A stretch of 63,999 nucleotides of DNA, filler included, from Octopus bimaculoides (taxonomy: Eukaryota), in the NCBI RefSeq assembly GCF_001194135.2. It is 5 parts of 5 records of this genome, joined end to end, with 100 filler letters (N's around TTAATTAATTAA, not from the genome) between each part and the next. Parts side by side here need not be neighbours in the genome. Positions count along the whole stretch, not along the records: positions 61,348 to 63,999 come from NW_026303352.1; 4 more parts are not named here. One strand, written 5' to 3'. How positions within the stretch are numbered: the first letter of the stretch is position 1; the number at the start of each line of letters is the position of its first letter. Below the pieces are notes generated by a model, which saw nothing but the letters and a program-made list of their open reading frames with translations, made no database searches and was not told where the DNA came from. This document shows positions 1-63,999 of the stretch, piece after piece. The position numbers were made by a program, and so were the translations under genes.

Positions 1-97
1 TGTGCATATCTATATACATATATATGGATGTATACATGTACGTATGTATACATGTATATATACATACATTATACGTACATTATATTTATATATGTAT

Positions 98-148
<51 letters not shown>

Positions 149-826
149 GTGTGACTGCATGTAAGCATAATTGTAAACCTGTGGGTATGTGGCTATATAT
201 TCGAATGCTTGCGTATTTATGTGTAAGTGTATATATGTATATATTTTACGCAAATATATGTATTCTATATGATTCTTATTTATAAATATATACATATGCG
301 TGTGTGTGTATGTATGCATATATCTTATGACACATATATACGTACAGATATGCATACATATGTATATATTAAATATATAGACTGCTTTGTAAAGGTATGT
401 CTACTTAGATTTTCTTGTATATCCATACATATTCATGATTTTTTTAGTAATTAATCTGTATGACAATAGGGAAACGCATACCTTCACGTACGTGTGCGCA
501 TGAGCACATGTACGTGTGCGCATGTGCTGGTGCATAATGACTGCGCACATGAATGAGTATAAATATATATATGTGTGTGTATATATATATATATGTGTGT
601 ATTCATATATATGTATATATCAATGAGTGCGTGTATATATATGTATATATCTATATGATTGTGTATATATGTATATATGTATATATCTATATATGTGTGT
701 ATATGTGCATATGTATATATATATATGTGTGTGTACGTACATATATGTATGTATATATACGTGTATGTATCTATGTATGTATTGTATGTATATGTTCGTG
801 TGTGTGCATATTTATAAGTGTGTGTT

Positions 827-871
<45 letters not shown>

Positions 872-2343
872 GTATATATCTACATATGTTTCAAAGTACC
901 CTTACAGACTTTTAAACTATTGTTCTCAAGACGAAAACTTTAAAATTCTATATACATTCAGTATACTTACGTACTCACACACACACACACGTGTGTATTT
1001 AAAAACATGCAAGTATATCATCTATGAATGTATGTATGTATTATCTATGTATCTAGGTATATATATATATATATATACATACATACACATGCATNNNNNN
1101 NNNNCTCTTTTTATCTATATGTATCCATCTTTTTATCTTCCGAAGTTGAACAGCTATCTGTTTTTCGGTTTATCTTCCCATCTCTCTGTCCAGCCATCCA
1201 TTCATGCGTGCAGCTACCCATCTTTCTGTCTAGCTAGATACCAGGGTATCGATCACTCACCCAGCTTCTCCATCTTTCTTCCTCTCCCCCATATATATAT
1301 ATATATATATCTGTGTGTGTGTATGTGTGTGTGTGTGTGTGTGTNNNNNNNNNNNNNNNNNNNNNNNNNNNNNNNNNNNNNNNNNNNNNNNNNNNNNNNN
1401 NNNNNNNNNNNNNNNNNNNNNNNNNNNNNNNNNNNNNNNNNNNNNNNNNNNNNNNNNNNNNNNNNNNNNNNNNNNNNNNNNNNNNNNNNNNNNNNNNNNN
1501 NNNNNNNNNNNNNNNNNNNNNNNNNNNNNNNNNNNNNNNNNNNNNNNNNNNNNNNNNNNNNNNNNNNNNNNNNNNNNNNNNNNNNNNNNNNNNNNNNNNN
1601 NNNNNNNNNNNNNNNNNNNNNNNNNNNNNNNNNNNNNNNNNNNNNNNNNNNNNNNNNNNNNNNNNNNNNNNNNNNNNNNNNNNNNNNNNNNNNNNNNNNN
1701 NNNNNNNNNNNNNNNNNNNNNNNNNNNNNNNNNNNNNNNNNNNNNNNNNNNNNNNNNTTCCACTTTGCCTTTCATCCTTTTATCCTTTCGGGGTATGGAG
1801 GAATAGGTGAGCTCCTCGTTTCATCATGAGGCAAGCGTCCGCAATGTATTCCATGTTATGCCTATCATGCAATTCATATGAAGAGTGATATCATGTAATC
1901 CTTCACGTTGTTCCACTCCAATCAGCTGGCAAAAAAATGAGTAGTACCTGTATTTCAAAGGAGCCACCCTTTTCACACTCTGTGTCACGCTGAATCTCCC
2001 TGAGAACTACGTTAAGGCTACACATGTCTGTGGAGTGCTCAGCCACTTGCACGTTGATTTCACGAGCAGGCTGTTCCGTTGATTGGATCAACTGGAACCC
2101 ACGTCGTCGTAACCGAAGGTGTCACGCAGTGGGACTGAACCAGGAACCATGTGGTTGGTAAGCAAGCTACTTACGACACAACCACTTTGGCGCTTGTATA
2201 TTTATATATTCACATAAACGTATATATGCGTGCATATATAAATATGTATATGTTTGTGTGTATGTTTGTGTGTGTATGCGTGTATGTGACTCTGTGTGTG
2301 TGCGTTTGCACGTGAACATGTGTGCATCTATATAAAAATATAC

Positions 2344-2407
<64 letters not shown>

Positions 2408-2465
2408 GTGTGTATACATTTATATATATCTGCACATATATATGCATACGTACGTATATATATTT

Positions 2466-2519
<54 letters not shown>

Positions 2520-2755
2520 TATATATATATATTAAAAGGCGGGAACGACAAAAATGGCGACTGGCTTCTCATAAAAACAAGCAATAGACATTTACCAAAT
2601 GTTATACCTTTATTTTTAGCAAAATTTTATTTCCTTTATATAGGCACTCATCTGTCCCGACTCTTTTACAGTCTATCCTATATTTGTTTATACATGTGTG
2701 TATATATGTTTTAGTGGAATTGTGATTATGCGTGCACGTATATTTGTTTGTTTTC

Positions 2756-2792
<37 letters not shown>

Positions 2793-2911
2793 TGTGTGTG
2801 TACAAAGTTTTATGATCATTAAGTGTGTTGTAAGATGTTAGAAGTCCTACAGTTGTCTTCTAAAAGAAATAGAAAAAATAGTAGACAAAAAAAATTGTAT
2901 ATAATATGTAC

Positions 2912-2958
<47 letters not shown>

Positions 2959-3594
2959 TAGTTGTATATTTATGCGTATTTATGTTTGTATGTGTGTATC
3001 CATATCTATTTATCAATCGCTCTATCTATCTATCGGTGTACTTGATTCTCTCTCTGTCCANNNNNNNNNNNNNNNNNNNNNNNNNNNNNNNNNNNNNNNN
3101 NNNNNNNNNNNNNNNNNNNNNNNNNNNNNNNNNNNNNNNNNNNNNNNNNNNNNNNNNNNNNNNNNNNNNNNNNNNNNNNNNNNNNNNNNNNNNNNNNNNN
3201 NNNNNNNNNNNNNNNNNNNNNNNNNNNNNNNNNNNNNNNNNNNNNNNNNNNNNNNNNNNNNNNNNNNNNNNNNNNNNNNNNNNNNNNNNNNNNNNNNNNN
3301 NNNNNNNNNNNNNNNNNNNNNNNNNNNNNNNNNNNNNNNNNNNNNNNNNNNNNNNNNNNNNNNNNNNNNNNNNNNNNNNNNNNNNNNNNNNNNNNNNNNN
3401 NNNNNNNNNNNNNNNNNNNNNNNNNNNNNNNNNNNNNNNNNNNNNNNNNNNNNNNNNNNNNNNNNNNNNNNNNNNNNNNNNNNNNNNNNNNNNNNNNNNN
3501 NNNNNNNNNNNNNNNNNNNNNNNNNNNNNNNNNNNNNNNNNNNNNNNNNNNNNNNNNNNNNNNNNNNNNNNNNNNNNNNNNNNNNNNNNNNNNN

Positions 3595-3635
<41 letters not shown>

Positions 3636-3931
3636 ACATTCATATATACATATATATATATATATATATATGTATACATTCATATATACATATATACAGA
3701 TATATACATATATGTATATGTGTGTGAACATGTATTTATTTACACACACGCGTGTGCGTGTATGCATAAATGAATTTGTTCATATATTTATGTGTCTATA
3801 AATGTGTATATATACCTACATATATGTGTATATATACGTGGTTGTATATATATATATAAATACGTGTGTGTGTATGCTTATATATACATACATAAATATA
3901 CTTGTGTGTGTGTACAGAAATTTATGTGTAG

Positions 3932-3982
<51 letters not shown>

Positions 3983-4358
3983 CACACACAACCAACACAT
4001 AAGATCACACGCAAAATCATGCAGGGCTCACGCTCGAACCGTCGATTCATTTATTCCGGTACGAAACAATGGGACAACATGGCGTCAGAATTCACACATA
4101 GTGTAATTCCCTGGGTCATAACCCAGCGCTGTTATAACATTAAGCAACAAGAAATACGACAGAGCAGTTACGATTAGCTTGCATACATCCCTCTTACGTC
4201 TTACCCACCCTCAACGACCCCTGGGAAGCAGCCGATCTTCTCTGGCGTTTTTACGGTGATATTTTGCGATACCGTGTGAATCAGAATGAGGCTTGTTGCT
4301 CCGATCGTCTTATCGCTGCACGCCATTCTATGCTCCCTCATTCTCGGGTTGATGCCGC

Positions 4359-4390
<32 letters not shown>

Positions 4391-4606
4391 ATGTGTATAT
4401 ATATATTGGAACCAACATATATACTTATAGACACATATATGTATATATACATATATANNNNNNNNNNNNNNNNNNNNNNNNNNNNNNNNNNNNNNNNNNN
4501 NNNNNNNNNNNNNNNNNNNNNNNNNNTATACAGGCACATATACATACACACACATGTATATATATATATATATATGTATGCAAATTATCCGAATATGTAT
4601 GAAGAG

Positions 4607-4650
<44 letters not shown>

Positions 4651-5141
4651 CCGTTAATATCTGTGTATGATTAAATGTTAGGAGAAGAGCATATATATAT
4701 ATATTTATGTAGGTTTAATGTACCTCTGTAGAAACAGACATATAGTTAATATCTAAAACACACACACACATACATATAATCATCCACGGACAAACACACA
4801 TACACATGTATACATAATCATACACATTCATATACACACGCGTATGCATCTGTATATATGTGTGTACTTTTTTTTATAACATAACTCTGAATGTATCTCG
4901 TGGACAAATATATAATTCATTGTTGAGATGTCGAAGGTGACACTTTATGTGTGTGTGTGTGTGTATGTATGTGTTTGTGCTTTTTTTTTCTTCTTTAGTT
5001 GAACAAATCAAGTTCTGTAGTTATTTTGCTTTTACCGCCTGATACTTAGTCTGTCGGTCATTTTTTGCCGAACGTCTAAGTTACGGAGACGATCAACACT
5101 AGTTGTGAAGGGGTGCAAGTGAAACAAAGATATGCTCAAAG

Positions 5142-5239
<98 letters not shown>

Positions 5240-5379
5240 GTGGCCTAACAGCCCTCCATGTTTGTTTTCATTGTTTCGGTTTCTCTGTCGTGTTTTCTGT
5301 TTGCAACTTAATTCCTCCGCATCACAAATTTTATTTAATTTGGTCTGCGGGAAGAGCTATTCAAACAATGCGTCCTGCC

Positions 5380-5638
5380 CTAACACTTCGAAACGTTTGG
5401 TTTAGAATAGGGGCAGCTAATGAAGGAAATGTTCTCTATGTGGCCTGTCTGTTTTCCTGTGTGTTCCTGCCGTTGTCCCCCCAAAAGTTTGTTTTCCGTG
5501 CTTTGTTTATGTTCTCGTTTTTCATTTTATCCACGTTTTTTTGTGACGTCCTGTACCCAGATCTGCATCTATATATACATGTAGATGTAGGTATATACAT
5601 ACATGTACGTATATATGCATATACTCACATATTATTTG

Positions 5639-5674
<36 letters not shown>

Positions 5675-7488
5675 GACGGGCTTCTTTCAGTTTCTGTCTA
5701 AGAGATCCATCTACAAAATTTTGGTCAGCCCCAGACCATAGTAGAAGACACTTGCTCAAGGTGCCACGCAGTGGGATTGAAAACCGGAACCATGTGGTTC
5801 GTAAGCAAGCTACTTACCACACAGCCACTCCTACGCCTAGAAAGATATATAAAACAGTACGATGTGATTTGAGGGAGATTTGGCAGCTATATCTAGCAGA
5901 TTTAGCTACCATGTAGAGATCTCCCTCATCGGCTCTTACACACATATATATATATAAATACATACATAAGACAATAGGGTGTGATTTGAGGAAGATTTCG
6001 CTACTATTTCTCGCAGGCTTAGCTACCACGTAGAAATCTCCCTCATTGGCTCATACATACATACATACATACATACATACATACATACATACATACGTAC
6101 ATACATACATACATACATACATACATAAGACTGTAGGATGCGATTAGAGAGGGATTTGGTTGCTATTTCTAATCACGTCTAACTAACACTTACAAAGCAC
6201 CTTCGTATTAATTAACGACGTTATAGCGATAACAGCAGTAGTAGTAGAAGTAGTGGTAGTAGCAGTAGTAATGGTGGTGGTGGTAGTGGTGGTGGTAGTG
6301 GTGGTGGTGGTGTGTCTGCTGTTATTATTTAATGTCGGTGAACTGATGTGCAACAACTGATTGTGTGATGGTGCGTGGCNNNNNNNNNNNNNNNNNNNNN
6401 NNNNNNNNNNNNNNNNNNNNNNNNNNNNNNNNNNNNNNNNNNNNNNNNNNNNNNNNNNNNNNNNNNNNNNNNNNNNNNNNNNNNNNNNNNNNNNNNNNNN
6501 NNNNNNNNNNNNNNNNNNNNNNNNNNNNNNNNNNNNNNNNNNNNNNNNNNNNNNNNNNNNNNNNNNNNNNNNNNNNNNNNNNNNNNNNNNNNNNNNNNNN
6601 NNNNNNNNNNNNNNNNNNNNNNNNNNNNNNNNNNNNNNNNNNNNNNNNNNNNNNNNNNNNNNNNNNNNNNNNNNNNNNNNNNNNNNNNNNNNNNNNNNNN
6701 NNNNNNNNNNNNNNNNNNNNNNNNNNNNNNNNNNNNNNNNNNNNNNNNNNNNNNNNNNNNNNNNNNNNNNNNNNNNNNNNNNNNNNNNNNNNNNNNNNNN
6801 NNNNNNNNNNNNNNNNNNNNNNNNNNNNNNNNNNNNNNNNNNNNNNNNNNNNNNNNNNNNNNNNNNNNNNNNNNNNNNNNNNNNNNNNNNNNNNNNNNNN
6901 NNNNNNNNNNNNNNNNNNNNNNNNNNNNNNNNNNNNNNNNNNNNNNNNNNNNNNNNNNNNNNNNNNNNNNNNNNNNNNNNNNNNNNNNNNNNNNNNNNNN
7001 NNNNNNNNNNNNNNNNNNNNNNNNNNNNNNNNNNNNNNNNNNNNNNNNNNNNNNNNNNNNNNNNNNNNNNNNNNNNNNNNNNNNNNNNNNNNNNNNNNNN
7101 NNNNNNNNNNNNNNNNNNNNNNNNNNNNNNNNNNNNNNNNNNNNNNNNNNNNNNNNNNNNNNNNNNNNNNNNNNNNNNNNNNGTGGTGGTGGTGGTGGTG
7201 GTGGTGGCAGTGCAAGCGGTGACGGTATTCGTGGTGGTGGTGGTGGTGGTGGTGGTGGCAGTAGTAGTAACACAGATGTTCTAGTTGATACCATTGAGTC
7301 GAATGATATAGTAGTGGTGGTGACAGTAGTGGTTGCAGTTCTGACAGTAGTGGTGTTGATTATTGGCCATTTTGGTGATGGTATCGCCGGTGGTAATGAT
7401 GATGATGATAATGATGCTGTTGTTTTTGTTGGTGGTGGTGGTGTTGTTGGTGTTGGTGATGGTAGGACAACTGCTTCTAGCTGATACC

Positions 7489-7533
<45 letters not shown>

Positions 7534-7725
7534 CAAAGAATATATATGCATGTATACACACATATATGTATATACTAACATCTACATGTATATATAGATG
7601 CATATCAGGGTACAGGACGTTAGAACAATGAACTACAGACAACGGAACGAACACATAGGAAAACAGAAAGCCACTTGGAATTATTCATCAGCTGCCTCTA
7701 TTCTAACTAGACGTTTCGAAGATAT
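5380..7725. repeat. Inverted pair of a short repeat (5380-5670 plus; 7480-7725 minus)
   Basis: Shared ttcgaaacgt...ttagaatag(a/g)ggcagct(g/a)atgaa and acgtcctgtaccc...gcatctatatatacatgtagatg blocks, each ending in (TA)n. Confidence 0.75.
5855..6195 (+). repeat. Three tandem degenerate copies of a ~70-bp dispersed repeat separated by (CATA)n
   Basis: Unit gtgtgatttgagggagatttggc.gctat.tctagcag...ctccctcat. Further copies lie near 22945-23010 and 23200-23270. Confidence 0.65.
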
Positions 7726-8027
7726 TTATATACGACGGACTTCTTTCAGTTTCCGTCTACCAAATCCACTCACAAGGTCTTGGTTGGCTCGCAGCTATAG
7801 TAGAAGACACTTCCCCAAGATGCTACGCAGTGGGACTGAACCAGGAACCATGTGGTTCAAATATTTCAATACATATATGTATATAACAAATTTTACTGAG
7901 TGTGTGTGTATACATATTATACATATATATATATATATATATATGTTTGTGTGTATATGTAAATAACTACACATAAATACAATACACACATACATACAAA
8001 CTTATGTATGTATGTATTTGTGTATAA

Positions 8028-8070
<43 letters not shown>

Positions 8071-8099
8071 TCATTGCGTGTTATCGTTTGTAATCAACA

Positions 8100-8460
8100 T
8101 TATGGCGTTTTTTTCCCCCTTTTCTCTATTCAGCAACTATGATATTACATATTTCTAACTTGATGTCAATTTCCTCGCGCCATCTTTCTTTGGAAGCTAC
8201 TTCCGGTCATGGAGATTTCTCATCCTGAATCACTCCATCTTTGTGGGCGGCGAGTTTTCATTGCATCTAATCGGCTTTAAATCCCAGACTCTCGTCTTTG
8301 TTACGAAGGTACCCCGCATCTTTGTTTCAGTGCCATGCACCCTACAACATAAACCTCCCTCGCACATTGTCATCCGCCGTCTCCCCACCCCATCTTCACG
8401 TGAAATGTAGCATTTTCCGTTTGAGAAATAGGGCGAAACTAGAAACACTGTAAAGGTATT
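8100..8460. promoter_or_regulatory. Candidate promoter or non-coding exon island
   Basis: GCCATCTT at 8179-8186, ACTTCCGG (ETS-like) at 8199-8206, GGGCGG at 8245-8250 and CACGTG at 8397-8402. It is unique sequence amid simple repeats. Confidence 0.3.
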
Positions 8461-8700
8461 TTAACTATGGTTTTTCTTTGTAATTTTCATTGTACTTTTT
8501 ATCTTGCTGCAGTGATTAGGTGGCGGCCATGCTTAGACAACGCCTTGACGAATTTTAGTCGAACGAATTGACTTTTTCTTCCGACAAAGCTTGGTACTTG
8601 TTCTATCGGTCTCTTTTGCCCAATCGCTAAGGTGCCGATTGTTAAGCAGTACTGGGAAAACACACCCTCACATATTGTTATGTATGTGTCTGTGCGTGTG

Positions 8701-8778
<78 letters not shown>

Positions 8779-9883
8779 GGCGCAGGAGTGGCTGTGAGGT
8801 AATTATATTCTATGATATTTTATATAATGATATTTGATATTTTATGGTATATATTATATAATATATTCATAGAAGAAATATTTCTTCAAAATACATTAAA
8901 CCAATATATATTAAACTAGTATATCTTGGATAAAAATAGCTCTATAAGAGGTCTGAATATCGTCAGTGACCATATATTTATTTCCATATACGGCAGCTTA
9001 ATTTTATTCGTCCTTAGTCGAAAGACATCTGTTGTGATGTCCTGTTTTATTATTTTTATTGTATTTGTGTAATATTGTTCGTTTCTTTCCGTCCTTGTTT
9101 TTGTATACACTCGCTGCTTTCTTCCAAGGAATCTAATGCTCTTAGCTTAGTTTTTTCCTTGGGGCTGGCCAGATTGGAGCAATATCGAGAATAACCAACC
9201 GAAATTGCAAAGATAATCTGGATCTCGACTGATGAAAGAAAACTCCAAATGACCTGTCCTTGTTTTCTTTGTGTCGTCCATCTGGATGTTTTATCCCTTT
9301 CTTGTATCACCTGTCTGGATGTTTTGCGTTCTTGTCCCATTCTGTATTATATATATATATATATATNNNNNNNNNNNNNNNNNNNNNNNNNNNNNNNNNN
9401 NNNNNNNNNNNNNNNNNNNNNNNNNNNNNNNNNNNNNNNNNNNNNNNNNNNNNNNNNNNNNNNNNNNNNNNNNNNNNNNNNNNNNNNNNNNNNNNNNNNN
9501 NNNNNNNNNNNNNNNNNNNNNNNNNNNNNNNNNNNNNNNNNNNNNNNNNNNNNNNNNNNNNNNNNNNNNNNNNNNNNNNNNNNNNNNNNNNNNNNNNNNN
9601 NNNNNNNNNNNNNNNNNNNNNNNNNNNNNNNNNNNNNNNNNNNNNNNNNNNNNNNNNNNNNNNNNNNNNNNNNNNNNNNNNNNNNNNNNNNNNNNNNNNN
9701 NNNNNNNNNNNNNNNNNNNNNNNNNNNNNNNNNNNNNNNNNNNNNNNNNNNNNNNNNNNNNNNNNNNNNNNNNNNNNNNNNNNNNNNNNNNNNNNNNNNN
9801 NNNNNNNNNNNNNNNNNNNNNNNNNNNNNNNNNNNNNNNNNNNNNNNNNNNNNNNNNNNNNNNNNNNNNNNNNNNNNNNNNNN

Positions 9884-9915
<32 letters not shown>

Positions 9916-9925
9916 GCTACAAAAT

Positions 9926-9956
<31 letters not shown>

Positions 9957-12206
9957 CAGATTGAAAGAACAACAAGTAAACATACGAATGCAGAAGTTAT
10001 CTCGTTATCAATATTTTAGTAAAGTTGATCGACCGAGAACATTACATAGTCACAAACCGTGTCAATTTGTATACACTCGCTCATTTATACACACATTCAC
10101 ACCCTGGTATATATGTAGATGTATATATAAATATACCTATGTTTGCATATTTGCATGTCCATGGAGCGTGTCTATATAAATGTTTAGTATATTTATAAAA
10201 GTATCGCTGACATATACACTAACAAATACGAATACGTACACACACATATATACATACATACATACAAATATACATACATTCATACATATATGTGCGTGTG
10301 TGTATATAATCTATCTATCTATATATATATATATAAACACACATTATATATCTCCACATATATATTTCGAAGCATACATATACACATTTGGATATATATG
10401 TGTGTGTATGTGTCTGTTCGCGTAAATATGTGCGTACTTCTCTAGATATGTGCATTTGTGCATAAACGCACATATGTATGCATGTGTCTGTATGTGTATG
10501 TGTGTGTACAATTTTCGTTATGTGCTTGTGAATGTCTGTGAGTGTGTGATGTATATATATATATATATNNNNNNNNNNNNNNNNNNNNNNNNNNNNNNNN
10601 NNNNNNNNNNNNNNNNNNNNNNNNNNNNNNNNNNNNNNNNNNNNNNNNNNNNNNNNNNNNNNNNNNNNNNNNNNNNNNNNNNNNNNNNNNNNNNNNNNNN
10701 NNNNNNNNNNNNNNNNNNNNNNNNNNNNNNNNNNNNNNNNNNNNNNNNNNNNNNNNNNNNNNNNNNNNNNNNNNNNNNNNNNNNNNNNNNNNNNNNNNNN
10801 NNNNNNNNNNNNNNNNNNNNNNNNNNNNNNNNNNNNNNNNNNNNNNNNNNNNNNNNNNNNNNNNNNNNNNNNNNNNNNNNNNNNNNNNNNNNNNNNNNNN
10901 NNNNNNNNNNNNNNNNNNNNNNNNNNNNNNNNNNNNNNNNNNNNNNNNNNNNNNNNNNNNNNNNNNNNNNNNNNNNNNNNNNNNNNNNNNNNNNNNNNNN
11001 NNNNNNNNNNNNNNNNNNNNNNNNNNNNNNNNNNNNNNNNNNNNNNNNNNNNNNNNNNNNNNNNNNNNNNNNNNNNNNNNNNNNNNNNNNNNNNNNNNNN
11101 NNNNNNNNNNNNNNNNNNNNNNNNNNNNNNNNNNNNNNNNNNNNNNNNNNNNNNNNNNNNNNNNNNNNNNNNNNNNNNNNNNNNNNNNNNNNNNNNNNNN
11201 NNNNNNNNNNNNNNNNNNNNNNNNNNNNNNNNNNNNNNNNNNNNNNNNNNNNNNNNNNNNNNNNNNNNNNNNNNNNNNNNNNNNNNNNNNNNNNNNNNNN
11301 NNNNNNNNNNNNNNNNNNNNNNNNNNNNNNNNNNNNNNNNNNNNNNNNNNNNNNNNNNNNNNNNNNNNNNNNNNNNNNNNNNNNNNNNNNNNNNNNNNNN
11401 NNNNNNNNNNNNNNNNNNNNNNNNNNNNNNNNNNNNNNNNNNNNNNNNNNNNNNNNNNNNNNNNNNNNNNNNNNNNNNNNNNNNNNNNNNNNNNNNNNNN
11501 NNNNNNNNNNNNNNNNNNNNNNNNNNNNNNNNNNNNNNNNNNNNNNNATATATATATATATACGTATATATGTGTATGTATGTACGTAAGTATATATGTA
11601 ACCTGATGATTTTTTGCAATCGCACTATTGTTTCCAAACGCGCGCACACACAAAATAATACAGTGGGTAGTGGTGTCAATGAGACCCAGAGGTGTCAGGT
11701 AATGCTGAATAAGTGCTATGGATAGACCACAGTTAAGCTCTAGGTTCGGTGATTATGTGAATAAGGGGTCCAACGTAGGTCATATATCAGCCTGGGTTTT
11801 TTATTTCATTACTAAAAGTAAATCTTTACATACATATATGTATATATATCATTATACCCATATATTTGTATGTGTGTGTATGTGTTTGTAGATGTATGTA
11901 TATATGTCAAGAAGCGTTTAATGATTTCGGCTGCTTATGTAGATGTTATTTTGGTCTTTCTGGCACACAGACACGCACTCGCATACATGCATGCACACAC
12001 GCTCTCACATACACACACATATATATGTGTGTGCGTATATTGTTGTATGCAAAGCTCTCTTAATGCACTTACTCACACATATAGGTGTTTATTGAGACAC
12101 ACTTAGACAAATACGTATATTCACAGGCACAACACGAACACATAATGGATACACATACAGAAATGCACACAAGCGCACATATCACGCTTGTATAATTGCG
12201 CAAACA

Positions 12207-12237
<31 letters not shown>

Positions 12238-12292
12238 GCGCAGGTACATACATAGAGAGACATAAAAACAGCAGGAGTGTGCAAAGTGAGAT

Positions 12293-12336
<44 letters not shown>

Positions 12337-12479
12337 TTAAGAGAGAAACAAAAGAAAGAATGGAAGAACGTGCGTAAGATAGAAAAAAAAGAAAGAGCGA
12401 CAGAGAGGGGAAATATGCGAGAGAAAAGAGAAAAAGAGGAAAAATCTCACAAAATCTCGATTAATTAAATTTTGGATTG

Positions 12480-12730
12480 ATCGAGAATAACAGCCGCCAT
12501 TTTGGAAATTCTTTTGACGTTAAACTAAGCGACTCAATTGTACAAACTAGTTGACCGTTAGTCATTCGAACTGGCTTGACTTCGCAAATAGCCTGCAGTA
12601 GGTGACCGCTCATGCAAATTACTGTGACGTCATCTTTGTGTTAATTGTCTATCGGTGACTTCATTCTTAATGAACACGTCAACTCGTTTGAAAAGAAGCG
12701 TCTTTTGGAAAATAAAATGGCCGTTCTCTC
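12480..12730. promoter_or_regulatory. Candidate promoter-like CpG-containing island
   Basis: CCGCCATTTT (YY1-like) at 12494-12503, ATGCAAAT octamer at 12612-12619, TGACGTCA at 12625-12632 and AAAATGGCCG at 12714-12723. Motif evidence only. Confidence 0.35.
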
Positions 12731-13147
12731 TCGCTGTTTGGTTTTTGTTTCATTCATTGTGTGTCGTTTGTACGTCTGTCTGTCTGTCTGTCCGTGTTTC
12801 TGTCTGTTCTGTGTCTCACTGTCTCTTCCTTTTGTCTCTCTGTCCTACCTGTCCTTTTGTGTATCTATCTGTCGCCCTCTCTGTCAGTCTGTCTATACAT
12901 ATGTGTGTGTGTGTGTGTGTGTGTATGTGTGTGTATATGTGTGCCTGTGTTTGTTCCCCCAACATCGCTTGACAACCGATGGTGGTGTGTTTACGTCCCC
13001 GTAACTTAGCGGTTCGGCAAAAGAGACCGAGAGAATAAGTACTAGGCTTACAAAGAATAAGTCCTGGGGTTGATTTGCTCGACTAAAGGCGGTGCTCCAG
13101 CATGGCCGCAGTCAAATGACTGAAACAAGTAAAAGAGTAAAAGAGAG

Positions 13148-13193
<46 letters not shown>

Positions 13194-13313
13194 CAGAGAG
13201 AAAAAGAGACAGGGAAAGAAAGGGAGATATATATAGAAAAAGACAGAGAGAAAAAGTGAAGAAAAAGAGCAAGGCAGTTGGGAAAATGAGTGACACAGAT
13301 ACAAAAAGGCAGA

Positions 13314-13385
<72 letters not shown>

Positions 13386-13556
13386 CTAAAAGAAACAGAA
13401 AAACACTTGTTAATACTAATAAAATCGATTGATTTTTCTGTCGCCATGTTTAATATATTTGTGAATGTGTCGTTGTTGTGAAAATAAAATAGTTTTATTA
13501 TTATTTTATAAAATTTCCTTTCCTTTTAATTTTACGGCAAGTTTTCGTCTGTTGCG

Positions 13557-13632
13557 CTTCTTCTTCTTCTTCTTCTTCTTCTTCTTCTTCTTCTTCTTCT
13601 TCTTCTTCTTCTTCTTCTTCTTCTTCTTCTTC
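13557..13632. repeat. (CTT)n trinucleotide microsatellite
   Basis: Uninterrupted run. Confidence 0.95.
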
Positions 13633-13954
13633 CATAGACTGTTTAGGGAGAGTTTCCTTACTTTTTTTTAACCCCCGTTCTTGATATCGGTGTTATTGTT
13701 GTTAAATGCCTTTGTTTCAAAATCCTCCAAAGTGGAATACAACATTTTACAAAAACAACCAATAAGAAAAAAAAATTCTTCTACATTTTGGTAAAAAAAA
13801 TTTTTTTAAATAACATTAAATCCGTTTCTTTAGAATGTTCCGTTGTTATTTATTAATCCAAACGACGATGGAACTTCCGTAAATAATGAGATGGACAAAA
13901 ATAAATAGATATATAAATAATAATAATAATAATAATAATAATGAAAATAATAAT

Positions 13955-14383
13955 AGAGTATTCCTTGCGATCATAATATAGCGGCGAAAGAATTTGACAA
14001 GATCAGTAAATATAAAGACTTGCTAATAGAAATTGAAAAATATGTGGCACCTCAAGGCGACTACCGTACCAGTGATTGTAGGATCTCTAGGAATGATTAA
14101 AAAAAAGGTACTAAAGCCTATTTGAAAATGATATCAGGTTTACCATTCTTACAGGAAGTGCAAAAAATCGTGTTAATTGGAACGACTCATGTACTGAGAA
14201 GAGCATTATCGCTGTGAAAACAACATCCATTCATGAACTTATTTATTTATTAATTTTCTTTTTAAAATACATATTTTACCTGTGGATTTTGCGTGTGTAA
14301 ACTGGGAATGCATACAATGAGCTTCCCTGCCCTAGGTGTACGGAAAACACTCGGCGAGAAATGGAAGAAAATTTTAAGAAAGA

Positions 14384-14436
<53 letters not shown>
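13955..14436 (+). mobile_element. R4/Dong-like 3' fragment (RLE C-terminus) with (TAA)n tail
   Basis: PCDHNIAAKEFDKISKYKDLLIEI...VPVIVGSLGMI...LQEVQKIVLIGTTHVLRRAL*. A fainter DFNIQTN relic follows at about 14470-14640. Confidence 0.8.
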
Positions 14437-14437
<1 letters not shown>

Positions 14438-26528: not shown

Positions 26529-28015
26529 TTGTTATTATTATTATTATCATTCAGTAGTTTTATTTTTATAGCCAGCTTTCACTTCACTGCCGTGCGCAGT
26601 TCTGTCTATGTGCCTTGGGTATGTGCTGTGGTTTGCTGTGAAGCTCTTATGGTTACTGTATTGAAAGTGTTTTGCGTAGGATGTGTGCAGTGTCCAGTAG
26701 TGCAATTTTCTGTATGTTATATATATTTGTAAGTCCTGGTATTTTTGTTATGTATTTGTCTGAATATTTTTTTTATTATACCTAAGACACCTACTATGAT
26801 AGGAATTGTTTCTGTTTTTAGATTCGACATCCGAGTTACCTCTATTTCCAGGTCTTTGTATTTTGAAAGTTTCTCCATTTCTTTTAGGGAAACGTTGTCA
26901 TCTGTTGGTATTGATACATCAATTANNNNNNNNNNNNNNNNNNNNNNNNNNNNNNNNNNNNNNNNNNNNNNNNNNNNNNNNNNNNNNNNNNNNNNNNNNN
27001 NNNNNNNNNNNNNNNNNNNNNNNNNNNNNNNNNNNNNNNNNNNNNNNNNNNNNNNNNNNNNNNNNNNNNNNNNNNNNNNNNNNNNNNNNNNNNNNNNNNN
27101 NNNNNNNNNNNNNNNNNNNNNNNNNNNNNNNNNNNNNNNNNNNNNNNNNNNNNNNNNNNNNNNNNNNNNNNNNNNNNNNNNNNNNNNNNNNNNNNNNNNN
27201 NNNNNNNNNNNNNNNNNNNNNNNNNAATAAGAAGAAGAAGAAGAAGAATACAGGAAGTGCAAAAAATCGTGATAATATGGTTTATTGTTTCTCGTCCATC
27301 TCCACATATTCTGCATTTACTTGTTATGTTTCTTTTCATTATGTGTTTTTGGTAATTTCTGGTGGGGAGGCTTTGATCTCGTGCCGCAATTAAAAATCCT
27401 TCAGTCTTCGTTTTGAGTCCTGAGCTTCTCAGCCATTGCTGGGATTTTTCTGTCTATTTATTTCGCATTTAGTTTAGCCCAGTATTTACCATGGAGGGGC
27501 TTTTCTTGCCATCGATTTATCATCGTCCGTTGCTGTTCTAGTTTTAGTTTGGATTTCATTTGTTTTATAGCTTTTGTCGTTTCTTCTTCTTCGTCTTCAT
27601 ATTTGTTAGGTAGCTGTAACTTATAACTGGGACGGCTAAAGTGTTAATACCTATTATCTTGTTTTTAGCATTGAGCTCTGTTTTTAGTATTGATCTAACT
27701 CGTCTATAGTACTCTTTCTTTATTTTCTCTTTCGTTTGCGTGTGTTGTATCGTATCTAGTTCATTGATTCTTAAATATTTGTATGTATGGCTTTGGTCTA
27801 ATTCTCTTATGTCATTGGCTTTGTCTAGTGTGATGTTGCTACTCTTAACTAGTTTTCCTCTTTTCAAGGTTGGTTTGGCACATTTTTCTAATCCAAATTT
27901 CATATCTATTTCTTTGGTAAATCCATGTACTGTCTGTAGTAGTGTTTCCAGCTGTTTATTATTCGTAGCGTATATTTTAGGTCACGCACATATAGGAGGT
28001 GGCTGATTGTTTTGC
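26529..28015 (-). mobile_element. R4/Dong-like fragments of a third subfamily, split by a gap
   Basis: KFGLEKCAK...YKYL, GINTLAVPVISYS, CRICGDGRETINHII and IDVSIPTDDNV...KLSKYKDLEIE...IPIIVGVLG, then 3' UTR and (TAA)n. Confidence 0.85.
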
Positions 28016-28225
28016 CGTAACAATTGTAACCGCATCCAGTTCTATTTAGCAATTCAGTTAAAGGTGTGAGTGCCAGATCATCATTATTATTTCGAGGTCG
28101 ACGTTCCCTTTCACCATTTCGGTGTCAATAGAATAAGTACCTGCTGAGCACTGGGGTCGATGTAATCGACCAACCTCCTCTACCGTGTTCAGGCCTTGTG
28201 CTTATATTAGAAAGGATCATTATTA

Positions 28226-28297
<72 letters not shown>

Positions 28298-28298
<1 letters not shown>

Positions 28299-29769
28299 CT
28301 ATATATTAATACGCTTGTATCGTCGGTGTTTGTTACGTTCAGGGAGATAAGTCAGGATTAAATTCGAGTTATTTCTCTTGGCTTGTAGACTGGCATTGCT
28401 GCGACGCTCTTGAAAGGTGGTAAAACTCTTCACAGTATATTCAAACTTCCAGTTTCTTTGTGTGAAACAAGTGTATGCAATGTTCCACCAAATTCTGATC
28501 AAGGAAACATTCTTAGGCGAGTAAAAGTCTTCATTATCGACGAAGCTTCAATGAAACCAATTTATGTTTTGAAAGCTATAGATAATTGATTAAGAGATAT
28601 TATGAATAGTAATAATATATTTGGTGGGGAAATTATCATACTACGAGGAGATTTTAGACAAGTTCTTCCAGTAGTTCCCAGAGTTCCTCCTGCTGCTGTA
28701 CTTGATGCCTGACTCAAACGCTTTTCTATGTGGGATAATTTTCATCAAATGCAACTTACACAAAACATGAGAATAAACGCAAATAAACAAGATCTTTCGA
28801 GGTGGCTACTACAACTTGGAAGTAGATTTCTTCAAAGCTCTCTTGATAATCTCGCAGAAGATACTATTGATATTCCTGAAGCATGCATATGTAACAATTC
28901 TTTGGTATCTGATATATTTGACAATTGTACAGTAGAAGAAATGAAAAGTAGAGTGATCTTGTCCCCTAAAAATTCGGACTGCTTAGCAATAAATGAAGAA
29001 ATTCGAAGTAGCTTGCCCCACTGAAACTAAGACATATCTAAGCACCAACTCAGTAACTTCTGATAATGAAGAAGAAGCCCAGAATTATCTCTTGGAGTTT
29101 ATAAACTCTTTTACAGCTTCTAGAATGCCTCCCCATCACCTTAACTTAAAAGTTGGAGCAATTATTATGCTTCTTAGAAACCTCTCTATAACACAACGTT
29201 TATGCAACGGAATTCGCTTGGAATTATTTGAGCTCCACTAGCATAGTATCGAAGCATCAATTATAAGTGGATCTCATTCTCACACGAGAGTACTGATTCC
29301 AAGAATCAAACGATGCAAACATTCCATTCGACTTGCATCGGACCCAGTTTCCGATTCGTCTGTCCTATTCTATGACAATCAATAAAACACAAGGGTAAAC
29401 ATTCAATACAGTTGGCATACACTTGTCACAGCCATCGTTCACTCATGGCCAGCTTTACGTAGCTTTTTCAAGAGCAAGGGTGAGGAACAGTGCGAAGGTC
29501 AAAGCGATACCTCAAAACGAATTCACTCATGGTCGCAGAAGGGGAATCACCTACACTAGAAACATTGTATATTGAGAAGTGCTGTAACGGATGTATTTGG
29601 CATATACTATCACACAATAACGTAATATATACTTTGGTAAATATAGCGTAAAGGATAATAGGATTTTTCCTTAACCAAAATAGTGAAAATTAAACAATTT
29701 TGATTGAATGACAACTATTCATTGGACGATATTTAAATTATCCGTGAATATTTTCACCTGTCTAGCTAG
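28298..29769 (+). mobile_element. Internally deleted Helitron retaining the PIF1-like helicase C-terminal half
   Basis: 5' A|TC at 28297/28298; 3' hairpin gtgaa-tatt-ttcac then CTAG|T at 29766-29770. Helicase motifs are IIDEASM, GDFRQVLPVV, LTQNMR, LKVGAIIMLLRNL...LCNG, MTINKTQG and HGQLYVAFSR, with stops. Confidence 0.9.
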
Positions 29770-29784
<15 letters not shown>

Positions 29785-29801
<17 letters not shown>

Positions 29802-30007
29802 TAGTTTTATTTTTATAACGTGCTTTCACTTCACTACCGAGCGCAGCTCTGTGCGCCTTGGGTATGTGCTGTGGTTTGCTGTGGTGCTCTTATGTTTACT
29901 GTATTGAAAGTGTTTTGCGTAGAATGTGTGCAGTACCCAGTAGTGCAATTTTCTGTATGTTATATATATTTGTAAGTCCTGCTATTTTTGTTATGTATTT
30001 GTCTGAA

Positions 30008-30015
<8 letters not shown>
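29785..30015 (-). mobile_element. 3' end of the same R4/Dong-like subfamily as 26529-26925
   Basis: YNIQKIALLGTAHILRKTLSIQ*, with a 3' UTR nearly identical to 26550-26700 and (TAA)n on both sides. Confidence 0.85.
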
Positions 30016-30067
<52 letters not shown>

Positions 30068-30370
30068 ATCATTATTATTATTACTAGCAGGAATACCACC
30101 CTCTGGGTGGTATTCTGGTAGCCTCTTGATAATATTTATACATTTGATTCCCTTTTCTAATAATTTGTATATTTTACGTCTAATTATTTCTTTGTATAAT
30201 ACTGCTCACTTCCTTAGTAAATATTGCTTTCATTATTTCTTAATCGCTCTTTTTTAAACAAACATCACGGTAGTCCAACAACAAAGCGAGAAGTAGTTTG
30301 TCAAGTTTTACCTTCCCTTCAAAGCAACATAGAGATTTCAATTCAGCAGCCAATCTGTAAGCTTTGCAGA

Positions 30371-30430
<60 letters not shown>

Positions 30431-31597
30431 ACATTGCAAACAATGAATGAAATAAACATGAAATGAAAAAATCGTGTAAATAAAAGGGCAGTACTACAGA
30501 TTTATACGTCCCCGATTTTACTGCCTCATAACATCCAGAAAAATGGATACTTTTTAACAAAATTCTCTACAAATACCGCTTAGATGTTGTGACTTCAGAG
30601 TATATAGGGAAATAATTTTGCGAGAGGTGGAGAGAGGAGTTTCAGAAAATTCATACGATTTGACTTTTTTTATCTCATATCTTTCAGTGAGATGGGTATT
30701 TTTTAATGAAAATTTATACAAATCCCTTTTAAACGGCATAGNNNNNNNNNNNNNNNNNNNNNNNNNNNNNNNNNNNNNNNNNNNNNNNNNNNNNNNNNNN
30801 NNNNNNNNNNNNNNNNNNNNNNNNNNNNNNNNNNNNNNNNNNNNNNNNNNNNNNNNNNNNNNNNNNNNNNNNNNNNNNNNNNNNNNNNNNNNNNNNNNNN
30901 NNNNNNNNNNNNNNNNNNNNNNNNNNNNNNNNNNNNNNNNNNNNNNNNNNNNNNNNNNNNNNNNNNNNNNNNNNNNNNNNNNNNNNNNNNNNNNNNNNNN
31001 NNNNNNNNNNNNNNNNNNNNNNNNNNNNNNNNNNNNNNNNNNNNNNNNNNNNNNNNNNNNNNNNNNNNNNNNNNNNNNNNNNNNNNNNNNNNNNNNNNNN
31101 NNNNNNNNNNNNNNNNNNNNNNNNNNNNNNNNNNNNNNNNNNNNNNNNNNNNNNNNNNNNNNNNNNNNNNNNNNNNNNNNNNNNNNNNNNNNNNNNNNNN
31201 NNNNNNNNNNNNNNNNNNNNNNNNNNNNNNNNNNNNNNNNNNNNNNNNNNNNNNNNNNNNNNNNNNNNNNNNNNNNNNNNNNNNNNNNNNNNNNNNNNNN
31301 NNNNNNNNNNNNNNNNNNNNNNNNNNNNNNNNNNNNNNNNNNNNNNNNNNNNNNNNNNNNNNNNNNNNNNNNNNNNNNNNNNNNNNNNNNNNNNNNNNNN
31401 NNNNNNNNNNNNNNNNNNNNNNNNNNNNNNNNNNNNNNNNNNNNNNNNNNNNNNNNNNNNNNNNNNNNNNNNNNNNNNNNNNNNNNNNNNNNNNNNNNNN
31501 NNNNNNNNNNNNNNNNNNNNNNNNNNNNNNNNNNNNNNNNNNNNCTGTGTGCGCGCGAGTGTGTAATTGTGTGTGTGCGTTTGTGTTTGTGTGTGTT

Positions 31598-31640
<43 letters not shown>

Positions 31641-32002
31641 CTGTTGAAGTTGTGTTTGGAAACTGTGAATAAGGTGCAAGTTTTGAGTACTTGTCGGTAA
31701 CTTTTTGTTTTTTCTCTCCTCGTCTTCTAATAGTAATTACCCAACTTTCTAGGCTCTTCTCACAGCTATCTTGTGTTAAAAAATTATACGTATATTTTAA
31801 AGAATTTTTATTCAATAAATAGTGTTTTACATTACATATGCATTAGTAGCGAATTAAAACTTAAAGAGAAAGTGAGAGACTTTGGAAATGAAAATGGAAT
31901 ACTCTGCAGTGAATGCAATGAATATTTAAATTTGTGAGAAATTGGTGTTAAAAAATTCAATAAACTTGAGAAATCGAAATTATAGGAAATTTCTTAGAAC
32001 AT

Positions 32003-33701
32003 TTGGTGAGCTAAAGTTGTATTATGTGTTTAAAATTTTACTGTTGTTTAATTGTTGTAGTGTTCTCTGAACACTCTTGTCTGTGTTGCCTTGTGGCAGT
32101 TTATTTGTACTTTCCCTCCTCATAAGGGAGGGTAAGACAAGTGAATATGTTAGAAGATATCAGCAACTCAGATATCAGCTGCTCAGAACTGTCTTCTTCG
32201 GAACAGTCAGAGCAGTCAGATACTTCGGGCGAGAGAAGATAGAAGCTTTGCGGAAATAGCAAAGATTAAAGAACATCGAATGGGATGAATGGAAAAATTA
32301 TTCAAAAATGATGATGCGAGAAGGAACCAATGAGGAATTAAGCCCTCTGAGGAATTGACTGCCAACAGGAGGGAATGTACTGTCACATACAAGGCACATT
32401 CAGTAGCGGCTGGCAAAACTGAAATAATGACAACGGCCCAAGTGGAGAAGGCACTAAGGCCAATGTGGCAAGGGATAAGGTATCTTGCCAGAGGAGCGAA
32501 GTACAGAACGATTGCAGTAAGGTATAAAGAGGCAGACTTGATGAATGCGGCAATTATTTTAAAGAGCGACGAAGTGGTGCTGTTGCCTACGTACCATGGA
32601 AGACGCTTGGTAAAAGTTAGTGTGGAAGGAATCTCACCAGAGGTTGACGCAGCCTGGTTAGCAACCGCTGTCTTATTCGGTAATGAGGAAGAGATAGCGG
32701 TTCTCCAGACCACTTGGACAGAAAATAGGAATTGGAAAGGCCAAACACTAAACATGGTTATAGAGGGCCGAAAGAGATTATTGGAGAATTACCAGAGACC
32801 ATAGCAATGGAAGACATAATAATTGTGGTCAGAGTAGAGGGCAAGATCCTTCGACGCTACAAGTGTGGCCAGAAGGGCCACATTAGAGCAACTTGCCCTC
32901 TACAAGACAAAAAGAAGGAAGAACAAGCAGGAAAAACAGAAGTAACACCACCACCACCATCACCACCAGTAGAAACAGAAGAAAAAGAAGGTAAATCAGA
33001 AGGAGAATGGGAAGCAGCCGGTATGAAAAGAAAAAGGAAAAGGAAGAAACCAGGTAAAGCAAACACAGAACCCCACATCACCCAACACCAACCCACACCT
33101 TCTTTCTCCCACTCGCCCCTACAGACGCTGAACCTACCCGTCCCCACCGACACACAAACAAATAATTCCGACACAAACCTTTCAATTTCCCATCTCCCAA
33201 AAAGAAGAAAAAGAACTATGCTATAATGTATGACAATACAAACAAGACACTGTGTGAGGAGATCAGGAAGTGGAAAGACATAAGATCAGTGGACACGAAT
33301 AAATTTCATAATGTACAAGGGTGGCATTGCTGCTTGTTATTAAATGAGGAGCAAAAAGAAAAAATTGAAAGTTTAAAAGTGGACTTGAAATGTGGCAAAT
33401 CGATCTGGATATCGAAAAATTACCACGGCATTTGGATTACGTACATCTATTGAAGGAGTACAAGTTCGATATCTTGGCAATAACTAAATATAAGAGGTGA
33501 AAAGGTATAGATCAAGGGACTCAGAGGTGGGGCTGAGAGACCTTCATTCCATTTCTCATTTTCATTTCGTTTTTCATCCATTGTAACAAACGTTTTTGAA
33601 ATTTTGTTTCTTTTTTCGTTTTTTTTCCTGTCTGTTATATGTCCCCACATGTCCTTCTAATGTCCCCTCTCCGTTTAGCCCCTTGTGAGCAATAAAGAAA
33701 C
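32003..33701 (+). mobile_element. ORF1-only (HAL1-like) non-LTR retroelement copy 2, decayed
   Basis: 16-bp TSD aaatt(t/c)ttagaacat-type duplication (31987-32002 vs 33702-33717, 15/16 match). The frameshifted ORF runs from about 32147 (RSFAEIAK...LLPTYHGRR...RYKCGQKGHIRATC). It ends in gcAATAAAgaaa, with no RT. Confidence 0.75.
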
Positions 33702-33834
33702 AAATTTTTTAGAACATGACTTTATAAAAATTTCCAGATGGTCAACCCTTTAATAATTGCTTTCTTTTAGTACTTTTAGTAATTGTTATAATATACCTAA
33801 TTCATAAGCAACTTTCTCCATTATAGTATAGATT

Positions 33835-36830
33835 ATTATTATTATTATCGTTGCCTTTGCCCAGCTTCTAACGCTAGAGATGTACTACGGTGTCAGCTGT
33901 TCAATACCAGTGAACTGAGGTAACACCTCTTCCGGAGTATTCGGGCGGTTCCAAGAAGTGCTGTTTTCTGCATGTGCTCCACCCTTATTGCAGCCCCTAT
34001 TTGTTCCATGTACTTCTCGAGATTTTTACTCACTGTCCCCAGGGCTCCCACAATTATTGGTACTACTGCTACCTTTTTCATGGACCACAACTGCTTTACC
34101 TCCCAAGCTAACCTGTCATACTTATTGACTTTTCTTTCTTCCTTATCGCATACTTTGTTGTCAGCTGGGAATGTTACATCTATGGTCCAGCATAGTTTGT
34201 TTTCTTTCTCAAGATTATGTCTAGCTTCCTATTTTCTATCTCATAGTCGCACTGAATCATAAAATCCCACAGGATCTTTGCATTATCATTTTCGATGATG
34301 TCTTCGGGTTTGTGGTCGTACCATTTTTTTTTCTCTGTCAAGACCATACTTGTTGCAAAGCAGTCAGTGGTCAAGCCTTGCTATATTGTCGTGGCGTCTC
34401 TTATATTCCTTCTGGGCTAGTGGCGTACATTGGTTGGTACGGTTTCACCATTTTATCCACAGATTCTGCACTTATCACTTTCTGGTATGTTGTCTACTCT
34501 ATATTTTATGTAGTTTGTTCTTAGCGCTTGCTCTTGGGAAGCACAGATTAGAGCATCCGTTTCCGGTTTTGAATCACTTTTAGTTATCAACAGCCATCTT
34601 TTTTCTCTGTTTGTCTTCTCTTCAACATCCCTATGAAATTGTTCATGCTTTATTTCCTTTACCCATCTATTTTCAATTTCATTCGTTTTCAATTGCTTGC
34701 ACAGTGCTTTATCTTTGCAATCTTTCATCCTACACAAGTCTAACCTTCTTACTTCTAATAATAGCGGTTCTGAAGCATTTTTTTACATACCATGCTATGT
34801 TGTTTTCCTCTGCTCTAATGCTGTGTTCACATCTAATAAGCCCTCGTCCCCTTTTTCTCTTGGTACATATAGTCTGTTTGTGTCATTTTTGGGTGGAGTG
34901 TCCCATATCTAGTTAGCAGCTTCCTTGTCTTTCTGTCTAAGCTGTTTAGCTCGTCTACTGTCCATGTGATTACCCCTGCTCCATATCTAAGGAGTGAGAC
35001 CGCCCAGGTGTTGATAGCTTCAGTCTTATTCCGTCCGTTTAATTTCGACTTAAAAATCAGTCTCAGTCTGCGTAAGTACTCCACCTTAAATTTTTCTGTC
35101 ATTTCTTTATCCATTTCCAAAATCCCCAAGTACTTGTAGCCTGTCTCATCTATCTGCTTCATAACCTCCCCCGACTGTATCGATAGCCAGTCCATACATT
35201 TGATTTTGCCTCTCTTCAAGTCTAACACACCACACTTTCTCAGTCCTAACTCCATTCTGATATCAGCACTGAAAGTATACACAGTATCAACGAGGGAACT
35301 GACTTGAGCTTCATCTTTACCATAAAGTTTGAATAACAAATGGCTGGCTTTTTGTTGGCGGCTTTTGAATACATACACAGCTTTTGCTTTCCTAGAATCA
35401 GTGTTAGTGGTATCAAGTACAGCACAAAGATCATTGGGGACAGGCAGTCCCCTTGGAAGAGGACCATCCTGATTTCTACTGTCCCTAAACTTCTTCCGTA
35501 GGCTGTCAGGTCCGTCCTCCAATTCGCCATACTTTTTCCAGGCAATCGCTCAACATCCGATGCAATACCAAATATGTTCATACATTCCATTATCCAAGAG
35601 TGTAGAATCATATCGTACGCCTTACGATAGTCGATCCATGACATGGCTAAGTTAGTTTTCCTCCTCTTGCAGTCTTTAAGTACAGTTTCGTTTATGAGTT
35701 GATCCTTGGTACCTCTGCACTTACACTTGCAGCCCTTCTGTTCATGTGGCAGGACTCCATTTTTTCCAGATGTTCGTACATTGACTCTGCGAGTATTCGA
35801 GTCCTATAATTTCCACATAAGTAGAAAACAGGGTATCAACCTGTAATTGTCTACCGTATTGCCTTTTTCGATGTTTTTGAAGCACAGCACTGTCCTACCC
35901 ACTGTCAACCGCTCTGGTGTTACTTGGTCGGCATTTAACAAGGTGTTTAGTTGCGCAGGTATTCGTGCATGATATTCACCAAATCTTTTGATTCCGTAGC
36001 CTTGAACTCCATCTGGTCCCGGGGCCTTCCAGTTGCTCGTTATTTTGCTGATTTCCTTCACTTCCCTAACCGAAATGACTAGTTCTGTCTGTTTTGGACA
36101 GAGTACTGTTTGTTTCAGTTCTTGCAACCATTCAGTATCCTTCTTGTGCTCCTTGTCTTTGCTTCATATGTCACTCTTGAACCTTTCAATGTTATCTGGA
36201 ATCAACTTTTCATCTGTACACTCTTCATTTATTTCTTTATAGAATCTCTTTTGATCTACACTGAATAACCTATTCTGGTGGTAACACTTCATTCTTTGGT
36301 CATATCTTACCATCTTTGCTTTCTTTGCAACGAGGCGCTGTTTCAGTTCTTCCATTACCACTTTCAGGCCCTTTGTTTCAATATTATACTTCCTTTTCAG
36401 CGCTCTGTACTTTCGTTTGCTTTTAAGCTCCCCTTTCTCTTTTCGGTCTAACAGAAATTTCATTTGACAGCATATCTAACCCTCCCTGCATTCTTTTTTT
36501 CCACCATGGGTCTTTTCTTTTGTCACTCCCATTATATTTCTTTTTCTTGACATCAACACCCACATTTTCTGCTACAGCAATAGTTGCTGGCTTGATTAAA
36601 TTATTTGTTTCTGTGATGCTGTTTGTTCTAATGTATTTCAGAATATCATTGACATTTTTCGTTTCTTGGTTCAGCTTCCACCGGTCAACCTTTTTATTTT
36701 TGCATATATTGTCACTACCGTTCTCTTGTAGCCTTGCCTCTATTCTGTCGTAGATTGCCTTTTGTTCATCTGTCATGCCGACATTAGTTTTATTGTCTTC
36801 TTTTAGATCATCCGTATGTTGCAAGACGCA
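33835..36830 (-). mobile_element. R4/Dong-like RLE non-LTR retrotransposon, near full-length but decayed
   Basis: [75 protein letters not shown] and VPIIVGALG...QKTALLGTARILR, followed by a 3' UTR and (TAA)n tail. Confidence 0.9.
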
Positions 36831-36944
36831 ACGAAAATTTTAGAAAAATAAAAAAAAAACAAATGGAAATTTTACCGGTGAGTGTGTTAAATTATAAGGC
36901 ACCAAAAGAGAATGACTTTCCCCAAACACAACACATTTGGGTAG

Positions 36945-37555
36945 CCAGGGATATGTTTCATACAAAATGTATTATATTAAAGTTTTAAAGTTTTCTTGAG
37001 ATGTTCGTTTGTCTATCCAGTTGGAGAATACAGTAGTGTTTTTGCTATGAAAGTGATGTTTACATTTGCGAATACTCAGGGAGAAAGGAAAGGATAGGTA
37101 TTCACAGAAGTTGTAGATATTAATTTTTTTTAACTTATCGCTTGTGTGTTTGAAAGCTGTAGGTATGTAAGTTTCCTAACTTATTTTGAGGGAGATTTAA
37201 AATATTCACAGGAAATTGTAGATATTCCTGTCTGGGAATAGTAGGAGGAAGAGATGTTCACCTTGTTCAATTTTTGAATTTCTAAAGTTCTTTTTCTTTT
37301 GGAATTTTTCCTTTTAAAACGTTTTGCTGTGCTTTACAGTTTTAGTAGTTGTGCAGTATGTATATATTGGCAGGTTCCTACCACATTAATCTTTTTTTTT
37401 TTCATTTAAATGTGTTGTTACAATAGAAGGCATGTTTACATATTCGGGTAGTCAGGGAAAAAAGAAAGATAAGATGTTTACACAAAATTGAAGATATTAA
37501 AGTTTCTAGATATTTTTGAGATGTTCGTTTGTATGTCCGTTCAGAGAAGACTGTA
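36945..37555. repeat. Degenerate internally repeated segment
   Basis: About 36948-37035 recurs at about 37471-37555 (atattaaagtt...ttgagatgttcgtttgt). A cacag(a/g)aa(g/a)ttgtagatatt sub-motif recurs in between. Confidence 0.5.
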
Positions 37556-37635
37556 NNNNNNNNNNNNNNNNNNNNNNNNNNNNNNNNNNNNNNNNNNNNT
37601 TAATTAATTAANNNNNNNNNNNNNNNNNNNNNNNN

Positions 37636-37875
37636 NNNNNNNNNNNNNNNNNNNNAAATTCACAAAATTAAAAAAATATGTTGATCGTCGTACAAAACTA
37701 TAGCTGAACTGTTTACACAAATAATCACGTGTTTTCACGAATGTACTAACGAGATTTGCTCAGATATTCTCATTTAAATATGAATAGGTGATTACGGGCG
37801 GTTTTGGGCGGCTTGGTCACATGAACCAAAATTTTTTTCGGGCGGCTTTGGGCGGTTTGGTAACGAAAGGGTTAA
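37636..37875. mobile_element. One end of another TTAA/CCC-terminated DNA transposon, abutting the EXD1 stop
   Basis: Ends in ggtaacgaaaggg|ttaa with the doubled subterminal motif gggcgg(t/c)tttgggcgg. The other end is lost in the gap. Confidence 0.5.
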
Positions 37876-37876
37876 A

Positions 37877-38737
37877 CTAAAATTTAGTTGTAACATACTT
37901 ACTCTTAAGATTACTGAAGTCCATGCTCCTGACTGGTGTGTTTTTGCTGTCCAAGCAACTATCCGATAATTCCTCATCTGATGATTGCTCTGTGAAATTT
38001 TTAGATGTTGAAATTGCTTTGTTCTTTATGAATCGTTTGGAATGAAGTGAAGGATCTGGAGTGTTCATGTAATTTTTATGAGATGGTGATTCTCTGTCTT
38101 TAAAGTAGTCTTTAAGGTGAACAGGCTGATGCCTTGTTTCTTTGTGATCTTCCAACATTGTTGAGGAAAATGAATTACACTGTGCAGGAGGCTGCTCGCA
38201 GTCCTCATATTCTTTATATGAAGCAAGTTCTTTGTTTTTTGAGAAGTCTTTAAAACATGTGCAGCATTCTTTACCACACAAGGTCTCCTGCAGAGATGTT
38301 CTTTTAACATTATCAAACTGTTTCTGTGGAGACTGCTCTTTAACATATTCAAAATCTTTCTGATATGGACGCTCTCTCTTGCTTAAGTCTCCACAATCTT
38401 TTAATGATTTTTTATCATTTAAAAAGTGTTTAAGTGTTGAATGACCTTTGCTGTCTGCCAATTTTTTACATGAAGGAGATTTTTCACCATTTTTACAGAC
38501 TTTATTACAATGTGAAGAAAACACCTTGGAGGCTTTCTGACATTTCGTATCCTTAACATTTACAAATTTTTCAGAAGACTGCAAAGTTTCTTTATCTGAA
38601 GTTGGAGAATTACAAGAACAACTTTTGGGTTGTCTGAAATAAACTGGTCGATTTTCCTTGTTTTTGAAACTTTCTTTGATAACATGAGTAAATTTATGTA
38701 GATCAGAAAAAGATTTCGGCAAATACTCTCTTTTATT
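37877..38737 (-). CDS. EXD1: EXD1-like gene, large 3' exon (low-complexity C-terminal tail NKREYLPKSF...YVTTKF*)
   Basis: Poly-T acceptor ...ttttcag ends at 38738. The frame is open for 286 codons in phase 0 with the upstream exon, to a TAG at 37877-37879. A perfect GTAAGT donor at 37897-37902 means the exon could instead end at 37903 and continue downstream. Confidence 0.75.
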   Translation of the reverse strand, partial: NKREYLPKSFSDLHKFTHVIKESFKNKENRPVYFRQPKSCSCNSPTSDKETLQSSEKFVNVKDTKCQKASKVFSSHCNKVCKNGEKSPSCKKLADSKGHSTLKHFLNDKKSLKDCGDLSKRERPYQKDFEYVKEQSPQKQFDNVKRTSLQETLCGKECCTCFKDFSKNKELASYKEYEDCEQPPAQCNSFSSTMLEDHKETRHQPVHLKDYFKDRESPSHKNYMNTPDPSLHSKRFIKNKAISTSKNFTEQSSDEELSDSCLDSKNTPVRSMDFSNLKSKYVTTKF

Positions 38738-39920
38738 CTGAAAAAAAAAAAAAAAAAGAAGAAACTGATATATGAGGCAGGGAAATAACAGCCAAATCAG
38801 CTTATTTATCAAATCAACATAATAATAATAGTGAGTTCCATAAACTAATTGGGCCTTTGAAGCCTATTTGATTTCTAATTTAGCACAAGATCAGTAATTT
38901 TAAGGGGAGGGGATATGTTGATACCATCGATCCCTGTACATGAGTGATAGTGAAGATGAATTCGGTAGACTAATTGGGCCACTGAAGCCAAATTAATTTC
39001 TGATTTAAGTACAGTGCCAGCAATTTTGAGGTGAGGAGCTAAGTTGACACCACTGATCCTAAGTCATAGTTTATTTTATTGACTCCTTTCGGAGGTCAAT
39101 AAACATTTACTATATACATATGAAATATATGACAGATATATGTCTATCTATCTATAACATATACACATACACACACACATAGTGTAGTTGTTGGTTATGG
39201 CCAGTCAGGGAGTTACCATAGGTTTCACACCTATTATGCTCTTAATGATATAAGCACCTCATCAGACGTGCTGGACAGAGGCACATAACCTTTCTATTAT
39301 GAGGTACAAATACAATGTTGGCCAGTCAGGATTGTACAAAAAAAAAACCCAAAATACCTCTGAAACAAATTTCTGCTAAGCAACATCCATTCTGGGCAAG
39401 ATGGAACAGTGTGCTATTTTTTTTATTTATCAATGACTGAACAATGTGAATTGTCATCATCATCATCATTGGTCAGCTGAAGAGCTTGTTTTGGCTTGGT
39501 TTCTACAACTCAATGCCCTTCCTAACGCCAACCACTTTGCAGAATACACTGGGTGCTTTTATGCAGCACCAGCATGGGCTGTATGAGTTTGTGTGGTTCC
39601 TTGCTATGACATTATGTACTATTTGTAAATGTTTCCATACTACAAACAATGTCATTTGTCTTCAATCTTCCAAGAAAGCATGTCCATTCGTTCTTTTATT
39701 TGTTTCAGTCATTTGATTGCAGCCATGCTAGAACACCAACTTGAAGGGTATTAGTCGAACAAATCGACCCCAGGGCTTATTTTTAAAAACCTAGTACTTA
39801 TTCTATCAGTCACTTTTGTCAAACTGCTAAGTTACAGGGACATGAACACACCAACACCAGTTGTCAAGCAGTAATGGGGATATATATAATCACATCATCA
39901 CATATATATATACATATAAT

Positions 39921-39958
<38 letters not shown>

Positions 39959-40311
39959 NNNNNNNNNNNNNNNNNNNNNNNNNNNNNNNNNNNNNNNNNN
40001 NNNNNNNNNNNNNNNNNNNNNNNNNNNNNNNNNNNNNNNNNNNNNNNNNNNNNNNNNNNNNNNNNNNNNNNNNNNNNNNNNNNNNNNNNNNNNNNNNNNN
40101 NNNNNNNNNNNNNNNNNNNNNNNNNNNNNNNNNNNNNNNNNNNNNNNNNNNNNNNNNNNNNNNNNNNNNNNNNNNNNNNNNNNNNNNNNNNNNNNNNNNN
40201 NNNNNNNNNNNNNNNNNNNNNNNNNNNNNNNNNNNNNNNNNNNNNNNNNNNNNNNNNNNNNNNNNNNNNNNNNNNNNNNNNNNNNNNNNNNNNNNNNNNN
40301 NNNNNNNNNNN

Positions 40312-40346
<35 letters not shown>

Positions 40347-40351
40347 TATAG

Positions 40352-40385
<34 letters not shown>

Positions 40386-40386
<1 letters not shown>

Positions 40387-40512
40387 AAAGGGTCATAGCC
40401 CAACTAATTAGGGAGCGAGTCAGTTTAGATGAGATGCAGTTTGGGTTCGTGCCAGGGAAAAGCACCACTGATACTATATTTCTGGTAAGACAGCTGCAGG
40501 AGAAATACCTAC
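40386..40512 (+). mobile_element. RTE-clade reverse transcriptase fragment
   Basis: RVIAQLIRERVSLDEMQFGFVPGKSTTDTIFLVRQLQEKY contains the QFGF..G.ST.D motif. Confidence 0.8.
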
Positions 40513-40714
40513 CTATTTTACTTATTCCTATTCCTGGTTACTGGATGTAAAGAACAGCCTGAAAAAGAATGTGCTCAATAATACTGACAAACAAAATGAA
40601 GATAAAACCTTTAGTAATGACTTAACAACCTATTCAAAGCTACAACAACATTTCTTTTATCATATGCTGCATATATGACAACTGTAAAAGAAAGATAGGT
40701 CTAAAACTACTCAC

Positions 40715-40906
40715 CAATGTCCAAAGAGCTTCAGAATCATTCAAGTCCCTTGTGGTCCCAAGGTAGATATCTACACATGCCAAATATTCAACCATCATTT
40801 TGTTCATTAGTAAATGTCCTAGTTCTTCAATGTAGACAACACTTGAATACAGACGTTCTGCTAGTGAAGCAGAAAGTGGATGTTGAGTCCAAAAATCTTC
40901 TTCTTG
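40715..40906 (-). CDS. EXD1: EXD1-like exon: QEEDFWTQHPLSASLAERLYSSVVYIEELGHLLMNKMMVEYLACVDIYLGTTRDLNDSEALWTL
   Basis: cag acceptor at 40907-40909 and GTGAGT donor at 40709-40714; 192 nt, phase 0-0, open. It aligns by eye with the EXD1 W-x-x-RP(L/V)S...YL...LM.EM...VD.YL segment. Confidence 0.85.
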
Positions 40907-41084
40907 CTGATCAAATCAGAAAGAATAAGAAATTAGTACAAACAGAAAAATTTTGTTGACTTAGTTCAATGTTGATTTTAAAGTGGGTGGTAACATTGTC
41001 AATTGAATCAGTCTAAGTTTATAACTTTAATGTATGTCCTAAGACTGAAGGTTGGTACTGATTTAGATTTAACCTTTTAGCATT

Positions 41085-41269
41085 CCACGCAAAAGCACCC
41101 ACTACACTCTCGAAATGGTTGGTGTTAGGAAGGGCATCCAGCTGTAGAAACTCTGCCAAATCAGATTGGAACCTGGTGTAGCCATCTGGTTCACCAGTCC
41201 TCAGTCAAATCGTCCAACCCATGCTAGCATGGAAGGCGGACGTTAAACGATGATGATGATGATGATGAT
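41085..41269 (+). mobile_element. Family E short retroposon with (TGA)n tail (RTE-type 3' end, inferred)
   Basis: gaagggcatccagctgtagaaac...catgctagcatggaaggcggacgttaaacga(tga)n. Copies lie at 39455-39590(-), 41835-42075(+), 43040-43250(-), 44025-44070(-), 47576-47790(-) and 48065-48195(+). Confidence 0.75.
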
Positions 41270-42144
41270 TTAAATTGCTTTGAATTAACCATGCATTATC
41301 TCATAGCTTCAAGATTTTGATGATGTGACTGTTTATTTTTAGAAAAGCATGAGACCTGGTCAGTTTGAACATAAAACAGGTAGAATATTTGGGCTGGATA
41401 TAGCCAGCTTGAATGCTAAAGGATTAAGTAGAAGAGGGATAAATCTCCGATACAAATAGAATGTAGGTCAGCCTATTACAGCTAATATTCCCTGATAATT
41501 TGATACTAAATTATGACATACAGACAGACTGAAACACAAAATTAAATACTTAATTCGAGATCAAGGAGTTGGTACTAATTTTATTAAATTCAGAGAAATG
41601 AAAGACAACTCCAGTGAGATCTGAACTAAAATTTTACAACAAACTGGTATTTTATTTTTTTTTACTATCAATTTAAATAACAATTTTATTTATTTTTTAA
41701 AAAAATGTTGAACCTAATTTGAATTGTAAATATTGTCCTACATCTCTAGTTTGGTTTATGAAGAAAACAAATTCTGAATTTTATTAATGTGAAATATGTG
41801 AACTGTGTACAAAAAAAGAAATAACTTAAAGATCCTTTCATGTGGTTCAACCACATAAAAGACACCTGTGCTATGTGTAAGGGCACTCTTGCTGGTGACA
41901 TGTAAAAGACACCCAGTACACTCTGTAAAGTGGTTGATGTCAGGAAGGGCATCCAGCTGTAAAACCAAGCCAAAACAGACGTCTGAAACTTGGTGCAGCT
42001 TTCTGGCTTACCAGCTCCAGTCAAGCCGTCTACCCTATGCCGGCATGGGAAACGGACATTAAATGATGATAATGACTATGAACTCATCAATTATCAACTT
42101 TAGCAAAGCAGTTAAAAAGAATATCACAAGAATAGCTAACTTAC

Positions 42145-42300
42145 TTTTGATCTGTTTTGCCTGATTCGGATGCAAGATATCTGTTCTGTGCTTAGTTCCA
42201 AGTGACCGTATAAACAAGCAGCCAGGTTCTGGACGTGTTTTGGCCATGTATCTCGATGACCACACCCATGCCATATACGATGAACAAACACATCAGCAAC
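42145..42300 (-). CDS. EXD1: EXD1-like exon: VADVFVHRIWHGCGHRDTWPKHVQNLAACLYGHLELSTEQISCIRIRQNRSK
   Basis: tttttcag acceptor at 42301-42303 and GTAAGT donor at 42139-42144; 156 nt, phase 0-0. VADV follows VFDTQ exactly as in EXD1. Confidence 0.85.
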
Positions 42301-42921
42301 CTGAAAAATTTAGCAGGAATAACATAAAAATAAAATACTTCAATTCTCAAATTAAAGTCTAACTTAAAAATCACAGCAGTCACACTCATATAAAATCTAT
42401 TATTATTATCGATTTCAAATTTTGGCACAAGGCCAGCAATTTCAGGGTAGGGGGATGAGTCAAATATGTCAACCCCAGCACTCAACTGGTACTTATTTTA
42501 TCGACCCAGAAAGGATAAAAGGCGAAATCAATCATGGCAGAAGTTACTGAGTTCAAATTCCACTGGGGTTGACTTTGCCTTTCATCTTTTTGAGGTCAAT
42601 TAAATAAGTACCAGTTATGCACTCGGGTTGATGTAATTGACTTAATCCCTTCCCCCAAATTTCAAGCCATGTGCCTACAGTAGAAAGGATTATCATAATA
42701 GTAATAATTATCATTATTACTATTGTTATTATTATTAGGACGACGATGATGAATTCTATCATTTGAAGAAAGTATTTTGACACGCTTCATTTCAGGTAAA
42801 AGTTAAATTAGCTACATCACTCACTCCACATCAACTTTGATTACTTAGATGGATATATTAAAGCCGTTTGGTACTGAAACTTCTGAAATCATTAAGAGCC
42901 CTATGATACAAACCTGCTATT

Positions 42922-43658
42922 TTAACCCTTTAGCATTTGAACCAGTCATATCCAGCCCAATTATTCTACCTATTTTATGTTAACACTAGCCACATCCTGC
43001 TTGTCACAGTGACCCTACAATGTCATTCTAAAAATAAATCATCATCATCATTTAGCATCTGTTTTCCATTTTGGTTAAACAATTTGACTTGAACTGGTAA
43101 GCTGGAGAGCTGCACCAGGCTCCAGCAGTCTGTTTTGGCTTGGTTTCTACAGCTGGATGTCCTCCCTAATGCCAACAACCCCACAGAGTGTACTGGGTGC
43201 CTTTAATATGTCACCAGTATAGGTGCCTTTAACATGTCACTGGCACATCAATGAAATCTTGAAGTTATAAGATAATGTGTAATTAATTCAAAACAATGTG
43301 AATAAATAAACATTTGGCTGTGGTTAGAGCACCAGGCTCACAATTATGAGGTGGTGAGTGCAATTCCCAGAGTGGGCTGTGTTTTGTTTTCACTCCAGTT
43401 CACTCAGCTGTAGAAATGAGTTGCAACATCACTGGTGCCAAGCTGTGTCAGCCTTTGTCTTTCCCTTGGATAACATTGTTGGTGTGGAGAGGGAAGGTGG
43501 TTGGTATGCATGGGCAATTGCTGGTCTTCCATAAACAACCTTGCCTGGACTTGTGCCTCAGAGGGTAACTTTCTAGGCACAATCCCATGGACATTCATGA
43601 TTATAAAGGGACTTTACCCTTTATGTTCGACAAAGAAATCTGAATGTTAAAGGGTTAA
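42922..43658. mobile_element. piggyBac-type MITE carrying two nested insertions (family E and family C SINE)
   Basis: TTAA at 42922-42925 and 43655-43658 flank the CCCTTTA...TAAAGGG termini. The MITE body resumes after each insert. Confidence 0.75.
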
Positions 43659-44453
43659 AGTGATTTAAATTAAAACTTTCTATCATGTTAATTAATGTTT
43701 CCAACACCAGCTAAATAATAACTAAATTCTTCATAATTTTCAAAATTAATTGAAACAAAGGCAATGCATTTCATTAGAAATTTGGCAATGAAATCATAAA
43801 CCTGCAACAAAGAAGACGAATTTTGGTCATCAATAATTTGATATGGCTAAAGTGAATTGTGCCAATTTTCCATTTCAAGGCAAACTGATATATGTATGGT
43901 GCAGGGAGCTAAGTTATTTTTCAAGGAATACTTAAACATGGAAAAGTTGGAGCTGTGGTGCACAGGGATGGGGGTGGGGAAACTGCAGTTTGGTTGATAG
44001 GCAGACCAGACTTTTGTAACATCACCATCATCCTTTAACGTCTGTTTTCCATGCTGGCATGGGTTGGAAACTATCTGATATTACCCAGTGGTAAAAATAT
44101 ATTCCCATATTCCCAATATTCTTCCTCATATGTTGGGTAACCATCTAAAGGCCTTTATAACACATTGGTGACAAAATGATATTACATCACAATAAAGTAG
44201 GGAAATTTTTGAGATAGGAAGTATCAATTGTAGTGGTAGAAATAGATGGAGAATTAGTAAAGATAGGAGGCACAGGTGGAGGAGATAAATGTACTATTTA
44301 AGAGAGGGGGAGAGTGAAGTACCAGTAGTAAGCATGAACAATATCATATAAGGTAGTGTGGCTTTTCAATCAACAAGGAGTACTGTTTGTATGAGTTTTA
44401 AAAAATAGAAAACTCATTAAATTTTTTTTTAATTAAATTTGAAAAATACTTAC

Positions 44454-44534
44454 TTGTGTATCAAAAACATTTGCTAATTGCACATTATATTTGTTGTAGA
44501 GAAGATCTGATATAAAACGGCAATCATGGATAAA
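44454..44534 (-). CDS. EXD1: EXD1-like exon, Exo II region: FIHDCRFISDLLYNKYNVQLANVFDTQ
   Basis: tttcag acceptor and GTAAGT donor; 81 nt, phase 0-0. It is a near-diagnostic match to the EXD1/Egalitarian-type motif xIHDCRxxSDxLxxxYxVxLxNVFDTQ. Confidence 0.92.
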
Positions 44535-44636
44535 CTGAAACAGAAAGACACAAAAGAAAATACCTCTTTAATTTTTGTTTATAAAATATGAAAAAAAACA
44601 AAAAAAAAAACAATAACAACAACAAAATATACAGCT

Positions 44637-44915
44637 TTGAGCGACAGGTTTATAGTTGAGTCTGTGGCAGTGGAGACCTCCAGTGTTCTCAGCCTGCAGA
44701 GCATATCCCTGCTCACCACTATTAGGGCAGAAACGACTGTCTACAAATGTGAGCCCTGTGTGTCAGAGTGGCTGTTTCAGCGCATCTCCCTCATCATTCT
44801 CTGGGGCAACGCCTTTTCCATTTTGTCTGCTGGGACTATGAGGTGGTCTGAGTTACAGGAAATTGTACGTTTCATTCCTTAATGTAAAGTTATTCCTAAT
44901 AATATTTAATCTAAC
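44637..44915 (+). mobile_element. 3' fragment of a CRE-like RLE non-LTR retrotransposon
   Basis: VAVETSSVL...EPCVSEWLFQRISLIILWGNAFSILS matches the P(L/I)xxET.G...FQR(L/I)S..I.RGNA C-terminal pattern. Confidence 0.65.
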
Positions 44916-45703
44916 TCAACAGGTGTGATGATCGTGATAATATTTGGAATTATAATGGTGAGGATGAAAAAGACAATACAAATGATAATGACAATGGTGT
45001 TCTTGATGATGAAGATGAGGAGGAGAACAATAATGATTTCAATGGTCAACTGAAGATAAAAAGAAAAAAGTACAGACCCAAATAAAGAATAGTAAGTTAT
45101 TGAACAAGATCAAATAAAACTGTTCCTGTGATGTGTCCTATTGTGTTGGATACCTCTTGGACAGCATTCACTAAAGGGACTGCTTTATGTCACTGGTCAG
45201 TGTTAACATAAGTGGGATAGATTTTACAAATTCTGACATTTCTGTATACTTAGAGCATCATTTCTACATCTATCCTATCATTTGTAAACAGAACCTGCTT
45301 GTCAAATTGACAAGCCAATGAAAGTGTATTATGTATCTCATGAATTCTCTGGTTCTCAAAATTCACTCAGTGTTTTATTTTTACCCAAACAGTTTTGTGC
45401 CATGCTCAATGGGGAGTATGCACCAGCTGTAGCAGTAAGGTTTGAAGTCCTGACCAACTGGTTACTAAACAAGCTCTTACACTGTTGAGCCTCATGACGT
45501 TAAAACTAGGTTCTATTAACATACTCTATTATGATAACTATGTCGTGCATGAACCCTAAACAAGATTTAAGTGTAGATGAGAAGAAATATTTGTAATGTA
45601 TCTAGTTCTAATCTCTAGTAACAACCAACTCACACTCCTTATAATGAACAGAACTTTAATAATACAAAGTAATTATTCCTTCTTATAAATAAAAATGACT
45701 AAC

Positions 45704-45808
45704 TTTAGTTATAGTCAAGTCCTCTAAAATGGCTTTCAGTCCAAGACTGAAAATTTTCTTCTCCAAAGTTCTAAAGTCAAAAATATAGACGTGTGATTTC
45801 ACTGCTAT
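45704..45808 (-). CDS. EXD1: EXD1-like exon: IAVKSHVYIFDFRTLEKKIFSLGLKAILEDLTITK
   Basis: ttttacag acceptor and GTTAGT donor; 105 nt, phase 0-0. It matches the 3'-5' exonuclease pattern VYLFD....F..GL..ILED..I.K. Confidence 0.9.
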
Positions 45809-46309
45809 CTGTAAAAGAAAATAAAATAAAAAATAAATTAAACATTGATAAGATGAATACCACGAGTCAGCATATTATATTAGAGTAAACAGTCAAACAT
45901 TATCATTATCTTTTCAAATCCTGCTGCATTTCACATGGAAATTTTGGTGGTCCAAAGTTGTCTTGTATAAGTTTACTTACCTATTTTTGGCTGTAAATTT
46001 TGGTCAATAAATTTGACCTGCATGCCAGAAAATATAGTAGTAAACATACTAAGACATTCTTGCTGAGGTTTCACATATAGCAGTATGGTTTTAAAAAATG
46101 GTTCATAATATTTTTTTTAACAATCCTTCTTATCAAAATATGTGATCCACACAGCATCAAGCATAAAAAAAAAATCTATTTGGAAAATACTGCAGCACTG
46201 AAGATTTATGATGATGATAATTTGAAAATAGAAGACTCCAATATTTAATCATCATGCTTCATATATTTCCAATTAACATGGTTTCGATCAAATAAAAGGT
46301 AAAAAAAAA

Positions 46310-46590
46310 AAAAGGCTTCCTTTAGTCATGAATGACTATGGGATTGCACCTAGAAAGTTACCCTCCAAGGCACAAGTAAGGTTGTTTATGGAAGACCAGC
46401 AGTCACCCATGCATACCAGCTTCCCTTCTCCACACCACTGATGTTATCCAAGGGAAAGGCAGAGACTGATACAGCTTGGCACTAGTGACATCGCAACTCA
46501 TTTCTACAACTGAGTGAACTGGAGCAACATGAAATAAAGCGTCTTGCTCAAGAACACAACAAACAACCCAGTCCGGGAATCGAATTCAAT
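46310..46590 (-). mobile_element. SINE family C
   Basis: Colinear with the plus-strand copy at about 43318-43592. It has a tRNA-like head and the block ctccagttcactcagctgtagaaatgag. Confidence 0.75.
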
Positions 46591-46889
46591 CAAATTACCT
46601 TTTTACTGGTTACAAGGCTGTGTTGCAATAAATGCATGCATGCAACTTGTCAGGAACTGTCCCAAGTAATAAAATTTCTTACACTGGCTACAGTACCATA
46701 ACTTTACAGATGAGGGGTACAGTTGACTGAATTCAATCTAGTACATGCTTGGTACTTTTTTAATCAGCTTTAAATGAAAGGGATACAGAGCAATATCATG
46801 AAATGAATAGAGGAAAAAAAACTACTGTTGTGATCACTCTACTGCTCTTATGGAATAGGGCAATAAAATAATTGTATGTTAAGACTTAC

Positions 46890-46976
46890 CGTAACCCAGA
46901 CAATTGTCCCAAATCGACCTTCTCCTAAGCTCTCTATATTCAAGCCAATTGAGTGTTCTCTTTGAATTAAATCTAA
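46890..46976 (-). CDS. EXD1: EXD1-like exon, Exo I region: LDLIQREHSIGLNIESLGEGRFGTIVWVT
   Basis: tttacag acceptor at 46977-46979 and GTAAGT donor at 46884-46889; 87 nt, phase 0-0. It carries an Exo I-like xGxNxE and the downstream R-x-G-x-x-x-W pattern. Confidence 0.87.
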
Positions 46977-47814
46977 CTGTAAAGAGTAAAACAAATATAT
47001 AAATTAGAGGATTTCAGCCAGTAGCAGTAACAGTAGTGGTAGTAGTAATGCTGAGTTGCAGTAGCAATAGTATGCAGTTCATTTGTATTACAATGACTGC
47101 CCAAATATAGTTGAAAATCGTAGTACCAAAAGTGGATCCTTTTCCTTCACAGGTTTCTATCCTGGGCTATTGTGGTCAAGCTGTGACATTAAGTTATGCT
47201 TAATCAAATCTTTATATCTTAATTGAAGTTTCTAAGGTTTCTAGATTTTCCATCTAAGGATTTTTGTTCATGAGGCTTGGGTTGACATGTTGCTATGATA
47301 TAGTCATTTTCCCAGCATGCTAGGCACTCGAAATCTCATGGTAGTGGAGCAAATTTTATAACCTCTGTTTATATACATTCAAAGCAAAACTGGAGAGTTG
47401 GTTTATAAATCAAATTACATCATCTTCCACATGTTTAGTGAAGATAATAGGTGAATTAAGTAATCTGGTCCAAGTAGGTTTACTAAAGTTTCACACAGAG
47501 ATCCATATTGAATGGAAAACTTACCTGGTTTGAATTGCATAATTCAGTCAATACGCTCACTGAAATGTATATAAGATGACATCATCATTATTTAATGTCT
47601 GTTTTCCATGCTGGCATGGGTTGGACAGTTTGACAGGAACTGACAAGGCCAGTTGCTGCACCAAATTCCATAGTTTGATTTGGTTTGGTTTTTACAGCTG
47701 GATGCCCTTCCTAATGCCAAACATTTTACACAGTATACTGATGTTTTTTACATGGCACCAGCACCAGTGCTTTTTATGTGACAACATGAACCAACTCTCC
47801 AGTTTTGTTGGTAT

Positions 47815-47902
<88 letters not shown>

Positions 47903-48267
47903 CAAATACCAGGGTTTGGCGCTCTATTACTTTAGTCTCTCAACACCTGGCATAGAACAATTCCTCCCTTCTCCATTTAATAGAGGAAGTTTTTTCCTTC
48001 TTCCTGTTCTTTTCTTTTTCTTGTCTTGCATTTTACTAGGCGACCTCACATATATACTCTGTTAAGTGGTTGGCATCAAACTATAGGAACCATGCCATAA
48101 TTGACATTGGAGCTCAATGCAGCCCGATGTCTCACTGCATCCTGTCAAACCATCCGAATCATGCTAGCATGGAAAATGAATGTTAAATGATGACAACAAA
48201 GACAATGAGAGGGAGAGAGAGAGAGAAAGGTTTATTCATTTGTGAAGATAGTGCTATATAATCAGTG

Positions 48268-48650
48268 TGAAGGTTCAATGGCCCAGTGGTTAGGGTAGCA
48301 GACTCACAGTCGTGGGATTGCAGTTTCAATTCCCAGACCAGGCGTTGTGAGTGTTTATTGAGCAAAAACACCTAAAACTTCACAAGGCTCAGGCAGGGGG
48401 TGCTTGCAAGCCCTGCTGTACTCTTTTACCACAAGTTTCTCTCACTCTTACTTCCTGTTTCTGTTGTACCTGTATTTCAAAGGACCAGCCTTGTCATACA
48501 CTGTGTCATGCTGAATCTTCCCAAGAACTACGTTAAGGGTACACGTGTTTGTGGAGTGCTCAGCCACTTGCACGTTGATTTCATGAGCAGGCTGTTCCAT
48601 TGATCAGATCAACTGGAACCCTCGTCGTTGTAACCAACGGAGTGCCACAA
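48268..48650 (+). mobile_element. SINE family B, full length, in an EXD1 intron
   Basis: Colinear with the 22360 copy; TSD tataatcagtg at 48257-48267 and 48651-48661. Confidence 0.88.
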
Positions 48651-49123
48651 TATAATCAGTGAACAAATTAAGTTATTTTTTTCTTTACTCACTCATTGTG
48701 CTAGTAAAACCATGTATGTGTATATGTATGTACACATACATGTGTGTTTGATCTGAATGTTTTCTCTATGCATCTTAAGACTTGGATATATGTAATGTAT
48801 GTACTGCGGCTATGTGCGTGTGAGCTTTGCATATGTCTTTCTGTTACATGCACACATTATTTTTTTCTATTGTCTGTCATTAGCAATTACAACTAGTTTC
48901 TTTTATGTGTTTGTATAATATAGAACAAAATTCTTCTTTTTTGAATGGTCCAAGGCTCAGAAATGCACTACAGTTTACTGCAAGCAAAAGTGCTGGTCTT
49001 TATGAGTACATTGTTAAAACATTTTGTCACCATCAGTGCTTCATCTAAAATCATGGAACACGCAGTCAGAATTTGAATATTGGTATCACAAAAACATTTG
49101 AGACAAACAAGGGATTAACTTAC

Positions 49124-49239
49124 AGTAGCTTTGAGACTTTTGCTTTCTACGATAGTGAATTTATCACATGATTTTGCCAGGTCTTTGTTTAAATGGTTCT
49201 TTTCAGTTTGTGTCATCTCATCTTCCTCACTTTTCTCGT
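49124..49239 (-). CDS. EXD1: EXD1-like exon: (D)EKSEEDEMTQTEKNHLNKDLAKSCDKFTIVESKSLKAT
   Basis: Pyrimidine tract, ctaat branch-like motif and tag acceptor; GTAAGT donor. It is 116 nt, phase 1 in and 0 out, joining the Exo I exon in frame. FTIV sits where EXD1 has YTVI. Confidence 0.75.
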
Positions 49240-49802
49240 CTAAATTAGTCAACAGAACAGAAACAAATGGCAAAGAGAATAATTTTACAAGCACTATATA
49301 ATATATAACTTTTTTCTATGACAACAATTTAGATAATGTGCTGGTGTATTTCAGTGGATTTTGTTTGAATTTTTATCATTTAAAAAAGTGATTGTTGAGA
49401 TTTCTTAAAAAAAAAATTTTCACCTCTTCACCTTTTTTTTTGTCTTTTCTTACCATCTTTTAACTTCTCTTAATTCATTCAGTAACAGACTTTTACCTTC
49501 CTAGCCTCTCCTACCAACAGCACTACCCTGTAGTTTTATTATACTATAAAAAAAACTTAGATTAGATATATCTAAACAACATGGATTTAACTATAGAGTA
49601 CATTTGATTTCTGTTACTTTCTCATAATTTCTCTGGTGCTTGTGAGTGCTGCAAAGAAGCTAAGGTCCTGAGGAATTCAATACATGATGTGCCAGAAGTT
49701 ACATATACCACTGATGGCCTTGAAAAAAAGTGGAAAAACATCCATGTTTCTGCTTTCTATCACCTAAAAATGTAGGGTTTTAAATTGAACCAAAATAAAC
49801 TA

Positions 49803-50021
49803 TTAACCCTTTAGCATTCAGATTATTCTGTCAAATGTAGTGCTTATTTATTCACATTCTTTTGAATAATCATGCATTATTGCAGAACTTTGAGATTTCA
49901 ATGTGTTAAATTTTAGAATGATATTGTAAGGTAAGTGTGAGAGGCTGGATCTGGCTGGTTGAATGTAAAACAGGTAGAATATTTGGTCTGGGTATGGCCA
50001 GTTTAAATGTTAAAGGATTAG
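49803..50021. mobile_element. piggyBac-type MITE (TTAA-CCCTTTAGCATT ends), uninterrupted copy
   Basis: ttaa|ccctttagcatt ... aatgttaaagga|ttag. Interrupted copies lie at 41069-41427 and 42922-43658. Confidence 0.75.
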
Positions 50022-50534
50022 GAGAGAAATGAATCAACAGACTTATCTAAATGTATTACATAGTTTATATAATTTTAATTTCAATACATAAAACAAATGC
50101 TTTGCTTTTAATCTTTTTAATTTCGATAGAATAAATATCAGTAATATACAAGGATAAAATCAACCAGTTACATTCAATCATAGGAAAATTTGGTCTTGGA
50201 TGTTTGAATGTAATCAGACAGAGTAAGCTGCAGCTGAAAGTTTCATGACTTATTATTCCATCATAACAGCAAAATCCAGACAAATTACTAAAACTTGCAG
50301 CATCCTTACCCACCCATCCATAAATAGCTGCCCATCACCACTAAAATCAATGAAAACGCCAACATGTTAATGAATGTTTTATGAATGCACAATATACAGT
50401 ACAAAGGTGAAAACTGGTAAAAATAGGCTTATCTAAAGACACAGGACAAGACAGTCTTGTGTGGTGTCCCTACAAACCCAAAAAGTTACAGTCTTTTATC
50501 ATCAACAGACCCAATGAAATCAATATTAACTTAC

Positions 50535-50581
50535 CTGTATCAAATTCATTAGGTTCATCTTCCTCATAACTGAAGCTGGCC
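50535..50581 (-). CDS. EXD1: EXD1-like linker exon: ASFSYEEDEPNEFDT
   Basis: tttgcag acceptor and CAG|GTAAGT donor; 47 nt, phase 2 in and 1 out, matching the next exon. The acidic linker is supported by splice signals and phase only. Confidence 0.6.
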
Positions 50582-52319
50582 CTGCAAAGTGTGAACAGAA
50601 ATGGGACGTGTTAGTTTTTGGAGGTGTAAAGAAACACATTTTGTGAGGCCAATTCACTATAAAGCTTCTGGAAATATTAGTAATACCTATTGCCTATTGT
50701 ATACCAATTGTCAGAGTTACATTTATGGTGGTGTCCTTAACTATATTTACTTTTCAGCAATTACAAGGGAAGTAGAGCATCAAAGAGAATGTTTCTAACA
50801 TCAATGCAAAATGAAGAAAATATTAAGAGGAGACCTCCGCTGACATACTATGACGAAGTCTCCAAGATGCAGTTAAGATAGAGATTTTTATTTATTTACG
50901 GCCTCAAACATCTCATACCTTCGCGCTTTAGTTTGCCCTCTATTATTTATCTTGTTTCTCTCCATGAAATTCAATTGAATTCAGTTGTTGTCTTAAATTC
51001 ATACTTATTCATTTTCTAAGCTTCCTAAATTCATGCTACGTTATATTCTATTCACCTAGAATTCATTGCTCTTTTAAAAATTACGATTTATGCATTGTTG
51101 TCTCTCAAATATTTAAAATCTACAATTAAGAGCCCTATCTACTCGCTGGCGGTACCTACCCACCCCTACCCATTTTCCTTTATTCAAAAATTCTTATCGC
51201 TCCTTAAAATTATGGCTTTTAAGTGTTGATTTCTCAGCCCAAGAATNNNNNNNNNNNNNNNNNNNNNNNNNNNNNNNNNNNNNNNNNNNNTTAATTAATT
51301 AANNNNNNNNNNNNNNNNNNNNNNNNNNNNNNNNNNNNNNNNNNNNTTGCCCAAGGTGCCACGCAGTGGGACTGAACCCGGAACCATGTAGTTAGGGAGC
51401 AAACTTCTTACTACCCAGCCATGCCTAAGCCCAATATATAAAAATATGTGCGTGTGTGTGTATGAGTGCGTGTATGTGCCTGTATGCAAGAATGTATGTA
51501 TATGTCTGTATGTATAAGTATATATATATATATATATATATATATACGGATAAACACGCACGTGCGTGTGTGCGTGTGTGCGTGCGCGCGCGTGCATACA
51601 CACACACTCACAAATACCACGTACGCACATATGGAAGCTTTTTAAGGAAGCTTGATTCATTAACTAAGGAAAAAAGACACATGATCTTCAGTTATCCGTG
51701 TAGAATGGAAAATCTTTAGAGCCAGGAAATGTAAAGAGCAATAAATAACTGGACGACCTACTGCTGTCTTCAGAAATGGTGTAAAGTCTTGGAGGAACCT
51801 AATTTCTGAAATTTATTTATCTAATTGATTTGATTTTGTGGAAGTGAACTTTAGGAGATGTTGGTGGAAGGAAAAAGATAAGTGGTTTAGGAGACAGACA
51901 TCAGTTACGCTTCGCTGAATAAGATCCAGTAAATAGAAAATAATAAAAACCCATGTCGACTCAAGAATGTGTTGTGTTGTGTGAGTGTAAGAGCGAGTGG
52001 AACACGGGAGGTGGGGGGGGGNNNNNNNNNNNNNNNNNNNNNNNNNNNNNNNNNNNNNNNNNNNNNNNNNNNNNNNNNNNNNNNNNNNNNNNNNNNNNNN
52101 NNNNNNNNNNNNNNNNNNNNNNNNNNNNNNNNNNNNNNNNNNNNNNNNNNNNNNNNNNNNNNNNNNNNNNNNNNNNNNNNNNNNNNNNNNNNNNNNNNNN
52201 NNNNNNNNNNNNNNNNNNNNNNNNNNNNNNNNNNNNNNNNNNNNNNNNNNNNNNNNNNNNNNCGCATATGAGTACATCTCAGTCTTCCTTTGTGTGCGTG
52301 TGTATATTATATATATACA

Positions 52320-52392
<73 letters not shown>

Positions 52393-52943
52393 ATATACAT
52401 ACACACATATATAACATATATAAATATATAATATTTATATATGTATATATATATATATATTTGTTTGAATATACGTATGTATGTGTGTATGTGTGTGTGA
52501 GTATGTATATGAGTGCATGTGCGTATGTATGAGTGCACGCGTGTGTATGTACGCGCGCGCGATCACCGTGTGTGCGCGTGTGTGTCTGTGTGTGTTTATA
52601 TTAAAATAAATATAAATAAATAAGATCAAGCAACAGAAGCGAAAGACAAAAACAATTCTATATTCACCATTACCTATTGAACCACTCTTACTCTTCGTCC
52701 GCCTGCTCACCACCCACCCCCTATACATACCCACCACACCCAATACTCATTCATTCATTCATTCATTCATTCATTCATTCATTCATTCATAGTCATAAAA
52801 CAGATATGAACCTATTAGGGAAAAAGAAAAGATTGAAAGAAAGAAAAGAAGAAAGAAAGAATGAAAGAAAGAAAGAAAATAATAAGCAAACAAAAAAGCT
52901 AAAAGAAAACAAATTAAGAAAAAACACGCATACTGAATAAAAC

Positions 52944-52981
<38 letters not shown>

Positions 52982-53049
52982 AGCATATATGTATGTATGT
53001 GTAATAATAATAATAAATGATGATATTGATGATGATGATGATGATGATA

Positions 53050-53240
53050 GTAATAAACTGCCGGACGATATTACGATCTAAACCGTATTCATAAGCTAAA
53101 CCGCCATGTTGTAAGTAGCAACGGGTACATAGCTACATACTCATCGTCCTAGAACACTGTAAAACACTCAAATGTATTAGCAGCGAACGGAAGTTGTTCG
53201 ATTCTGTTTCCGCTCCGTTTGGGAACGCCACCACCTTATT
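53050..53240. promoter_or_regulatory. Candidate promoter-like island upstream of the last confident EXD1 exon
   Basis: CCGCCATGTT at 53101-53110, a CGGAAGT ETS-like motif and local CpG enrichment. Confidence 0.25.
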
Positions 53241-53625
53241 GAAGCTTAACATGTGCTAAAAAGAAAATCTGACAAAGAATTTTTTGTTTTTGTTTTCGAT
53301 TTTTTTAAAGAAGGAGCGGGGGAGGGGACATTTTTTCTTTTTGTTTTTTTTACTGAGTTGACAGGACTACTTTATTTTTTTTCCTTTATCATTTTCGTTT
53401 CCTTTTTTTTATTTTAATTTATTTTAAGTGTTTTTGCTCTTATTGCTTTCTTCTTTTTGTTTTTGTTTGTTTTAACTCACCAATCCTATACATAGGTGCA
53501 TTCTAAGAATCGTGATGGTGGTGGTTATTGCAGTGGCGGTGCTCGTAGTGGTGGTGCTGGTAATGTTAGAGTAAGTCTTGGTAATGATACAAGCAATTGT
53601 GGATTATTGACTGTCAAAAACACAC

Positions 53626-53627
<2 letters not shown>

Positions 53628-53706
<79 letters not shown>

Positions 53707-53707
53707 C
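53628..53707. repeat. (TTA)n microsatellite
   Basis: Uninterrupted run; similar runs lie at 28220-28297 and 30014-30062. Confidence 0.95.
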
Positions 53708-53905
53708 ATACTCCCGTTTAAATCGATAGATGTGTACGAGGAGAAAAAAGTGACCATTTGAGTCGTGCTTGTCTTGAATTATTCGATTGCATTGTAGGAT
53801 TTTGAAATACTTCGATGCATTGGCGTATGTACATATCAATACATAAATACGTAATCAGTACATACAAAAATGCACGCATACTTACATACATATATGCACA
53901 TATAT

Positions 53906-53937
<32 letters not shown>

Positions 53938-53954
53938 ACACTCACACACAACGC

Positions 53955-53989
<35 letters not shown>

Positions 53990-54419
53990 CAGAGAGAGAG
54001 AGACAGAGAGAGAAAGAATATTAAATCTCTGAGCGAGAAGTAAACAGTAGCAGTATGGAATCGTAAAATATGATTGACAACTAAATGTGGCGCTGTCATA
54101 GAGGACGATGCTACTGTTGTTTTTAGCCGCAGGAGGACACGACCTCCAGCATGCTAATGACACACTGCCTGTGTCTGATTAGTATTTGGGAGGGGAAATC
54201 ATCGTTCCCATCTCCAGCCTTACGTGATACACACAGAGCCGGTTTTCTGGGTAGTAACCCGTCATCAGTTTGTGATAATCATGAGCTAGTTATGACAACT
54301 CATTCCACACACAAAATACTCTATGATTTTTACCAGTGACAAACTGTCGCTGATCTCGAAAAGGGAAAAACAAACAATAATAAATGTCTGAGCGAGATAT
54401 AAATAGTAGCCATAAGGAA

Positions 54420-54563
54420 ATCGTAAAACATAATTGCCAACTAAATGTGGCGGTCCTATAGATGTCGATGCTACTGTTGTGTTTAGTCTTCTTGGGACTA
54501 AAAAACAACAGTAGCCTCGTCCACTATGGGACTGCCACATTTAGTTGGCAATTATATTTTACG

Positions 54564-54565
<2 letters not shown>
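54420..54565. repeat. Fold-back palindrome with arms of about 69 bp and a 7-nt loop
   Basis: 54420-54488 is the reverse complement of 54496-54565 with scattered mismatches. The left arm and its leader are also duplicated at about 54023-54126. Confidence 0.9.
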
Positions 54566-54607
<42 letters not shown>

Positions 54608-54635
54608 ACACAATATATATGTATATATTTGTTTT

Positions 54636-55400
54636 CTTTTGCTTGTTTCATTTATTAGACAGCAGCCATGCTAGCGCACTCGGAGAATTTTACTTGAGTG
54701 AATCGACCCTAGTGATTTTCTTAAGCCTGGTACTTATTCTATCGTTTTCTTTTGACGAACTGCTGCGTTACGGAGACTTAAACACACCAAAACCGGTTGT
54801 CAAGAAATGGAGGAGAACAAACACACACACACATACCCAGATACAAGGAATCAGACATATATATATATGAGACGGGATTTATTCAGTTTCCGTCTAAATC
54901 CATTCGCAAGGTTTTGGTCAGTCAGAGATCATAGTAGAAGACACTTATCCAAGGTGCAACGCAATGGAAATAAACTCGGACCCATGTGGTTCGGAAGCAA
55001 GCATGTAACCACACACATGTGTGTATGTGTTTTACCCTTTTTTGCCTCTTTTAGTGGTTGAACTGCGGTCATAGCAGGTCAGCGCCCTGAAAGTTTTAAC
55101 TGATCGAACCAACGCTTGCACTTATTTTAAAAGCCTGGTTCTTATTCTATTGATCACTTTTTGCCGAACCGCCGATTACTGGGTGTTAGGTAATCACCAT
55201 CGGTTGTCATGTGATGGTAGAGGAAATCTCAAACAGAAAAGTCTCAGTGAAATTTTGTTTCTATTAGACTGCGGTCATACTGTGGCATCACTTTGAAGAA
55301 TTTTAGTCGAATGAATCGATCCCAATTCTTATTTCATTCTATAAAGCCTGATACTTATTCTATCAGTAACTGTTGCCAAACCGCTAATTTACGAAAGCGT
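54636..55400 (-). mobile_element. SINE family A, full copy plus two extra diverged 3' halves
   Basis: Head half at 54868-55015 and tail half at 54636-54830. The tail half recurs at about 55030-55215 and 55250-55400. Confidence 0.75.
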
Positions 55401-55861
55401 AATCACAAACACTCACATACACACTGTCTCTCATACATACACGCACACACATGCACACATAACACACACACATATATATATGTATATGTATACATGCATG
55501 AATACATGCATGCATGCATGCATAAATGCTTACATGCATGCATATATACGTACATATATAGTTACACGCACACATGCATACATAGATGCATGCATGCATA
55601 TACACATACATATATACACACACGTACATACTACATACGTATATAGTATGTATATATATATATANNNNNNNNNNNNNNNNNNNNNNNNNNNNNNNNNNNN
55701 NNNNNNNNNNNNNNNNNNNNNNNNNNNNNNNNNNNNNNNNNNNNNNNNNNNNNNNNNNNNNNNNNNNNNNNNNNNNNNNNNNNNNNNNNNNNNNNNNNNN
55801 NNNNNNNNNNNNNNNNNNNNNNNNNNNNNNNNNNNNNNNNNNNNNNNNNNNNNATTAAGAA

Positions 55862-56690
55862 ATGTAGTCAAACACAAGTGTTATTCAAATCAATTATACT
55901 TCCAACATATGTTTCGAAGAAAGCATTAAAATTATTCCTGAGAGAATAAAAATGATGTAAAACAATGCAATCATCTCATCGGGGAAAAAAAGAGGGAAAA
56001 AACACATCAATAAGCCATTTTAACCGAATGTGATTACCGCGTATATGATGCGCAAGTTATTTTTAACAAAATCCGTTTATAGGTTTAACGTCCAAGGTAA
56101 TTTAGAGAAAGAGAAAGAGGAGAAAGAAAGAAATTAACAGAAAATTAAGAGTGGAAAAATATAGTATGAGAGATGAATAAGAATAAAGTTTAAAAGCGTG
56201 AAAATAGATACATGTAGTAGAAATGAAATGTAAGAAAACAGTTAAAGGTCGAATCTTGTAGATTGACTTATAGGAACTGAAGGAAAGTTTTTGCCAATGT
56301 TCACAACGATAAACGCGTTCTTTAAACGTGTTTACAAGAATATTCTCCGAGGAAAGGATAAGAAATTGTACTTCGTTACGGAGCGAACCAAAAGATTTAC
56401 CTTTGTCATATTTTCTGTTAATTTCTTTCTTTCTCCCCCTTCTCTTTCTGACATTAAATCTACAAACGTTTTTTTTTTAAATAACTTGCCAGCGTTCCCC
56501 TTCATCATACACGCGATAATCATATTCGGTTAAAATGGCTTATTGATGTGGTTTGTTTCTCTTTTTTGCCCTGACGAGACGATTGCAATTTTTTAGATCA
56601 TTTTTATTCCTTCAGGAATAATCGCAATGTCTTCTTAAAAACATATGTTGGAAGTATAAATGATTTGAATAACATCTGCGTTCGACTCCA
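55862..56690. repeat. Long inverted repeat with arms of about 285 bp and a spacer of about 260 bp
   Basis: About 55862-56145 is reverse-complementary to about 56408-56690, with long shared blocks such as cacatcaataagccattttaaccgaat and tatacttccaacatatgttt. Confidence 0.85.
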
Positions 56691-57562
56691 TCTCTTAATT
56701 TAGTCATGTTATTTAAAAACATTTCACTAAACTATTGAATTTCTACCTCTATAAATAGGGTGTAATATCCTTGGTACTCATGTGAATTTTTGCTTCCATG
56801 GTAACTATTTATATTATTTCCGTGTTATTTGGACACATAGAAAAAATACAGACATTTATGTATAAATATATATGGGAAAATTCACGAAAAAACAATAGAC
56901 GAAGACAGGTGATGTAAACAACAAATGGATATATTAGTATAACGCTCGGGAATAGAGAAAGTCTTTAACGTTTCGAGCCTACGCTCTTCAACAGAATGGA
57001 ACAAAGAAAGAAACAAGGAGAGAATATATATATGTGTAGTGGTCAGCGATCTATCATGGCGAATGCATATATGTGTATGTGTGTGTGTGTATGTGTGTGC
57101 ATGTATATGTGCATGTGTATGTATATGTATATGTGTATATGTGTGTGTGTGTATATACAACGTGATTCTTTCCGCTTCTGTCTACCAATATTTACTCACG
57201 GTGTTTTAGTAAACCCGGTGCTAAAGAGGACACTTGTCCTATATGCAGTGAGGATGAACGTGGAGCCAGTCGGTTGGGATACACTCCTTATCACACAGCC
57301 AGCCTGCGCATATTTATTTATTTACTTATTTATTCGTTTGTTCTTTTTTTTTTATTGTTCGTCGGCTGAAGTTACAGAGTGATTCGAGGGTCTAGAGTTT
57401 TGTGTATTGGCACTATCATGTGCCTAGACACAACAAACTGTGGTCCATTTTTACCCATTCTTAATAGTTACATGTATCAACTCGTCTTTTGAATTCTATT
57501 TTACTGTTTATGTTACACACACACACACACACACACAAACACACACACTCCCACTCTCTGTT

Positions 57563-57625
<63 letters not shown>

Positions 57626-58389
57626 TTCTNNNNNNNNNNNNNNNNNNNNNNNNNNNNNNNNNNNNNNNNNNNNNNNNNNNNNNNNNNNNNNNNNNNNNNN
57701 NNNNNNNNNNNNNNNNNNNNNNNNNNNNNNNNNNNNNNNNNNNNNNNNNNNNNNNNNNNNNNNNNNNNNNNNNNNNNNNNNNNNNNNNNNNNNNNNNNNN
57801 NNNNNNNNNNNNNNNNNNNNNNNNNNNNNNNNNNNNNNNNNNNNNNNNNNNNNNNNNNNNNNNNNNNNNNNNNNNNNNNNNNNNNNNNNNNNNNNNNNNN
57901 NNNNNNNNNNNNNNNNNNNNNNNNNNNNNNNNNNNNNNNNNNNNNNNNNNNNNNNNNNNNNNNNNNNNNNNNNNNNNNNNNNNNNNNNNNNNNNNNNNNN
58001 NNNNNNNNNNNNNNNNNNNNNNNNNNNNNNNNNNNNNNNNNNNNNNNNNNNNNNNNNNNNNNNNNNNNNNNNNNNNNNNNNNNNNNNNNNNNNNNNNNNN
58101 NNNNNNNNNNNNNNNNNNNNNNNNNNNNNNNNNNNNNNNNNNNNNNNNNNNNNNNNNNNNNNNNNNNNNNNNNNNNNNNNNNNNNNNNNNNNNNNNNNNN
58201 NNNNNNNNNNNNNNNNNNNNNNNNNNNNNNNNNNNNNNNNNNNNNNNNNNNNNNNNNNNNNNNNNNNNNNNNNNNNNNNNNNNNNNNNNNNNNNNNNNNN
58301 NNNNNNNNNNNNNNNNNNNNNNNNNNNNNNNNNNNNNNNNNNNNNNNNNNNNNNNNNNNNNNNNNNNNNNNNNNNNNNNNNNNNNNNNN

Positions 58390-58444
<55 letters not shown>

Positions 58445-58878
58445 CTCTCTCAATGAATATATATTTGTATGGTCGGAACAAAGTATGAATGGACTCGGAA
58501 ATATATAAACCATTCATAAACGTGTTTGCAAATTCAAAACCCAAAATACACCTTTAGTTCCATGCAGGTTATATTTGGAGCGACAAGATACATACTCACC
58601 TGAGGGGAGCAAGGGATGTCTACACTTGGATTCTTGGGAGAGAATGCAAATCCTTAATTCATACACTACAAATGACCTTAAGACTTAAAGTCTGAGGAAA
58701 CTTTCTTTCACCAAGTCTGTGGCCGGTCAAAATTTAGCCAAAATTATATACAGAAAGTGAACATACATACGTACATATATGAAAACATACATATATACAA
58801 ACATACATACATACATACACACACAAATACATACATACATGCATACATACATACAAACATGCATACATGCACGAATAC

Positions 58879-58944
58879 CTAGATGATGTTGATAAAAGTT
58901 CCAATGAAGGAGCCTTGAATCTATGTTGGAGTCCGACTCTTTCT
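58879..58944 (-). CDS. Candidate further upstream exon of the EXD1-like gene (ERVGLQHRFKAPSLELLSTSS)
   Basis: Strong acceptor tttcatttctgtatttcttgtccatag and weaker donor gtattc; 66 nt, open in phase 2-2 and compatible with the 50581 exon. No homology support. Confidence 0.3.
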
Positions 58945-59181
58945 CTATGGACAAGAAATACAGAAATGAAACTGATTGATATACATACATATACTCACAT
59001 ACAGACATATATACACACGCATACATACATACAAACATTCATACATATATACATACATACACGCACACACATACATATATATACATATATACATACATAA
59101 ATACATACATAAATACATACATACATACAAACATGCATACATGCGTACATACATACACACATACATACACACATACATACA

Positions 59182-59215
<34 letters not shown>

Positions 59216-59546
59216 CATACATACATACATACATAGACACTTGGATGTAATTCTTTCCAATATTTTACCACTCTGAGCCTTCGAACTGAAGCCATGTGAT
59301 TGCGAAAGAGAACTAAAGTCCAAAGTCATCCAGTCCCGGGGGACACAGAACATGCATTGGTGATGCAGGCTGATTGTATAAATGTAGCTTAGCCAATTCC
59401 ATCAACTCATGTTCTTGGTTTGGTATTCACATTATAAAGTTCGAATATTAGAGAGCTAAGAATATTTTAACAGAATATTACTTTAAATGACGAAAATATA
59501 TACCACGTAAGGAATCATTATCAATGCAAAAAACAACAGCAATATC

Positions 59547-59579
<33 letters not shown>

Positions 59580-59580
59580 G

Positions 59581-59617
<37 letters not shown>

Positions 59618-59724
59618 NNNNNNNNNNNNNNNNNNNNNNNNNNNNNNNNNNNNNNNNNNNNNNNNNNNNNNNNNNNNNNNNNNNNNNNNNNNNNNNNNNN
59701 NNNNNNNNNNNNNNNNNNNNNNNN

Positions 59725-59778
<54 letters not shown>

Positions 59779-60781
59779 TGTGTACACGAGTGTGTAATGC
59801 TATGGAAGTAAGTAAAGTTTTCAGAGACATATTTTGATCCTTGTTTCCAAAAAGACACTATTGTGCAAAGGTTTAAATTACCAGCTAGTCCGCATTAGAC
59901 TCTCTATATTAAGACAGAATTTCCAATGTTGTAGGATTTATTGAATATAAGAGCCATATTTATTTTATTTCGAAATATTATTAATGATACCATGTTATCT
60001 TTTATTCCTGATAATAAGTGCAACAACATTTCTATGTTCCACTTTAATATAAATTGACATCACAATCGAAAGTTCAACTCTTGATAGTTGTACTATTCTT
60101 ACCAAGATAACAAGCTATAAACTACCATACGATTTTAAGTCGAAAATCTGGTCATTGGTCTTGAATCATATCTTTGCTATTATATTAAACACTCAGAACT
60201 CCAAATTTAGTCAAAATATTTTTTTCTAATCTTCATTTTTTTTCATTCAATAGGTGGTACTTGCAAACAACTATCTGTAGATGCCTTCTTCGTTTCTATT
60301 TCTCCAGCTACTTCAGATGCAAAGATATCAAAAGTTGTCAAAGTTATAACAAAATGGTTTTGCTATGCAATGATGCAAAACAGGAACCTTTTGTGCTTAC
60401 GACACACTTGCATAATAGCAACAAACACACATATATACACACACTGGAAAACAACACAAGCATGTATACACATTCTCGCACTCAGACTCGTATCTAAATG
60501 AAAAACAACTCATAATCGTATACACAGAAATACGAATATGTATACATGTATACATACACACGCATATCTGAGAGAATACACGTGAGCTAATTTTAATATC
60601 AAAAACACTATTATAAAAAAATAATACAATACCCGTCATGCTCGAAATTACTATATATCAACTTTTAAAAGGGTAATAACACTTGAGTACAAAAAAATAA
60701 CAATAATTTCACAGGCTACTTAGAAGGAAGTCGAACTTGGAATTATAAATATCCTACAACTCTACGACATACATACATACA

Positions 60782-60815
<34 letters not shown>

Positions 60816-60984
60816 CATACATACATACATACATATATGCATACATACATATATATGACCTGACGTCATAGTAGGCCACCATCTTGAAATTATACACAGA
60901 GTCGCTGTAATATCACCGATAGAATACAATATCGCAAAGACATAATCGAAAGAGACCGCCTCTTTGTGATGTTGTTTATACTTT

Positions 60985-61247
60985 CTGTAAACCCATTCTC
61001 ATTCACTTTAAGGAGGTCTGAAGGATATCTCACTGGTTAACAAGGAAATAGAAATACCAAAATACACACTGCTTCTTTCTGGATGACTTGAAACTTTAAA
61101 TAAAGGATATGCATGAGATGAAAATGTCTTCCAGATATTGTCTTCCCATGAAGCATAATAGGGAGGCCGAAACAGTCCGGAAGAGAATTACAAAGAAAAC
61201 ACCCACAAAGATCGCCGAATTGAGATCGATAGTTGAAAAGATTATAT
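60985..61247 (+). mobile_element. Short degenerate R4-like RT relic
   Basis: NPFSFTLRRSEGY and THCFFLDDLKL resemble the xHxxF/YxDDLKL catalytic block of RLE elements. Confidence 0.45.
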
Positions 61248-62223
61248 NNNNNNNNNNNNNNNNNNNNNNNNNNNNNNNNNNNNNNNNNNNNTTAATTAAT
61301 TAANNNNNNNNNNNNNNNNNNNNNNNNNNNNNNNNNNNNNNNNNNNNAATAAGTCATGGGGTCGATTTGCTCGACTAAAGGCGGTGCTCCAACATGGACG
61401 CAATCAAATGAGTGAAAAAGTAAAAGAGTAAGTAAATGTAAATTTACCTTTTATGTCGTTCATTCCTAATGAAATACATCTGGTAGATTCTGTTTTAAGC
61501 ATTCATTATTTTCTTATCGCATGCTAATTTGAAATTCTCTTTTCTTTTCCCCTATCGTCTGCCGGTGATTGTGATACAGATTTTTGAGGAGGATCGCTTT
61601 TTGTTCACAAATTTATGATGTTATATAATAAACATTTTGTACCTGGAAGTTCTCTATTTACGAAGTAACTCGCATGAACTATTACAATCTCCTCCCCACC
61701 CTTTTCTTCTTATTGAAACACTGATGACCATCCTTAATTCAATTTCAATATGTAGACGGATATTTTCAGCTGAGCTGGCGATTAGCTCGGTAAAAGAAAG
61801 ATGGACTAAAACAAGCTTAGAGAATGGAATTATAGAATTAACACTTTTAAAATGTATAGTTCAAGTGAATCTTAGTGACAATATCTGATAGAGTAACACA
61901 GGCGCACACACTCACATAAACAAACACACACAAGCCTATAGAGATGCGCGCACACATCGCACAAAATGCAACATTATCTGGGATACAGTGTCGTAAATCA
62001 TTGCGTAAAATTATATATATGCTAGGTTCATTCATTAGAAAATATTTTCGAAACTTATAAATAACGACAAATTCCGCATCTATAAACAATTCCTAACTAG
62101 AGTAGGGATCGGCGACTAACAAAATGCAGTTGTAATCTAAGGAAACTAGCTCAATTAATAAAGGACAAAGAGAGCGTGTTTCACTCCTGAAAACGTGAAG
62201 TTGTTAGAAATAATTACATTAAT

Positions 62224-62668
62224 TAAATCCACCCCTAGGGGTCAGCCACACTTAAGTGACAATATACTTCACTTTATCGTGCAGTTACTGTTAATACTTC
62301 ATTTAGAGAATTAACATTGCTTGTTTTCACCTTTTCGATATCAGTGAAGAATTTCACTGGAAAAGTATACATAAGATTGCCAAGAATTTATCTCTCTCAT
62401 CAAAGATCGGTGGCTATCGGACGCTGACGAAGGGAAATAACCCTGAAACCCGGGTCCGTTCGTGCTACAGATCATGATGGGAGGGATAACTTCCCTTGGC
62501 AAACAGGACACAGTGGTGTGTCGATAAGCCAGCTGGAGGAGATGTCCTCCCGGGGCTAAAAGCAACAGTAACATCCAGCCCTAGGGGTCAGCCACACTTA
62601 AGTGGCAATATACTTCACTTTATCGTGCAGTTACTGTTAATACTTCATTTAGAGAATTAACATTGCTT
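62224..62668 (+). mobile_element. Retrozyme-like non-autonomous retroelement: 346-bp monomer plus 96-bp terminal direct repeat
   Basis: 62227-62322 repeats at 62573-62668 (offset 346, 2 mismatches). The flanks carry the TSD aattacattaat (62212-62223 and 62669-62680). It has an internal hammerhead and no coding capacity. Confidence 0.85.
62410..62468 (+). ncRNA. Type I hammerhead ribozyme, predicted cleavage after GUC (C62456)
   Basis: Core CUGACGA 62424-62430. Stem II is aggg/ccct with loop aaauaa, followed by GAAAC 62445-62449 and GUC 62454-62456. Stem I pairs cggacg/cguucg, plus a further 5 bp beyond an internal loop. All conserved core nucleotides are present. Confidence 0.9.
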
Positions 62669-62984
62669 AATTACATTAATGTTTTTCCTAAAAACAACAT
62701 CGTACTGTTTCTGTACAGCACGATGCAGATGTATTGCATGAGAATGTCTTTAAAATATATCATAATTTCCTCGTTTTGCATCATTTTTACATTATTTATC
62801 CTGACGTTATAGTCTGGCTCTAAGATTTTTTGAATTATTATCCAGTTTATTTTTGGATGTTAATAAATTTGAATATTTCAATGCCTTCTTGTATTGGATG
62901 TGATCACAGCATTAGACGGAAAGAACACAACATAGCACGGTATGTAAAAAATGCCACAGAACAGCTATTATTCAAGTAAGAATG

Positions 62985-63999
62985 TCAGGCTTGTGTTGCA
63001 TGAAAGATTGCAAAGATAACGCAATGTATAATAAATTGAAGAGGAATGAAACTGAAAATAGGTGTGTAAAGTAAACAATGCACGGACAATTTCATAGGGA
63101 TTTTGAAGATAAGACTGACAGAGAAAAAAGATGGCTGTGGATGACTAAAAGTTATTTAAAACCGGAAACGGATGCCCTAATATGTGATCCCAAGAGCAAG
63201 CACTAAGGACAAACTACATAAAATACAGAATGGATAACGCATCAGGAAGTAATAATTGCAGAATTTGTGGAGAAAATGGTGGAACCGTATGGCATATTAT
63301 CAGCCAATGTAAGCCACTAGCCCAGAAGAAATATGAGCCACCATGACAATATAGCCAGGTTTGCCCATTGGGCTGTTTGCAACAAGGATGGACTTGACAG
63401 ACCAAAGAATTGGCACGACCACAAACCGAAGGCATCGTCGAAAATAAAAATGCAAATATCCTATGAGATTTTATGATTCAGTGCGATCATGAGATAGAGA
63501 TTAGGAAGACATACATAGTTTTCATTGAGAAAGAATACAAACTATGCTGGATCTTAGATATAGCATGCCCAGCTGATAACAAGGTATGCGATAAGGAAGA
63601 AAGAAAATTTAAGAGATATGACAGATTAGCTTGGTAAGTTAAGCAGTTGTGGTCGATGAAAACTGTGGCAGTAGTAACAATATTTGTCGGAGCCCTGGGA
63701 ACAGTGAGCAAAAATCTCGAGACGTACTTGGAAAAAATAGGGGCTGCAATAAGGGCGGAGCGTTTGCAAAAAACAGCACTGCTTAGAACCGCCGGAATAC
63801 TCCGTAGGGTGCACGAAAAATATGAGGTGTTACTTTAGTTCACTGCTAGTGAAAAGCTGACACTGCAGTATATCTTCAGCGTTAGAAGCTGTGCAAAGGA
63901 ATTGACAATAATAATAATAATAATGATACTAATAAAAATAGTAATAATAAATAATAAATAATAATAAATAATAAATAATAATAATAATAATAATAATAA
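62985..63999 (+). mobile_element. 5'-truncated R4/Dong-like element, same family as 33835-36830
   Basis: QEQALRTNYIKYRMD, CRICGE, DIACPAD and VGALGTVSKNLETYLEKIG. Its 3' UTR closely matches that of the 33835 copy, and it ends in a (TAA)n-like tail. Confidence 0.88.

What the first reader, a model, noticed from the sequence alone, without database searches (positions are those of the whole stretch)
62212..62680. Retrozyme-like element: 1.28 copies of a 346-nt non-coding monomer with an intact hammerhead and a TSD
Seen: a 96-bp terminal direct repeat at offset 346 with only 2 mismatches, a 12-13 bp TSD (aattacattaat), no ORF, no poly-A, one complete type-I hammerhead, and extra hairpins (62342-62359, 62481-62495, 62535-62550). 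Established: metazoan non-LTR retrozymes are short repeats of a few hundred bp with type-I hammerheads that yield circular RNAs and are thought to borrow an RT from autonomous elements such as Penelope-like elements. Inference: the more-than-one-monomer length is what reverse transcription around a circular RNA would leave, and the near-identical repeats suggest a young insertion. This copy has only one ribozyme, so circle-producing master copies (tandem dimers or longer) should exist elsewhere. I do not know whether this family has been described in cephalopods.
Basis: partly seen in the sequence, partly recalled or inferred. Interest (0 to 1): 0.92.

Follow-up and report, generated by a model that had tools for sequence, protein, structure and literature searches.

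The report
Octopus retrozyme-type insertion with hammerhead ribozyme
This is a young, non-coding, 444-base retrotransposon copy (1.28 repeats of a 346-base unit with a self-cleaving hammerhead ribozyme motif) of the already described animal "retrozyme" kind, seemingly not yet reported in cephalopods; one copy cannot show whether it was copied from an RNA circle.

Summary
Bases 62227-62322 and 62573-62668 match at 94/96, offset 346. A perfect 13-bp target-site duplication (TSD) flanks the 444-nt insert. There is no poly-A and no ORF over 77 aa. One hammerhead motif (62418-62462) has every invariant core base: helix I 6 bp, helix II 4 bp, and a short palindromic helix III (ACCCGGGU) that implies cleavage as a dimer. 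A motif this good is expected about 5e-5 times per unit by chance, but Rfam's models do not recognise it. The unit RNA is predicted to fold unusually stably (z about -6; flanks -2.5 to +1.7), with the ribozyme at the tip of a long stem. Two more copies sit inside Octopus bimaculoides gene models; one shows a compensatory change in that stem. Size, GC content, ribozyme type, self-pairing and TSD fit metazoan non-LTR retrozymes, thought to be non-autonomous dependants of Penelope-like elements (PLEs), which octopus genomes carry. Its inference that more than one unit proves a circular template is not: PLE-type insertions routinely form the same partial tandems. I could not test copy number, tandem arrays or permuted ends, because no cephalopod genome was searchable. 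Verdict: real, a new member of a known kind, of moderate interest.

The parts
62211..62223 (.). Left copy of the 13-bp target-site duplication, TAATTACATTAAT
   Evidence: Exact 13/13 match to 62668-62680. It occurs only twice in the window, against 0.03 expected.
62224..62226 (+). 5' junction filler (TAA; 62227 is ambiguous), not clearly templated by the unit
   Evidence: The offset-346 alignment breaks down here. Extra or microhomology bases at the 5' junction are usual for target-primed reverse transcription (established knowledge).
62227..62321 (+). Partial upstream unit, equal to the last ~96 nt of the unit; this is terminal direct repeat copy 1
   Evidence: 94/96 identical to 62573-62668 at offset 346.
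62322..62667 (+). Full 346-nt non-coding unit, GC 44.5%. Its last 96 nt (62573-62668, the final T shared with the TSD) are direct repeat copy 2.
   Evidence: The circular fold is -117.2 kcal/mol against -83.3 +/- 5.6 for shuffles (z = -6.0, 0/300). The signal is specific to the element: seven flanking windows of equal size give z from -2.5 to +1.7.
62418..62462 (+). Type-I hammerhead ribozyme motif. Helix I is 62418-23/62457-62 (6 bp); core C3UGACGA9 is 62424-30; helix II is 62431-34/62441-44 (AGGG/CCCU, loop AAAUAA); G12AA is 62445-47; helix III is the palindrome ACCCGGGU at 62448-55; C17 is 62456. Predicted cleavage falls between 62456 and 62457.
   Evidence: Descriptor search and chance controls. 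Two copies cofold into a double hammerhead with an 8-bp helix III, -40.9 against 2 x -17.7 kcal/mol. The architecture matches the 'canonical metazoan type I' description in PMC4209133. Rfam does not detect it.
62377..62414 (+). 5' arm of a long imperfect stem that brackets the hammerhead
   Evidence: Pairs with 62464-62502. The duplex energy is -35.5 kcal/mol and it contains a 15-bp helix, 62388-62402 with 62475-62489. The pair 62411/62467 changes compensatorily from U-A to C-G in the O. bimaculoides copy P0001.
62464..62502 (+). 3' arm of the long stem that brackets the hammerhead
   Evidence: The changes 62477 A>G and 62480 G>A, present in both O. bimaculoides copies, keep pairing with their predicted U partners if those are unchanged.
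62342..62359 (+). Local hairpin CAGUGAA-GAAU-UUCACUG (7 bp)
   Evidence: Read from the sequence and present in the circular minimum-energy fold.
62507..62522 (+). Local hairpin GACACA-GUGG-UGUGUC (6 bp)
   Evidence: The one inferred change in P0001 (62515) lies in its loop.
62535..62550 (+). Local hairpin GGAGGA-GAUG-UCCUCC (6 bp)
   Evidence: Read from the sequence and present in the fold.
62668..62680 (.). Right copy of the 13-bp target-site duplication

Best explanation
This is a recent, dead-end genomic copy of a non-autonomous, non-coding retroelement of the metazoan non-LTR retrozyme type. SHOWN: a 346-nt unit is present 1.28 times between perfect 13-bp target-site duplications, with no tail and no ORF. 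It carries one complete type-I hammerhead motif. Its RNA is predicted to be unusually self-paired. Related copies exist in Octopus bimaculoides. INFERRED: master loci hold two or more units in tandem. [quoted passage not shown] A host RtcB-type tRNA ligase closes these into circles. A reverse transcriptase and endonuclease supplied in trans, most likely from a Penelope-like element, nicks the target with a 13-bp stagger and copies the RNA by target-primed reverse transcription. The cDNA here runs across an intact (uncut or re-ligated) cleavage junction and exceeds one unit. So the template was either a circle read about 1.3 times (I put this at about 45%) or a linear multimer or two RNAs joined by template switching, as in PLE pseudo-LTR formation (about 55%). 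With one dimer-dependent ribozyme, this locus cannot release unit-length RNA itself.
For: Geometry and TSD. Hammerhead: all invariant positions are present, helix lengths are 6/4/short-palindromic, and a hit as good is expected about 5e-5 times per unit. The double-hammerhead cofold is favoured. Fold stability: z = -6.0 as a circle and -5.9 as a linear RNA, against -2.5 to +1.7 for the flanks, and the predicted pairs have a mean probability of 0.86. Family: two O. bimaculoides proteins contain translated copies. A0A0L8G4E9 matches at 40 of 49 codons without gaps, and A0A0L8IHK6 is 91% identical over 54 aa. Their inferred nucleotide changes include one compensatory pair, two wobble-compatible changes in the long stem, and hammerhead-compatible changes: G.U to A-U in helix I, C-G to U.G in helix III, and GUC to GUA. 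Literature: retrozyme features are a 150-450 bp unit, GC below 45-50%, a type-I hammerhead, TSDs larger than 4 bp when present, and highly self-paired circRNAs; the mussel unit is 350-390 bp; RtcB circularises the RNA; PLEs are the favoured partner (PMC7229834; preprint 10.64898/2026.07.22.740005). PLE partial tandems and variable TSD length: PMC8557442. Penelope families are present in octopus genomes (PMC13282606 and PMC8967140). Rival architectures were tested and not found.
Against: Rfam's covariance models do not recognise the motif at any threshold tried. It has A10.1-U11.1 where G10.1-C11.1 is the conserved pair. No cleavage, circle or transcript data exist. No tandem array or second full DNA copy could be retrieved, so copy number, master loci and end positions are unknown. 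The two octopus copies are known only as protein translations, so the nucleotide inferences rest on minimal-change codon logic. One of them has lost U4 of the core. No PLE sequence was available for comparison. The 30-40-bp 'tail' often seen at PLE insertions is absent.
Confidence: 0.75

Rival explanations
1. This is the reader's specific version: the insert is the direct footprint of reverse transcription running about 1.3 times around a ribozyme-made, ligated 346-nt RNA circle, primed at an internal position on the circle.
For: It is the published life-cycle model (PMC7761336, Fig. 2 legend). The insert is longer than one unit. Its ends (62224 and 62667) do not coincide with the cleavage site, and the cDNA crosses an intact 62456|62457 junction. 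The RNA has the highly self-paired fold typical of retrozyme circles. The target duplication's best match on the whole circle is the segment where the insert ends, but this is marginal and post hoc.
Against: PLEs and their non-autonomous derivatives produce the same partial tandems without any known circle, including clades that lack hammerheads (PMC8557442). This ribozyme depends on dimers, so transcripts with one copy would stay linear and uncut. The register of the target/3'-end similarity does not fit simple primer annealing. One locus cannot discriminate between the models.
Confidence: 0.35
2. This is a SINE-like short retroposon mobilised by a LINE (for example an RTE, CR1 or Dong-R4 element) that happens to carry a hammerhead, like the Schistosoma SM-alpha elements.
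For: A 13-bp TSD is in the usual LINE range (established knowledge). LINEs dominate octopus genomes. A decayed LINE lies 500 bp downstream. Cervera & de la Pena leave LINEs open as possible partners.
Against: There is no A-rich or microsatellite tail. There is no tRNA-, 5S- or 7SL-like head. The unit's 3' end shows no significant similarity to the neighbouring LINE's 3' end (192 of 1000 shuffles score as well). A partial tandem is characteristic of PLEs rather than LINEs.
Confidence: 0.1
3. The hammerhead-like motif is a coincidence, and the element is an ordinary structured or unclassified repeat with no ribozyme biology.
For: Rfam detects nothing. The 10.1-11.1 pair is non-consensus A-U. A genome of 2-3 Gb should hold a few hundred chance motifs of this quality (rate). 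One octopus copy has lost U4.
Against: Only about 5e-5 such motifs are expected per 346-nt unit. The motif sits at the tip of a strong stem in an element whose size, composition and insertion style all match known hammerhead elements. Its helix III is an 8-nt palindrome, as the dimer mechanism requires. In the P0005 copy all readable core positions are kept and the cleavage triplet changes only to another allowed one.
Confidence: 0.07
4. The structure has a DNA-level origin: a local tandem duplication, a relocated piece of a satellite array, or an LTR-type miniature element (TRIM or plant-style LTR retrozyme).
For: It has direct terminal repeats of 96 nt.
Against: A perfect 13-bp TSD sits exactly at the ends of the periodic sequence. 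LTR integrases make 4-6-bp TSDs. There are no TG…CA repeat ends, no PBS and no PPT; the hammerhead is outside the terminal repeat; there are no terminal inverted repeats. Copies exist elsewhere, in O. bimaculoides.
Confidence: 0.03

Closest known systems
Metazoan non-LTR retrozymes (Cervera & de la Pena 2020, NAR, PMC7229834), especially the Mytilus galloprovincialis family with 350-390-bp units
   Same: Both have a non-coding unit of a few hundred bp (346 here) and GC below 45-50% (44.5% here). Both carry one type-I hammerhead per unit and have a predicted highly self-paired RNA. TSDs are larger than 4 bp when present. Both occur in molluscs and coexist with PLEs in the host genome.
   Different: This locus is a dispersed 1.28-mer with one ribozyme, not a tandem array. 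There are no expression or circle data. Helix III is short and palindromic (dimer-dependent), whereas most invertebrate retrozyme hammerheads are reported to have a stable helix III. It has an A10.1-U11.1 pair. No cephalopod family is described in the papers held here.
Amphibian retrozymes / newt satellite 2 (units of about 330-350 bp; Epstein & Gall 1987; Forster et al. 1988, as cited in PMC7229834 and PMC4209133)
   Same: The unit size is nearly the same. The type-I hammerhead has a very short palindromic helix III and cleaves efficiently only as a dimer. Here the double-hammerhead cofold is favoured.
   Different: The host is a vertebrate, and the copies form huge tandem arrays (up to about 120,000 copies in the axolotl). 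No sequence similarity was tested.
Penelope-like elements and their non-autonomous derivatives (pseudo-LTR partial tandems; Craig et al. 2021, PMC8557442; Li et al. 2026 preprint, 10.64898/2026.07.22.740005)
   Same: The insertion has a 5'-truncated copy directly upstream of a full copy. TSD length is variable. There is no poly-A. The hammerhead is type I with a palindromic helix III. Non-autonomous forms make pseudo-LTRs and head-to-tail copies.
   Different: There is no RT or GIY-YIG ORF. The unit is only 346 nt. The hammerhead has the canonical 6-bp helix I and 4-bp helix II rather than the 'minimal' PLE form (helix II 6-8 bp, helix I 4-5 bp). No 30-40-bp tail is present. Similarity to an octopus PLE could not be tested.
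Plant LTR retrozymes (Cervera et al. 2016, PMC4918200)
   Same: These are also non-autonomous, non-coding elements that carry hammerheads and are thought to spread through circular RNA.
   Different: The plant elements have type-III hammerheads inside ~350-bp LTRs, a PBS, a PPT, 4-bp TSDs and Gypsy partners. None of these features is present here.
Schistosoma SM-alpha hammerhead-bearing SINE-like repeats (own knowledge; cited as ref. 15 in PMC7229834)
   Same: These are short (~335 nt), dispersed, non-coding repeats with a type-I hammerhead whose loop 2 (AAAUA-like) and short helix III resemble this motif.
   Different: They are a platyhelminth family described as SINE-like. The comparison is from memory only and was not tested.

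Membership tests
Metazoan non-LTR retrozyme | A type-I hammerhead with a complete catalytic core in each unit | tested here: met
   A descriptor match has C3UGANGA9, G12AA, A15.1-U16.1 and C17, with helices of 6 bp, 4 bp and a short palindrome. The chance rate is about 5e-5 per unit. Caveats: Rfam finds nothing, and the 10.1-11.1 pair is A-U.
Metazoan non-LTR retrozyme | A short non-coding unit (about 150-450 bp) with low GC (below 45-50%) | tested here: met
   The unit is 346 nt with GC 0.445. No ORF exceeds 77 aa, and that ORF has no relatives other than copies of the repeat itself.
Metazoan non-LTR retrozyme | Tandem arrangement, dimers to multimers, giving at least two ribozymes per locus | tested here: not met
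   This locus has 1.28 units and one ribozyme. It corresponds to the 'monomer/solo' derivatives of Li et al. 2026. Whether tandem masters exist elsewhere could not be tested.
Metazoan non-LTR retrozyme | An RNA predicted to be highly self-paired | tested here: met
   The circular minimum free energy is -117.2 kcal/mol, z = -6.0 (0/300 shuffles), with 62% of bases paired. The signal is specific to the element. One compensatory pair is seen in a second copy.
Metazoan non-LTR retrozyme | Multi-copy, dispersed family in the genome | tested here: inconclusive
   Two further copies were found, only as translated pieces inside O. bimaculoides gene models. No cephalopod genome could be searched, and the search route misses short ORFs.
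Metazoan non-LTR retrozyme | Self-cleavage and accumulation of linear and circular unit-length RNA | not testable with these tools
   This needs in vitro transcription of a dimer, northern blots or RNase R treatment, or RNA-seq junction reads.
Metazoan non-LTR retrozyme | Coexistence with autonomous PLEs in the host | not tested
   Literature only: Penelope families are reported in O. vulgaris, O. bimaculoides and other coleoids. The window's species is not known to me.
Penelope-like element insertion (autonomous) | An ORF with a telomerase-like RT and a GIY-YIG endonuclease | tested here: not met
   The insert has no ORF over 77 aa. The neighbouring coding remnant is a LINE with CCHC and restriction-enzyme-like motifs, not a PLE.
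PLE-dependent non-autonomous element | A partial tandem (pseudo-LTR), a TSD of variable length and no poly-A | tested here: met
   The layout is a 96-nt 3' part, then the full 346-nt unit, then a 13-bp TSD, with no tail. Any 1.28-mer can be written this way, so the test is weak.
PLE-dependent non-autonomous element | Sequence similarity to an autonomous PLE (3' end or pseudo-LTR) | not testable with these tools
   No octopus PLE sequence or repeat library was available.
LTR retrozyme / TRIM | TG…CA LTR ends, PBS, PPT, a 4-6-bp TSD and the ribozyme inside the LTR | tested here: not met
   The repeats start ATCCA… and end …TTGCTT. No PBS or PPT is present, the TSD is 13 bp, and the hammerhead lies outside the terminal repeat.
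LINE-dependent SINE | A pol III-type head (tRNA, 5S or 7SL) and a LINE-like or A-rich/simple-repeat 3' tail | tested here: not met
   ARAGORN finds no tRNA. Rfam finds no small-RNA family. There is no tail. The 3' end is not similar to the neighbouring LINE.

The most novel reading that the evidence does not exclude
The TSD-flanked 1.28-mer is a direct genomic footprint of target-primed reverse transcription running more than once around a ribozyme-made circular RNA, primed at an internal site chosen by similarity to the target. A young cephalopod family of such copies, with circularly permuted ends, would let genome data alone settle how animal retrozymes move.
Probability: 0.3. Interest if true: 0.6.

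Novelty: new member of a known kind. Interest (0 to 1): 0.38.

Why it matters
Animal retrozymes are abundant producers of small circular RNAs, yet how they are copied back into DNA is still inferred rather than shown. Most described copies sit in tandem arrays whose insertion borders are lost. A young, dispersed copy with exact borders (perfect 13-bp TSD, 2% repeat divergence) shows three things. Insertion happened by a staggered-nick, target-primed route. The template carried an intact cleavage junction. The cDNA exceeded one unit. If the octopus family has many such copies, plotting where their 3' ends fall on the unit would separate a circular template from a linear one with a fixed 3' end. 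Comparison with octopus Penelope elements would test the proposed partner. It would also extend retrozymes to cephalopods, where only uncharacterised Rfam 'hammerhead 1' hits have been noted (giant squid, PMC6962438). On present evidence it adds a member to a known class, not a new mechanism.

Tried and rejected
1. **Rfam.** I ran it on the whole piece and on 101-nt and 61-nt ranges at E up to 10. No hammerhead family appeared, only chance hits (freshwater-2, ClpQY_promoter, sR24).
2. **Six-frame pseudo-protein searches of the unit**. Only P0001 was returned. The candidate list saturated at 8000 and missed the known relative P0005, so this route undercounts short ORFs.
3. **Exhaustive phmmer with the 77-aa ORF**. 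P0005 is genuine. P0006 is a false positive: its locus L003 is an unrelated 58-nt satellite with no DNA similarity to the unit.
4. **Exact look-ups.** Three window ORFs, P0001 and P0005 are not on record, so neither the source contig nor the octopus DNA copies could be fetched.
5. **DNA pattern scans.** One scan of viral contigs and two of JGI metagenome contigs gave 0 matches.
6. **Loci L001, L002 and L004**, reached through the neighbouring LINE remnant, share only that LINE (68-72% nucleotide identity for L001 and L002). L001 and L002 were searched for the unit and hold no copy. L004 (1 kb) was not searched for the unit.
7. **Rival architectures were rejected.** There are no LTR/TRIM features, no terminal inverted repeats, no tRNA-derived SINE head, and no similarity between the unit's 3' end and the LINE's 3' end.
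8. **Similarity between the TSD and the insert's 3' end** is marginal (33 of 5000) and post hoc, and its register does not fit simple primer annealing. I did not use it as evidence.
9. **The minimum-energy fold of the isolated 63-nt ribozyme segment** is not the hammerhead fold and is unremarkable (z = -0.3). This is expected for a dimer-dependent motif and argues neither way.
Full report
**What is in the sequence.**
- Bases 62227-62322 recur at 62573-62668, 346 nt downstream, with 94 of 96 identical. The differences are at 62232 (C/G) and 62259 (A/G).
- The periodic stretch is bounded by two perfect copies of TAATTACATTAAT, at 62211-62223 and 62668-62680.
- That 13-mer occurs nowhere else in the window, against 0.03 expected. 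The chance of such a match is about 4.5e-8 per register.
- The insert is therefore 62224-62667: 444 nt, or 1.28 units.
- Homology to the unit runs right up to the right-hand duplication, with one ambiguous T. Three or four unassignable bases (TAA[A]) sit at the left junction.
- A precise 3' junction and an untidy 5' junction are what target-primed reverse transcription of a plus-strand RNA usually leaves (established knowledge).
- There is no poly-A or simple-repeat tail and no tandem array. No ORF exceeds 77 aa.

**The ribozyme.** Rfam 15 reports no hammerhead on the piece or on 101-nt and 61-nt ranges, even at E<=10. I therefore tested the motif against the defining features with an explicit descriptor. 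There is exactly one hit on either strand:
- helix I: CGGACG/CGUUCG (62418-23 / 62457-62, 6 bp);
- core: C3UGACGA9 (62424-30);
- helix II: AGGG/CCCU with loop AAAUAA (62431-44, 4 bp);
- G12AA (62445-47);
- helix III: the palindrome ACCCGGGU (62448-55), so A15.1-U16.1 plus one or two more pairs;
- C17 at 62456, with cleavage predicted between 62456 and 62457.

None of 3000 random pieces gave a hit as good. In 2 x 30 Mb of composition-matched random sequence only 2 arose. That is about 5e-5 per unit, or a few hundred per octopus-sized genome.

The layout is what Cervera & de la Pena (PMC4209133) describe as the canonical metazoan type-I hammerhead: 6-bp helix I, 4-bp helix II, and a 1-2-bp helix III capped by a small palindromic loop. 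That design prevents cleavage by a single copy and allows it when two copies pair. Two copies of the segment do cofold into a double hammerhead with an 8-bp helix III, at -40.9 against 2 x -17.7 kcal/mol.

Two things count against the motif: Rfam's failure to find it, and the A10.1-U11.1 pair where G-C is the conserved state.

**The RNA as a whole.**
- The 346-nt unit has 44.5% GC, against 32-38% in the flanks.
- It folds to -117.2 kcal/mol as a circle, against -83.3 +/- 5.6 for dinucleotide shuffles (z = -6.0, 0 of 300).
- Seven flanking windows of the same size give z from -2.5 to +1.7, against -5.9 for the unit as a linear RNA.
- The fold is well defined; the predicted pairs have a mean probability of 0.86.
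- The hammerhead sits at the tip of a long imperfect stem, 62377-62414 pairing with 62464-62502. This stem has a duplex energy of -35.5 kcal/mol and includes a 15-bp helix.
The third segment pairs within this long stem instead.

**Relatives.** No eukaryotic genome collection was available, so I searched protein collections with translations of the unit. Two Octopus bimaculoides entries contain copies:
- The first ~75 residues of the 'anion exchange protein' A0A0L8G4E9 match the minus strand. The match is ungapped over 49 codons (62403-62549), with 40 identical.
- The 54-aa 'uncharacterized protein' A0A0L8IHK6 is 91% identical to the unit's 77-aa ORF.

So the unit is not single-copy and occurs in octopus. 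Because the DNA is non-coding, each amino-acid difference fixes a nucleotide change:
- In the first copy, 62411 U>C and 62467 A>G are predicted partners, so U-A becomes C-G, a compensatory change.
- Both copies carry 62477 A>G and 62480 G>A, which keep pairing with their U partners if those are unchanged.
- Within the hammerhead, the changes are G.U to A-U in helix I, C-G to U.G in helix III, GUC to GUA (an allowed triplet), one change at 16.2, and in one copy U4>C, which should kill that copy.

This is suggestive support only, since it is drawn from translations. A third apparent relative, P0006, is a false positive from an unrelated 58-nt satellite.

**What it is.** Unit size, GC content, type-I hammerhead, strong self-pairing, lack of coding capacity and a TSD longer than 4 bp are the listed features of metazoan non-LTR retrozymes (PMC7229834). 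The described mollusc family, in the mussel, has 350-390-bp units. The feature not met at this locus is tandem organisation with two or more ribozymes. This copy corresponds to the 'monomer/solo' derivatives counted by Li et al. (2026 preprint).

The rival architectures were tested and not found. There are no TG…CA ends, PBS or PPT, and the ribozyme is not inside the terminal repeat, so it is not an LTR retrozyme or TRIM. There are no terminal inverted repeats. There is no tRNA-like head, no tail, and no similarity to the neighbouring LINE's 3' end, so it is not a typical SINE.

**How it most likely works.** The following is inferred from the literature on this class.
1. Tandem master copies are transcribed.
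2. Adjacent hammerheads pair and release unit-length RNA.
3. An RtcB-type ligase circularises that RNA.
4. A reverse transcriptase and endonuclease supplied in trans, with PLEs as the favoured candidate, inserts cDNA at staggered nicks.

Penelope families are documented in octopus genomes.

This locus adds three facts: the stagger was 13 bp, the template carried an intact cleavage junction, and synthesis exceeded one unit.

It is not the only reading. PLE insertions, and those of non-autonomous derivatives, characteristically form a 5'-truncated copy upstream of a full copy (a pseudo-LTR), even in clades without hammerheads (PMC8557442). Any 1.28-mer can be written that way. I put a circular template at roughly 45% and a linear multimer or template switch at roughly 55%, within an overall 0.75 confidence for the class assignment.

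**Age.** The repeats show 2 differences in 96 nt and the TSD is perfect. The calibration quoted for octopus repeats is a Jukes-Cantor distance of 0.09 for about 25 My (PMC13282606). On that scale about 1% per copy suggests an age of the order of 3 My, with very wide Poisson limits, provided both differences arose after insertion.

**Novelty and limits.**
- In the library searched, no paper describes retrozymes in cephalopods.
- The giant squid genome paper lists 235 Rfam 'hammerhead 1' hits without analysis.
- This is a new member of a known kind.
- The decisive family-level tests (copy number, arrays, distribution of insertion ends on the unit, partner similarity, empty site) need a cephalopod genome search that these tools do not offer. 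RNA-level claims need experiments.

Noticed in passing
window 63150-63838 (+), with tail 63907-63999: This is the decayed 3' part of a non-LTR retrotransposon ORF: one reading frame with 5 in-frame stops. It has a CCHC-type motif (CRICGENGGTVWHIISQC) and restriction-enzyme-like endonuclease-type motifs, and is followed by an (AAT)n array (29.7 copies). Pfam finds nothing. Its relatives (45-66% aa identity) are in ENA assemblies ERZ25066843, ERZ26692762 and ERZ27264738. The TAA-repeat tail and the motifs suggest the Dong-R4 clade, which is abundant in octopus; this is from own knowledge and was not tested. It is not a PLE.
   Followed up: partly
UniProt A0A0L8G4E9_OCTBM (P0001) residues ~1-75; A0A0L8IHK6_OCTBM (P0005): Two Octopus bimaculoides gene models are built partly or wholly from the antisense strand of this repeat. 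One is the N-terminal exon of an anion-exchanger model; the other is a 54-aa 'uncharacterized protein'. They are likely annotation artefacts or exonised repeat copies.
   Followed up: partly
window 62655-62664 compared with 62211-62223 / 62668-62680: The target-site duplication resembles the insert's own last bases (AATTAACATT against AATT-ACATT). This is the best match of the TSD anywhere on the unit. Only 33 of 5000 random flank 13-mers do as well. The register does not fit simple primer annealing, and the similarity remains unexplained.
   Followed up: partly
window 62698-62725: An imperfect 10-bp hairpin (CATCGTACTGT…ACAGCACGATG) lies about 20 nt downstream of the insertion site, under the weak chance Rfam hit 'freshwater-2'. 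Its z-score of -1.85 is not remarkable.
   Followed up: yes
window 61348-61420 and 61890-61960: The piece begins with a GC-richer stretch (…GGGGTCGATTTGCTCGACTAAAGGCGGTGCTCC…) that may be the end of another repeat cut by the piece's edge; the first 346-nt window folds with z = -2.5. Further on is a CA-rich, microsatellite-like tract. Neither was examined.
   Followed up: no
L003 (ENA ERZ25084518, ctg232022), 1-15572: The whole 15.6-kb contig is a 57-58-nt satellite whose orientation flips at about 7665 and again near 8772 and 8983. Its translation (P0006) gave a spurious low-complexity match to the element's ORF. It is unrelated to the finding.
   Followed up: yes
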